The notes beneath the pieces are model-generated. The model made no database searches, was not told where the DNA came from, and saw only the letters and a program-made list of their open reading frames with translations. A program made the position numbers and the translations under genes. This document shows positions 1 through 64,000 of a DNA stretch of 64,000 bases, in pieces. Every line of letters begins with the position of its first letter. Position 1 is the first letter of the stretch. This DNA is from Phyllosticta citribraziliensis (Eukaryota). The stretch covers positions 1 to 64,000 of the forward strand of contig NW_027117346.1 in assembly GCF_038025025.1 (NCBI RefSeq). Reading direction: 5' to 3'.

Positions 1-835
1 ACGAGAAATCTGCAAGTTGTAACACCTATAACCTATTAAATAAATACCTTACTACTACTTACTAAGTCCTTTAATACTTATAGGGTGTATATAATTATAG
101 AATTATTCTATACCCTAGTAATAATAGTACTCTTAGCTTATAAATCTATATAGATACTACTTTTACTAATAATCTAGATACTTATTAGTCCTTATTAGGC
201 TATATTATTATAGCTTTAGGCAGTTTACTATATATAAAGAGTAGGAGATAGAAGCTTATTAGTATATCTATAATAGAAGCTAAGTTTATTAACCTTACTC
301 CTACTATTAAACAAGCTATCTAGATAACTTAAGTTCTTACTAAAATAGGTTATAAGGGCCCTAATACTTAACTAATCTAGCTCTATAATAATAATAAGAA
401 CGCCGTCTAATTTACTAATAGTATAGAGTTTAATACTACTATAAAATATATTAATCTATACTACTAGTATATTAAGTAGGTAGTTATAAATAGAACTATA
501 ACTATCTCTTATATCTCTACTAATAAGATAATTGCAGACGGGCTTACTAAAGTATTAGTAATAGTTAAGTACTACTACTTTTATAACCTTATTAGGTATA
601 GACTAATATAGTAAGTTTTCTATTTAGTTAATATAACTACTTATATATCTACTCTACTATAACTATCTCTTTTCTCATCCTAGGGGGTATATTAGTAGTC
701 CTATATAATAATACTAAGCAGTCTCCTATTATATCATCTCAGCTACAGTTTACCTAGATAACTACAGCTTATCTAGATAATAACTTACTACTTTAGTCAA
801 GATATACTTATCTATCAGCTTCGCGCATCTTAACA
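1..835 (+). mobile_element. RIP-inactivated Ty1/copia LTR retrotransposon, 3' end (RNase H part of pol, PPT and 3' LTR)
   Basis: Very AT-rich with many TpA and in-frame TAA/TAG stops. One frame keeps the copia RNase H motifs SISIIEAKF (261; STTEAEY-like), TIKYINLYY*YI (438; TKHIDIRYH-like) and IADGLTK (531). A purine run AGGGGG at about 682-687 is followed by TATTAG (RIP of TGTTAG) at 690 and ...TTAACA at 830-835, the likely LTR termini. Confidence 0.9.
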
Positions 836-956
836 AGTTCAGGACTCATTGGTAGTTAGCACCAGCTACTGCTCCCCCTAGCAGTTTCAGCAGTATATAG
901 ATAGCTCTCAGAGTAGCCTTAAATAGAGTCTTCAGTTCTCTCATCTTACTTCGTCA
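836..956. mobile_element. Probable remnant of a second RIP-mutated LTR (ends ...CTTCGTCA), or an extension of the first LTR
   Basis: TpA-rich non-coding stretch with TATATA/TAAATAG-like signals. It ends in CA exactly where the neighbouring RNase H reading frame stops. Confidence 0.45.
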
Positions 957-1568
957 GCCCTCTTTACGGGTCAATTCGTTGTCGAGGTTCCGAAAAATTG
1001 ATTCGTTTTGAGGACGGCGGCCAGTAGATGTCCTGAAGTTATTCTCCTAGTTTGCAGGACTTGTTAACGATCAGTCTTTTTCACGTCAAGCACCGAGCCT
1101 TACCTTCCATTCTGGAAGCCATTCAGTAAGTCCCTTCACAGCGTACTCCGAGTCTGTCGCGATGACAAGGGCGTTGAACTGGGCGTCTACCCAGCACTGA
1201 TCGGTTGGTGTCTCCGCCCTTATCTTGTAAATGCCCCAATGCATTCCTCCGTTGACTCCCAATAGCTCTGCTCGTTGGTTTGTCCTTCTCTCGTTCCCAC
1301 TGAACGAAGAGTCAAATTGGTCTGACCTGTGTGTACCTATGGCAACGCCCCATCCGGCTTTCGCTCCTTCGTTCCCATTGCTGAGACATGCACCGTCAGT
1401 GAAGACGACAGGAACTTCATGAGAAAAGTAACGCTCTGCGGGTGACTGAAGGAAAAACCGTTCGCATTCTTGACACAGCAGAAACATCTCGTCGTAACTC
1501 CAGTCGTATCTGTTGGAGAGCTTCAACGCTCGTTTGCGAATCCAGGTACCCCTTGGCATTTCAGACAT
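954..1568 (-). pseudogene. RNase HI-like protein, paralog 1, C-terminally truncated (exons 1568-1104, 1046-954)
   Basis: Motifs VFTDGACLSNG, RTNQRAEL and IATDSEYAVKGLTEWLPEWK. GT-AG intron 1103-1047. Exon 2 ENNFRTSTGRRPQNESIFRNLDNELTRKEG* stops before the final N..AD.LA helix present in paralogs 2 and 4. Confidence 0.8.
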
Positions 1569-2480
1569 GTTGACGGATAGAGTGAGCACAGCCTGACAAT
1601 TAGGTGAGAGTGAAGGAGAGGGTCGGCCTACTTATAAGCAAAGGAGAATGCAAGATAGCTAAGTTTGCGCAAGGAAAGACAAAGGCATCGGTTTGTCACG
1701 TTTCTGGTGCCCAATTTCAACCAATCTTTCCTTCTCACCGTCAAGGATTCAACGCATGCCAATGGTCATTGAGGTTGCCCTTGCATATGGCATCTGATTG
1801 CCCCTCTTCTCTCAAGCCTCCCACCACCTTCCATCGCCAGCGGGTGGTCGGTGATCGCGCCCCGTTGTAGAAGATGGCTCGAGTAAAAATTCAACACTCG
1901 TACATATGCGGCAAAGCTCCCATCCACCAGGGACTGGAAACAACTGCTGCGAACCGGAGCGACTTCAAGTTCTTGCTCTGGTTCTACATCCAAGGCATGG
2001 TAGCAAAAGTCGTGACCCACGCTGCGAATGTAGGAGCCGAAGAGTAACATTCACGCGACCCGACAGAAATTGAAAGAAGACATTCAAGCTCCAACCTGCG
2101 GAGTCTGCGAGCTCTGAGGTACCGGCACTAAACAGCGTACATGGCACATCAGTTGCAAATCTGAAGCAAGCGAGCTTTGTCGCCAATCTCGACTGGTACC
2201 GATTGGCATTCGTGAGAGGTCGATCGACGGTACCTACGGTGAGTCTGTGATTTTTGGCTCTTGAAAGAAGGACGAGAGGGCACATTCAGTCAGCACTTTG
2301 TAAATGAATTTCGTACCTAGACCCTGAATCGAAACGCAACTTCGTCGCATGCATAACGACGTTACCAATCTCTATCTACCTGGGCGGGAACATTGCAAGT
2401 CGCATCGACTCGACTTGTCCCGTGAATCGAAAACCTGGCGAAAAGCCGCAGAATGTTGGCCGAATTGGCGGGCGCTTGCT

Positions 2481-5162
2481 TCAGCCATTCTTTCGGTTGG
2501 CGTAAATCTTTGCGACTTCTTGAGCACGCTCTTCTGCGAGCTGAATCTCATACTGTGAGCGCCAGATGGGATTTGGGTTCAGCGGGATCTCAGCCTTCGT
2601 CATCGGCTCATCATCGTCGTCGTCGTCAGTGTCCTCCTCTTCCTCAACCTGGGGGCCAGTCACAACGTCACCTTCACCCCTGTCAATGAGTGCCTCAATT
2701 ACGTTGGCGGTGTCGACGAACAAGATGGGCGCAGCTCCGTGGGTATTCCTGGTTGACGCCATCTTAGCGAGGAACAAGTTGCTCGTCCTCATGGTCGAAA
2801 AGAACACCATGCCCGCCACGTATGGGAGCTGAGCTGCTTTGTCTAGAAGATTAAAGCAGGTCATTGTTGACAAGACGTCGTGGGATTCTTCTTTGATGGA
2901 TTGAAGGACCTTCCAGCACTGGATATGCATGCGGAAGTAATTGAAGGTCATTTCGAACATTTCGCCTTGCAGTGCGTTGCACATCTTCTTCAAGAGTCCG
3001 GCAATTGGAAGTCGCTGCAAACTCTTGGTTTTTTTGAAGTCCTGTGCTTGACGGCGGGCTTGATTGCGGGTGGGGCGCGACAATCTCATTCCGAATGTGA
3101 CTTGCCACGGCTTGATACCTTCCTCCTCATTGTCATCGTGACTCCACATGATGGTCTTTTCCATGATGTTTCTGAGCTCGTCGGGAGTGAACTCATGCCG
3201 ATATGAGTTTCTGCAGAAGCGGTCTATGAAAATCAGGGCAAGTGGAGCTTGGTGTGGAAGTGGTTTAACTCCAGCTTTAGAGGACCGGAAATAACGACGT
3301 GAGTCCTTGGCAAGAGAAGCAGCGGAAACGCCGTGAGTAATGAAGAAACGTCGGCAGCACTGGTCTAGAGTCTCTGGCGCTTTCTCTCCAAAGAGTGTCT
3401 CGCCTTGCAGCTCGATGAAGGTCTCTAGATCTTTCCATGGCTTATCAAGCAGCTTCTCGAGGCGGACAGCGTGATAAAGGTGACAGACGGACGTAGTGGC
3501 GTTCCGCGAGCCGGCAAAATTGACGCCAAGTTCGTGGAAGTGTGCTTGAAGTTTGTACTTGAACAGGCCGCAGTAGACTGGGTGTCGGCGAAAGAAGTAG
3601 AACGTCTCCAACTCCGGCCATGTTGGATTTTTCTTCGCCATGCATTGGTAGACATCCGTTCTGGTGCTGGATTCAATCTCCCCCATGAGGATGTCCATGG
3701 TCTCGTCGGCCTTTGCAGACCAAGGCTTCAAGCCAATTTCCTTGTAGAACTCTATGGTCTCTTTCATTGTCGACTCAATCTCTTGGGCAGCCTCGCACAA
3801 CTCATTGTAAGGCCGGATGACGTCTTGTCGTAGAAGGTGGTGAACGTCGAGGAAAAGCTGGACCGCCAGGACATTCCAGAACCTAATCTTACCAGTTTTC
3901 AGCACAATTCTGAAGCCACGGATCAATTCGTCCTCAGGTGTCGCCTCGTCAGGGAATGCAGCTCTGACGTGGAGAGTGGCGAAAGAGAAAAAGTCCTCGA
4001 TCAAAGCGGAATCTTCCATGTATTTTTGGCCGGGCGTTTTGGAGTGTCTACTGCTGGTGGGATCATAGTGACGATCGCGCAAACCGGCTTGGAGCATCGG
4101 GATATGGTGAGGTCTGGACCTCGCGTCTTCCGCGAATTGTTTGAGGAAAAAGAATGCGTTTAACATGACCTCCTCTTCCATATTGTAGAACGGCGGATTT
4201 TTGTTGTATTTTGACTCCACGGGTTCACGAATGTCCACGCCGTAAACGTAGTGATGACCCATAGCAAGTGCTTCCAAATGGTGTGCGACACCGCCGTGTT
4301 TCTCCATCGACGCAGGCATGTCGTTTTCCAAAGCACGCATGAAGTCTATCGCTGTGTTCGTCGCCAATGAAATCGCGATGATGTCGTAATAGCCATATTT
4401 GTAACCGACCCATAGGTTGTTCACGACTTGACGGATTACAAGCATGTCGTCCAGCAGCAAGGAAAGTAATGTGGCCCTCTCGTAGATATCATCGAGCTGT
4501 TCGGCCTCAAAGTCTGGCAGTGGTCGTTCGGGAAAAACAACATCGGGTGCGTTGAGGAATTCCTGCGAAGGCTCTTCAACATTCAGAGCTTCAAAGCTGT
4601 TGAAAATCCTATCGACTGGACGGTCTGCAGTTTTACGCTCCTCAGTCGTCGACTCGGGTGGCAGAATCGGGGCCAGAACTTCCTGAACGCGTTCCAAGAT
4701 GCCCACGAAGAAAGAGTGGTTCTCCTTTGAATGCTCTGAAGCAGCCTGCGCGGCAGCAACTGTGCCATGTTTCTTACGGGTGCTGATGGCGCGATCCAGT
4801 GTCTTGGCAAAGTATGATGGGACTTTGACACGCGGGTTTGTTTTGGCTGCGATGAAATCGGCAAGAGAGATGAAGTCTTTGATGGCGATGACATACGCGG
4901 GCCTTCGGCTTGCACCATTTGCCGCTGCACCTGCGGCGCTTGCTGCCTGCTTGGCTTCCTTTCGTGCCTTTCCTTTGAGACGTCCCGTGGTCTGAGTGCC
5001 CGATTTCTGAGCGTTGGCCGTGTTTCGGTGGAGAAGCAAATCTTCAGGATAGCCGCAGCTTCGAGCAGTGGTGGCGAGCCATGACGCGACGGTGTTCGTG
5101 TCTTCCTTGTACTGCTGATAGCTCGAAGTGAGGAAATTGGAGAGCGCCGGCGGGACCTGCAT
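2481..5162 (-). CDS. Large fungal hypothetical protein with N-terminal DUF6604-like domain (~890 aa)
   Basis: Long intronless ORF. The N-terminus SYQQYKEDTNTVASWLATTARSCGYP...GRLKGKARKEAK...F..LA.FI...AI..RK...H.FF..IL matches my recollection of the DUF6604 pattern. First ATG at 5162; probable 5'UTR intron at about 5249-5185. Confidence 0.8.
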   Translation of the reverse strand: MQVPPALSNFLTSSYQQYKEDTNTVASWLATTARSCGYPEDLLLHRNTANAQKSGTQTTGRLKGKARKEAKQAASAAGAAANGASRRPAYVIAIKDFISLADFIAAKTNPRVKVPSYFAKTLDRAISTRKKHGTVAAAQAASEHSKENHSFFVGILERVQEVLAPILPPESTTEERKTADRPVDRIFNSFEALNVEEPSQEFLNAPDVVFPERPLPDFEAEQLDDIYERATLLSLLLDDMLVIRQVVNNLWVGYKYGYYDIIAISLATNTAIDFMRALENDMPASMEKHGGVAHHLEALAMGHHYVYGVDIREPVESKYNKNPPFYNMEEEVMLNAFFFLKQFAEDARSRPHHIPMLQAGLRDRHYDPTSSRHSKTPGQKYMEDSALIEDFFSFATLHVRAAFPDEATPEDELIRGFRIVLKTGKIRFWNVLAVQLFLDVHHLLRQDVIRPYNELCEAAQEIESTMKETIEFYKEIGLKPWSAKADETMDILMGEIESSTRTDVYQCMAKKNPTWPELETFYFFRRHPVYCGLFKYKLQAHFHELGVNFAGSRNATTSVCHLYHAVRLEKLLDKPWKDLETFIELQGETLFGEKAPETLDQCCRRFFITHGVSAASLAKDSRRYFRSSKAGVKPLPHQAPLALIFIDRFCRNSYRHEFTPDELRNIMEKTIMWSHDDNEEEGIKPWQVTFGMRLSRPTRNQARRQAQDFKKTKSLQRLPIAGLLKKMCNALQGEMFEMTFNYFRMHIQCWKVLQSIKEESHDVLSTMTCFNLLDKAAQLPYVAGMVFFSTMRTSNLFLAKMASTRNTHGAAPILFVDTANVIEALIDRGEGDVVTGPQVEEEEDTDDDDDDEPMTKAEIPLNPNPIWRSQYEIQLAEERAQEVAKIYANRKNG

Positions 5163-7196
5163 GATGGCCAAGCTCTTCAAGCTTGCAGACTTTTGCGTCA
5201 GCGAAGATCATGAGCAAGGAAACTGAAGAGTGAGGAACGCCTGGCTTACCTGTTTTCGAATGCTTGAGCCAAAGGTCCAGCTTGCGCGCCGACCGCAGTG
5301 ACGCGGTGCCAAGATCACGCGCAACCAAGATGTTTAGAGTTGAAGCGAGATTTGGTGTTGTGAAGGTGCTGGCGGTGAGGGAGGAGGAAAGCGATCAGGA
5401 AAAGCCGAGAAACGCAGTTTGCGTGTCGACTGAAGTGAGCTGACTACCGTGGCTCGACCGCGATGGCTTGAGGGGCGGGTGACTTGATCGTAGTGACTCG
5501 AACGTGACTACAGCCACTTGACTGCAACGTCTTGACGTCAATGATCTGAGAGGAGCGATTCGAGAAAACCGATCAACCTTACCGCGGCAAAAGAAGCTTC
5601 TTCAGGATTGAGCTGTGGTCGAGTGTTGAGGAAAGGTTGGTCGGCAGCGCAAGTGACTTGACGGCAACAGCCTGGCGCCAATGATCCAAGGATAAAGCGC
5701 AGGCGAGCGCAGGTGGAGGAGACGGAGCAAACACACGGTGAGAGAAAGCGCCTTGCGATGCGAAACGCAATGCGGTGTGGCTTTGAGGAGAGGTCGGTTG
5801 GCGACGAAGCAAACAACCCAAGTCGAGAGCCGTGAGCGGTCGTCCGCGTCACGGCAGCAGCCAATTCACGAACAGCTTCACACACACAACATGTGAACTT
5901 CAAGCTTCCCAAGCGCTTTGACAAATATTCACCATGGATTTGATGACGCACACTACGACGTCCGAATCACTGCAAACGCGTCAGCTACAAGGACCAAAAG
6001 CGCGGGAAGCAGCTCAAACAAACCAGTAAACAACCTCAAAATTAACACTGCCGTTCAGGATCACACCAGCCAGCCATGCCACCTGGCGACAGCGCCACGA
6101 CAGAGCTCTCCAGCCACAAATTTTGCACTGTACAAAGGACATCAGCAGCGCAACGGACCAGCAATGTCAACCGGAACACGCTCGGCCTCTTCGTTCTCTC
6201 TTTATGCCTGATTCGCCCCGGCACTCGGCAGACCTCGTCACCGATGCGATCCTCAAGACCAACAAGTAGAAACAAGAAGTAGATAAATACCAACCCATCG
6301 ACCGAGCCTCTCCACAAGCCCCTCCCCTCCCACGTCTTCACCTTTCATCCACCCACCTACCTAGGTATACACAACCTCCGCGAGCAAGACGACTAAACAC
6401 GAGAAAATACATTCAACAAAAGAAGCCAGACTAAAAGTACAGGGGTGACAGTATTGGGTTATTTGCGTGGGTAAACAACAGCAACATCAACAGACATGAA
6501 GAAGAGAGACGGAGACGAGACGGACAAGACAGGTCGGTGAAGTGAGCTGCCGTGAAAGAAGACTACAGGGACGCTGCGGGAGTGAACCAGTAAGTGGCCG
6601 AAGAGGAACCTCCATGGTCGAATCGCCGTGCGTCGTGTCCTTCTACGACTATCGCTTCATGTATTCACCCGCCACGGCCACGGCCCCGTCCATCTTTTCG
6701 TACACTCGTACATCCGTCTCTTCGCGCGCTCGGGCGCGGCGGGGCGCGTGGGTGGAAAGAAGATTGCATAGCATCGTAGCGTCAATGTCGTTGAAAAAAG
6801 AGGCAAGAGAGAAAAAAGCAACGCACCCCCCGAATGAGCCCACCCGCCCAACCAGTCCTTTTTCTTTTGAGCAACAAAACATCTGTACAGCCGCCTCAGC
6901 CGCGCAAGAGAGCTTTTGCGTGTCTCTCTCAGCGCGACCAAACAGGAGGAGGAGGAGGAAAAACGAAGCTGGCCAGTCCCAACCATTCCAAAAAGAATAG
7001 AAGAAAGAACAAAAACGCCTGGTATCATGCTCTCTTCTCCGTGTGGTGTGCGACCGACATAAGAGTGTGTTTTTTGGTGGTTCAAAAGAGATTGGTTGAC
7101 ACATTATTCGTCAAGGCGGGAGGAGAAGGGGGGAAGGGGAGGAACGAATCCCATCAAGAGACGCTGAAATGGCTAGCGACGATTCGGAAAGCCGAT

Positions 7197-10004
7197 TCAG
7201 TGCTGCGGGGGATGGTGTTGCCCTTGATTTTGTCTCGTAAGTCCTTGTTTGGCCTAGGTCCAAGTCAGTCAGATCCGTTTCGTAAACGGCAAAAGTTGGC
7301 GAACGTACCTTCATCAGTTCAATTCTTGCCTTCAGATTCTGCGTCACTTCTGCTGCTCTCTTCCAGCTCTCTGCTCCGCTACCGCTTCCCAGGTTGGCGG
7401 CAGTGCTCATCCTCGAGCTGCTGCCTCCGTTCTCCGTCGAGCCACCCATCGACGGACTGGCGCGTCCACCCATCCCGGAGCCGGACTGACTTGAATGGCT
7501 GCCGGATCCACCACGCCTTATTGGACTGAGCTTACTGCTGCGCGAGTCCGAACGGCTCATGTCGCCAAAGTTCTCCTTGCCGTCGAAGCCCGGAGAAGTC
7601 GGCGTAAAGTTGCGCCTGCTGAACCCGCCGCCGTAGCCGGGATCACCACCGAATCTGCCACTGCCCCCATTCATGCCAACGTCGTTATAGACAGACTCGG
7701 TGTTTTGCTCGTACGGCTGCGGACTGGACGCTCTTACTTGGCGCGCAAGCTCGCGTTTGAGGCGCTCGACCTCCCTCTGCTGCGCCTGCACCGTTGACTC
7801 TGCCGCCTCAGCATCCGAGCGCGCACGCACCAGTTGCGTTTCCTTGGCCTTGATGGACAGGACGTCCCGAGTGTGGTCCTCAATCAACTGCGCATTTTGA
7901 TTCTGCAACTCGTGAATTTGCGAAGTCATCCGCGCCTTCTCCGCTTTGAAGTCCTCGGCTTGCTTTCGGAGGTGTTCAACTTCAGCCCGTAGCTCTTCCA
8001 ACTCGGCTTTTTCGACAGCACTGAGGCCGGGGGCTGGCGCGGGGGCAGGAGGTTCGGCGGGAGCAGCCTGGGGTTTTCCAAGTGGACGACCGGCCAAACC
8101 ACGACCAGCGAGGCCTCTGGGAGCTGGTTTGGCGGCTGGGGGCTCGGGATCTTCGATGAGCGGTGGCGAGGGTGCGCGTTTGGGTGATGTCGGAGCGGCG
8201 CCAGGCTTCTTGAGCCCAAGTCGCGGTTTGGTGAGCCCAGTCTTGGGGCCGGTAAGCTTTGAGCCAGGCCGGGCGGTCGGCTTCGGGGCGAGTGGTGCTG
8301 CTGCTGGCTCCTCTGGCGACGCTGCACGAGCAGCTGGAGCGGGCTTCTTTGCTCCCAGGGTCGGCTTCTTCCCAGCTGGCTTCTTGCCCGCGGGAGCTGC
8401 TGCTGGCTTGGGAGGCGCTGCAGCCTTTGGCTTGTATTTGGCCTTGACTTCTGCCAAGTCGTGGAATTCCTTGATTTTGGTCTTGCGAATGTCATCGAGG
8501 CCGTCCAGATGCGGGTTCATCAGCCGGTCGCCCATAATTTTCCACAAGACACCCAGCACCTCGGCACCAGCGTCACGCTGCGTCGCTTGCGATTCCGTGA
8601 GGAGCTTTGTAGCGGCTTCTGCAATGCTCTTAACCTCTGGAGGCTGTGGCGCATCCCTAGTCGACTTAAGCACTCGGATCAACAGACGGGTCGACTCAAG
8701 TTTGACTTGGGGGTTCTTGTGTTTGAGCGCCTCGAGGATCTCTTCGAGACAATCGTTCAAGCTAGTCGCGGCAACACATGCTTCAAGAGCAGCGCCCAAG
8801 GCATCCGCGACCGCTTGTTTCTTCTCTTTTAACCTTTCAAGCATCGGACTGAAAACAGTACTCCGGTACTTTCCAAAACTCTTCCGCAGACCTTTGGCGA
8901 AAATCTCGACACAGTTGGCCGCAATTGTTACTACGGCGATGTTGGCGTCCTTCATCGACTTGGCCAGTCCGCGCATAATTTCGTCAAAGGGTCCCTCCTC
9001 CATCGCCGGTACATTGATGGCAGTGTGGAGATCGTCCAGAGCTTCTTTGCGATCCTTCCACTTGGATGACCCAAGCCTTTCGGAAAAGTCCTTTGGTATC
9101 TTGGCCATGACATCGACGGCCATGTATTCCGGTTCCAAGTCGACTTCCGCCTCCTCTTCAACCCCTTCCTCTGCTTCGTCTCCTCCCCCGGCAGCTTCTG
9201 CGGCCTCCGCGGCTTCTTGCTGAGACCGTAGGAGTCTTTCTTGTTTCGGTGCCGGTTCTTCCTTGACCTTTTCAAAGAGCTTGTCCAGGTCTGTTTGCTG
9301 CACAGGCTTCAGATCGCCCCAGAAAAGAGGCTTCATCGCCTCCTTGAGCCATCGGTAGAACTCCACTGTCAAGTTCTGGGCCTCGGCACGGACATTCTTG
9401 TCGGCATGGCCAAAAACCTTGGGAAGCGACTTGAGAATCGGTTTGGGCTCGACGGTTTTGCAGCCGTACGCATGTACTATGGCGGCGAGGGCTTTGAGCG
9501 CGGCAGCAATGACTTTGGGTTGCTTGTGGGCAAGGATCGGGAGCATTTCTTCGATGACAGGATCGGCGCGGTCCATCTCAATCAGCAGCAATAGAGCTTC
9601 TTGGGCCTTTTGTTGTGCGGCCGGACGACCAGTGAGACCCTTTTCGACGAGCGGTGCGATGGCCGTGGCTCGAGTTCTACAAATTTCGAGTCAGTTGGCC
9701 GCGAATCCAGCGCTGAGCTGGCAGGAAACACGTACCTGACGGTGCCATTGGTGCCAGCAATCTGGAGAAAGGAGCAGTACGCCCCCATGGCTTCGGTCTG
9801 GGCAGCAACATTGGAATCTGCTATGGCCCCTTTCCACAGGCTCGAGTCCAAGGCAAACTGCTTGACGACAGGGTCGGTCTCGCCCACGGCCTTGTCAAAC
9901 TCTTTTGCAGCGGCCTCGTATCCTTCCTTTCTGACCTTCCAATTTTTGTGCTGGAAGCGGTCGGGCAGCGGCAGCGAGGAGAAGTCCTCTTCCTGGTCCG
10001 CCAT
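7197..10004 (-). CDS. stu2: XMAP215/Dis1 family microtubule polymerase (Stu2/Alp14/AlpA) with two TOG domains, a basic Pro-rich linker and a coiled coil
   Basis: TOG signatures HKNWKVRKEGYE, DSNVAAQ and SSKWKDRKEAL. Introns 9735-9677 and 7308-7254 give a continuous frame ending ESWKRAAEVTQNLKARIELMKAKQGL...*. Confidence 0.95.
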
Positions 10005-10567
10005 GGTGGTGGCTTGCGGGGGATGGGGTTTGGTAGAAGCTGGAGAGGGTCGGAAATCAGCAGAGCAGAGAGGAGTAGACTAAGGGCGATGTCGTTGGGA
10101 GCAAGGTCGAGGGCGCAAAAGGGCCCCTCTTTGCGGGGTGGTCAAGGCGGTGCGCAGCGATGCGGTGGGTGACGTACGTGCTATCTAGGCGGATCGGGCA
10201 GGTCGCGAGTCCAGGCTGGGGTGTGTAGAGGGTCGGAGAGGTGCAGGTCGCAGTTGACAGCAAGGCGCAGCGACGAGACGGCGTGGTTGTAGAGGCGTGG
10301 GCTGGTGGGTAACTCAGACTCAAGTCTGGTCGTGGTCGTGGCTAGAGGCAGTGTTTTGGTGCGTGTGAAAGAACAACAACGGCCCTTCGGCAGCCGACTG
10401 GGCCCGTTGCTGGGCGGCCAAACGGTGCAACCCTTCGGGACCAGCGCAGCCGGCATCGCTCGCACCGCCAAAACACCATCGAGGCCATCTCCCTGCACTG
10501 TCTACTTTCAATTGCCCGTCGCTGCTCGCCCAGGCCAGGCCAGCATCGCATCGCATCCACCGTGCCC

Positions 10568-10608
10568 GCGCCCTCGCCCTCGCCCTCGCCCTCGCCCGCG
10601 CCCGCGCC
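10568..10608 (+). repeat. Hexanucleotide microsatellite (CGCCCT/CGCCCG)n in the stu2-nudF intergenic region
   Basis: cgccctcgccctcgccctcgccctcgcccgcgcccgcgccc read directly. Confidence 0.85.
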
Positions 10609-10788
10609 CACCGCACACCCTCGCCGCCCACGCAGCCCTACCCGCTTCCGCTTCTGCACCTTCGTATCACCAACAACGTCGTCCTTGGAAACCTGTCTGC
10701 TGGACCCCTCCACCCCGCTCACCTTTGAACCACTCTCGCTTTTGAAGGGCGCACCGACCGACTGCGACCGGATGCGCCCATCGTCGCC

Positions 10789-12284
10789 ATGAGCCAGATT
10801 TTAACCCAGCGCCAGGCTGATGAGCTGTACTTTGTCTCCACCGCCTCTACTCCAAAATCGACCCCCTTCTGATTTTCTGCCGCAGGCACAAGGCAATTAT
10901 AGCTTATCTGGCCGTCTCAAACCACCCCCAGAGCGCCGCTGCCCTCCAAGAAGAGTGCGAAATCGGCGAGTCCTTTGACGAGACCACGCGAAAGAAATAT
11001 GAGGGGCTTTTGGAGAAGAAGTGGACCAGCGTGGTCCGCCTGCAAAAGAAGGTTGCCATCTTTCCCCACCCACCGCCGTGTGCATTTGCTAAATCTCTGG
11101 CGCCTCAGATTATGGACCTCGAATCAAGAAATCAAGCCCTCCAAGCCGAACTTGACTCCACCACGCCCGCCACGCGCCTACGCAAGAATGAAGATCCCAC
11201 GAGTTGGCTACCCAGAGCGCCCGCCTCTCACAGCCTGCAATCCCATCGCCAACCCGTCACATGCGTCGCCTTTCACCCCATCTTTACCTCTCTGGCCTCG
11301 GGCTCCGAAGACACTACAATCAAGATCTGGGACTACGAGTTGGGCGAGCTCGAGCGCACGGTCAAAGGTCACACAAAGAGCGTGTTGGACGTGGATTTTG
11401 GAGGGCCGCGTGGAGGCACCTTGCTTGCCTCGTGTTCGTCCGACCTGACCATCAAACTTTGGGATCCGAGCGACGAGTACAAGAATATCAGAACTCTACC
11501 GGGACACGATCACTCTGTATCTGCCATACGCTTCATTCCAAGTGGGGCTGCTGGCTCGCCTTCTTCTGGAAATCTTTTGGTGTCGGCGTCGCGGGATCAA
11601 ACACTAAAGATTTGGGATGTTACAACTGGCTACTGCGTCAAGACCATCCGCGGCCACGCGGACTGGGTGCGCGACGTGGCACCTAGCTTCGATGGGCGAT
11701 GGCTGCTTTCGGCCTCAAACGACCAGACTGCCCGACTCTGGGACGCTGCCAACGGCGAGCCAAAGTGCACATTTGTCGGTCATGATCACGTCGTGGAATG
11801 CGTTGCATTTGCCCCGCCGTCCGCATACGGGCACCTTGCGACCCTAGCTGGTCTCAAAAAGCCTCCACCAGCCAGCTCCTCGGCCGAGTTCCTCGCCACG
11901 GGGTCACGCGACAAGACAATCAAGCTGTGGGATGCCCGAGGCACGCTCATCAAGACGCTGGTTGGACATGACAATTGGATACGCGCCATGGTCTTTCATC
12001 CTGGCGGCAAGTATCTGATCAGTTGCGGAGACGACAAGACAATACGATGCTGGGACTTGACACAAGAAGGCAAATGCGTCAAGACCGTTGCAGAACATGG
12101 CCACTTCATCAGCTCGTTGCGCTTCGCACCAAGCGTGCGCAAGGAGCCTCAGGTCAACGGCGATGCCAACGGAGCTCCCGCCCAGAATGGAACGAAAAAG
12201 GAAGACCCGGACGCCAACACGACGATCAGATGTGTGATTGCGACGGGCTGCGTTGACCTGAACGTGAGGGTCTTTGCGTCATGA
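10789..12284 (+). CDS. nudF: LIS1/Pac1/NudF dynein regulator (LisH, coiled coil, WD40 repeats)
   Basis: Spliced start [21 protein letters not shown] (intron about 10827-10885), then [23 protein letters not shown] (intron 11052-11108), followed by WD40 repeats. Confidence 0.96.
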
Positions 12285-13195
12285 GAACTCCACGAGTCAC
12301 GAATACACCAAATTTTGCCACACTTTGAGCAGTTGAGCGAGCAAGCGAGCCAGACCAAAACGAGGGTTGGCAAAGCACGTGTGGGGAGGTATAGAGGGTT
12401 GACGCCAGGCACCGCAGGCAGCGCCGAGAACCAACGGTCGAAGTCGAGACAGGCGGGGGACAAAGGGAGGGGCCGATTCTGCCTGTGGTCCCTCCGCCCT
12501 CGTTGTGCGCGAGGCGGTAGTGAGTTTATTTGCATACCCTTGGCGTTGGGTTCGGCGCGAGAGGAATCTTGTTGTTGCCAGGGAACATGATGGGGAAAGG
12601 GTGGCAGATATCCGTGCTGTCTGTTGTGCTCTTTTTCTCTCGACGTCTTTCTCCTTTTTCTCTCCTTCACTCCCCTTCTCCGCCCCTTCTTTTCTTTCAG
12701 CCACGTACGCTTGGGGGGCCTTTCCCTCCCTGTTGTCCTGTGCTGTAGGAGTTGATGATGTCCTATGTACGATGTGTTGTGCGTCTGCAGCCAGTTCTCC
12801 CTGCTGCTGCAGGTGCCGGCCATTTCCTCATCATCTTGCCTACACTTGGATCTTCTGCAACATGTATAGTGAAGCGCATTGTTATATTGTAATGCTCTCA
12901 ATGATTGACGATTCATTCTTTTCATTTAGTCGTTGTGCGCTGCCGGTGATAGGCTTCCCAGCTGTCAGTGGTACATAACCCCAAAGTCGTCGTTTTGGCC
13001 GCCACTGCTTGCCGATCACAATGCCTTCCACACATGCTCTTTCTCCCAAGTCACGACATGGAAGCACAAGACAGAGCACCACCACCCATCACACAGCCTC
13101 AAGCCATTGCAGTTCGACATCAGAGCAATTTCATTACAAGCGCACAGCGCACTATACACAACACCTTCCCCACCACCTCTTCCCCCTCATGACCC

Positions 13196-14687
13196 TCACC
13201 CCTCACTCTCCTTCTCCGGCAAACACCCCTTCCTCGTCTCACTCCCTCCCCCGACCTTCTCAAAGATGATATCGACGCACTCCTCCCCCTGCTTACACGG
13301 CGGGCCCTGCCCACACGCATTCTTCTCCTCCTCCTTCCGGCGCTTGCGCTCTTCCTTCTCTTGCTTGCGCTTCGCCTTCTCTTCTTCTTTTCGCTGCTTG
13401 GCGTCCTCTTTGCACTGCTTGCGCTCGTCGTGGTCGGTGATTGTGTCGCAGTCGGGAGGAGGAGGCGGTGGTGGGTTGTTTTCAACCGGCGGCAGAGGGT
13501 CTGGTGGGATGACGGGGCCCGGCGTGTTGAAGGGGTCGGGCTGGGGCTGCGGGTTGGGGTCGCGGCGTGGAGGGGGCGTGTCGTCGCCGAAGCCACAGCG
13601 GTCCTGGGAGGGGGATGGAGGTTAGTTTGGCTGTAGGGCTGCGCGTGGGGAAACTGTTTTGGGGGATTGGAGATGTTGTTGGGGGAAGGGGCGTCAGTGG
13701 GGGAGGAAGCCTGGAGGGTGAGACATGTGCGAGGATGTCGACGATGAGGAGGTGGAAGAGATGGAGGAGAAGCCAAACGGAAGACCTCGTCCCCTTCCAA
13801 CATCCCATCGTGTCGACTTGGCCGTCACCTCGACTTGCCCCAGGCTCACCAACCAACGCTCTCCCTCGACCACACCACCAACCCCCAGCGCAAACAACAA
13901 CACCAACAACAGGGCGGGCAAGGCACTTACATCATACACCGGCTCCGGGCCCCCGCAATTATCATAACACTCCCTCGCATTACGATTCGCACACTCGCAA
14001 GACTGCACCCCGACGTCAGCGACGCATCCAACCAAACACGGCAAAATAAGCTTCTCATCGCCGCTCATGCTTAAAAGCGAAAAAGGCAAAGACGTGGTGA
14101 TCTCCGCCACGCACGCGACACAACCTCGACCGCCTCAACCACACTTGAATAAAGCAACATACCTCAGGATACGACTGGATGCAATAAATCTCCTCGCAGG
14201 GGCACTTGAAATTAGGATTCGGCTTGACGGCCGGCGGCGGCTTCTCCTTGCGCGGCGGCGGCGGCGCTGGGTTCTCCGTATTGGGCTGTTTAGGACATGC
14301 CTGCGCGCGTGTTAATGACCAAGCTTCATAGGTATAGTGTGCTTTGTGTATGTGCTACAGGGCCGCGGACGCGACTCGAGACGGGGACCAGAGTGACGTA
14401 CCGCAAGTGCAGGGACGGGACAGGTGAGGCCGGCGGCTTGCTTTTGGTCCGAGCAGTCGAGGATGGCTTTGTTGCGGCAATCGCAGCCCTAGATTGATGT
14501 GGTTAGTCGATGTACTGTAGGTGGGTGATTTTGCGGCATGTGGAGAATTTACACGTACCGCTGGCTCCTCCTGCGGACATTCTGGAGGTGGGCATGTACA
14601 TTGCGTGTCTCGCACAGGACCGTCTTGTGGTGCCGGGACGGCCAATGCAACAGGCAACAAAGCCAGGAGAAGATAGAAAGGTTTCAT
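13196..14687 (-). CDS. Secreted Cys/Pro-rich protein, 5 exons (14687-14559, 14488-14402, 14300-14163, 14002-13931, 13603-13196), 277 aa
   Basis: Signal peptide MKPFYLLLALLPVALA. Four canonical phase-0 GT-AG introns join into one open frame. It contains two 8-Cys modules, a Pro-rich linker, an E/K/R helix and a 4-Cys tail. Confidence 0.8.
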
Positions 14688-15362
14688 AGTCGCGATGGTC
14701 TAAAAGAATATTTTCATGTTTGTAGCACGACGACCACCACGCTTTATGAAGGCACGGTCGCCTGGAGCTGATATTATATGGTTACGAGCGCATTCTACCG
14801 TCAATCAACCAAAATCCACGCCTGTGGAGTGCCAACTGGCCGAGGTCATGCGCCACACAATAACCCAAGACGACCGCATCCCTTGTCCCTTTTCCCCCAC
14901 TGGTTGCGTTCCAGCACGCACGAGTCGGACTCTTTTGCCCCCTCCAGAATAACTTTTTCCTCAGGACGCAGTGATGTGGCTAGTGTGTGTGCCAAGAGCA
15001 AAAGCAGGGCGGGCGCCAGAAGGCGGGAATGCCGGAAGATGCGGAGATTCGCTAGTACTTGGCAGGCACCAAGGAAATCAAACCATGGGGCTCGCTGGGG
15101 ATGGTCCTCATTCGGTTCCAAGGGTGCTTGGCAGGAAGAAGAAATCTGCCGAACCTGGTTTCTTCAGCTGATGTGGTGTTTCGCTCTCGCCGGAAACGAG
15201 CAGAGGTTCCTTGCTTCGCCCAATCATGTCGCAGAGACGGCTGTTTCGTGGGCGAGTTTGTTCGAGTCAAGCTTGAATCTGTAGAAAGTCTAACGGACAT
15301 TTACAGTGGACATGCCGCCGGTTGGCATGCACGATTCCGCAGGAGATCTGAGTCCCAGCCAC

Positions 15363-16284
15363 TCATTTTTTGCCCTTCTTCAGCCTGGATGCCGTGCGTT
15401 CAAAGGCCTCGTCAGGTGGTTCATCCATTGGCGTCTGTCGCTTGTTGCCTTTCTTGGGCTTGGGTGCGTACTTCGCTTCAAGATCATCGAGGAAGTTTGA
15501 GGCACGTCCTCGCTGTCTTCGCTGTATCATTGCAGCGAGGTCTCCAAGCGAGTCCGGAGCGTCATTCTTCTTGTTGGCCTTTCTCTTGATTTTATCACCC
15601 TCTTCCAGAGCCTCTTGCTTTTCCTTCCTTGCTCGCTCAAGCCTCCTCTCGCGACTCCTCTCAGACTCTTCCGTGTAGTTCTTCTCCGGTTCGATGGCCT
15701 TTTCTGCAATCGCAGCATCGATGATCGCACGGAAGCGCTCCTCATCTTCGAGAGGATTGCTGAGCATGATGACCTGGTAGATTTTGCCCATGCGACCCTT
15801 GAATTTGGTGTAGGCTTCCAGCAAGTCCTTTTTCTCTTCCTCGCCTCCCTTGTACTCGTTCTTGAAATCTTCAATCGAGGCTTCGGTGACGACTCCCTCA
15901 TACTGTGCCCTGTAGTAATCGGTCCAGTTGAAGTCATCATCCTCAAGATCAACAGTCTCTTCAGTGCGACCAGTGGTGTCGTAACGAGAGCGTCGACGAG
16001 GGTCAGAGAGAACAGCGTAGGCAAACGCAATCTCTTGGAATTTGGCGTGGGCAGCCTCTTTGTCTTCAGCCTTGTCTGGGAGAATGTCAGCAAACATGTC
16101 TGAGTTGAGACTCGGGTGAAGTACCTGGGTGGTGCTTCAGAGCTGCCTTGCGATAGGCGGATTTGATATGGTCTGCGGTTGCATCTTGCGCGACTTCCAA
16201 GACGGCGTAAGGATCGATGGATGTGGGAGGCTCTTCATCGACGAGGTCCTCGAGATTGTGGTCTGGAGCTTTCCTTCGAGGCAT
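15363..16284 (-). CDS. J-domain protein, DNAJC9-like
   Basis: DPYAVLEV...IKSAYRKAALKHHP|D (HPD across intron 16124-16076), KFQEIAFAYAVLSD, then YKGGEEEKKDLLEAY and FLDDLEAKY motifs typical of DNAJC9 homologs. Confidence 0.88.
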
Positions 16285-16535
16285 CTTGGGCTTGGAGGAG
16301 ATGGATATGATGATGGGTGGTGGCTGTTTGGGGATGTGAAGATGGAAGATGGGCGACGCGTCGAGGATGGATCCGCGGCGCGTCGGGCCTCGACGAATGA
16401 CGTGGGCTTATCTCCGGCGGCGCGTGGCTCCCCTCTTTGGCAAGCGCCCGTCCCGCGTAGACTTTCGTCTTGCCAACTGCTTCTCCAGGTCATTCAATCC
16501 GTCCTCTCGATCACTGGCACTTTATCTCTCTCAGA

Positions 16536-17072
16536 ATGTCGTCCGGATCCATTGCCCCGTCGTCCTCATTCGACCACAAGGCTTACATGCGTTTGGCCCT
16601 CGCCGAAGCTCTCAAGTCTCCTCCCAAGCCCACCAACTTCTGTGTTGGCGCTTTGCTCGTAGACGAAAGCAATGGACACATCTTGGCTACAGGTTACACG
16701 CTTGAGCTCGAAGGCAACACTCACGCCGAACAATGCGCTTTGCGAAAATACGCAACCGCCAGCAACGTCACCGAAGAACGCATCGGCGAGGTACTTCCCG
16801 AACACACCGTCATCTACACTACAATGGAGCCATGCAACTTCAGATTGAGCGGAAACCAGCCTTGCGCCGACCGTATTCTCCAGACACGGTCGAATGGCAA
16901 GGGAGGCATCAAGAAGGTGTACTTGGGGGTCAAGGAGCCGGAAAAGTTTGTGGGCGAAAACGAAGGACGGGCAAAGCTTGAGGCCAATGGCATCCAATGT
17001 GTGCATGTGCCTGGCCTTGAGCAGGAAATTCTGGCGGTTGCGACGGCTGGTCATGAAAAGAATTCCGCTTGA
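16536..17072 (+). CDS. Zn-dependent cytidine-deaminase-fold protein, Rib2-like (riboflavin pathway pyrimidine deaminase domain)
   Basis: TNFCVGALLV, TGYTLELEGNTHAEQCAL (HxE) and YTTMEPCNFRLSGNQPC (PC..C) motifs. Confidence 0.85.
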   Translation: MSSGSIAPSSSFDHKAYMRLALAEALKSPPKPTNFCVGALLVDESNGHILATGYTLELEGNTHAEQCALRKYATASNVTEERIGEVLPEHTVIYTTMEPCNFRLSGNQPCADRILQTRSNGKGGIKKVYLGVKEPEKFVGENEGRAKLEANGIQCVHVPGLEQEILAVATAGHEKNSA

Positions 17073-17400
17073 GCAATGCTCATATGCACGCGTCACGGAC
17101 GCCAGTGGTTCAGTACCACCTTGAACCCTTTGTGGCTCTCAATGCACACCCATTGGTCCTTACGACATCGACCTCGGGCCGCTAGGACTGATTCATTCCT
17201 GGATCTCGGGTAATCGAAATCTTGATCCCTTCGTTGGATTCCGAAGGAACGCCAACATTGCGTCACGACTTCTGCAAGGTCTAGGCCGTTTTGGGCAACC
17301 AGCTTTGAGCCTCTGACGTCTGGGATTGAGCTTCCCAGCTACAACTACATCCAGTCCCATTCACACCCGCGCCTTTCTCAGCTCTACCTCGATTCTCCCC

Positions 17401-18333
17401 ATGCGTCTATTGATTCCTCGCGCGATTCGACCTCTCACGAGACCCTTGTTTTCATCTGCCGTACTGCCGTACAGTCCGACCACTTCCGCAAGCATGTCTA
17501 CTGGTATTTTAACCCTGTCTGGCGAGTGCTCCAAGGGGCCTTAGACTGACATCGCAGACAATCTGAAAATCGAAAACACCGACATCAAAACGAAGTCAGG
17601 TGTCGAGCTCTCCGACCAGCAAAAGACCATTGTCGGCAGTATTTTGGATCTGTTTGCAGGACGTCCTTCTCTGGCCAAGCTCAAGCTTTGGTCCGACGAC
17701 GCCGTGTTTGAGGATCCCTTGACCCAGGCTCAGGGCAGGCAACAATACGAGCCGCAATGGGTACGCTTGATGACAGCTTCTTGCTGCGCCTCGCGCTAAC
17801 CACAAGGTTGTGTCAAAGTATGGCCTACAGAGCGCCTTTGCCGAAATCGAGCGACTGTCGCATGAAGTCACCTCTGCCGGAAATCCAATAGTCATGGACC
17901 TCAAGACGCGCTACGTTCTCAAGGGAATCAAGAAAGAAACGATCATTGCGTCGGTGGTCAACATCTACACGGATGAAGCGGGCAAGATCAGCAGGGTGGA
18001 AGACAAGTGGGATGGAAAGTTGCCAGACAGCAGCATTACGAATGTGAGTAGTGTCTGGACTCTGGCCAACCCTCTCTGGTGGACGAACTACAGCATTGCA
18101 TGGGGCTTCTGGTGTTGGAGCTGGGTTTGGGAAACTACGCCGTGGCTGGTGCGTAACGCTCTGGAGCCGCGCCCACTGTTGTCGATGCTCAGAAGCAAAG
18201 ACGCGAAGAATTTGATGTTTTCTAGCATTTGCTAACCACTCTATAGGCTTTCCGCCGTCTCAATGCTGTCAGCGTCCCCAAAATGGTTTCCGTTCCAAAG
18301 AGCGACGAAGAGGAAGCCAAGAAAGGCAACTGA
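17401..18333 (+). CDS. Conserved fungal protein, probable SnoaL/NTF2-like fold (introns 17504-17557, 17761-17818, 18044-18246)
   Basis: Spliced frame ...IVGSILDLFAGRPSLAKLKLWSDDAVFEDPLTQAQGRQQYEPQWYGL...KISRVEDKWDGKLP...AFRRLNAVSVP...KKGN*. Two in-frame ATGs (17401 and 17494). Confidence 0.8.
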
Positions 18334-18570
18334 GAATCATCTTTCGGCCTTCTGATTAGCACTTATGACGAATTCACGCCTTGCTTTGCTATCGTCTGCC
18401 ATGAACACAGTGTCAAGACATTTTCCGAAAACTTGTTGCAATTTAATCAGCGTATCCACAGACAACGCAACTGTGCAAAAACGCACCCATGGTATGACCG
18501 AAACGCCACCGCGCTCTCTCTTTTCTGGAGAGCGAAGACGCCAAACGCCGCTGTCCCGAATGAGCACCGT

Positions 18571-19646
18571 TTATGCGAACCACCGCCTAGCGCGTCCGAC
18601 GCCCAATCCTCCGAATGCGAGATTGACGGCTGCGAGAACTGGGACACCCCATCCATACCACCCCCTGTCGCCTCCCCCACCAATTCTCGGCGCGTCGTTG
18701 ACTATCAGGATCGTTCCGCAAGCGCCCTCCCGCGTCGTCGGCAGGCCCGGGCCTTCCGCGTACATGGTGCTGCAGTAGCCATTGTACTGATTGCCGCCGT
18801 TATTGCCAAGATAGCCCCCGCCGGCGCCGACGTATGCGTTGGGTTGTGTCGTGGTGTAGTAGGTCCCTCCACCCACGGCGCCTCCGCAGCACACCGTGTT
18901 TGGCTGGTTGCCGACGTATTGCGTTTGCGTTTGGTAGACGGTGACGGTGACGGTCTTGATTTGCGACTGATCGACATGGCCGGAGCAGGTGGAACCGCTC
19001 GGGCAGCAGCCGCACACGCCTGACTGCTGGATAAACTGACAAGTGTGGCTTGAAGGGCAGCAGCTGTGAATAAGTGGCGTTAGCTTTGTTTTTGGCAGGA
19101 ATCCCGAGCTGTTTCCTGCTCGCTTGCTCTTTTTTATTTGTGTCCATGCGGTCAAGAGCTAGGGATTGGAGAGTAGACGCACTAATTGGGGTACCCAATG
19201 CTGCTGCAGCTTTGTCCAGCATTGGCGGGACATTGAGCCTGGGACGCGCTCGTAATCTGAGTGCCTCCATCACCGACGATGTAGATGGCTCCAGAGAAGG
19301 GCGCGTATGTGTTGCCGTTGTTGTTGACGGTCGCACTTTGGGGATCTGCCTCTGGATCTGCTTCTGCTCCTGCTTCTGCCTTTGCCTCGGGCACTGGCGC
19401 AGGTGCTGCCTCTGGCTCGGCTTTGGCTTCGGGTTTCGCTTCCGGCTCTGCTTCTGGTCGCGCTTCCGGTTCTGCTTCCGGCAGTGCAGCTGGTCTTGCT
19501 TCGGGATGCGCCTCGGGGTCGGCGACGGCTTCGGGGTTTGCCTTTGGCTCTGGTGCTGCGGATGCTACGCATGCAAAGATTGCAATGATGAGGAGAAGAA
19601 GAGCGAGCGTGCGCGTTGCGCCGCGGGGTGTTCGAGATCGCTGCAT
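18571..19646 (-). CDS. Secreted, possibly GPI-anchored Cys-rich cell-surface protein with X-Ala/X-Pro propeptide (intron 19182-19064)
   Basis: Hydrophobic signal LALLLLIIAIFACVASA, EA/EP/DP repeats, Cys domain CPANAGQSCSSIGYPNYCCPSSHTC...CGCCPSGSTC, YCST...GPGLPTTREGACGTILIVN, and a hydrophobic C-terminus. Confidence 0.85.
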
Positions 19647-22600
19647 CGTGTTTGCAAAGAGGAAGAGTCGGAGGATAGCGTGAGTCGCAATCAGCTGGAA
19701 AAGGGGATCCAACAGCTCATGTGCAGTTTCTTGAATGTCAGATGGAGGTGAGGCTGGCGCAGAGCGAATTGGAGTTGCAGAAGCTGCCCCACTGTGTTCG
19801 TTCACGCCGCAGTTTGCAGTTGGCGTTTTCCTTGGTCACGACAAGCCGGTGGAGAGCACCACGGCGTCGTATTTGAGACAACTGAGCGAGCGATGGCGCT
19901 CGAAAAAGGACCAAACGAAGGAAAAAGCGCGACTCCGGAGAGGATCGAAGAAAAGCCGCGTGATGGCAGCGCATGGGAAAAAAGAAGACCGCCCATGACC
20001 TGCCTGCCCTGTCCATCACTTCTCCGAATTGGGCAAAGAGCTTGGGCAAGGATAGAGCTCCGTCCAGCCAACCCGCGTCCACAGCCGTCATCATGCCTCA
20101 TCCCCGCCGGGCCGCCGCCCAGGGCATGCCGTCCAAGAAATTCTTTTTTCTCGATATTCTTCTTCTCCGCTGCCATGCTACTCTGGAGCCGTCGTCGCCG
20201 CCCCCCGCTGAGACGTTGCTCGTCTCATTACTGCCGGCACGGAGCCGTCAAGAGAGCAAGGACCCTCTTGGCCCTGGTGTCATGTTAGACGCCGTCTCGA
20301 CGGATTGTGCGCCTGCCAGATGCCCAGTCAGCAGTCACTTGATCCCCTAGCCTTATATTGAGAGGGTAGCTTTCTTGTCGGGCTTCCAGAGCGTCAAGAT
20401 GGATTGCTGCGATCAACTTGGCAATGTGGCAGCACGTACGCAAAGTGATAAGCCTCGCAGTCAGAAGCGTTTGCCCATCGCTGCCCAACATCTCACGCAA
20501 AGTCAACGGCTGCTCGACATGACATGAGCCCCGCAATCAACGTCGGCGGGAAGACAATAGCAATCCGAGGGTCTGAGAGGTCGATACATTTCGCATGTAG
20601 GCCGGGTCAGGTAGCAAGGCAGTTCTAAAAATTGCCCACCAGCGCGGCCATCTGGCGGGGACATCCTGACCGGCATACCCTTTGGCTCAGGGATGGAGCA
20701 CAGCTGTAGTGTGTTGCTGCCCGGCGAGCGGTATTCAGCGCCTCGAGCTAGCCGATTCCGCGCCTCGTGCCAGACTGGGAGCTGCCCTGCTGAGCGACGG
20801 CCCGGATCATTCGGCCAAGGGTTTGCGCGTGCCGCGGCGGCATGTTGCGACTGGCACTGTTCACGAGTTACTATATGACGACGGCTCCCGGCGGGCCAGT
20901 TTTTGAGGTGGCTGGAGAACTTCGATGGAGCTGCCATCACGTTGGTCTTCGCTGTCAGCTTATCGAGAGAGAGGCGCGCTAACACGAAAGGAGCAGAGCC
21001 GGCTGCTAAGCGATGAGGGGAGCCTTGTTCTCCCCTCCCTTCACGTCGTCCTCTTCTCCAATCCGAACACTCCTACTCGCTCGCCGATACGACTGTTGGG
21101 CCAGACTCTCGATGATTTCGTCATTCCCATTCACGGAACGGGCGGTTGAGCCCGAATTTCACTTTGATGCTTTGCACCTGGCTCTCGACGGCTGCTGACT
21201 CAGGGACAAATTCAGCTGCGACGTCTTGCGCTTCCTTGGTCCATCTGGGCGCTCATCGTCCATCTTATATTCCAGCCATCTCTTTTCGTGACTCCGACTC
21301 GGCTGTGCACAGAACGTCTCTCCTCCGTCTTTTGCGGAATGACGAGCCTGCGATTGGTCCAGGGGCGAGTTTCACGACACATGCCTCGGGATGACCTCAT
21401 CTTCCACCACGGCCCCGAGCTAGAGAGACCGGTGTTTGCTCCTGCTGAAGAAATGGCGATCATATTGCGCTGGAATGCCAATATTTGCCGTCGTCACTGG
21501 CCTTGGCTTTTTTGTCCCTCCCAAACACCACGACGCTGCGCCAAGATTATGCTCGGGACCGGGCCGTAGCGAGAAGTCGCAAGCCAAACGCAATCCGGAC
21601 AGTTGAACCACGGCTACGTTTGGTCCACAGTCGGAGAAGGTGTTGGAGCGCACACAAGATCGCTTCAGTCTCTGCTCCCTTGCAAGCATTTGAACGTCGA
21701 CGCTCCCTTTTTCCTCGCGTGCCTGCGATACTCGACCAAGACGAATCCACGACCACTTGCGCTGCTGTCAACCATGGGGTATGTGTGCATCCCGGCAGAG
21801 AACTCCCGGCCTCACGTAACGGCACATGCTCACCTTGCCGACCAACAGCATCGCTAGCTCGGCGCCAAACTCTCGCGCCTCAGCTCGCCGCGGCGAGGAA
21901 AAGCACGTCGCACAGCGCGCGCACGACATGATGAGTAGGCCGCCGCTCTCCCCTTTCACTCCAGAACCCTGGCCAGTGAGAACCATGTGCCTGACCTGTC
22001 TCGCTTCGTCCAGTCTACTCGCAGATTCTGCACTTCGAGGACGGATCCATCAGTCTCGATTGTCCCGGGCAACGACGCGGTCCTGCCGATGATGGAGCTG
22101 GTTCGTCGCGCTCGCCGCGGCCTGTCTGCGCCGTGCAGCTTGTCTACGACAAGCGTCAGCGGCGGTGGTGCACGAGAAGAGTACGCGTACAAACTGCTGC
22201 TGCTGCTGCGGCGGCGTCTGTTCCTGCTGCGAGACGGAAAGCGCAGCAGCAGCAGCCGCCGCCGCAGCCGAAGCAGCAGCACCGCGGGGAAGACGACGTT
22301 ACTCGGAAGCGGTGATTTAGGTTGACGGGTGTTGTCAGGGGAGAAGAGGTTGAAGGAAGACGGATAGGACGGAGGGGAAAGAAAAAAAGGATGTGCCCCA
22401 CAGGGGCCCTGATCACTACATGCAATGGTACTCGTTTGGGCAAGACGAAGAACACTGGGGGCGAGGAGGGCTCGAAGCGGACTAGCTTGATACCATGGCG
22501 CTGACGCCCCGTTGATGAAAATATGTACCTCAGGATATCGCGGGAACCTGGGCGCTGGGTCGGTTCTGAGGAAAGAAGAAAAGAAGGCACACTACTCACT

Positions 22601-23654
22601 CGAGCTTAGCTCATGCTCGGATCTGCTGGCCTGTCGCTGCCGTCTCCCTCGGCCGTTGTCGTCAAGCCAGCCCGCCCAGGCGTAAGACGGAGACATCACG
22701 GCTCCAGGACCGACGACGGCCGCCGTGCATGGTGCTTCGCCAAGGGTGATAGCCGTCAGGAAGGGGGCCGACGCGCGCACGAAGAGAAGGAGAAAGAGAG
22801 AGAGAAAAAAAGGAGGCTTATACTAGACAAGACAGCGATCTACTACAAGCAGTTTGCCAACCTACACCGCCCACCCACCCCCACACACTGTCCTGTCCAC
22901 ACAACACACACATACGACATGTACGTCATTCGGAAAGTTTGGGATCGGCGCTTCAGCACTGGTCTTGGGTGGGTCCATCGCCTCACCCTACGGAGAGCCT
23001 ACTACGTGCTAGGGCCCGGGCGGCGGCCGCGCGAGCCAGCAACCTCTCTCTTTTCTGGCCTTGGCTTGGCTCTCACTCACTCACCGTTGGTTCCCGTCTC
23101 GTGGTGCCATGCGGGTGCTGCTGCGCAACGGGCCCTACCTGCCTGCTTGCCGGCCGGCGTGCGTGAGTACGTGAGTGCGTGCGTGCGTGCTTTCGAGACC
23201 AGACCACTGCCGGGGGCGTCCGTTCCGCCATTTTTGCCAGCTCAACTCACGTGTCGGTCGATGCGATAATCGCTCCTAAGCCCCCTCCGTCTCCGTCGTC
23301 CATCCGTCCCAAGAGCGTGTGCCCTTTTTTTTTATTTTTATTTTTCTCTCTGTCTCTCGGCTGCTTGGCCCGCTGTCAGTGTGTGCCTGTGCCTTTTTGA
23401 CTTCTCTCCCTCTCTCTACTACTGTTCCTCTCTTTCTGCACAAAAAGCTTTTTGTGGAGCGCACCGCCCGCCCGCCCCCGCGTCCGCCCCAGATGTCAAC
23501 AGCTAGGTAGGCGGCTCCGGCGCAAAGCAGACACACTTAATAGCATCCGTGCGACGGAATACTTGCCTCTTCTTCTTCTCCGTTTACCCTGTTTTGCTTT
23601 TCCTCCTCGCTCGCTCGCCCACCTTTTTCCCCTTCGAATCCTGGGTCCATTGAA

Positions 23655-25011
23655 ATGGGGTATGTGGCCGACCCTGCCCCTCCCCACCCCCACCCCCTTC
23701 TCTTACCCCTAGTCCAAGACATGTTGGTTCTCCATGCAAACGCTAGCTTACCGCTTGGAGCAGTAACGCCGAGTCCACTCCCAAAGGCTCATCGTCGGAA
23801 AAGGTCCAGCACCAGAAGAAAAAGAAGCATCAGCAGCAACAGAAAAGAGGAGGAGCAGCAGGCCTTGCGTGCTGCGGCAAACGGCCGAGCTCTCCGGACG
23901 AGGGCGCGCCCACTCCGCCGCGGCGCCGTCTGATAGAAAAGGCACCTTCGATTCCGGATTCGAACAGCGATGCCTCGACCGCGTCGCGAAGTGTCCGCAG
24001 CAATAGGAACGCACCGCTACCTGCCTTGCCGCCGACAGGCAATGGCAGTGGCTCGGGGAAGAAGACGCTGCATCGCCGTACCGACAGCGTGATCACCGCT
24101 GCTGCTGGGGAGAGAGCGGCGGCTGGAGCCGCCAATGGCAACAACCTCGTCGTGCCGTACAACGAGGCGCACATCTCGACGTTTGAGAAGGAGATTATGG
24201 GTAAGCGGCCCTTGATGACAACATCTTCCCAAGCAAAGTGACGACTCGGTGATCAAGCATCTGACACTCACTTCCAGGATACGCCGCCATTTTGCACCCA
24301 GGCGAGACGTCCGTCAAGGTTTCAATTCGACCTTTCAACGAGGGCTACAGCGTGGACCGCAACCAGTGGGACGTGCGGTGGGTAGGGCGGCTCGTGACGC
24401 GACGGACCGTCCTTACGGCAACAGGGGAGCCCGGGTTCAGCTTCATTCCGCTGTACGAGAGCGCCTTCTCGACGCCCTCGGTGTACAGCTGGCGCCACAG
24501 CACGGCCGACGTCCAAATCAGAGCGCGCCTCACGCACATGCTGCTTGGCGAGGTGTCCATGGCCATGGCCGGCATGTTTGGGCCGGACTTCAAGGAGCGC
24601 CTGCGCCGCGGCGAGAAGCTGCGGCTGGCGGGGAGGTCGTCGACCTTTTCGTCGGCAACGTCGGGCGCGAGGGCGCGGCCGCCCAGTATGCAGCGCGGCC
24701 ACTCAATGTCGCGGCAGCAGTCGTTCCAGCATCAGCAGCAACAGCAGAAGCTGCTCCAGCAACAGCATCAGCAGTCCCGCGGCGTCCTCCATCGCCAGTC
24801 GACCTGGCATGGCGGCACCAGCTCGTCATATGCTCACAGCGATGGCGGGCGGTCTGCCTCCTCGCACCGTTCCGTTCCTAGGGGCCTTGGTATTCAGGTA
24901 CCGCCTCCCGACGTGCCTGTCCCTGCGCTACCGGCCGGTGTCACGCCCGTTGCACGCTACACGCGACCTTCCCGGCCGACGTATCGACCATGGGAGATAC
25001 GCGATGTTTGA
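23655..25011 (+). CDS. Hypothetical N-myristoylated protein A (exons 23655-23659, 23764-24200, 24278-25011)
   Basis: ATGGG|gtatgt...cag|T AAC GCC GAG TCC gives MGNAESTPKG. The frame is open to the donor gtaagc at 24201 and joins the 24292-25011 ORF in frame. Confidence 0.75.
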
Positions 25012-25353
25012 GGGGAAGACTACAGCAGAAGACCGGCTGACGAGGTGCGATAGCCAAAGTTGGGTTTGGAATAGCCGGTGACGAGCGAGGGATTGATGGC
25101 AGTCGAGTCGGCAGGCCGATGGGAACGAGGAGAAACTGAACCAAGGGATGTCGCTAACTCCCTCTGCCTGCCTCTGCCTCCGAGGCATCGATGATTTCTG
25201 CAGCGTTCCGTGGGTGCATTTGCTGCTCAGAGGCAGCGCGGTACATAAAGTCCGTTAGACTCCTGCCATAGCAGCAGACTCGCGCTGCTATTTCAACACC
25301 GGGCCCACTCTTGACCCCAAAAATCGACGTTTCTGATTCAGTCTCCTACCACC

Positions 25354-26337
25354 ATGGGGTATGTTCTCACAATCAACTACCTCGTGTCATGCAAGATGTA
25401 CTCACCAGCTTCTGTCCAGCAATGCCAAGTCGAAACCGAAAAAGTGCTTCCTTCAAGGCTGCGTCAAGCCTGAAGTGGCCAAGACCGAAGTGTCGAAGAC
25501 CGAATCCCTGCAGTATGAAGACCTGTGGCTTGAATTGTATGGTGAGTCGACGCGCACCAGTCAAGATCTTGACAACAACCAATCGTTGGACAAAGCCTGG
25601 ACAAGTGACTGATGCGGCGACACGCGACAATAGCCGCCACATACGCAGTGTGGAAAATCGGCTCCCGCAATAACAGACTCAGAATTATGTTGACATTCGA
25701 GTCGCTCAAGGGGGAGTTCGAAGCCTGCCCGCCGTCGATCGAGGAGATCAAGGAGATGACCAAAAAGGGCTATGAGCGCATCACGTACCGCGCCATGTCC
25801 CAGTACAAGGTCAGCGACCAGGACAATGCCGATCTGAAAACTGTCACGCCCATGGGCCACGCCACGCTCTGGATTCCCGTCGTTGAGATCCGGTGGTCAA
25901 CATGGAGCAATCATACCGAGTGTCACCGCGAAGCTCCGCCGCTGTCCTTCAGAATCTCCATGATTCGCGACCTCATTGACAAAGCTTATTCCATGCTCGA
26001 CAAGAACGAGCAGGCGGCGGTCCGCATGTGGACGCAACACACGCGCCAGGGCAAAGTCTTTGACTTCGACAATTGCTACGCGTGGCTCGCCCTAACCGAC
26101 GACGATGCGACACTGGCCGGCTCCATCAACGAGAAGGGCGAATCTAAGCGCGATTTCCCCTTCAGCGGCGTCTTGGACGCCATGGTTGGAGACGAGCGGG
26201 GCGAGGTGCCCAGGTACAAGATCGCCCGTTGCGAGGCTGCCGCCCAAGCCTACCGCAACAAATATGGCACCGAGCGCCCCGACGTGCAAGCTTCTCGCTC
26301 GTGGTCTCTTCAAGATCCGAGAAATTTGTCTCGCTGA
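25354..26337 (+). CDS. Hypothetical N-myristoylated protein B (exons 25354-25358, 25420-25541, 25634-26337)
   Basis: ATGGG|gtatgt...cag|C AAT GCC AAG TCG gives MGNAKSKPKKC. Donor gtgagt at 25542 and acceptor tag at 25633 join the 25612-26337 ORF in frame. Confidence 0.75.
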
Positions 26338-27015
26338 AAGGGTCCGTGGGACCAGGTTCTTTCGGCCGGGCTACGAGAGGATGGTGGGCGATTGAGGATC
26401 TTGAGGTTCCGGGTTGCCGGTGCTTTGGAGTACTTGGATTGCTAGTTGGAGAAGGATCAAGGTTCAAAGCGTGGGAGAAGCGGGCGGGCTGGCTCGGGGA
26501 GATCCGTCGAATTACCATCTCAGTCAGCACGGCTGTGGTGGGAGGTTGTTGCTTCTGCTGACTGCATATCCTACGTCCTCTGGGCGGATTTGCGCGGGTG
26601 AGATTGAATAGTTGTATTGTCGGTTCCGTATCCCATTCGTGCGTGTCGTCGTGCGTGGTTCATCGCTTCTCCTTGGTCGGTGAGGGTCGGCCAGCTCGGC
26701 TGCAGTTTGGCGGAGCGCTGTCAGGTCGTCGAGGGACGTCGTGGCGTTTTGGTGGCGCGTAGCTGTAGTCGCTCAAAGCGTCAAGGGTCGGGACGATCCT
26801 GCTGTGCCGCGGACCAGAGCCGCTTGGGGAAGGCCGTGGGTCTCTTCACCTCTCCCCACCTGCTTTGCCTTGCGGAGATTGCAGAAGACCCAGATTTTCT
26901 TCAGTGGTAGTGATAAGATATCGCTTGCTGCCGAATGATTTATTTGCGGTTGTCGTCCATCGAGTTCCGTTTCCCCTTGGCCTCTTCGTGAACCTGATTT
27001 TGTCGAGCTGCAGCC

Positions 27016-28579
27016 ATGGTCGAGCCCATGTCCAATGCCGCCCCAGCAATTCTTGAAGTCGACCCCGAAGTATGCTTGCTCGCGCTAGACTCTGGAAGCA
27101 GGGGCTGATTGCTCAATAGCACTTGGAAGTGGACAATGACTCTGCAGTGGGCGACGTGGGCGACCAGCTGTTTGTGACACCCCTGCGATATCGTGACTTC
27201 GGAATCCAAGACTGACACGAGGCTGGTCTCAGTTCCGAATTTTCCGCGTCGCTCTCTCCCAGTGTGACAGAATATCCCGAAGAACATGGGCGCAGATACC
27301 ACGCTTATCGTGCCGGCGGTAAAGAAGCCCGGACGCGTCTCATGCCAACTCGAAATAGCTGAAACGTTTTCCTGTAGTTTACATTCTGCCAAACGACCAG
27401 GTATGCAGTCAGCTCTGGTAGAACCAGGACGCGCGTTGACGACAATTCGTCGGGCAGAAAGAACTCGAGAGATTGGACATTATGCACTTTGTGTTCAAGA
27501 AAGGACTTGGAGACAAAATTTACCGTGCTCCCGTCCCGGAAAGCACTAAGCGTGTGCTCGATATCGGAACAGGCAAGAATCAAAGCCAATCCCGGACCAG
27601 CATCGCGTTGCCAATGCCGACACAGGCACGGGAATCTGGGCCATTGAAATGGGTATTTCGAGACGGAAGGCGCAAGGAGAGCACCGCTGATGATTGACAG
27701 GGGACTTGTTCCCGGAGGCCGAAGTCTTTGGCAACGACCTGAGTCCAGAGCAGCCATCATGGGTGGTAAGTGGAGCACAACAGCAGCCAAGGTCTCCACA
27801 GAACGCACTGCTGACAGCCGCGTCAGCCGCCAAACGTAAGGTTCCACGTAGACGACGTCGAAGATACGTGGTACTATGAAAAGAAATTCGACTTCATCTT
27901 TTCAAGGTACATGACGACGTCCATTGGCGATTGGCCGAAGCTGGTAGGAAACGTCTACGAGTGAGATTTCCAAAATTCGAGCGGCGGGCGCCTACCTGAC
28001 GACTTTTCGCAGCAACCTCGAGCCAGGAGGATGGGCCGAATTTCAGGACTTCAACCTTCGGTATTACTCCGACGATGACTCGATGAGCCCAGACACGGAG
28101 ATATACAAGTGGGTCGAGCTTTGGCTGCAAGCAGTGCAAAAGATGGGACGCGAGCCGAGCCCAGGTCCATTCCTGGAAGGTTGGTTGAAGGAGCGAGGCT
28201 TTGTGAATGTTCATCACGAGATCATCAAGTTTCCAATTGGACCGTGGCCAAAGAACAAGGACAAGGTGAGTGTGGTTCGCGAGGTTTCGTCGTCTTTGGC
28301 GTTTCTGACTCAAGATCCAGAAAGAGATGGGCATGCTCAATTTGATGCAGACGCTGGAGGGTCTCGAGGGGTACACTCTGCGATTGTTTACCCAGGTCCT
28401 TGGGTGGAGTCGGGAAGAGGTTGACGTGGTCGTGGCGAAGGTCCGCAGCGAGATTATGAGCAAGTGGCTGCATTCCCAGTTCGATCTGTAAGAGGCGATT
28501 CGACGGGTTGCCGAAGGTTCTGGCTGACTTTGTCGACAGGCATGTAGTATATGGGCAAAAGCCTCCCGCTCAAGCGTGA
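27016..28579 (+). CDS. LaeA-like (TAM-domain) class I SAM-dependent methyltransferase, highly intron-split
   Basis: Exon fragments EHGRRYHAY, YILPNDQ|KELERLD, RVLDIGTG|TGIWAIEM|GDLFPEAEVFGNDLSP, PPNVRFHVDDVE, NLEPGGWAEFQD, FPIGPWPK, FTQVLGWS and HVVYGQKP. Confidence 0.92.
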
Positions 28580-29576
28580 GTTGGACGGTGGACGGTCGGC
28601 TTCGGCGTGAGGCGCGTGGGCGCGTACCGTACCTTAGGCAGGGCTGGAAACGGCAGAAACCCTTTGATTGGCTGATAAGGCGGTGAGATGTTGAGTCCAG
28701 TGATTCGTCAACTCCCCGTTCTCCACCCAAACCTCAACTCTCAAGGTACGGTCTACTTAGGCCATCAAGTCATCTGCCAAGCGCACTACGGTCGATGCTG
28801 CCTGCCGAGTCTCATCAGGAAGCTTCTTCAACTCCGGAGTGCTGTGATGTCCGCTTCCATGCCATGGACTCATCTGGAGCGCTTTGTCGGAAACAGAAGA
28901 ACGGCGCCGATGAATCTCGTCGCGTCGTTGACTTTGGGCATCGTAGGATCAATCTGATTCTCCCCACGCTTGCCTCCTCTACTCCAGGGTCACACTCTAT
29001 GTACTTTTGCGGTGATTGCGGGTCATCCGGCATCGAGCCGCCGCCTCCAACCGCGACGCGACAAGCCGTCTTCTCGAATTTTCCTGAAAGGACGCGTTCT
29101 GGGAAGACATTGGTGAGTGGAATGACCATTAGCTGCATTTCTGACGAGTTGAACTTGTCAACTTTGATGCCACTCCCTCGAAATTGGGAATCCGCTCTGT
29201 CACCATGGAGTGGCTTCGATAGCATCTCCTACTTCACGCCTGATGTGTGATGGATGCACTGCAGACGAAAGAACTCAAATCGTTTTCTGTGATACGAGTC
29301 GGTCGCATGGAGGTATACCCAGATGACATGAAAAAAAACTTTTGGCAGAGATGGTGGGAGACGGGTGGAAGGAAGTCGCGCGTGGCGGTGGGCAGGCAGC
29401 TGCCTGCTGCTGGCAGCATCGACACCTCTTCTTACTTTCAACCTCCCCTTCCCAACGTCAAGAGTCACCACCACACCGACCGATGAGAGCCGTGAGTTGA
29501 ATGAACCGTCCATTGCTTCCTTTGGTCGCTGACCCTCACAGTGATCCTCACGTCGCCTCTCCGACTCTACCGCACA

Positions 29577-30337
29577 ATGACGGCACCGGCCAAGGACCGC
29601 CGCCTCCAGCTGCCTCCAAACCTGGGAAAGTTGGACTACGACAAAATCATCCGCGAATGTTTTGACTGCGGACGTCTCTACTTCGACTATGGTGAAATTC
29701 TCTTTCAAAAACCCATGCTTTTCCATAACTTGGCGGTGGTCATCACCGATGGAGCATGCCTGCGCAATGGACAGAGTGCTTCCCGTGCTGGAATTGGCAT
29801 TGTAGCAGGCTCAGACCCCTCTCAGCAATTTTCGATTCCGTGGCACCGCATCGATTGCATTCCTGCGGGTCTTGAGAGGACCAGCCAGCGCGCAGAGATC
29901 TTTGCGGCAATGGAGGGCTTGCGCAAAGCCGTGGATGTCCATGCGCACCTTTCCTGGGCCACGTTGGAATGGTTACGTCCCAGCAAGCTTATTCTTGCGA
30001 CAGACTCCGAATATGTCGTCAACGGCTTGACAGAGTGGTTTCCGAACTGGAAGGTATGCAGGTTGCCTGGCTGTATGATTACCCTTACTAAACTCTCCCA
30101 AAACAGAAACATGGCAACAAGACCTCCAGAGGCGTTCGCTCAGTCAACTTTGACCTATTTGAACAACTTGAAGCGACAGTCATTGAACTTGAGAAGAATC
30201 ACCGCATGGAAATCTTCTTCTTGAACGTCCCCCACGAAGCAAAAGCTCGCGCAGACAGGCTTGCCGGGGATGCCGCCCGATTGGATGACGCGACTGTCGA
30301 AGCCAACACCGTCCGCCTTGCTCAGTTTCACATTTGA
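29577..30337 (+). CDS. RNase HI-like protein, paralog 2 (exons 29577-30053, 30107-30337)
   Basis: ITDGACLRNG, RTSQRAEI, LATDSEYVVNGLTEWFPNWK|KHGNKTSRG...FFLNVPHEAKARADRLA. All four D-E-D-D carboxylates are present. Confidence 0.9.
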
Positions 30338-31271
30338 CCGCAAAACTCGGACGGCCACGCAGACGCGGATACTACACCATGCGTTCCAAATTAGAGGAAA
30401 GAAATGGAGCAATACAGGGCATTCATAGCAGCGACTACATTCTATCTCACTCCGCACCTCCCATCGACTGTTGTGGACGTCTGCGAAGCCGAGGGGGCGC
30501 AGGAATATGGCCTGGAGTCGCTCAGGGCCTAGGACGAAGCGATTCTCCAAGGCATAGATATAATGAGGCACCGGCTCGTAGCGTCAATGCTGCTCTCATA
30601 CGATCATTCTTGCTATGCGCAAGCACTGGGATGGAGAGGCTGTTGAGACCAAAGGAAACGAACAAATCAGCCAAAGCGAGTTCTTCGCAAGAACACCACT
30701 TCAAGGACGACCACCGCAGCAATGATTACGACTAGAATCAAAGTGACGAGGGATCGCGTATCGAGGTTCATACGAAGAAGACTTTGCTGCTGATGTTTTG
30801 GAGGCTGGCCGATTTTCTTCCAGTCGATGAAGCTCTTCGGACGCAGTATTTCTCTGCTGACTGGCTTCTGGCTTCTCATAATAACTCAATTGTCCATGGG
30901 ACGGCAATGGCGATTGACCATCCGCGAGGTACGGGAGTTCGTTACAAAGCAAAACAATAATTAAAGGAGGAGAGCAACTCTACTTGCTTCGGTACAAAAT
31001 AGATTATGGGAAAGATCAACTACAGAGAGGGACACAGATGCGCAGGGCGTGGACAAAAGTATTGTATGCAGTCAGGACATAATCTCTTCAGCCCCGCACA
31101 CCTGCACCTTTTACAGGCTCACATGATGAAAGCGAATTCGCGAGGTCGCCCAATATGCCATGTGTGGTAATCTACATCTCCCATTGGCCAGCAGAAAAGA
31201 CGGTCGTCCTTCATTCCGAACATCTCAACAAGCTCCAGAACCGTAGTAACAGGACACTCTCACTCTAGTCC

Positions 31272-31426
31272 AATCAGGTCACGTCATTGAAAAGCCTCAA
31301 CACCAAGCGACATCGCATTGGGTAAGGTACAGCTTCTCCTGTCAAAATCAGGTCACGCCATTGAAAAGACTCTACACCAAGCAAAGTCGCATTTGGCAAA
31401 GTGCAGCTTCCTCTGTCAGAATCAGG
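31272..31426 (+). repeat. Diverged 74-bp tandem duplication (two units plus the start of a third) upstream of RNase H paralog 3
   Basis: AATCAGG recurs at 31272, 31346 and 31420. The units share aatcaggtcacg.cattgaaaag.ctc.acaccaagc...tcgcatt.gg.aa.gt.cagctt. Confidence 0.9.
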
Positions 31427-31580
31427 AACCCCTTGCGAGGAAAGCAGTCGCTATTTAATTTTGGCGTGAACCCCACATGTGCTCCACGTCCCTTTCTGCT
31501 CCTCTCCGCTTTCTACGCTCACTCTCACTCTTACTTTTCCCCTCCAGGATCGATCGATCCACCAAAAACTTAACGTGGAC

Positions 31581-32343
31581 ATGGAGCTAGAGCCGCCCAG
31601 AGGTCGCCGCCTTCGGAGCTCCACACCGTTTAGTGCGGAGTACATACGGACTGACCTGGACTCCGGCCACTTCTTCGTCAAAATCTCTGGTCGTGAGGAC
31701 TGGGAGTACACGTTTGTATATCCCGTGATCTTCACCAATGGATCATGCCTCGCCAACGGCAGGAAAAACCCGCGTGTTGGCATCGGTATTGCAGCGGGCA
31801 CGCGCCCATATTCATATCAACAGGTCTCTGAGCCGCTCAGCAACATATCGCACATTCCCTACAAACGGAAGAGCCAGCGAGCAAAGCTCTTCGGGGCCAT
31901 CGAGGGTGTCTCGAGAGCCTTGGATCTGGTCGGCGGATGGCGTGATTCATTTACCGTTGGGGCCAGTGTGATCATTGCCACGGATTCGATGTATGTCGTC
32001 GATGGCATAACGGAATTGCTGCCCAAATGGAAGGTATAGTGCAATTGCCAAATATTTTATTCGTCCACTGCAAGAACTGACCAGACCTTTTCAACAGGCC
32101 AGGGGCTGGATGACTTCAAAAGGCCGTCGGCCAAAAAATCTCGACTTGTTCCAGGAACTCGAAAAGCGCGTCATCGACTGTGAAAAGAAACACGGCATAG
32201 ACGTCCTTTTCTTGTGGGTTCCCCACGACACAAACAGGCTTGCGTGCAGGCTTTCCAACTCTGCTGCCAAAAGGGATGCCCCTGGACACTTTGCCGGAGG
32301 TCGTTTTCGGGAGGACAAAGCGAAGGCCTTCTATGTTGGATAA
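31581..32343 (+). CDS. RNase HI-like protein, paralog 3, predicted catalytically inactive (exons 31581-32033, 32098-32343)
   Basis: FTNGSCLANG (D>N), SQRAKL (E>K), IATDSMY (D kept) and WVPHDTNRLACRLS (D>C). The ORF and intron are intact. Confidence 0.85.
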
Positions 32344-33052
32344 TCCGGTCTACCAAAGGGTGCAGTCAAGGAGACAATTCATTGAGGCCACTGCAGACGA
32401 AATTTAAAGCCTACGAAGTGCCTTTTTGCACTCCAGGCGATGTCCTCCTCGAAGACTTCCTGTACAGCTTTGCGGAAAAGAGTCTGCGTGGTATATACTC
32501 CATGGAGCAGCTGACTACTTTTTTGTGGGGGTTTCACACGTTGTAATTTGCTACATTGCAGCGGAGGAGAAACTTGTGGTCATTTTCAAACGAGGCATTC
32601 TTGACATGCCACATGGAGACCTCCGAAACCAATCAGAAGGTCCCCTTTGCCAAACAACAAATGATCAAGAACATTGTCAAAAAACGATGAGAACATTGGA
32701 ATACCTATTGCCGATTTCTCCTTGCTATGATCAGCTTGACCCACGACGATGAACAGGTACCTTGGCCGGCTTTGACATTTCCAACGCGGCATGGGGATGT
32801 ACGCAGAAAGAGAAGGCCCTCCGATTGTGGAGGTTGCGGTCCGTGTAGATCAACGGGAAGCAGCAGTAGAGCCGGCAACGCGAGTGCGACGAAGAAGTCA
32901 CAACACAAACACCTTCCGCGGTTTGGCGAGCGCCCTTATTTATCATCCTCCTCCTCTTCCTCCCTTCTGCTCGACACCTGTCCACACCACCGGTCACACT
33001 CTGACCCTTCATCTGAGCCCTCTTTTCTTCCACTCCCTTCACCGGAACCACC

Positions 33053-33856
33053 ATGTCGTGGAGGGCCATGTCGCGCGTACCGCTACCGCTGCCACCAGGC
33101 GCACCGCTGCCAGCAGGCTATTCAATCGCCAATCACATGGTCTGGCTCAATGGATACTGTCCATCACCCAGCTTGATTCAAGAGTGCATCTATTGCGGCC
33201 GATCCTTCCTGCAGTCTCCCCACGAGAATGACTTCTCCCACAAGTTGCCGCTCATCTTCACCGACGGTGCCTGCCTCAACAATGGATATGACGGCGCCCG
33301 AGCCGGATATGGTGTCGTAATCAGCAATGACGCCCAAGGCCGAAAGAACTTTGCATTCAGTGGCGACCAGGAGAGAACAAACCAAAAAGCAGAGCTGGCT
33401 GGCGTCAAGAAGGGATTGGAGCTGGCATTCCAGGCCGCTGGACAGCAGGGTCGTGCACACAGTTGCCCGACTCCTTCATACAAGAACTTCGTCATCGCGA
33501 CCGACTCGGAATATGCTGTCAAGGGAATCACTGAGTGGTTGCCGATGTGGAAGGTCAGTGACGGCTCACCCCTTGATTCCTAGGCCCGAGTTGCAGGCAA
33601 AGAGTTGGCTCGTTGACCCGATTTAAAACAGACCAACGGCTTCAGAGCTTCCAACGGTAGACGTCCAATCAATGAAGCAGAGTTCCGGGAAATCGACTAC
33701 ATCATGGAGCGTCACGAAGCAATGGGTCACAATGTAGCCCTATGGCATATTCCCCGCTCATTCAACGCCGACGCGGACCAGCTCGCCGGACAAGGTGCCA
33801 ACAGAGATCAAGGACCACGAAACCGCAATCATGGAGTCTGGCCTGCTTATGGATAG
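33053..33856 (+). CDS. RNase HI-like protein, paralog 4 (exons 33053-33553, 33632-33856)
   Basis: FTDGACLNNG, RTNQKAEL, IATDSEYAVKGITEWLPMWK|TNGFRASNGRRPINE...LWHIPRSFNADADQLA. All four carboxylates are present. Confidence 0.9.
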
Positions 33857-35404
33857 ATCATTCCATGCCATCCTGGCGAAACTCGCCTATGGCCATTGTC
33901 GGCGAAATACAGAATGACCGCCACCAATACCATGGTCTTCTCGACAGTCTGCTATCATAATCTTACCGCATATTGCAATGCGAAAACACCGAGAGCAAGT
34001 TACGGCATACCAGAAAGTATCTCTTTCCAGAATCGTCAAGGGATTCGGGTTGCGGAGGGGTTTTGATTGCAGTCCCCTGAAAATTTTCGAGGGCGGTTCT
34101 GTCCGGGAGGTAAATGTACCGGAGGCATCGAACACTGGCAGAATGCATTTTCAACTTCTAGAGACAACAGAATACCATAGTAGAATTTCAAATGTTGAGC
34201 AACTCTTAGTGGTATCGTGTCGATGCGCTGCGCTGCCCCTTCGCTCAACTCTTCCATGCCTTGTTTGGGCACAATGGAAACGTCAGGACCTGGCAGTTCC
34301 GCCAACCGGCAATCAAGATCCAATCACTGTGTACACAGCTTTGCGAGCTCCCTGTTTGTGCTTGTGCCAAGCTGCCAGGCGTGTAAGCTTGCCCTTTGGA
34401 GAGGACGAGTAGTGTAGGGAACAGGATTGCAGTCACTTCGAGCAATTCCTCTGGTAAGATGCAAGATCTTCGTATAATTGACGGTCGTATGACCGATGCT
34501 CGAATGTGAGGCGAGCGGCGCGAAGGAGAGAGAAGGTGGCGGGAGGGAAATGTGATGTTCCTGTTTCCTGAGCACCGCACTCGAACGCGGGCGAAAATAC
34601 GAACCGGCGACGGTCACTCAGTTTGATCGGGACACTTTTTGCGGCTTTGTGGAAGGAGAAGGGTGTTTCACGGCGATGATGAGAATTTGCGGCCACTCCA
34701 ACTTGGCCGAGGCGGCAGACATATGCGTCGCCGTCGCACTGTTGCGGAAGATCGTCGAAGTGTTTCGATGTTGGGATGTTGGCCGTCGACGAGTGACCAC
34801 ATACCCACGCGAACCGCAAGAGAAAGACTCCTGAAGTGACAGGGCCCGCCTAAGACCACCTGCAGGGCGAAAGGGGGTCGAAGGCAGCATGCGACTACCA
34901 TGTCTCCAAAGTACGATGTTATATTCAGGCAAAGTTTGCTTCCAAAGTAAGAACCAAACAGCTGCATGGGGTCTTATGGTCTAGTGGTGCCCACCGGGGT
35001 TTTAGGGTCGCTTCGTACAGCTTTGAATTCGAGTAAGGTTACTCTGGTCCTGAGTGAACGTCGGGGATGCGGAGGAAGATAATACAGTACGCGAGTTCGA
35101 ATCTTGTGGTTCATCTTTTTTTCCTTTCTTTGCTGTTGTTCACTTCAGTTTACGCGCGCTTGACCTGTCGACGCTGTTGGTCCACGAAGCTCACCTTCTC
35201 TGATCAGTCGTCCTTCAGCTTCTTGATTGGCCGCCGCCGCTTTCCAGAGGTTTCCACAATCAGCTGCTCGCTGAACGCGTTCACTCACTTTGCCGCTTAG
35301 GTTGCTCCCACTGACTTTATCCATGCAGCTCTTTTCTTAAATACCACCTAACCCGCCCCGAAAACTCCAACACCGCTCACATTGCCTCTGCGGCAACCGA
35401 CAAC

Positions 35405-36160
35405 ATGCCACCCCGAAACCGCCCTCGTCCCCGTCCTCCAAGGGCACACAAAATGATTCTTCGCAGAACCGAGCGTGGCATCTTTGGCAAGTTGCCCATG
35501 GAACTTATGCTTGAAGTCTTGGGACACCTGCAGTACGATGCTGCGATTTTCCTCGCGGCGACAAATCATTATTACAGACGACTGGTCGATCCCTTGACTG
35601 TTGTTTCAGAAGAACGGAAGTTAGAGTTTCTCGCACGAGCAGAGTATTTCCAGCAGCACATGCGCATTCCTTATGGCTTTGCCGCTTGCTTCTGGTGCTA
35701 CCGGGTCAAGAAAGTGCGGCATTACTTCGAACAGATCAACCAACCTTCCGATTACCACAATGTTCCGTTCAGCTGCAGTGGACCGTGGCAGATCTGTTCT
35801 GATTGCCAACAGGTGCCGCAAGTCTTGTCTCACCCGAAGGCCTTCGCGAAAGTCGTTCAAGTGGGATCCGAGACTACATTTTTGAAGTGGAATTGTGAGA
35901 CCTGCGAGGGTAGTGACAGCCAGAATCAGGAACTCACTTGCGCTATAGTCCATGGAGGTTGCGCTCGCTGTGGGCACTGTATCATCCAGCACGACCATCC
36001 TTTGGCTACCAAGTGCCCTACGTGCGAGGAAGATATCGTTTCTAGCGAAACGCAATGGTCATGGGCCTGTCGATTTTCGTGGATCATGAAACAAAAGTTC
36101 TGCACGATTTCTCGGCAATCTCGAGCAGAATTCGTGCGGCGGATGGGCCGTAATGAATAG
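35405..36160 (+). CDS. F-box protein with Cys-rich (multiple CxxC) C-terminus, paralog A
   Basis: FGKLPMELMLEVLGHLQYDAAIFLAATNHYYRRLV is F-box-like. Followed by CFWC, CSDC, CETC, HGGCARCGHC and CPTC. Confidence 0.85.
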   Translation: MPPRNRPRPRPPRAHKMILRRTERGIFGKLPMELMLEVLGHLQYDAAIFLAATNHYYRRLVDPLTVVSEERKLEFLARAEYFQQHMRIPYGFAACFWCYRVKKVRHYFEQINQPSDYHNVPFSCSGPWQICSDCQQVPQVLSHPKAFAKVVQVGSETTFLKWNCETCEGSDSQNQELTCAIVHGGCARCGHCIIQHDHPLATKCPTCEEDIVSSETQWSWACRFSWIMKQKFCTISRQSRAEFVRRMGRNE

Positions 36161-36504
36161 CTCGTTGGCTTCTCAAAGAATATCAGCTCACACGAATTAC
36201 CGAGAATTGCGATTTCAGTCGTGTCTGCGGTGCTAGAAGAAACTAGCGAAAGGATCGTGGCGCCGTGAACCACGTAGCTTTTCTTCTCTGATCAACTGTT
36301 GTTCAGGCTCCTGAGTGGCCGCCGCCTTCCAGACGTTTCTACAATCACCAGTCACCAATCTTGCTCAGTCACTTTGCTGTTTGGTTTGCTCTGCTCGCAC
36401 TGAGGCAGAAGACCTAGCCTGCCTTCCTTAAATACCACCCAACCCACCCATCTCCCGGCGAAAAGTACGGCGCCGTTCAAGACACCTCTGCGATGACCGA
36501 CTTC

Positions 36505-37275
36505 ATGCCACCCCGAAAACCTCCGATGCCGTCCCCTCTTGCTCATTTTTTGAAACTCACCAGGACTATCCATCCTAGGGTGCCAACTGAGCGCGGTTTC
36601 TTCGGCAAACTACCCATGGAAATGATGCTCGCAATCTTTGAGCACTTGGAGTACGGCTCCGCGATTTTCCTTGCTGCGACGAACCACTACTTCAGGAGCC
36701 TGGTCGATCCCATAGCGGTCGTATCAGAAGAGCGTAAAGCGAAGTTCGTGTACTATTCAGAGGTGTTCAAGAGGCGCGAATTCGGCTATGCTTGCTTTGG
36801 CTGCTACCGACTCAGGCCAGAGCAGTGCTTCATGCCCTTCTTTACTCCCAAGCAACTCAAGAGCAATGCCAGCGACCGTGAGTGGCTGCCATGGCAATTC
36901 TGCGCGGACTGTGCAAAGGTGAACCCGATAACCATTCCCCATTCTCCCACGCGCGTGGCGAACAGTTCCAAGTTCCTTGAATCGATCGACGATGGATCCG
37001 CCGCATCGAGCGGAGCTGAGGCATCCGCAACGGGCGAAGAGTCAGACTTTGCAGTTTGGGACTGCGACAGCTGCTATAAAGAAGAAAATATCAACATGTA
37101 CGCGGGTGGCTATTATGTCTGGATTCATCACGGGGGCTGCCCAAAATGTAACCACTGTGTTCTTTGGGCTAGCGATGTGACAGGCGAGTTTCCGATGGCA
37201 GACAGCGACCGCTCTGACGACTGCCCTTCGTGCAAATGTCGTGCCCTTCCTTTCAGAAATCTAGGCATCAGATGA
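36505..37275 (+). CDS. F-box protein with Cys-rich C-terminus, paralog B (in-frame upstream ATG at 36493 also possible)
   Basis: FGKLPMEMMLAIFEHLEYGSAIFLAATNHYFRSLV, then CFGC, CADC, CDSC, HGGCPKCNHC and CPSC. Colinear with paralog A. Confidence 0.85.
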   Translation: MPPRKPPMPSPLAHFLKLTRTIHPRVPTERGFFGKLPMEMMLAIFEHLEYGSAIFLAATNHYFRSLVDPIAVVSEERKAKFVYYSEVFKRREFGYACFGCYRLRPEQCFMPFFTPKQLKSNASDREWLPWQFCADCAKVNPITIPHSPTRVANSSKFLESIDDGSAASSGAEASATGEESDFAVWDCDSCYKEENINMYAGGYYVWIHHGGCPKCNHCVLWASDVTGEFPMADSDRSDDCPSCKCRALPFRNLGIR

Positions 37276-37646
37276 GGGCGCCGCAGGAAATACTTCCGGA
37301 ATGGTCTTGGATAGGTAGCAGCTTGTAGAATACTTCAAAGAAATCGAGCCTGCTGAGATCACTGAGAGGAGATGCTATCCAATGCAATTTCTCCTCCCAT
37401 CATATCCACTGTGAAATATTTCCCTTCCGACTCACGGCTGCACCACAGTGGGAGTTGAAAGACGTAAGACTCCCTGGGTCTGGCTGCAGCAATGAACAAC
37501 CACTCCCGTTTCGCACTCACTTTTCCAACAGGTCTCAATTTGTTCAACACCCACTGTGACGATGTCTGACCAAGCCACAGCAGGTCGAAACCCAAGCTCG
37601 CGTGGAAGCACAACCAACTCGACACACAAGCCCAAGTTCCTTCTTC

Positions 37647-38663
37647 TTACACACACCACTCCCTCACAGCCCTCAGCACCTCCTCCGGCGCCTCCTCCGG
37701 CACATAATGCCCACTATCCACCGCCCACCCATCCAACTCCACGCCCTCCTCCACAACCCTGCCCCACTCCTTCAGCGCATCGAAAAACATCTCAACGACG
37801 CCCTTCTTCCCCCACAGCACACGCAGCGGCACCGAGATCCTGCGGCCACCCTCGCCGCGGTCTTGCGCCTGCACGTCGCAATCCACGCCGCGCGCGGCGC
37901 GGTAGTCCTCGCACATGGCCGTGATGCTCTCCGGGCGCCGGAACGCCGCCGCGTAGCTCGCCAGCGCGAGGGGGTGGAAGAAGGGGTGTGGCTTTGCCTG
38001 GTCGGTGGCGGCGCCATTGTCGTTGCCGTCATCGCCGGAGACGAGGACGTCGTTCTTGAGGCCGCCCATGAGCAGGCGCAGCCAGTCGGCCGGCGCGGCG
38101 CTCATGACGCGCTCGGGCAGCGGGTGCGGCTGGACGAGGAAGAACCAGTGCCAGTAGCGCGCGGCGAAGGCGGCGTCGGCCGCGTCGAACATGGCCAGCG
38201 TGGGGCAGATGTCGAGGAGGATCATGCGGCGGACGGCCGTTGGGTGGTTGAGGGCGAGCGCGTGGGATACGCGTGCGCCGCGGTCGTGGCCGACGAGGAA
38301 GAACGGTGCGGGAGAGTCGGGCGAAGTGCCAGAGGGCCGCAGCGCTGCGGCTACTTTGATTACATCGAGCGCCATGGCGTCTTTGCTGTAGAAGGCGTTG
38401 TTGGGGGAGGCGGGCGCCGCATCGCTGAGCCCGTAGCCGCGTAGGTCGGGGATGATGACGTGGTAGCTGCTGCTCAGGGTGGGCGCGACGCGGTGCCAGA
38501 TGGCGTGGGTTTGGGGGAAGCCATGGAGCAAGACGAGCGGGGGCAGCGAGGTGTTGGAGGAGTGGATGCCACGGATCGTGATGGGCGGGTCGGAAGAGGT
38601 GGTAACGGCAAAGGAGGCGAAGCTGGGGAACAGAGTTGCGTCGATGGTTGATGTCGAAGTCAT
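37647..38663 (-). CDS. Alpha/beta hydrolase, fluoroacetate/haloacetate dehalogenase-like
   Basis: LLHGFPQTHAIW, PDLRGYG, GHDRGARV (Asp nucleophile plus two Arg), YWHWFF, CEDYRAA and SGHYVPEEAP. Intronless. Confidence 0.9.
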   Translation of the reverse strand: MTSTSTIDATLFPSFASFAVTTSSDPPITIRGIHSSNTSLPPLVLLHGFPQTHAIWHRVAPTLSSSYHVIIPDLRGYGLSDAAPASPNNAFYSKDAMALDVIKVAAALRPSGTSPDSPAPFFLVGHDRGARVSHALALNHPTAVRRMILLDICPTLAMFDAADAAFAARYWHWFFLVQPHPLPERVMSAAPADWLRLLMGGLKNDVLVSGDDGNDNGAATDQAKPHPFFHPLALASYAAAFRRPESITAMCEDYRAARGVDCDVQAQDRGEGGRRISVPLRVLWGKKGVVEMFFDALKEWGRVVEEGVELDGWAVDSGHYVPEEAPEEVLRAVREWCV

Positions 38664-39901
38664 TGTGGAAGGACCTCTGCTTTCTTTTTCAGGCGAGGCG
38701 GAATATTGCGCTCTTGAAGGACTGAAGAGCAGTCTTTAGGAATGTTTTCTCCTTGCTCTTATATCTGACGAAATTCTTCGCACTTCCGTAGAAATAATCG
38801 ACGCGCTGCCGTTTTATCCGAATCTCTTGATTCCTCAGCTCTTGAAAATTGTTTGGCGAATGACGGGCGACGACCGCGTGTAGATGGTTTGGAGATGTCT
38901 GACATCGAACAGCGACGGAGGAGACGACGTTGATGTACGGTCACGTCATTGGCTGCGGGGATGACTTGACCAGGTTCCCGCTTGATTGTTCTGCCGAGGA
39001 TGACCAGGATGGCCGGACGTACGGAGACCCGAGGAAGCGCGGCGCGAAGACAGCTTTGAAAGCAGGTCGAGAAGGCTTGCGACTTACATACGACCGTACT
39101 ATTTCCACAAAGTCGAATGTCTATTAGGTTGGTAAGAAGACCGAGAACCGCGTTGCTGGTGTCGGCACAGCAAACTGGCCAATCGGACCGTAGATTCGAT
39201 TTAGCGGCACCCGTCCAAGTTGCAGATTTCAAGACCTAAGAGTAGCAGCGTAAAGTTGGAGACTGAGCGCATTTGAAGGCTTTGATCCGGAGAAGCGAGA
39301 TTATGGTCCTTTGAACTCGGCTTTCAACCAGGTTGTGAGAAGGCCGAGTCGTAGACATAACATTGCAAGTTTTGCCTCATTTCATCGCCCTGCTTCAATA
39401 TTCGTCTTTATCTTCTTCTTGGCCCCTCAACTTTTCCTCGCATTTCAATCGTTGGAGTTCCATCTCGATGGATTTGATTTCGGCATGTTCTTGACGGTTG
39501 GGTGAGACTTTGCTCATCGCTCAACCCGGCCTTTATCCACTACTTCCGCAATCTTGCCATCAAGCGACTTCTGTGCCGGCTAGATATAAACACAGGTTTG
39601 GCGGTGCTTCAAGCATGCACAGCCTGCGATATCGCAGCATGTGCTCGGAAAACGATATCCGTTGGTCATTAGAGGCTGACGGTGGCGATGGGGCGGATCG
39701 CCTTTTCCAGACACGCCTGTCCACTTGACGTGCTGTGTTGGACAGCGACTGCCGGGCCAGACTGCACAGGCTTCGCACAGGCTTCGATGCCTTGTGCGAC
39801 AGTTTCAACCTGATGGCTGAAGCATTGGGGCGTCTTGAACCGCAGATTCAAGTGGGCGGTATCAACTGGACAGCAGTCTTCACAAACTGGTGTTGGAGGC
39901 T

Positions 39902-42408
39902 TCAAATTTCCTTCTCCTAGTTACCGTGTGAGTTGTGTATGAGACATGGAACGGGTCGCTCTTACCGCGTAAGGATTATACGCATAGTCCGCTACAGGGT
40001 AGAGCGTCAGTATATGCTTGAGGATGCGTGAGGAAAATGACTCACCATTCAAGCTTCCCCAGGTGACCTGTCCAAAAATGTCCAAAGAATTCACAGTTGG
40101 ATCGCCCAGCCACGGATCGAGCTGACTCTGCAGCATCTGCGTATCTGTAAAGGCCGGTAAAGTCGGTTCCGCATACATGTTTGGTTCCGGCCACTGCGGC
40201 GCGTCAAATGACACAGCAGGCGGCGAAAAGGTGAACTGCGGTGTGGTGACGGATGGGGTTTGAAAAGGCATGGAGAGAGTGGTGGGCGGGCCCGGTACAC
40301 TCTGTGATGTCGCAGTGGTCGCAGGGGTCGATAAAGAAAATTGATGGTGTCGGCCGTCCATGTTCATCTGCGACGCATCACTTGCGTTGAAATCGGTGCT
40401 GTTGGAGAGTCCAAAATTGGTGTTTTGCAAAATGGCGCGTGTCGTCTCGTAATGGTTGTTCTCATTGCTGCCAAGATGCCCTGTCAGCGCTTGGTGAATC
40501 GATTCGGGAGGGGTAAGGTCCGTGTTGAAATACCCGTTGCCGTGGCTGGAAGTCGAGTATTTGGTTCTCTTGGAGTTTTGCATTTCTTCAGCATCTGGTC
40601 CGCGTTTGTTGTGTGGAGGTGTCGAACGCCTGCCAGGGGCGCCGGACTTCAAGTCTGCGACCAGATTGGAAAGTGCTTTGTAGTAGTTTTTGGCAGTGTT
40701 CCAGTGCCCGGCCATAAGTCTGAGTATTGCAAGAACTTTCTCAATATCTCTGCATCATTGTTAGAAAATGTAAGATCGTGAACTGCTGTAGCAAGGCTTA
40801 CGCGAATCCCTTCTCAGGAGGATAGAATTTCAGTTGGCACGCGAATACCAAGATCAGACCTGCCATCCAGGCCGCTGACAGCAGCTCGGGAAGGAAAAAA
40901 GGTTGTCTTAGTGCTAGTTGCATTTCCAAGGCCTTGACGACGGTTCTACTTGCATTGATACAGATTTGCAAGCTGGCAGCGAATTCTGGCGACGTCGATG
41001 GAAGCGAAAGGCAGGGCCTATTGACCAGGAAGAGAAGTTGTTGGTAGAGGACGGTAAATAGAGGAACGAAGCTAACGGTGGCCTCTGCCGAGGGCTCGCC
41101 ATTGGGAATGCGGACATATTCAGTCGACACCAACTTTGGAGGCAAGGAGTTCCACCAGGCATGAATGTCTGCGGTGATGTACAGGATCTTGCTGTGGTCG
41201 ACGGATCGCACGTGGATGGATTTGTGAAAGAGCTCGACCGCACGACCGGTCAGTCTGCTGTATCCGACCAGGCCAGCGAGAACAATGTCTCGATGCTCTT
41301 CTTGGTGGCTGCGGCCCTGGGCCTCCATGACCTGCTGATCATACATGGATCTTTGCATATCATTGTTGATCGCGGGGGTCGAAGAATGTTGCGAGCCAGA
41401 GTGGCTGAGGGGAGTCGAGTCGGAAGTGGAGCGTCGAATGGCAAGACTGTGGTGTTCTTGGCCCGGGAAGCACACATCAATGTCGGAATCTTGAAAGCCA
41501 AGCGGGATCCCGAGGCCTTGGCTCACATATCTGTCGACAACATAGGCGCTCCAGAAAAGACGCTTGCGCAGATCGCGGTCCCGATCGGCCAATTGCGCAT
41601 AACGGTTTGGACAGCGATGCAGGCCCGAATGGAAAATGGACTTGACCAACAGGCCACCGATTGCAGAGGCAGACCGAAAAGATCCTTTGGTGATAAAGTA
41701 CAGTTGTGCAGCAAAGAGGGCTTGCAGGCTGTGAAGATCTTGTTTGGTGGAGAGCGAGCTCAGGGAGAAAATTAGGCTATTTGCTGACTCGATGCGCGCG
41801 TAGCGAGGCAAGAGCTCTTTCGAAATGCCGGCCTGCGCGATGTTGAAGACACACTGCGAGATGATGGCACGGCAGCACCTATGTCGATCCGGCTCATCCT
41901 CTTCGGGAAATGGTAGATTTTTGGATGGGTCATACAAGACTTTAATCTCTTGCAAAAAGGTCGGTCCGTGTAGGAAAGGAAAAAGGGGGTGCCACAGCTT
42001 GAAATACACAACGAGAAGCTGTTTCGTGGTGGCAGCATCGGGAGGCCGGCCAATTCCTGGAGGAGCGGCTACGTAGGAGGGTCCGCGGGGAATGGAGGGG
42101 GCAACTTGTGCGGCGGCAGGGGTCGGCCTAGCAGGGCTGGATGGTGTACTGTTGGCACCGTCACCGAGAAGGAAATCCTCCAAGGGACCGGCCTTTTCCT
42201 GGTCGGGATCCAAAGGGACATGGTGAGGATCCTGATATGGAAGCGTTTGGTCTTTGGATGCTTTGAAGGCATTCCGGACGGTGTTGACAAAGCAGATGCC
42301 AGTCGAGGAGCCCAGGAAGCTGCTTTCGTCTGCTGACAGAGATCGAAGGGTGCCGAGTTCGACGATGGGCATGGGTTCACCCATACCGGGCCAGCGCAAA
42401 CGATCCAC
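39902..42408 (-). CDS. Fungal-specific transcription factor (Fungal_trans middle-homology domain); 5' end unresolved
   Basis: FLGSSTG, YFKLWHPLFPFLHGPTF, GLHRCP and RKRLFWSAYVVDRYVSQGLGIPLGFQDSDIDV. The ORF splices near 40800 to the 40715 exon, and small terminal exons end EKEI* at 39902. Confidence 0.85.
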
Positions 42409-43163
42409 GTCCGAGGCAGGTGTTGCGAGAGGGAACCAGCATGTGGAGCGGTGGTGAAAATCAGGGGAGCGGCATGGTTTAGTTTCGCAAAGTGTCAGTC
42501 TGGACGAACGAGATGGCGGTTCGGGCTGGCCCGTTCAATCTGACAGGCTTCGGGGGCGGAAGATGCGCCGAGTCCCGCCCTTTTCGTGGTTTCTTTTTCT
42601 TCGAATCAGCCGCAGCTGAGCCAGGCAGAGAGCGAGATTGGTGAGGACAAAAGCGGATTTGAATTGACAAAAATCGATCCGGTGTTGACCTCTTCGCTTC
42701 AAAGTTGAGCCAGCATCCTGGTCGGCCGGCCGGCATGCAGGAGCAGGGGTCCACGGAAGTGTATTTTTTTCTCTTAACGATCCATCGCGCGGCCGGGCCC
42801 TGTGGGCGGTTGGTCAGAGGTTGAGGGCTGGCAGTGGGCGGTGTTCTAGCCTTTGTCGAGGGTTCCCGTCTTCACATGAAAGGGCTCTCATGACGTCGAC
42901 GACAGGCGTTCCTGCGTCAAGTTCGTGGCCGATAAGCCCTGGGCTATCACGAGCCGAGGCTCACGCAGTCGCCGATAATACATGTCCCTCGGATAATTGA
43001 TTCCACTCTACTCTCTTCTATACTCCCATTTCGAATCTTCTCTTCTCTATCATCGTTCTCTTCTACTACTCTTGCTTGTAGACTTTTGCTTTCCAGCGAT
43101 TTCTCTTCTACCACCGCTACATCTCCCGATTTTGAAACTAGACCGAAAACCCAAGACACCACC

Positions 43164-44228
43164 ATGGCCAAGAGCAACCCTGGCGACTACGACGCCGTCC
43201 GCGAGGATATCAAGGCTCTCCTTCATCAGCCCGAGTACGATGATGGCTCTGCTGGTCCCGTACTCGTCCGTCTGGCCTGGTGCGTCCCCTCTCCTCCACA
43301 CTCAGCCCCTAGGGAGTGATCAGCACTTCGACCTCCAATCGCCACCTCGCAATTACCAAACACCACTAACCACCACCTCAGGCATTCCGCAGGTACCTAC
43401 GACGCCGAGACCGACACCGGCGGTAGCAATGGCGCCGGCATGCGCTACGAAGCCGAAGGAGGCGATCCCGCAAACGCAGGCCTCCAACATGCGCGCGTCT
43501 TCCTCGAGCCCGTCAAAGCCGCACACCCTTGGATAACATACGCCGACTTGTGGACGCTGGCCGGCGTGGTCGCCGTCGAGCAGATGGGCGGCCCTACCGT
43601 ACCCTGGCAGCCTGGCCGCACCGATTACGTCGACGACAGCAAGCTGCCACCGCAGGGGCGCCTGCCCGACGGTGCGCTGGGCGCGGACCACGTTCGCGCC
43701 ATATTCTACCGCATGGGGTTTAACGACCAGGAGATTGTGGCCTTGTCTGGAGCTCATAATTTGGGCCGGTGTCATGCGGATCGCAGTGGGTTTGATGGTG
43801 CGTGGGTCAACAACCCGACGCGTTTCAGCAACCAGTACTTCAAGTTGATGACGGGCGTTGAGTGGAAGGAAAAAACACTGCCCAGCGGCATTAAGCAGTT
43901 CTCATATGTTGATGAGGACTCGGAGGAGGAGCTCATGATGCTGCCGACGGACATGGCACTCCTGTTCGACGACAAGTTCAGGCCGTGGGTAGAAAAGTAC
44001 GCCAAGGACAAGGACGCCTTCTTTGCCGATTTCTCCAAGGTCTTCCACAAGCTGTTGGAGCTGGGAATTGAACGAGACGCCAGCGGGCGCATTGTCAACA
44101 CGGACAACGTGAAAGGCGGCTACCACTCGGCGCCGAAGAAGAAGAACGCTCCCGGTGCACCGGACAAGAGCAATGAGGAGGCAGACAAGTTGAGAAAAGA
44201 GAACGAGAAGTTTAGAGCGAGGTTGTAG
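43164..44228 (+). CDS. Class I heme peroxidase (cytochrome c peroxidase-like, Ccp2 type), probably peroxisomal
   Basis: [22 protein letters not shown] (intron about 43280-43381), [21 protein letters not shown] and LMMLPTD. The C-terminal ARL is a PTS1 variant; there is no mitochondrial presequence. Confidence 0.93.
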
Positions 44229-44819
44229 ACGTTGGTCAAAGTTTCCTTGCGAACAATTTTGCCTTTCAAGACGATGATGCTAGAAGGATGATACCACCTA
44301 GAGGAAGAAGCGTGCGGCTGCTTTGGCAAGATGAAGGCAAACGAGTATGACTTTCCACTCTTTTGGACAGTAAAGGCGTCAAGAGGCTGTATGTCTTTTG
44401 TTGTCTCAAATCAATTATTTCCCTTTCCTACTGACGCCTCTCTTCTGCTGGTGCATTACTTTCGCCATGTGCTTACCTCCGGGTTGAACAGGAAAGAGAG
44501 CGTGCTCCAGCTGTGCCTGTGCCCATTTTAGGAAACTGCACACCATCAGGGCTCTTGCCTGATTTCAAACTGGACGAAAGCTGTCTTCCTCGCTCGCCTG
44601 CTTCGACGGCCTCTAATCCCGATACCCAGACGCATCTTCGATTTGCATAGTGCTATACCATTCGTTCATACGTGCCTCTTATAGCCAACTTTCCTTGGAA
44701 TCACGAGCTTATCGCCCTCCGTTACTGAACACCAGCCATCATTTTCTTCGACGTGTCTTGATACGGTAAATCGGGCCTTCGAACCTTTGATTTTCCAACC
44801 AGAAGCCAAACTCTGAGCG

Positions 44820-46669
44820 ATGGCGCGCCCTCTGTCGCCCCCCTGGACGCTGAATTTGGAGATAATGAAGGTGGATGGTCCGCCACTGAGCCTAGAAGAG
44901 TGCCAGCGAACACAAGTAAGTCAAACCGACCAACCTGCGTCGAAAGATCACTGGAAGCAACTTTCACGGATCTAGGAGGGTTGGCTGATCCGACTTAGAC
45001 ATGCCTCGACTTCATGGAGGGCCTTCAGTGGCATTCCAGAGAGCCCATGTCCCCTTTCGACGAGAATATCAGAGACGCGCAGCATATCCTTGAACGTTTT
45101 CCATCGAAAATCAGAGGGGCTACATTGCTGCGTCTCCAGACAGTGGGATGGACTCCGGCTCTACTCGCCCAGACAGTATTGTTACTTAACAACTTCAAAC
45201 CCAGCAACATGTATCATTGGTACAAGTGCCGCAGGCATTTGTCTTCGAGATTGGAAGGCGCCGCGGCCTATGCCCAGCGAGCGGTAGACGCCTACGAAGA
45301 TGAATGCAGGTTCCGGAGGCTCCCTCGTCGCTGCACCAACTGCGAAATCAAACACCAGAGATGCTCCCTGCGCGATAATCCCAAGTCCAAAGGGCCATGC
45401 CTCACATGCAAACGTGATGGCGTTAAAGACGAACGTTGCACGCAGAAGTACAATTTGTATGCACCTACCGACCAAAAGCCAATTCTCGAATATCCGCCGT
45501 TGGGCTTTTTGCATCGTGAGCCGGGGCCAAGGCGACGAAAAAGGTCCGACGAGGCTGCGAGAAACTCTCTTCCTCTTAACGAGGACGTCTCCAGAGACAA
45601 TCGCTCGGGCGATATCGAGATGCGCGACTCCAGGCCGACCGCGGGTGGTGAAGAGTATTCGGCAGCCCCTCCGGAGGAAATGGACGATTTCGCCAAAAAG
45701 AGACGCATATCAGAAAGGGGTGAATTCATCTTCACCAGCCCAAAGTTGAATACGCGAACGCAACCCAGGATTCCGGAGGAAGTCGAAGGTCATCTCTCCA
45801 AATTGAGACACCAAGGCACGCAGACCGAGACTGCGCACGCCGGCCCTGAGCAGGTCCATACCAGGCACACCATGACTGAGCAAGTCGATACTGGACACGC
45901 TCATACTGAGCACACTGGATATTACCCGGACGACAATCTCGCCGACACTGCTTCAGCCGAGCAACACTTTGTCGACTCCCATTTCCGCAACTTTTCCTTT
46001 GCCAACCTGTTGAATACACCAACCCCTGGCGAGGGCGCTGGCTCCCAGCAGCCAAACTTCGGTCCCTCGAATGCTGTGAACCCCAACGGTGGTACCGCCA
46101 GCGGTGAATCTTCTATTTTGAACGAAACTCCTCCCGAGGTCCCCAGACCCGCTCCTCGCTTCACTGTTATCAATCCCGATCCACCCTCGCGCGATTCTGG
46201 AGGCGCCGCCGCAGGTTCATTCACTGCTCAACAGCCAAATAACGGTTCTTCCAATACTGGTGCCCCTGAAGATGGCCCCCCTGTCGATTCCCCTGCTGAC
46301 AATGGCGCCGTTGACCAGGAGGCTACGAATAGTCATGACGCTGCCAACGATGGGCAAGCCGATGGCCAAAACACCCAGGCTGAGGACAACAACGACTCTT
46401 TGACGTGGGAAGAGTTCGTGAATATGCCGCCAGATGAATTCGACTACATATTTGGCACCTTGAAGGATGAATTCCAGGCGCAGGATAATGGCCCCGTTGA
46501 GAATGGCCCTGTCGATAATGGCCCTATCGACAATGGCCCCGTCGACAATGGCCCCGTCGACAATGACCCCGTCGAGAACAAACCCGCCAGCGACGATGAT
46601 GCCTCCACCGACGGGCAAACCTATAACCCAAGCATTCCTGATGGTGATTCTCGCGACTGGTTCTCGTAG
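44820..46669 (+). CDS. Divergent Zn(II)2Cys6-like protein with a long acidic low-complexity tail (exons 44820-44915, 44999-46669)
   Basis: RRCTNCEIKHQRCSLRDNPKSKGPCLTCKRDGVKDERC matches the C-x2-C-x6-C-xn-C-x2-C-xn-C spacing. An upstream exon joins in frame via gtaagt...ttag. Confidence 0.7.
46484..46573 (+). repeat. Coding 15-bp minisatellite, 6 units (D/E-N-G/D-P-V/I)
   Basis: gataatggccccgtt gagaatggccctgtc gataatggccctatc gacaatggccccgtc x2 gacaatgaccccgtc. Confidence 0.92.
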
Positions 46670-49600
46670 AACGACTTCTTCCTCATGAATCGGGGGGCAT
46701 TTGAAAATATCAACGAGGACGAATGGGAAACCCTCATGAACGAATTCCAGACGGAGTTTTTTAGAGGCGGGTTAGTCGAGTAGTGGCAGCGTGACGTGGT
46801 CGGTTTCTCTTGCATTCTGACTTTTCTTCAGCTCGCTCACTTTATGGGGAAAGTGGCTTTGGGATTGGGCGCTGTCGTTCTTTGGTTTGGTTTGGTTTGT
46901 TTCTTGAATGACTTATTGGAGAGGAAGGGGTTTGGTGTGGAGGAGTACGCTTTTCGGATGCGGTTTTGGCGTCCTTGAAGTTATTTTATCAGACTGACTC
47001 TGTTGGCATCGAGTGGTCACGATGGTGCAGGCGGTCAGGGCATTATTGCGCTTTCTTGAACGACAATTGGAGCGCAGCAATTCCATTCTTCACAGAATGA
47101 CCAAGTAGTGAGCAGTATGATGCCTGAACCCTTTGGACCGGCTGTCGTGCTAAGTAGCCGGTACGTCATACATCACGGCCCTCTTTCAGGGAACATTGCA
47201 CAAGACTCGTGGAGCCGCGTCCAGCGGCGAGCAGCGCCTTTCTCAAGAAACTCGGCCATAGCCAAGAGAGCGGCTGCGGCGTATTCGCATCCCCAGTATC
47301 CATCCGAACTCGTGCACTTCCTCGCGAGCTCACTCCTCCCTCCACGCAAAGGCAGCCGCGTATCCGACTGGGCAGCGCATCGACACAACGACGACGCATC
47401 TAGACCGCGGCGGAGCTAACGGAGAAAAATGCAACGCAAGGCGGAGCTGAAAAAAATAGGACACTGCCTCCAGAGCAAGCCCGGCTGAGCGGCAGCGCCA
47501 ACATGAATCAGCGGCTGGCTGGCTGGCTGCTGAACCCTTTTTGGCGCGCGCGGGATCGGTCTGGGACGCACCCTGCACGCGGTTCCGCGGAAAACAGAGA
47601 TCGACGCGGGAGACGAACGACGAGAAAAACAATGTCGAGCAGGGTGTGTATGTGTATGTGGGTGTCTTGAGTCAGAGGCTGTCTTTGATAATGGTTGATA
47701 ATGCTCAGCGGCCACCATTGGAGGAAAGTGTTTGCCGCGAACTGGTTCAAAAAGGGTAGGCCACGACAGTATAGGCGGCTGATGTTGGCCAAGTTTCGCC
47801 GCTTTGGGGCAAATGCTAAGACGTCTGGTCAAGTGCGGGTGCTTGGCGACGACGGCTTGCGTGGGACGGGACTCGGAAAGGAAAGGCTGCAGAGAGGCAA
47901 GTCGGGAATTCCGGTCTGTCGAGATTGAGTTTGTTGGACTTGCGCGCAGTGTTTGTTTGAAGGACAAAGCAAGTAGGCTTTGCAAAACGAAGGCGAATTA
48001 TCAAGAGTACTCCAAGAATCTAGAGACGAACGAGGGCATGTTGGAAAGTGTACTTTCCAGACAGTCTGGAGTAGGAGCATGTATCTTTAGGCAATTACAC
48101 TTCGTGGATTATGGGCAATTGAAAATGCAGTGAAGCCTTTGTCAAACAGATGCCCGAGACTTACTGAGATTTGAAAGCAGACCGCTTGCAGAAGACCAAG
48201 AAAGAATTCCAAATCTCCAAAGGTGAAGCCCAGGAAGACATCTGCAATAGTCATGATGCTGGCGAATGTGCTTCGATGACGCACGGAACAGCCACATCCG
48301 ATGCGTTGCCTGTGGAAGAGAGCTCATTGGTCGACTGCAGTGTTAATGCTCTGCCAATGCCTATAATGCAGAGTAAGCTGAACCAAGCGCATAAATCTTT
48401 CAGGATTCTGCTTTCAGCACTCTGCTGAACAGAGCTTTTGTAAGCAAGATGCTGGTCCATCCCTGCCCACTGTTCCTTGCGCATATTGGACTGCATGAAC
48501 TAGATGGAATCAGCGGTCATGCCCGCAACCTTCGTGTTCGTTTCGACTTCGCAACAATGCCCCACGTCGGCGAGTTCCATGACGATCGAACGGCGGTTTT
48601 CTTCGTATTGGTGTGGGGGCTCAAGAACGGTTCCTGTCGCCCGCATCTTGAGCTTGTCCATCAGTGGATGAGAGGCCCAAGGAGCGCAGAGCGAAGAACG
48701 GCCCCACTGAGAGATGCAGATTTTGGGTTGACCCGTTTCCTCCGGCTTGGGCAGCCAATGGAATACTGGCTGCAAGTCCCTGTGGCTCGGTGCGGGCAAT
48801 GGATGTCTGACTTTGGATACCCGGTAAGGATGCGGACGCCTCGATATGCACCTGTCGACTCGTGCAGCCGGGCAGCGAAAGGCCGATGGTATGCGCGCAT
48901 CATTTCGGACTTGACCCTGGTCACTCCCCCGCCATGTCTCGAGGTAGTGCTGATGGCGTGTCCGCGTGCTGGATGTGGGTGTAGTGGTGGGGGTTTTCAG
49001 TCGGACCAAGTGGCATGGTCCCAAGACCAACCCAGCAACGTTGCGGTCATCTGTGCCAATGGAGGTGATTCGGCGTGCCGTCATGCCCCAGGACCGTCAG
49101 CTCGGCCAAGCCCAAATGCAACAGAAGCTTCGATGAGGCTTTCTGGAACTGATCTGCTGCATCCAAGGACGCAAGCCGTATGCCACGCTGAGCGGCTCCC
49201 CGGCACCCTGACAGGTACTGCCGCCACTGCCGTCTTGATATCGCAACTCTTCCGCTCGCTTGGATATCAGCTATTCATGGGCGCTTCCAGAAGTCCAAGC
49301 TTACGCCCGTCCTGCCAGGTCCGGATGTTGTCCTTTCCTTTCATCCGTTTGCTTGCGGTGGGGCCGAGACGTTGATGAGCTGCTGGGAGCGGAGGCTTGG
49401 AAGAGGTTGGACACGAAGTGCCGGCCGGCTGTAACCGCAGCGCCGGTAGATCCAATCCATGGAGGCGAGGGTGCAGAGCACGCAGAGGTTCGTGATGCCG
49501 CAATAGTTGACGGAACTCAGAGCACGTCAAGACGTCGGTCGATGGGATGACGGGCGGGCAGAGCGAGAGTATGAGGCACCATTAGCTAAATTGTCCTAAG

Positions 49601-50495
49601 GTGGAATCGATTTACCCGTTTATCCGTTTTTGGGGTCGCTGGTGTTGAGAGTCTGGTCGGGTCTCACGCTCTGCAGGTGGTGGACTATTTTGCGCCCAAG
49701 GCCGAAGCGAACAGGCGTTTACCAACCAACCCCTCTCCACACGGCGGAAATTTCCAACAACAAACCTCGTTGTATCAGATTGTGAGCGAACCAAACACCG
49801 CACAAGGCAAGAGACACATTCGAGATAAGAGCAAAAAGATAGGCCAACGGCGAGACGCGAAAGCTGGTCCCTCGGCCCGCTCCGAGCGTTCCTGACAGAC
49901 AGACAGTGAGGGCTCTACCTGGTTCGCCCAACACGTCACATTGCGTTCAGCCACAAGCTCCGCTCCCGAACAACAACAAGAAGCTTGTTCCAACTGCCGC
50001 CATCAATACGAAGTGGGGTCTTTGCAGGGTCATTGACATCTTCAGGGATGGAGCCTCGGTGCTTTCAATCGAGTCGCAGCCTGCCCGCAGGGCAAAACAT
50101 TGTCTGGAACGCCGTCCCGAATGCCCTTCGCTAGACGAATCACATCGCATATTTGCCATATGCGGCGGCTCCATTGTTTAGGCGCAGGAAAAGGTCGCTG
50201 CCGAGGCAGCACGCGCTGCGAGGCAAGAATGTGAACATTCAGCAAGTCCGAACAGCACACATCGCACCCTCGGACTTTTGATATCGCTCGACGTGGGTCT
50301 AACAGTTGGATAGGAAGCTGCGGACGGCTATCGCCTGCGGAAACGGATCTTGAGGACGAATTCAGGACATGACCAAATAACCCGACGCTTCTCGAATTTT
50401 CCAAGGAACATCGACGCCGCGCAAAAACACTGAGACTGCTGAGGATATCTCCGATTTCTAGGCCAAGAAACAATCGACATGGAGCTCGTCCTGCT

Positions 50496-52620
50496 TCAAC
50501 CGACAATCGCGTGCCAAAACCGTTTTGCCCATCCCAAGGCGCCCTTGGCCTTGGGCTTGGGATTGCGCTCTGCCTCCTCACGCTCGCGCCTTTCAATCTC
50601 ATCGAAGTGGAAGGCCTCGGTGAAGTCCATGTCCTCCGGCCTGACAATCTTCGTCTTGTACCACCATTTGTAAGCAAAGTAGTCGATGACGAAGAGGGGG
50701 GCGGCAATGTAGGTCGCAAAGAAGTTCTCGGCGGATGGCTTTGCGTCGAAGGGCCAGATTGCCAAGTAGAATTCGGCTGCCATGATCAAAAAGATGACCA
50801 GAATGCCGATGTACTGCGACCAGGGAGCAAACACGTCGTAGAATGGGAGCGACTTTGCAGGAATGCCCTGGGCTTTGAGACCCTTGCGGAACCGAATGTG
50901 CATCCAGTAAATGGTTCCCCACTGGAGAAAGCCGCTGATTCCTACCTATTTTTTGAATCAGCATGCTTTCCTTATTGTCTGAAGAAGGAGGAGAGCTAAG
51001 AGGTTTGCCTTACCAGAGAAGAGAACCAGTTGTACACTTCTGCGGCCGTGTTGTTACAGTTCAAGTAGCACAAGCCACCCCCGAGGACCATGCTAACTAC
51101 CATGGCCACATAAGGCCGGCCCTGGCTGTCTTTCTTGCCAAAGACTGGATGGATCCAGTTCAAGTCCGACAGAGCGCAGAGGGTGCGGGACGCAATGTAC
51201 GCGGAGGTAATACCGCACGAGATGACGGTAATAAGAATGAATGCATTCAGAGCGTGCGCAAGTCCATACAGGTTGGAATGTCTCACGGCGAGGACGAAGG
51301 GCGAGGCCATGGTGCCGGACTCGTTGATCAAGTTTGGCTCGTTGTACGGGATGCACATGCCAACCAGCCCTACTGAATGTTAGTGGAGTGGTCCTGGAAC
51401 AGCTCAAAGCCAACTCACAGATATTGACGACGAAAAAGGTAAACATCCTCCAGAAGAGCGGTCTCACAGATCTCTTGACCGTTTCGCGAGGGTCTTTTGC
51501 TTCGCCAGCCATGACGGCAATGTGCTCACCTACAACACAGGTCAGTAATGCTTTCAGGCGGCGGAAATTACATGGTCTTACCTCCTCCGAACGAGAATCC
51601 GGCTTGCACAAAAGCTGCCGCAATTCCTTTGATGCCGCCTACAAAGGCTCCTGGGTCCCTCCAGTATCGGAATTCAATCGGTCCTCCCGTAGCCTTGATG
51701 CCGCCGCTTGTCATCACTACCATGAAGAAGATGATGGCAACAAGGGCAAGGCACTTGAGGAAGGAGAACCAGAATTCGACCTCGCCATACAGCTTCACCG
51801 GCCAGTAGTTTATAAACGCGATGATGATCAGGAAGATGGTGATCCACACTGCTATCCCGACCTTGTACGAAGTTTCCCAGTAGTGCAGTACGGATATGCA
51901 GGCAGTGATCTGGAAAATGGTCAGTGACAGTCCTCAATGGCACAAAATGGTGTCGCTTTACCTCGGCAGGTATAATCATTACCCACTGCAAAAAATGTCA
52001 GTTCACCATCCGCTCAGCCACCGGGCAGGAACTCACGTTGAACCAGAAATTGATACCAATGGCGAAGCCCAGAGCCGGGTCGACGTAATCACCGGCTTGG
52101 CGGGTAAAGCCGCCGTGGACAGGCTTGTACGCCGTCATCTCACCAATAGACATGTACATGAGGTACACGATCCATCTTGTCCGCTGTTAGTCATCCAACA
52201 TGGATTTTCCAGGGGACCAGACTCACGCCATAATCGTATAGGAGACGGCGATTCCGCCGGGCCCAGCTTTTCTCAGTCAGCATTTTCCCGGTGCTTCAAG
52301 GTGGATCCAACGCTCACCTTTGGCCAAGGCGCTACCAGTGCCAACCCATAAGCCCGTGCCAATTCCAGCGCCTGATATTGTTAGCCACAGAGCCGTATAA
52401 AAGGCTGGCTGGGGACCTTACCAAAAGCCATCATCATAATTTGTCTTCTCTTCAGTGACCGTGCATAGCCGACCTCTTGGAACGGCTGTACGGAGCCAAC
52501 GCCAGAATCTGAGGTGACTTGTGAGGCCTCGACTGCCACATCCTTGATCTCAAGGTCTGCAGACACGTTTTGGTGAGTTGGAAGTGGAGCTTTGAGCTCC
52601 GTGACACCGGGTTGTGCCAT
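50496..52620 (-). CDS. Amino acid permease (APC superfamily, YAT family), multi-intron
   Basis: RSLKRRQIMMMAF|GAGIGTGLWVGTG...GPGG, YVDPALGFAIG, YGEVEFWFS, FRYWRDPGAF, AGFSFGG|EHIAVMAGEAKDP, ASPFV and HIRFRKGLKAQG. Confidence 0.92.
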
Positions 52621-53254
52621 TTCTGACGAAGATGGCAGCGTCTCAGGGAACAAAAATCGAAGAAAGCGATGTTGTGAGGACCCAAGTTGGCGAGTCCGTC
52701 AACGGTGAGGGATATGGACATTCATCTACGATTTTTACTATCTGCTAATCTTTAAGTTTTTGCCTGATTAAGCTTCCAAGGTTGATGCAGCTAGCCTTCT
52801 GACCTCGACAACAACAACCATCCAGAAGCCATTGGCCTTATCGGATGCTTTGGATCTCGCAAACAATCGGTTGCTTTGCTCTCTGGACTCCCACCTTTTC
52901 TTCGAAAATCATCAATCTCCTTGCGGACGCGAGGTGTCGGTAAACCTTATCTGCAACCGAATCCCTGTCTTGTCAGTCGGACGACGACGTGCCGAGCGAC
53001 GCAGCCGCCGGACATGAGCGACACGTATCCAGAGGACGGAAAGGGCTCCAGAATTGGACAGAGGTGAGGGGAAGCTTGCATCTCGAAGGGTGACAGGCAT
53101 GCGAGCTGCACGCTTGAAGCGATGTCGGAGATGTCACTAGCTATGACTGTTCTTTCGACTTTTTTTGTATCACTACAACTTCAACTTTCTCCAATTCCAG
53201 CAACACAACCACATTGGAACCTCTGAACCGACCAAAACACATTCTGCAATCCCA

Positions 53255-54034
53255 ATGGCTGGTACAACCAAGAAGCACGTCGTTTTCGACGTTGTCGGCA
53301 CCTGCGTCTCGTACCAGGTCTGGTTTGACGCCATTGCTTCGCACCTGGGCCCCCGCTTCGCCGAGTACGGCATCAAACCTCAACTCTTCGCATTTGCATG
53401 GATGGAAGCTGCGGAGCGCGAGTACACCTACCTCTCGCTGAGCGGTCGCTACAAGGTGTTTTCCGACGTCCAGGGCGCACTGTTCTACCGCATGCTCTAC
53501 CAAGCCGGCATTCCCGAGCCGCGCAAGTTTGCAACAGACGCAGACCTTAAGGTGGTCATGGACGCGTACGACCGATTGGAGATGCGCCCCGGCATTCACG
53601 AGACATTCAAAAAGCTGAGGGACGCCGGATTCGAGGTTTGGGCCTTGACTGCGGGAGACAAGCGGAGAGTGGGGGGCTACTTCAAAGCGGCGGGGTTGGA
53701 GTTGCCAGAGGCCAATCTTCTCAGCTGCGATCAAAGCGGAATTGGCAAGCCGGACCCTAAGGCATATGAGCCAGCGTTGAAGATGCTGGGCGAGGGAGAG
53801 AAATGGTTCGCGGCGGCACACATGTGGGATGTCTCTGCTGCCAGGACAGTTGGGTAAGAAGGCCTTGGGAAAACGCGTTTGCACCCTTTGCTAACAGTTC
53901 GCGTGATCAGGTTCAAGGGCGCATACACCAGCGTTTGGGAGAAGGAGCCTTGTACCGAAATCTTTGGAGAAATGGACGTGATGGCAGAGACGCCGGTAGA
54001 GATGGCGGAGAAAATAATCGCGGCAACGTCATAG
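53255..54034 (+). CDS. HAD-superfamily hydrolase, haloacid dehalogenase type II-like (intron about 53854-53910)
   Basis: Motif I VVFDVVGT, GKPDPKAY, and WFAAAHMWDVSAARTVG|FKGAY. Confidence 0.9.
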
Positions 54035-54621
54035 GCAAACCGAGTCGTTGATGCGTTGGCTCGATAGGTGTTGCAGACCTTCGCCTAGATTACCTGATTG
54101 AGCCTAGAGGGACGCAGCGCAAACAAGCCCCCTTCTGCTCTCTTCAACAACGAATCGACCTTCAGTTTCCTGCATGACAATTATTCTGCCGTGCCACCAG
54201 AGCTTCGTGGAGCTCCAACAAAATGGCCATAGCTCCTTGCCCAATCTGTCAATGGACCCTATCGACTGGCCCTGGTCGCGATTCTCCGAGCCCACGCGCC
54301 GTTTTCCGGCTTGATACGATGCGGCCCGCAGTGATAGCCCCGCGTCGCCACGGCCTTGAGGACTGGAAATGAACGTCTGCCAACTCGCCGACGCAGTCTC
54401 ACACAGCATGGGTCTAAAAATGCAGCAAAACGGAAGCAGTTTTGCGTATCTCGCAGACGCCGATGTCGGGTCTGAGTCGAACCATCTCATGTACGGATCA
54501 TCAACTTGCTGATTGCATCCAAACATTTTGTATGGTCTTATTTTAGACCTACATCGTCACTCTTTTTATATTTCACGGCCAAATACTCTGTTTCTGTCTA
54601 CGACGTCAACATCATAGCATC

Positions 54622-56284
54622 ATGAGCCAAATACTACAAGCCCGCGACCGCCTCGAGCAGGTTTCCAACAATCTTGCGCCGTCCGAGTCTTCAGCGTCCC
54701 CAGACCATGCGCCGTACCCGTACCCCGTTCCCAACCCCACGGCGCCCTTTTGGCGCACCGAGCTCCATGAGCTCGACAGCCATCGCAGCACAGCCGAGCT
54801 GCCCGCTGAGACCGATGTCTTGATCATCGGGGCCGGCTTCTCAGGAGCCGCCATGGCATATCACCTCCTGGACGAGAACCCCTCTCCGCCGTCGATATGC
54901 ATCTTGGAAGCTCGCGAGGCGTGTTCAGGAGCTACAGGCCGAAACGGCAAGTCAACATGACGAGCTGCTCCCTCCTCTATCAACGCAGATAGGCAGATAG
55001 GCAAGACAGCTAACCAGCTCCGCAGGCGGCCATCTCAAGCCCGACGTCTATTTCCAAGTGCCAAAGTACACGGCGCTGTTTGGGGCCGAAGCGGCAAACG
55101 AGGTGGCGGCGTTCGAGTCGTCGCAGGTCTACGCCGTCAAGGAGCTGGTCGAGAAGGAGCAGATTGACTGCGAGTTCACGCTGACGCGCGCCGTCGACGT
55201 GTGTCTCGACGCCGACCATGCCGCCAAGTGCAAGGCCGAGTTCATGGAGCTGCGCCGCCGCAACGTGCCCAGCGTGCGCGACGTCTTCTTCGCCGAAGGC
55301 AAGACGGCCGAAGACATCAGCGGCGTCAAGGGCGCCAAGGCCGCGTTCACATTCACCGCCGGCCACGTCTGGTTCGTAGCTCTTGACCCCTGGCTTACCC
55401 CTGACGCGCCCCCCTTGTGCTGACCTCGCCTCCCGCCAGGCCGTACAAGCTCGTGCTGCACCTCCTCCAGCTCGCCGTCTCGCGCGGCGTCAACCTACAA
55501 ACGCACACGCCCGTCCTCTCCGTCTCGCCCGCGCAAGACGACGACGGGTACTGGGTAGCCAGCACACCACGGGGCAGCATCCGCGCGCGCAAAATCGTCT
55601 ACGCCACCAACGCGTACACAGCCTCGCTGGCGCCACAATACCGGGAGAAGATCGTGCCCGTCAAGGGCATCTGCAGCCGCATCGCCGTCCCGCCAAACAC
55701 CAACCGCCCGCCGCCCCTGCTGCCCAACACGTACAGCCTGCGGTACGCGCCGGGCATCTACGACTACCAGATCACGCGTAATGATGGCAGCATCGTGATT
55801 GGCGGCGCCAAGCCGTACTTCTGGGACGAGCCGCGCAACTGGTACGGCGTCACGGACGACGCGACGTTGATTGCGCCGGCGGTAAAGCATTTCGATGGGT
55901 ACATGCAGCGCAGCTTTCGCGGGTGGGAGGACAGCGGGGCCAAGCTGGATCGCGTGTGGACGGGCATCATGGGGGTATGCTCTCCTCTCCCCTTTTCCCT
56001 TAGTTCACTACACCCCTCCACAACGACACTGACGACGACGCCAACAGTACACGTCCGACCTCATGCCGCACATCGGCGGCGTGCCCAACAAGCCCAACCA
56101 GTTCATCATGGGCGGCTTCAACGGGCACGGCATGCCGCTCATCTGCCTGACGGCCAAGGGCCTGGCCAAGATGGTCCGCGACGGCGCCGCGTTCGAGGAT
56201 ACCGGCATCCCGCGCGTCTTCAAGACGACACAGGCCCGCCTTGATAGCGATGTCAATTTTATTTTGGAAAGTAAGCCGCAGTAG
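54622..56284 (+). CDS. FAD-dependent oxidoreductase (DAO family, PuuB/gamma-glutamylputrescine oxidase-like), 3 introns
   Basis: DVLIIGAGFSG, LEAREACSGATGRNG|GHLKPD, ATNAYT, WTGIMG|YTSDLMPHIG and GGFNGHGM. Confidence 0.92.
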
Positions 56285-57545
56285 GGGATGTGGTTGTGGT
56301 GACTGTGGAGGTGGGAGCGGGATTGGGGACTGGGGAGAGGTGAGGGAGGTGAGGACGGGAGGGAGAAGGAGGGAGAGGAAGCGTAGGGTGCAGTGAGATG
56401 GACGGACGGTTGGAGGTGCGGAGGGAGAGAGAGACAGCGTAAGACACGCAGGCAGATCTTGCGTCTGGTTCCTCCTCCTCCGCCACCTCCTCCTCCTCCT
56501 CCGCTACCACCTCCTCTATCGCCGAGCTAGCCAGCTAGACGGCGAGCAGATGACTACGTACCAGCCGTTCCGCTCCGCTACTGGAGTAGAGTGGAGTGGA
56601 ATGGAGGGTTGTATCAAGCAGAGCAATCCAGACCAAACCATCCAGACCAACATGCAAATCACACCGCATCATCCACCTTCGCCGCTACCTACCCATGTGC
56701 TGCAAAAGACGGGCAAAAAGCCACACACATGGTCAGCATCATCGGCGGGTAGCGACGGCATAAGCTCGCTCGCTCACTCACTTGCCTGCGCATCGCATGC
56801 CCGCTGCATAAAGGCGGGAAGCCAGCCAGCCAGTGCAGCAGCAACGGAAGCGCGGCCGAGCTGCAGCTAGCTGCATAGGTGGCTGTGTGTACCTTGTGTG
56901 CATGTACCCTGCCTGCTGCGGCGCGGCACTGCGCGGCCAGGCGCGGGCACATGATGTGCGCCCGCTGCTGCTACTACTATACTACTACCTACGTGCGTAC
57001 TCACTTACCTGCTAGACCAGTCTCGGATGTGTAAGTAGTGCAGGTAGGTCTTCTAGTGCACAGTGTGGTAGTGTGATATTATGGCAGTAGGAGGAGTAGT
57101 GTATGCTTCACCGCCCGGATGAGATGCCGCGCGCTGCTAGCTGCGAAATGCTAGCGGAGGCGTTACTGTCTGTCTGTCTGTCTGTCTGTTGTGGCGGTGT
57201 GGAAGATGAGAAGGAGGAGGATGATGAGGAGGAGGAGGAGATGGCTGAGATTCGACGTAGTTAACTGTCAGGCTTTCACGGGTTCTGTCCTGCTCTGCTC
57301 CAGAGGTTGGTAGTGGCAGTGGTAGTGCTCTTATTTTTCTCTTGTATAATACAATCGACAGCCAATGATTCGGCCGTCACAGGTCCATTCGTCTGTCCAG
57401 CCATGTCCTGCCCTACTGTTCATCTACCGTGATGCCGACCCTCCTGTATGATTGCATGCCCCTTCGGTGAATGTGTGTCGTGCGTGCGTGCGTGCGTGCA
57501 ATGAAAAGTGGTGGAAGAAACACGCCGTGTGGCTCCTGGCCGTCC

Positions 57546-60170
57546 TCACACCAACATGTACTCGCCATCCGTCCGCTCCATGGCTCTGCGCCAGCGGAAC
57601 GCCTGCTGGCTATGCACATCGTCGGCCGGCTCCAGCTTACACGGCACGATCCCAGTAGCAAACGCCCTTCTGCCAGCTGCTGCTGCTCCTCCTCCTCCTC
57701 CACCACCACCATCACTCCCCCCGTCCTCCCGGCTCCACACGCGCTCCAGCACCTCGAGGCCGCGCAGGTTATTCCAGAAGCCACTGCGCCGCATGACAGC
57801 GACGCACTCAGCGCGCACCATGGCACGATGGCCAGCATCCACGCACTCGGTCCCCGTGATGAAGAGCGGCCACAGCAGGAACTTCTGCACGGGGCTGCGC
57901 GGCGACATGTGGCTGACGTGGAAGAGGGCCTGGGCGACGAGGTTCTGGAAGTGCAGCGCGCCGCTGCCGAGCGCCGGGTGCGCCAGGCGCTCGATGTAGA
58001 GCAGCGCCGCGTAGCGGAAGGACTCGGAGAGGTGCAGCAGGTCGTGGTGGTGCGGCGATGTAGTGGAGAGCGGCGGGAGCGTTGCCGAGCAGAGCGCGGC
58101 GCTGGGGGCGCTGGGATCGAGCTCCCATTGCTGCAGATGCTGCCGGATGTCGCGCCACTCGGCCCAGAACTCGTGTCGTTGGTCGTGGGGGAGGTCTAAC
58201 GGGTTGCTGGCCATGTGATGGTGGTGGCCCAGAGGGGTAGACCACCCGTTGCCGTCAAACTGACTGGCATTGTCGCTGGGCGTGTTGAAGCGCGGGCTGA
58301 CGGGGCGGTTCTGGCTAAGGAGGTTCAGGCGACCGAGTCGTGCGATGATTTTGAAGAGACGCCCGTCGCAGCCGACGAGGTGCTCCAGCGCCCCGAGGCT
58401 GCTGGACTCGGCAATGGCGTCGAGCAGGTCGTCGCGCACTTGTGTCTCGCGGTCGTTGACCGTCGAAGTCATGACGTCGAACCACGTAAAGAACATTTCG
58501 ATCCAAGCGGTGAAGCTGGTGCGCTGCTCGCGCAGGCTCAGCAGCCGCTTGACGCCTTCCAGCTGCGTGCGGAACTTGGAGAAGCCGCTGTCGCTGACGT
58601 GGAAGAGACACAAGACTAGCAGCGTCGCTAGAACCGAGTCTTCCTGAGCGCTCCGCGGGTCGGCGAGCTGTTGGTTGAGCAACTGGATAGAGGTGGCCTT
58701 GTAGTACCGCTCCTCTTCCGACGGCTCTCCATGCATTTCTCGAATTTCTTCGGATGAAAAGCGCTGCTGGGTCCACTCTAGACTGTGGTCTGACCACCGG
58801 CTTTTGCTGAGCGCGATGAATTTGGCCTCGGAGTTTTGGCGCATTCGAATGTTGTTGACGGCCAGAGCCGCAATGGCATTCCGCAACGCCTGACTCTCCA
58901 TGGCCAGACCAACGACATGCACGCGGTAGGGATTTGAAGGACCATCATACGCAACAAGAGCGGGGCAAATCATTCGATCATAGTAGTCCATCAACACTTG
59001 CATGCGCGGAGAAAGATGACGGTCCGCAGTAAAGGCGGACCGGGTGCCGACCATGGCGAGCTCGGCAAGCGCAGCGGCGGCTTCAGAGGAGCGCCCACTG
59101 CTCTCCGTACGCGCGTGGGTAGATTGGCGTGTGCCACGGCTGTAGGACGAGTCTGAAATGTGCGTCAAGTTAGATGCCGCTGCCGCCCCAATTGCGCTAG
59201 GGAAGAACGTATCTTGGTAGCCAGGATGCTGGCTGTATGGTTGTGGCTGCATGGAGCTCATGTCATGCAGCTCGTGCAAGCTTTGATCTGAGCTGATGCT
59301 CGAGCTGAGATCTTCGTACATGATGGGGAACGACCGCGGGGCGTCGGGGAAGACGAGCGACTCGGTGGAGCTGATTGGTGTGCGTGATGGGAGCAGGTGC
59401 TCGGGATACGAGTGCATGATTGGGTCGGCAAAGTGAAAGTCGTCTGGAGTGCCGGGAAAATCAGTCGGAGAGGGATAGTCGCCCAATGCACTGTCGCTAT
59501 GCGAACTGAGGGGGCCGGTTGACGTGGAGAGAGCCGAGTCGTCGTAGGGAGCAGCCAGCGTGGTGTGTAGTCGTTGGAGTGGCTTGGGGGGCAACTGAGG
59601 GCGCGACTTGCGGCCCGCGCCGCCAAAAGATTCCATGTGCTCTCCGAAACTCGGCAGATGCCATCCTTGGTACGGCACTGCGGGCGGCGGTATGTGGACA
59701 GGACTCGTGGCATCCACGCTCGCATAGTAGTCGTGGCCAGTTGGGCTGTGGATCGGAGAGGGCGACTTTTGGCCCGGTTGAGCATATGTTTGCTGCAGCG
59801 GTTGCTTCCGAGACACGGTCGAGGTTGGTGGACTCGGCAGGGCCACGGATGGCTTGCGAGCACTCGTGCGGGTCGAAGATTGCGCAGTCGACGAAGGGGA
59901 CTTGGGAACGGGACAGGACATGCCCCTCAGTTTTCCACGGCTGGCGACTCCAACGCCCCAAGTCAAGGTGGTTCGGTATCCTGAACACTCCTTGCCCATG
60001 TCGATGCACTGGGTGCAATAAGGTCGTCGACGATCGCATTTTGCTTGGCGTTGGCGACAAGTGAAGCAGTCTTCGGCTGCACCGGTGGCGACAGCTCTTC
60101 TGCGGCGCTTGCGGGGCGTGGCAGCAGTGGTGACGGACGTTGGAGCGGATGAAGGTTTTGGGGAGGTCAT
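57546..60170 (-). CDS. acr-2: Zn(II)2Cys6 transcription factor with a C-terminal Fungal_trans_2-type domain, Acr-2-like
   Basis: DCFTCRQRQAKCDRRRPYCTQC...CSGYRTTLTWGVGVASRGKLRG, then DGPSNPYR, FFTWFDVMTS, SESFRYAALLY and LLWPLFITGTEC. First ATG at 60170. The acr-2 assignment is from memory of the N-terminal motif. Confidence 0.85.
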   Translation of the reverse strand: MTSPKPSSAPTSVTTAATPRKRRRRAVATGAAEDCFTCRQRQAKCDRRRPYCTQCIDMGKECSGYRTTLTWGVGVASRGKLRGMSCPVPKSPSSTAQSSTRTSARKPSVALPSPPTSTVSRKQPLQQTYAQPGQKSPSPIHSPTGHDYYASVDATSPVHIPPPAVPYQGWHLPSFGEHMESFGGAGRKSRPQLPPKPLQRLHTTLAAPYDDSALSTSTGPLSSHSDSALGDYPSPTDFPGTPDDFHFADPIMHSYPEHLLPSRTPISSTESLVFPDAPRSFPIMYEDLSSSISSDQSLHELHDMSSMQPQPYSQHPGYQDTFFPSAIGAAAASNLTHISDSSYSRGTRQSTHARTESSGRSSEAAAALAELAMVGTRSAFTADRHLSPRMQVLMDYYDRMICPALVAYDGPSNPYRVHVVGLAMESQALRNAIAALAVNNIRMRQNSEAKFIALSKSRWSDHSLEWTQQRFSSEEIREMHGEPSEEERYYKATSIQLLNQQLADPRSAQEDSVLATLLVLCLFHVSDSGFSKFRTQLEGVKRLLSLREQRTSFTAWIEMFFTWFDVMTSTVNDRETQVRDDLLDAIAESSSLGALEHLVGCDGRLFKIIARLGRLNLLSQNRPVSPRFNTPSDNASQFDGNGWSTPLGHHHHMASNPLDLPHDQRHEFWAEWRDIRQHLQQWELDPSAPSAALCSATLPPLSTTSPHHHDLLHLSESFRYAALLYIERLAHPALGSGALHFQNLVAQALFHVSHMSPRSPVQKFLLWPLFITGTECVDAGHRAMVRAECVAVMRRSGFWNNLRGLEVLERVWSREDGGSDGGGGGGGGAAAAGRRAFATGIVPCKLEPADDVHSQQAFRWRRAMERTDGEYMLV

Positions 60171-60413
60171 GACTCTGGTGGAGGGAGATTTAAGCTTAAG
60201 CAGGGAGGACAAGAAGACCAAGCGTGGCAGATATAGAGGTCAGTCGAGGGAGCAACAATGCATGCAAGTGGAGAGGGAGAAGTGGACAATTGCGTGGGTG
60301 GCAGCATGGGGAATAGAGAGGTCTTGATTGTCGGAGATGGGGGGTCTAGTAGTAGGTAGAGAGGACACCCAAGGGAGGGAGAAAAAGCGCAGTGCAGGAC
60401 AGGACAAAGCAGT

Positions 60414-60445
60414 GCATGGCTGGCATGGCATGGCATGGCATGGCA
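60414..60445 (-). repeat. Pentanucleotide microsatellite (GCCAT)n upstream of the C6 factor
   Basis: Plus strand reads gcatggctggcatggcatggcatggcatggca. Confidence 0.85.
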
Positions 60446-60867
60446 GAGCAGCGCACCCTACCCTGGTCTGGTCTGGCGTGCAGGGCAGGGCGTGTGGCGT
60501 GAAGAAGGGGGGGGCAGCTCGTGCAGCATGGCTCCCCCACAGCAGGCTGGGTAGGATGTAACGTGCATGGATGGACGGCACGGGGCGCCAATGGCACGAC
60601 TGGAGGGGGGCGGAGCTGGACGATGGACGCGGACCCTGGCCGTCAGGGACCGTCCGTCTGGCGGGCGGGCAATGAGGAGCGGTGATGCGGGCATTTGGTG
60701 TTGAGGTCGGGTCAGGTCAGGTTGACGGCCGGGGCCGACCAACCGAGGGCGGCAGCGCAATGTGGGCGCCCGACGAATCATGGGCCTCCGACGCCAACAC
60801 CACGGCCGCAACACCAACCTACGGAACCGCCACACTGCGACCCTGTGCTCTGCCATGCCAGTGCACA

Positions 60868-60894
60868 CCAGACCAGACCAGACCAGACCAGACC
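60868..60894 (+). repeat. Pentanucleotide microsatellite (CCAGA)n
   Basis: ccagaccagaccagaccagaccagacc. Other simple repeats: (GTCT)n at about 57167-57188 and (GTGC)n at about 57480-57499. Confidence 0.85.
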
Positions 60895-62552
60895 GGCAAC
60901 CCCGCAACCACACGGAATGACGGGAATGCCCACACGACCAGACCAGTGCAGCCTCTGCGCATCATGGCAACGACCATCGCATCCCGTCGCAGCACCAGCG
61001 GCACGGCTGCTCAACCGACTCCATGTCCACTCCAGCGGCCAGCCTCCGCTCCGGAAACGCTCCCTCTTCTATATTCGTCGTCATCGTCGCCGTCTTCGCT
61101 GCCTTCCTTGGCGACAGTAGCTCGGCTCGTTGCGTACCCGCTACTCTCTGTATGCAAGCCCTGCCGCCGTCGCCGTGTTCCGCCTCGCGGCACCGCCGAC
61201 GCCCTTGTGCGACTCTGCATGGCCTCTGGACGCCTCGCCGGTGCTTGATGCGAAGCTTGGCTGAACCCTGACCGCCCATACGTGCTGGAGACTGGAGTCT
61301 CTGCTCTAGCACCACCACCACACGGCCCAAGGCACCCAGCATCCACGACATGAGGCTGATGTCTCTGACCTCACGTGTCACTCTGCCTCGTGTCCACCGC
61401 TCGCCTTGGCTCCCTGCGGTGGACGAGATGTGAGATGGAGCTGCGCGCTCTCTCCCCTCACCGCAGCCTGTCTATTCCCGCCGGACCATCCATTTGACCG
61501 GCCAGCTCTCCCGCCCGCGTAGACTAGGCTCAATCGGGCTAGCCAACCACACGCCGTGTCTCGTCGACAATCTCTACTTCGACTCCATCTCCTGTCTGCT
61601 GACTACACGTCGAGAACAACTGCGATTGGCTACCTCCACATCAAAGCGTCTGAACAAAGGCGGCCCGAAAGTCAAAACTACCCGATTCGACCCTGACGGT
61701 CAACACTCGAACTCGGCTCGTTTCGAGCCTCGTAAACATCGACTCGTCTTCCAGCCTTTGAAAAATTTCTTCAAAGCTGCGGCATACGACCCGGCCGGAC
61801 TTCTGTCGTCCGTGACAGTTGGCCTTGGTTGCGGCGTCTCAAGCTTGCATCATGCAGTCCAATCTGTGCCGTCACTGGTTCTGCGCAGAAAACCCCCTCC
61901 GCTGGCACCATCAGCACAAGGCTCAACGCTTCGCCGCTGCACATGCCCGCCGACTGTCTTTATGAAGAATTACTGACAGTGCCGAATCATCACGTTTGTG
62001 GCGCCCTGTCCAACCAGCCAACTCTCTCACGTCTGTCCTTTTTGGATGTTTGCATTTTTCCAAACACCGACCCGGCTGGATACTTCTAGAGCCTTCATTG
62101 GCCATTGTCAGCCCAGAATCTTGATATTTCCCCCCTCTTCGGTCTTTTCCTCCTGATTTGGCGTCAACTCATCATAATCTTGACGTCGAGCTGGTCCCAC
62201 CCCTGCGATACAATCTCTTCCAACGCCTCGGTCGACGGGTTTTCGGCCTGCTCCAAACAGGAGCCAAGCCAATGGCTCCCTCAACCCAACCCCAATTGCT
62301 GAAGACGCGCGTTGGATGCCATGCTGCGGCCCACCATCCTCTTTCGCTTTGACCTGTGTTGAAGTGGCATGCTCAAAGGGGAAGTAGTCAACGAGACAAT
62401 CATGACCCTCTACCGCAGCCTTCACTCTGCACATGCTGTCATCAATCCACGTCTGTGTATATATTGCACCACGCTGCAGCAATCCGAAGCCAAAATTCGA
62501 TATCCAGCTTCTTCTTCCTTTCCCACCCAGGTCAAACAGGTCGGCTTTCAAA

Positions 62553-62789
62553 ATGAGCTCTGGTACAAACAAATCGACTTCTGTTGCGTCAGGAGACACT
62601 AGCAGACCATGCGCTGGCTACAACAAGTATGCCTGTGCCTGGCGATTGGAGCAGACCTGCCCCAATTGGGTCTTCCAGAATGGCGATGCCTGCGCCAAAT
62701 GCCAGGCAAGTTTACCAAATATTTACGTCCGCCATTTTTCATTCTTGACGGCAAAACAGTCAGAGGGCCTCAAATCCAAGAGGACCTGA
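62553..62789 (+). CDS. Small (~60 aa) Cys-containing protein, probable GC-AG intron 62706-62759
   Basis: MSSGTNKSTSVASGDTSRPCAGYNKYACAWRLEQTCPNWVFQNGDACAKCQ|SEGLKSKRT*. Good start context (aaaATGa) and an upstream TATATAT at about 62458. Confidence 0.55.
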   Translation: MSSGTNKSTSVASGDTSRPCAGYNKYACAWRLEQTCPNWVFQNGDACAKCQASLPNIYVRHFSFLTAKQSEGLKSKRT

Positions 62790-64000
62790 TTTTCCACACT
62801 ACTCGCCGTTGAAGACGACATTTGGTTTCACATGCTTGGTCAAGGGGGTTTCCAAAAACGTACGGCCTTGATACCCACGACCCACCACGGCGGCATCCCT
62901 CGGAATGGGCTAGACTCTTTTGGGTTCTTGATCGCGTCAAGCGTCTAATTGGACCGGCTGCTCCCGCGCTTGTCTCGCTGCCGCGGCTACAGGAAATTTT
63001 GGATTTGCGTGTTTCCATTGCACATGAGCTGCTAGCCTTTTCAACGAAAAATTCAAGTCTCCTGCTCTGCACTGCCACTACACCAAAGGTTGCTGGAACC
63101 GCCACAAATCCGACGCGGATCGTGACGCGACTCCCGCAGAATCTCGGATCGACGCACCCATGCTCGTGGGACCATCGGGTGACGTGGGAACTCGATGAGC
63201 CAAGATGCTCCTCTCGAGTCCGGCGTCGAGCAACGAATACAGTAACTTACGCCGCTTTTTCCTTGTAATTCTGCCTGTATCTGTACCATCCGGGGCAAAG
63301 CGTCCCCGCCATTACCAGGGACACCTCGATCGAGAGATGGACTTGCATCTTTCTTCTCGAATCAGACGACTAGGCTACCTTTTTCCATGAAGCAGAGCCT
63401 CTCACAAGCCGCCAAGACGCTCTGTTCCAAATACAGCATCATGACGAGAGTAATCAGAGCAACGACTTGGGCCTCCTTGATGCCAATTGAGAGTCGAACC
63501 ACCAATGCCGTCATCCTCTAGTAATCCATCTTTCTGCAGCCAACTATGCCAATGATGATTCTTCATCGACCCAAGATTCCATACAACTGGCCGATGGCGG
63601 GGTCCTCGACTGTTGGCTCGATTCTCTCGAGTGTAGATGGCGGGTGTGCAAATCGATCCGCACGCCCTGTGTCCCCACTTTCCAAGCGCGATGCTGACCC
63701 ATTGCATGATTTGGAGGATAGAAGCGTTCCAAGACCCAAGGGTGCTGGCGGCCAAGCCCATAGGTCGAGAGCCGCCGTTCTGGTTGCCTCTACCATCATG
63801 GTGCAGACCACGCTCTGTCCCGCTGCAGCCTCTTCGGCAAACCTGCAAGACTCTCTCTGCAGTGCTTGCTGCTAGACGCCAGGGCGCTCTGGGCTCCCAT
63901 ATTTCCGAAGTTCTTGTTCCCGTCGTCTGGGCCAAGCCCGCCCCCACGGGACCATGCCGAATCCATCTTCCGGCGCCTGCTCGTGGATCAGATTGCCGCG

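Follow-up and report, generated by a model that had tools for sequence, protein, structure and literature searches.

The genes clustered at positions 29577–37275 of the window (the whole 64 000 nt stretch of Phyllosticta citribraziliensis DNA that was analysed) are, with a probability of roughly 0.6, lineage-specific, old tandem duplicates of two unrelated fungal families and not a demonstrated two-part system. Under this reading, R1 and R3 would be stand-alone type-1 RNase H enzymes of an Ascomycota and Basidiomycota family without a hybrid-binding domain, and R4 is a copy cut short, next to a RIP-like block. F1 and F2 belong to a family, mostly from Ascomycota where taxa are recorded, in which an F-box is followed by CxxC zinc ribbons. 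The adjacency of the genes is most simply accounted for by local duplication within each family, with R1 and R2 as sisters, R3 grouping with R4, and F1 and F2 copied along with upstream DNA. If so, the locus is a tidy case of lineage-specific tandem duplication and decay, of little import beyond annotation.

An earlier note on this DNA had described five co-oriented genes from two locally duplicated families, and the gene models agree, placing all five on the + strand at the positions given there. The RNase H genes R1 (29577–30337), R2 (31581–32343) and R3 (33053–33856) are followed by two single-exon genes: F1 (35405–36160), for a 251 aa F-box-like and zinc-ribbon protein, and F2 (36493–37275), for a 260 aa paralog whose second ATG (36505) aligns with the F1 start. 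That all five genes point the same way and are tightly packed counts against a reading as plain duplicates. A profile scan of 1561 six-frame ORFs of at least 25 aa located only four RNase H loci in the window, and F1 and F2 as the only members of the F-box family. Thus the three RNase H copies noted earlier are correct for the array, but a fourth, R4 (954–1568, − strand; exon 1 1568–1104, intron 1103–1047, exon 2 1046–954), lies 28 kb away. R4 adjoins an AT-rich, RIP-like block at 1–900 (GC about 25 %, TpA/ApT 1.7–1.9) and reaches an early stop ahead of the fourth catalytic Asp; it had no F-box neighbour in the window profile scan. At 0.51–0.55, the array matches the flanking DNA in GC content.

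In R1, R2 and R3 the length of exon 1 is divisible by 3, and each exon 1 ends in W-x-x-x-W-K followed by GT...CAG; the common intron position proposed in the earlier note is therefore real and in phase 0, and R4 has its intron at the same place. Exon 1 of R1 (29577–30053) encodes an eroded CxxC and the N-terminal two thirds of the RNase H domain with catalytic D, E and D. Its 53 nt, phase 0 intron (30054–30106) lies directly 3′ of W-F-P-N-W-K, and exon 2 (30107–30337, including the stop codon) carries the fourth catalytic Asp. Exon 1 of R2 (31581–32033) has lost the Cys motif and has catalytic D→N and E→K changes. A 64 nt, phase 0 intron (32034–32097) directly 3′ of L-L-P-K-W-K separates it from exon 2 (32098–32343, including the stop codon), in which the last catalytic D is replaced by C. 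R3 has a CxxC motif and catalytic D, E and D in exon 1 (33053–33553), a predicted 78 nt, phase 0 intron (33554–33631) with GT..CAG boundaries directly 3′ of W-L-P-M-W-K, and the fourth catalytic Asp in exon 2 (33632–33856, including the stop codon). All of these R1, R2 and R3 features are on the + strand.

The R1 intron is missing from contigs of two public runs from two studies, X1 and X2, and the R2 intron is missing from one contig of X1. The GT..AG skips in these contigs fit cDNA; the run type is not on record. Because the contigs lack the introns, R1 and R2 appear to be transcribed and spliced. An X1 contig additionally skips 50 bases 5′ of the R1 start codon (29492–29541, + strand, GT..AG), as a 5′UTR intron would, and the joined frame has no in-frame ATG further upstream. 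None of the contigs listed bridges the R3 intron, one from X1 beginning at 33630; the joined R3 product aligns with its family across the exon junction. A single contig (31432–33498) spans R2, the spacer and part of R3, a layout compatible with co-regulated RNase H genes. Two tandem 74 nt direct repeats (31272–31419, + strand, 82 % identical), unique in the window with none expected by chance, end 12 nt short of 31432, where the X1 contig covering R2 begins. Contig cover of F1 and F2 is thin, amounting to one 257 nt piece on F1. Spliced R2 is identical to database protein P0018, and three public gene models are corrected here: P0001 mis-splices R3, P0008 joins the F1 start to the F2 body, and the R1 product is absent from the 120 family matches listed.

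Exon 1 of every RNase H copy scores above the 25.8 bit cut-off of the Pfam RNase_H model (PF00075), at 46.5 bits for R1, 31.6 for R2, 54.5 for R3 and 49.5 for R4; full-length R2 (P0018) reaches 48.2 bits. The catalytic columns read D-E-D-D in R1 and R3 and D-E-D in R4 before its truncation. Among the other family rows compared, D-E-D is present in 16 of 16 and the fourth D in 15 of 16, P0023 ending before that column. R1 and R3 are putative nucleases, expected to cleave the RNA in RNA:DNA hybrids with two metal ions, as is usual for such enzymes. The columns of R2 read N-K-D-C, which identifies the inactive member that the earlier note had announced. Its frame is intact, and its predicted model (pLDDT 85.1, pTM 0.83) returns 147 Foldseek matches at E ≤ 1e-3, headed by the human RNase H1 catalytic domain (E 8e-13; TM 0.84 by target, 28 % identity). 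R2 is putatively a protein that binds hybrids without cutting them, or one drifting towards loss; naturally dead yet intact and well folded, it could be a native RNA:DNA-hybrid binder. For a plain housekeeping duplicate it is unusual to be dead but intact and to appear intron-less in one contig.

No Pfam row for a hybrid-binding domain, the model for which we take to be PF01693 (Cauli_VI), was found at E ≤ 1 in six exon pieces or at E ≤ 0.1 in seven full-length family members including R2, thresholds that a weak or divergent domain could escape. In its place an N-terminal Cys/His module, CxxC..CC..CHH, which probably binds zinc, is present in most relatives; R1, R3 and R4 retain it in eroded form, and R2 has lost it. 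Both the lack of a recognizable hybrid-binding domain and the N-terminal extension of a different kind had been noticed earlier, and the eroded motif is now seen to be shared with Ascomycota and Basidiomycota relatives. The family is large, with 1429 proteins at E ≤ 1e-5 among 7999 scored. The 120 matches listed are fungal wherever a source is named, with both Ascomycota and Basidiomycota present. A literature search found no functional study of the family. The stand-alone RNase H proteins of this large fungal family, in which a conserved Cys/His module sits where a hybrid-binding domain would be, may merit a specialist's look.

The RNase H paralogs are strongly diverged, as had been noted: identity is 36 % for R1/R2, 35 % for R1/R3 and 30 % for R2/R3 (tblastn E 1e-14 to 1e-22). 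F1/F2 identity is 36 % (E 1e-38). Across the four paralog pairs pS is 0.65–0.76 and pN 0.37–0.46, with pN below pS in all four. Since synonymous sites are saturated and pN is lower than pS, the duplicates are old and under overall constraint, and not products of recent amplification; the fast divergence typical of conflict loci that the earlier note had invoked is not supported. In a tree of 32 rows picked by hand from the top 120 matches, R1 and R2 are sisters (99/95), and R3 and R4 form a clade with two Phyllosticta proteins (100/99). The end branches of R1 (1.05), R2 (1.29) and R3 (0.89) are long against a median of 0.36; the greater change in these copies than in their relatives could stem from conflict-type evolution or from relaxed constraint. 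No R2 ortholog from another species is among the 120 matches listed, and the 90 % cluster of R2 has one member sequence, which hints at a young distribution of the array despite the age of its duplicates.

F1 and F2 are uninterrupted single frames that encode LPxE(L/M) at the N-terminus and CxxC motifs in pairs. Against Pfam, F2 gives sub-threshold rows for F-box-like (16.0 bits, cut-off 24.3) and F-box (13.8 bits, cut-off 20.5); F1 gives no Pfam F-box row. A profile built from both finds 186 representative proteins at E ≤ 1e-3, 42 of them at E ≤ 1e-10. An F-box or F-box-like row occupies the same N-terminal place in 10 of 12 close relatives (above the curated cut-off in 3 of 12); among longer relatives, 24 of 30 score above the F-box cut-off. 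The nearest Atlas clusters, mostly from Ascomycota, are named 'F-box domain-containing protein' (score 0.97). In the predicted model of F1 (pLDDT 77.3), which has no Foldseek match at E ≤ 1e-3, 14 of the first 25 VIA rows pair residues 20–67 with the F-box chain of a Skp1 complex (rmsd 2.0–3.1 over 39–47 residues) at Z 2.7–4.3, values low enough to arise from a common helical arrangement. Residues 173–216 align to MCM-type zinc ribbons (Z 3.1–3.5). All invariant cysteines of the family are kept in both proteins. The earlier identification as F-box and zinc-ribbon genes is thus upheld at the level of the family, by the Pfam rows of relatives, the Atlas clusters and the F1 model. For F1 and F2 themselves the F-box assignment draws on this family-level evidence, low-Z structural alignments and sub-threshold Pfam scores, and they are putative SCF substrate receptors. 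The unit that was duplicated takes in upstream DNA (35182–35619 against 36270–36737, 71–88 % identity), with about 230 nt upstream of each gene lying inside it.

Several of these properties would also suit loss in progress, with the surplus genes (R2 and R4, perhaps R1, R3, F1 and F2) mostly or entirely functionless, which we consider unlikely. Although R4 is truncated, R2 lacks the Cys motif as well as three of its four catalytic residues, and the Cys/His module of R1, R3 and R4 has eroded relative to the family, full open frames are retained in R1, R2, R3, F1 and F2. Long end branches and the thin contig cover of F1 and F2 fit decay, but intron-less contigs exist for R1 and R2, and R2 is modelled confidently as a complete RNase H fold. 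Additionally, pN is lower than pS in all pairs, and F1 and F2 have retained every invariant cysteine.

An origin of the RNase H genes outside the host, as domesticated retroelement pol, as mobile-element cargo or by horizontal acquisition from Agaricomycetes, with the array marking a mobile or foreign region, is improbable. The tree places 10 Phyllosticta rows with four rows from Marasmius (Basidiomycota) in one clade (99/98) amid other Agaricomycete rows; however, the rows were hand-picked, and the grouping may be hidden paralogy. The RIP-like block beside R4 would suit a mobile region, but the array has the GC content of its flanks, and no reverse transcriptase, integrase or transposase was found in 42 ORFs scanned across the window (30 long ones and 12 in or around the array). 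Weak RVT_3 rows below the cut-off (e.g. R3 exon 1, E 0.007) are set against a sequence ranking in which human RNase H1 (1e-13) precedes E. coli RNase HI (about 1e-10), with HIV RNase H far weaker (1e-5), and the best fold match is also to a cellular enzyme. The stretch W-x-x-x-W-K-x-x-G-W/F aligns with human RNase H1; we take it to be the substrate-gripping basic protrusion that retroviral RNase H lacks. All four copies have a spliceosomal intron at one common position. The introns, the intron-less X1 and X2 contigs and the cellular nature of the closest solved relatives (RNase H1 and RNase HI) bear out the earlier view that these are host genes and not retroelement fragments.

It is likewise improbable that the five genes form a coupled conflict or defence module, in which the RNase H paralogs would act on retroelement or viral RNA:DNA hybrids or be self-toxic, R2 would be a decoy or regulator, and F1 and F2 would be SCF receptors controlling their levels. 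Two locally duplicated families, co-oriented and tightly packed, a catalytically dead yet intact R2 that is intron-less in one contig, long R1–R3 end branches and the lack of an other-species R2 ortholog among the 120 matches listed are all compatible with such a module. However, profile–profile comparison of the two families shows no similarity (hhalign probability 0.9 %), and none of the 30 longer F-box relatives is fused to an RNase H domain. As far as the matches show, the ranges of the families differ, with Ascomycota and Basidiomycota for the RNase H subfamily and mostly Ascomycota for the F-box clusters. R4, at a distance of 28 kb, has no F-box neighbour, and with synonymous sites saturated and pN below pS in every pair neither recent amplification nor overall positive selection is indicated. 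Nothing found shows the RNase H and F-box families working together, and the link between them that the earlier note had drawn, together with its defence or conflict system, finds no support in the unrelated profiles, the lack of fusions in those 30 relatives and the age of the duplicates. The suggestion of an undescribed system is not supported either; both families are widespread in fungi and are already publicly annotated as RNase H-like or F-box. The fullest version, in which the Cys/His RNase H family without a hybrid-binding domain comprises conflict nucleases against retroelements or mycoviruses, with R1 and R3 active, R2 a hybrid-binding decoy or regulator, and F1 and F2 dedicated SCF checks, has the slimmest chance of all. 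Should linkage of the two families turn out to recur across fungi, this would be a candidate for a new kind of conflict module in eukaryotes, pairing a nuclease with a ubiquitin ligase.

As old duplicates of two fungal families, the genes can be compared with several known systems. With retroelement RNase H (retroviral, LTR and non-LTR pol) the array proteins share the superfamily fold, the catalytic carboxylates and weak RVT_3 rows. They differ in the W..WK..GW stretch, spliceosomal introns, own start codons, the lack of an adjacent reverse transcriptase or integrase in the ORFs scanned, and the weaker match to HIV RNase H (E 1e-5 versus 1e-13 for human RNase H1). Bacterial RNase HI, the E. 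coli rnhA product, is also a single-domain type-1 enzyme of similar core size and forms the second-best match group, whereas the fungal proteins have 230–240 aa, a 50–70 aa N-terminal extension, extra residues inserted between catalytic positions two and three, and intron-bearing eukaryotic genes.

The human RNase H1 catalytic domain (PDB 2QK9, 6VRD, 8SWC) is the best match in both sequence (E 1e-13) and fold, with D-E-D-D in R1 and R3 and an aligned W..WK..GW.T..G....N.D.F stretch. Unlike eukaryotic RNase H1, the array proteins have a Cys/His-rich extension instead of an N-terminal hybrid-binding domain, and several paralogs, one of them dead, occur in this genome. In the loop before the last helix they read W-H-(V/I)-P-R-E-x-N where the human enzyme reads H-V-P-G-H-S. 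R1–R4 fall inside the fungal family publicly annotated as 'ribonuclease H-like domain-containing protein'. Their subtype, with CxxC..CC..CHH before the catalytic domain, also comprises proteins from Phyllosticta, Marasmius and Exophiala as well as lichen-fungus and polypore proteins. The NCBI CDD model RNase_H_Dikarya_like stands for uncharacterized fungal RNase H; its name had no match in the literature search. Within this family R1–R4 stand apart by the eroded (R1, R3, R4) or lost (R2) Cys/His module and by a tandem array with a dead member.

Unlike SCF F-box proteins such as Skp2, Cdc4/Fbw7 and the FBXL family, F1 and F2 have a short, Cys-rich substrate side with paired CxxC motifs, assigned to no Pfam family, and not WD40, LRR or Kelch repeats. 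In common with them, they have an N-terminal LPxE(L/M)...L, with a helical fold in the F1 model that aligns at low Z with Skp1-complex F-box chains, and relatives pass the Pfam F-box cut-offs that F1 and F2 themselves do not reach.

The genes at 29.5–37.3 kb are best regarded, with a probability of roughly 0.6, as old tandem duplicates that form a lineage-specific cluster and belong to two unrelated, widespread fungal families. All five lie on the + strand, and the array placed here by the earlier note is correct in its coordinates. The three tandem RNase H genes are R1 (29577–30053 and 30107–30337), R2 (31581–32033 and 32098–32343) and R3 (33053–33553 and 33632–33856), each with a single short phase 0 intron (53, 64 and 78 nt, respectively; GT..CAG) immediately 3′ of W-x-x-x-W-K. 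Two single-exon paralogues, F1 (35405–36160) and F2 (36493–37275), follow downstream. ORFs between the array genes could be assigned to no family, and the GC content of the array is like that of its surroundings. The spliced R2 product is identical to P0018, a protein annotated in Phyllosticta citribraziliensis, and R3 matches a second protein of this species at 99 %; the R1 product is absent among the 120 RNase H matches listed. Two public gene models are faulty: P0001, the model of R3, is mis-spliced and lacks ...MWK and the initial exon 2 residues, and P0008 is chimeric, with the start of F1 attached to the body of F2.

The previous count of three RNase H genes holds for R1–R3 but was incomplete. 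When the exon products were compared with the window by tblastn, a fourth copy, R4, emerged 28 kb away on the − strand (exon 1, 1568–1104; exon 2, 1046–954). Both family profiles, run against all 1561 six-frame ORFs of the window, recovered exactly the R1–R4 RNase H loci plus F1 and F2. A tblastn match (E 0.1) upstream of R1, a possible third F-box relic, was discarded because the profile scan gave no match there. R4 has the intron position common to R1–R3 and is 51 % identical to R3 exon 1. It ends early, after ...NELTRKEG and before the last catalytic residue, and judged from its sequence is a truncated copy; public annotation has it as P0011, a protein of 158 aa. On its 3′ side R4 runs into an AT-rich block at 1–900 (GC about 25 %, TpA/ApT 1.7–1.9) that looks like RIP-mutated DNA. 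A large − strand gene with a DUF6604 domain (2481–5207; E 2e-65) adjoins R4.

Contigs from two public sequencing runs match the array region without differences; the run type is not on record, and the label ‘RNA?’ is a guess. The R1 intron (30054–30106) is absent from contigs of both runs, which belong to two studies, and the R2 intron (32034–32097) is absent from one contig, as expected of spliced cDNA. Transcription and splicing of R1 and R2 thus appear to follow the predicted gene models. The predicted R3 intron is based on splice signals and on a joined product that fits the family alignment, and is bridged by no contig listed. A single contig of 257 nt lies on F1, and F2 has partial coverage; no inference is drawn from the gaps. 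One contig (31432–33498) lacks the R2 intron and extends from R2 across the spacer as far as R3 exon 1; these two genes may have overlapping transcription units. A contig from run X1 reaches ~1.2 kb upstream of R1 (to about 28200), over the 3′ end of a methyltransferase-like gene, and skips a GT..AG segment (29492–29541) that precedes the R1 start codon. A longer R1 protein with upstream exons was rejected, as the joined frame stops at 29329–29331 and ATG is absent before 29577. As a contig covering two genes does not prove one transcript, the contigs spanning R2–R3 and the methyltransferase-like gene–R1 are read as overlapping or read-through transcription, and the latter not as a single protein. 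Two tandem direct repeats of 74 nt (31272–31419; 82 % identical, with a CACGTCA-like core and unique in the window) end 12 nt upstream of the first base of the R2-covering contig and may be a promoter element.

F1 and F2 are 36–44 % identical, and their duplication unit takes in ~230 nt of upstream DNA (35182–35619 against 36270–36737, 71–88 % identity). A word-based search returned F1 itself and the chimeric P0008 only; an exhaustive profile search returned 186 representative proteins at E≤1e-3, 42 of them at E≤1e-10. In the conserved region, the N-terminal motif GxFGKLPxEL..LDY.SAIFLAATN..F is accompanied by a helical segment and CxxC...CxxC, and four cysteines are invariant across 35 aligned members. 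The Pfam F-box match is sub-threshold in F2 and absent in F1. Among close relatives, 10 of 12 have an F-box or F-box-like match at the corresponding place (over a cut-off in 3). In a set of 30 longer relatives, many of which have two modules, 24 are over the F-box cut-off. In the Atlas, the nearest clusters hold F-box proteins, mostly from Ascomycota (score 0.97). The F1 structure model (pLDDT 77.3) matches F-box chains of Skp1 complexes over residues 20–67 in 14 of its first 25 structural matches, at low Z (2.7–4.3), and its residues 173–216 align with MCM-type zinc ribbons (Z 3.1–3.5); Foldseek of this model against the PDB gave no match at E≤1e-3. For the family, a predicted F-box followed by zinc ribbons is the preferred reading, and the relatives' Pfam matches and the Atlas clusters make F1 and F2 a candidate F-box/zinc-finger pair.

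The RNase H family was searched with a profile of the four first exons (R1–R4) and four first matches, which scored 7999 candidates and retained 1429 proteins at E≤1e-5. The 120 matches listed are fungal wherever a source is named and for the most part bear the name ‘ribonuclease H-like domain-containing protein’; they represent Sordariomycetes, Dothideomycetes, Eurotiomycetes, lichen fungi and Agaricomycetes. Two N-terminal types occur. Type A, found in Phyllosticta, Marasmius, Exophiala, lichen fungi and polypores, has CxxC(G)xFF..CC.H...CHH abutting the catalytic domain, a Cys/His pattern that suggests a small zinc-binding module. Type B, mostly of Sordariomycetes, has a GRxFPTKF...RYxHRND stretch, often with a far-upstream Cys-rich GRxVCGPHGLxxCGKCCxDYSF followed by an acidic linker (family alignment A4). 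Neither the type A module nor the far-N-terminal Cys-rich motif of type B corresponds to a Pfam family. The first 72 residues of P0020, run against the Atlas, gave no usable match. The window proteins are of type A in eroded form; R1, R3 and R4 retain CxxC and one His, and R2 retains none.

A maximum-likelihood tree of 36 rows was built from the four window proteins and 32 proteins hand-picked from 123 of the RNase H search (20 type A, 11 type B as outgroup, and P0005). Left out were the models of R3 (P0001), R4 (P0011) and R2 (P0018), the odd model P0003 and the remaining type B rows. R1 and R2 are sisters (99/95), and R3 and R4 form a clade with one protein each of P. citrichinensis (the source's spelling) and P. 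capitalensis (100/99). All 10 Phyllosticta rows fall together, although not strongly (89/77). These rows, from Ascomycota, form a clade with 4 Marasmius rows, from Basidiomycota (99/98), amid other Agaricomycete rows; in this small, hand-picked sampling the grouping would reflect either hidden paralogy or inter-phylum transfer. The end branches of R1 (1.05), R2 (1.29) and R3 (0.89) are long against a median of 0.36. The duplicates are old and under net constraint; in the four paralogue pairs pS is saturated at 0.65–0.76, and pN (0.37–0.46) is below pS in all four. Because of this saturation dN/dS was discarded as a test of positive selection, and pN below pS is the only usable result.

The first exons of R1–R4 are all over the Pfam RNase_H cut-off, and no hybrid-binding domain was found by Pfam at permissive thresholds. 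In the columns of the four catalytic carboxylates (D-E-D-D), R1 and R3 are complete, R2 reads N-K-D-C, and R4 reads D-E-D up to its truncation. D-E-D is present in each of the 16 other family members compared, and 15 have the fourth D; P0023 ends before that column. R1 and R3, being like the rest of the family in these residues, are probably active hybrid-cleaving enzymes. R2, with a confident AlphaFold model (pLDDT 85.1, pTM 0.83), is by sequence and predicted fold an intact pseudo-enzyme.

The array had been proposed as a candidate genetic-conflict or defence system in which the RNase H and F-box proteins work together. The gene identities on which that interpretation drew stand, namely host genes with a different N-terminal module and without a hybrid-binding domain, one inactive member, and putative F-box/zinc-finger neighbours; joint action, however, is unsupported. 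A comparison of the two family profiles showed no relationship (hhalign probability 0.9 %), an RNase H domain is absent from all 30 longer F-box relatives, and the profile scan of window ORFs gave R4 no F-box neighbour. A predicted complex of R2 (P0018) with F1 residues 20–251 scored 0.00 against a mark of 0.34, which speaks neither for nor against binding. A coupled conflict module is considered very improbable beside a cluster of old duplicates from two unrelated families. The flanks are ordinary fungal genes, with the methyltransferase-like gene upstream, an alpha/beta hydrolase downstream and, further out, Stu2/XMAP215-like, WD40 and DnaJ genes, transcription factors and a peroxidase. Elsewhere in the window, a + strand ORF at 16461–17072 strongly matches Pfam ‘Invertebrate-AID/APOBEC-deaminase’ (PF18785, E 4e-57) and also matches the general cytidine/dCMP deaminase family; it may simply encode a conventional tRNA or cytosine deaminase. 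At the level of search results, no paper on the RNase H family, the F-box family or their pairing or linkage was found; in the text of PMC9073689, supplements aside, a term search gave 0 occurrences each of ‘ribonuclease’, ‘RNase’ and ‘F-box’.

Among known systems, sequence and, for R2, modelled fold place the window RNase H proteins nearest to cellular RNase H1/HI, which, together with their introns, agrees with host genes. In sequence, the nearest solved proteins are the catalytic domain of human RNase H1 (E 1e-13) and E. coli RNase HI (about 1e-10), with HIV RNase H a much weaker match (1e-5). The alignment with human RNase H1 spans W..WK..GW.TS.G, a stretch that is presumably the basic protrusion of cellular type-1 RNase H enzymes. 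Likewise, the best fold match of the R2 model is the human RNase H1 catalytic domain (Foldseek E 8e-13, TM 0.84 by target).

Follow-up and report, generated by a model that had tools for sequence, protein, structure and literature searches.

Among the RNase H-like genes of the window, by which is meant the whole 64,000-nucleotide stretch of Phyllosticta citribraziliensis DNA analysed here, lying at the start of one contig (C9) of a 31.4-Mb fungal assembly, the third of four copies (P3) is very probably a pseudo-RNase H that has been maintained by selection; the full statement, according to which this maintained pseudoenzyme would also bind nucleic acid without cleaving it, is given somewhat less than an even chance of being right, its nucleic-acid-binding part being the weak one. 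The relevant features of the window are the following:

954 to 1568, reverse strand: copy 1 (P1, P0283), 185 aa, ending before the last catalytic Asp, beside AT-rich RIP-like DNA
29577 to 30337, forward strand: copy 2 (P2, P0004), D-E-D-D intact, in the sister clade of P3, with an intron at 30054-30106 and a 5'UTR intron near 29492-29541
31272 to 31419, forward strand: a 74-nt sequence duplicated in tandem (copies 82% alike) where the P3 promoter would lie, directly before position 31432, the first letter seen to be transcribed
31581 to 32033, forward strand: P3 exon 1, residues 1-151, with the degenerate Cys motif, N53, K102 and D135; PF00075 match of 31.6 bits
31653 to 31664, forward strand: DLDS, remnant of the CxxC motif; second Cys lost in all orthologs, first Cys in P3 only
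31737 to 31739, forward strand: N53, codon AAT, replacing the first catalytic Asp (human D145, E. coli D10); common to all orthologs
31884 to 31886, forward strand: K102, codon AAG, replacing the catalytic Glu (human E186); private to the P. citribraziliensis lineage
31983 to 31985, forward strand: D135, codon GAT, the sole carboxylate kept (human D210)
32034 to 32097, forward strand: P3 intron of 64 nt, GT..AG, at a position common to the other copies, skipped in the X1 contig
32098 to 32343, forward strand: P3 exon 2, residues 152-232 and stop, with C201, S204 and N205
32245 to 32247, forward strand: C201, codon TGC, replacing the last catalytic Asp (human D274, E. coli D134); common to all orthologs
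33053 to 33856, forward strand: copy 4 (P4), D-E-D-D intact, with an intron at 33554-33631

The two exons of P3 (31581-32033 and 32098-32343) join into a stop-free frame whose 232-aa product is, letter for letter, P0001, a P. citribraziliensis 'ribonuclease H-like domain-containing protein'; frame and GT..AG splice sites are indeed intact, as had been claimed in an earlier note made from the letters of the window. The predicted splice at 32034-32097 is present in a contig of run X1, which spans 31432-33498 and skips 64 nt with GT..AG ends exactly at the predicted intron, two P2 introns being skipped in the same contig set. Since these skips are exact, a spliced P3 RNA is indicated, on the support of one run of four, available as contigs only, from one study, and with a guessed RNA label for X1; run X3, whose RNA label is likewise a guess, has no cover on P3 and run X2 is patchy, so that neither was counted. 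The same X1 contig starts ahead of P3, crosses the intergenic DNA and reaches exon 1 of P4, which can be read as a long 3'UTR, as read-through or as merged transcripts. In run X6 two P3-like contigs are found over 31402-32477 of the window, one about 91% identical (over 31402-32267) and one about 80% identical, whose small indels within P3 sum to multiples of three (12 of 43 rows listed); they may correspond to two haplotypes, two paralogs or a mixed sample.

At the catalytic columns P3 carries N53-K102-D135-C201 in the place of the D-E-D-D of the family, and does not retain the set of carboxylates of an active enzyme. In the alignment with human RNase H1, N53 falls on D145, K102 on E186 and D135 on D210, C201 sits in the family column of D274, and S204 replaces a family Ala; the alignments thus bear out the claim of the earlier note that three of the four carboxylates are substituted and only the Asp of the TDS motif is kept. 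The same holds for the N-terminal motif, which reads DLDS in P3 against CQEC, CFDC and CIYC in copies 1, 2 and 4, the following His being replaced by F45. One detail of that comparison with the neighbours fell away, although the substitutions themselves are real: copy 1 cannot be a source for the last motif (AD.LA), because it stops before it, at 185 aa. Of the complete Cys motif of the family (CxxC...CC...CH), P3 has neither the CxxC nor the CC, and Phe for the His; the motif is also reduced in P1, P2 and P4, so that the descent of P3 from the Cys-motif family rests on the tree and on the shared intron, and it is altered in two D-E-D-D-intact P. capitalensis paralogs (P0018 and P0024).

The extent to which such losses occur in the family was gauged on the best 150 of 2925 matches, of which 146 were aligned (four longer than 500 aa were dropped) and 131 cover all four columns. 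In this set of best matches D-E-D-D is found in 108/131 members, and the other 23 are without at least one carboxylate, 17 of them with one of the first three changed and 6 with a change in the last only. Asn at the first site occurs only in P3 and its ortholog P0002 among the 131 aligned, and the N-x-D-C pattern is confined to the P3 clade among the matches listed. Judged from these sequences, the loss of catalytic residues in P3 is not a chance event.

The remainder of the domain is well preserved. The P3 protein matches PF00075 with 48.2 bits, against a curated cut-off of 25.8; the AlphaFold model has a pLDDT of 87 and a pTM of 0.85, and its best Foldseek match is human RNase H1 (E 5e-12, TM 0.79 by target), E. 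coli RNase H also being among the top matches. The likeness to the RNase H1/RNase HI domain (PF00075; PDB 2QK9/2QKK) consists in the profile match, the fold and the motif spacing, which aligns with the human enzyme together with the region of the basic protrusion. Unlike RNase H1, P3 keeps one of the four carboxylates (its orthologs two of four), has a degenerate Cys/His region at the N-terminus and a clade-specific tail at the C-terminus, and has no N-terminal hybrid-binding domain, since PF00075, and not PF01693, was the only match at E<=0.1. In databases this dead copy carries the plain name 'ribonuclease H'.

Orthologs, all of them predicted models, were found in P. citrichinensis (P0155), in P. 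citriasiana (P0002 and P0266) and in P. citricarpa/paracitricarpa (P0258, on 5 contigs); the core of P3 is identical to them at 97/190, 101/190 and 104/190 positions (51-55%), the last value being that for P. citricarpa. In a 29-sequence tree P3 and its orthologs form one clade (100/99), sister to the copy 2 clade (98/94). All of the orthologs have open frames and read N-E-D-C; all have Ser for the following Ala and lack the second Cys, while keeping the Glu and the first Cys (CPKS/CPKT), and that of P. citrichinensis also keeps the His after the Cys motif. By parsimony, D53N and D201C are older than the split between P. citribraziliensis, P. citrichinensis and the citricarpa/citriasiana group, and E102K and C25D arose later, on the P. 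citribraziliensis branch. The expectation that the substitutions be conserved among orthologs was accordingly borne out for D53N and D201C, shared in three further lineages, and not for E102K and the loss of the first Cys, which are private; the earlier view that carboxylates and CxxC were 'lost together' has to be abandoned for a stepwise order, since the first two changes are shared by the orthologs and E102K and C25D came later on the P3 branch.

PMC9073689 calls P. citrichinensis the closest relative of P. citribraziliensis; the P. citrichinensis sequence P0155 is 51% identical to P3 and groups with the citricarpa sequences (95/79, which is not strong). P0155 could belong to the P3 clade as a paralog, or the P3 branch may be a fast one; the lesions are clade-wide either way. 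The P. citricarpa model P0003, at first sight a P2/P3 chimera, was taken as a mis-joined gene model (its DNA was not seen), because other assemblies give separate P2 (P0260) and P3 (P0258) models. Word-based homolog searches with exon 1 and P0001 returned P0001 only (1/26 and 1/239 candidates), which reflects their limit of sensitivity, the orthologs having been found otherwise; among the five P. capitalensis paralogs retrieved no member of the P2/P3 clade was found, which is not proof of absence.

Whether P3 has been maintained or is decaying was judged at the protein level, comparing columns conserved (>=60%) or variable (<40%) among 81 family sequences picked by hand, with full-length intact ones favoured. 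Identity between P3 and its orthologs is 54/68 in conserved against 26/72 in variable columns for the first comparison, 53/68 against 32/72 for the second (p=4e-5) and 49/68 against 28/72 for the third, with p values from 2e-7 to 7e-5 over the three; the corresponding figures for the P2 pair are 44/66 and 18/68. In 1000 neutral simulations started from the present P3 coding sequence, which stands in for the ancestor, and run with substitutions only to 54.7% identity, the gap between conserved and variable columns was 0.00 +/- 0.085, with a maximum of 0.275, compared to an observed gap of 0.33-0.43; these sequences acquired a mean of 5 stops, and 3/1000 remained stop-free. Nor has P3 diverged faster than its sister: with respect to P. 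citricarpa 104/190 positions are identical in P3 against 88/189 in the D-E-D-D-intact P2, the tree paths being 1.29 and 1.30. The protein-level comparison and the simulations support purifying selection having acted on P3 after the loss of its catalytic residues; together with the shared D>N and D>C changes and the open frames, they uphold the suggestion of a maintained pseudo-enzyme, as opposed to recent decay.

The decay reading, in which P3 would serve no function and be in decay, whether slow or recent, within a birth-and-death family, is unlikely and can be regarded as largely refuted. Broken or degenerate copies are admittedly common: P1 is truncated, one member (C18a) of a second tandem pair on contig C18 reads D-D-D-A, and P. 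citriasiana has truncated orthologs of both P2 and C18a. Indeed, since impaired copies are frequent both in the family (23/131 among the best 150 of 2925 matches) and in this genome (C18a and P1), dying copies are part of the family background; moreover, the P3 lineage has suffered the further private losses E102K and C25D, and the ortholog sequences behind the comparison are predicted models. Against decay, however, three lineages that have diverged deeply carry the same two lesions in open frames; none of the 1000 simulations, in which so few sequences stayed free of stops even without indels, reached the observed excess of identity in conserved columns; and P3 is spliced and bears no RIP signature. 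On the latter ground RIP was dismissed as the origin of the lesions, the coding sequence having a TpA/ApT ratio of 0.46 and a GC3 of 0.63.

As to what a maintained P3 might do, the nature of the ancestral change is suggestive. D10 of the E. coli enzyme (human D145) ligates both metals and D134 is partly dispensable, according to PMC4032109 and PMC8900815; 10.1101/2023.07.18.549494 and PMC6027298 describe human D145N as a binding-competent, catalytically inactive probe, and dead RNase H1 as able to act dominant-negatively on R-loop turnover. Passages from PMC4182655 and PMC12134985 contain nothing further on the first Asp. Because the ancestral D53N is the very change that stops cleavage and spares binding, a non-cleaving binder is the lead idea, and from the inactivity of D145N we infer that P3 has lost cleavage. 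The computations show that P3 arose by tandem duplication from the copy 2 lineage; before the species split, Asn took the place of the metal-bridging Asp and Cys that of the metal-A Asp, and the frame, the intron, the RNase H fold, the family-conserved positions and splicing have been kept since. By RNase H chemistry, such a protein would be unable to bind the two catalytic metals and would not cleave, but it might still grip RNA:DNA hybrids or other duplex nucleic acid in the way D145N and D210N RNase H1 do, shielding or marking hybrids and competing with those paralogs in the cluster that do cleave; in P. citribraziliensis this grip would be strengthened by extra basic residues, including E102K, T97K, G202R and M210R.

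The evidence from the substrate-facing surface is mixed, the presumed contact residues being only in part retained. Among the positions aligned with human N151, W221, W225, T232, S233, N240 and R278, whose contact roles are presumed, N59, S158 and N165 (human N151, S233 and N240), together with R96, are kept in 4/4 orthologs, and position 157 (human T232) is Thr in the orthologs with Ser in one. W146 (human W221) is kept in 2/4, being Leu in P3 and P0155, and W150 (human W225) in 3/4, being Ser in P0155; position 205, corresponding to the basic R278, is Asn in 4/4, and the family Arg at position 194 is His or Gln. For comparison, neither Trp is left in the P. citricarpa P2, where part of the protrusion is missing as well. 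The net charge of the domain is +11 in P3, -2 to -4 in the three orthologs and -8 to +1 in the D-E-D-D-intact paralogs, so that a basic surface is not a conserved trait, the orthologs resembling the intact paralogs; charge gains on the P3 branch are not significant when polarised (7 vs 4, p=0.55), and reach 13 vs 2 (p=0.007) in an unpolarised, post hoc count.

Part of this evidence can be read differently. It is possible, if tentative, that the pseudoenzyme is maintained through protein contacts, as a scaffold or decoy whose RNase H fold would be offered to some partner or to an antagonist, for instance a protein of a transposon or mycovirus, in a conflict cluster that evolves fast. Invariant residues specific to the clade surround the dead site (N53, S55, F104, G105, L190, C201, S204 and N205) and continue into a C-terminal extension, encoded in exon 2 and conserved in the P3 clade only, in which D211, P213, G218, E223 and K227 are invariant in the clade and unconserved in the family; such residues, at the site and in the tail, would suit a protein-contact role equally well. 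The acidic character of the orthologs, the loss of some presumed substrate contacts and the fast evolution of all copies (45-60% identity between congeners) point the same way, yet a first-site exchange to Asn is the classic one for sparing binding, and a role in conflict is argued from rate and clustering only, its partner being hypothetical.

A more specific role, that of dedicated inhibitor or heterodimer partner of the neighbouring sister copy 2, is quite improbable. P3 adjoins copy 2 here, and the orthologs of the two are neighbours, to judge from consecutive accessions, in P. citricarpa, P. paracitricarpa and P. citriasiana, P2 preceding P3 in the fused model P0261; the two clades are sisters, and both genes are spliced in run X1. 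However, in two P. citriasiana assemblies (P0263 and P0264) the copy 2 ortholog is a protein of 155 aa, cut just after the third carboxylate, and the dead P3 ortholog is whole, which makes a dedicated inhibitor of copy 2, as the earlier note had proposed among other roles, unlikely; RNase H1 is moreover described as a monomer in PMC8266564. A prediction of the P2-P3 complex, run without an alignment, scored 0.00 and is evidence neither way.

It is very improbable that the site has been rebuilt around D135, C201, C56 and H194 for another chemistry or metal, and is altered without being dead. C201, N53, C56 and D135 are invariant in 4/4 orthologs, but no precedent was found, and the site has not been held constant, since Gln occupies position 194 in P0155, and P3 has Lys at position 102.

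Engineered dead RNase H1 (human D145N and D210N, S. pombe D129N) is a close parallel to the non-cleaving binder, D53N being the same Asp-to-Asn change at the D145 position. In contrast to these probes, P3 is natural, is conserved across species and carries a further lesion (the D274 equivalent changed to Cys); the hybrid-binding domain of the probes is absent from it, and its binding is putative. Dead RNase H folds also occur inside larger proteins, such as Prp8 and the non-slicing Argonautes; no report of a free-standing natural dead RNase H kept by selection in fungi was found in a search mostly without subscription journals. The nearest relatives of P3, with which it shares consensus motifs, are found in the fungal RNase H-like family with the CxxC...CC...CH motif, present in Ascomycota and Basidiomycota; most of its members are D-E-D-D (108/131 in the set of best matches), as opposed to the N-x-D-C of the P3 clade. 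No paper on this family was found in a search that left aside most subscription journals and bioRxiv supplements, and the term RNase H is absent from five supplement files of PMC9073689.

Dead paralogs that regulate live ones are known (PMC5201418 and PMC3663545); the trypanosome prozyme of AdoMetDC and the dead DHS are likewise dead duplicates beside an intact copy, although these form obligate complexes with the active enzyme, whereas the nearest sister of P3 is dispensable in one species. It may tentatively be proposed that P3 is a natural, cross-species-conserved non-cleaving binder of RNA:DNA hybrids, an evolved counterpart of dRNase H1, which tunes or shields the substrates of a fast-evolving cluster of fungal RNase H paralogs in genome conflict, and that the pairing of a live with a dead copy has perhaps arisen again in the C18 pair. 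Laboratories routinely bind R-loops with dead RNase H1, of which P3 would possibly be a free-standing natural version; if P3 does bind hybrids, fungi would control R-loops or transposon intermediates not through cleavage alone but also through protection. In any event, a six-copy, fast-evolving RNase H-like family, with relatives across Dikarya and no functional study found, is exposed in one small fungal genome.

In this genome PF00075 matches nine loci, namely a canonical RNase H1 (C9:298 kb), distant single genes on C4 and C11, and six close paralogs, which comprise P1 to P4 and the tandem pair on C18 and all share the same intron position. Copies 2 and 4, which flank P3, would be active to judge from their intact D-E-D-D. 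Copy 1 ends where RIP-like DNA of 28% GC starts (TpA/ApT 1.81 in 1-950) and looks truncated by a repeat. The second tandem pair (C18:125600-127650) consists of C18a (P0089), with D-D-D-A, beside the D-E-D-D-intact C18b; the C18a ortholog in P. paracitricarpa/citricarpa has a different lesion, the first Asp being changed to Ala, the P. citriasiana models are truncated, and C18a too has an excess of identity in conserved columns (48/67 vs 30/69).

The end of the C18 contig is not AT-rich, and its joining to the start of C9 is based on accession order only. In a second assembly a C18-type model, P1, P2 and P3 are found on a single 2.1-Mb contig, no more than 32 accessions apart, and in P. capitalensis a stretch of about 60 accessions takes in five paralogs; accession order suggests that the six close paralogs may occupy one region and form a genus-wide RNase H-like cluster. 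Two tandem Cys-rich genes are also found in the window, at 35405-37275, the second of which is weakly F-box-like, below the cut-off (E 0.01), and the first not at all.
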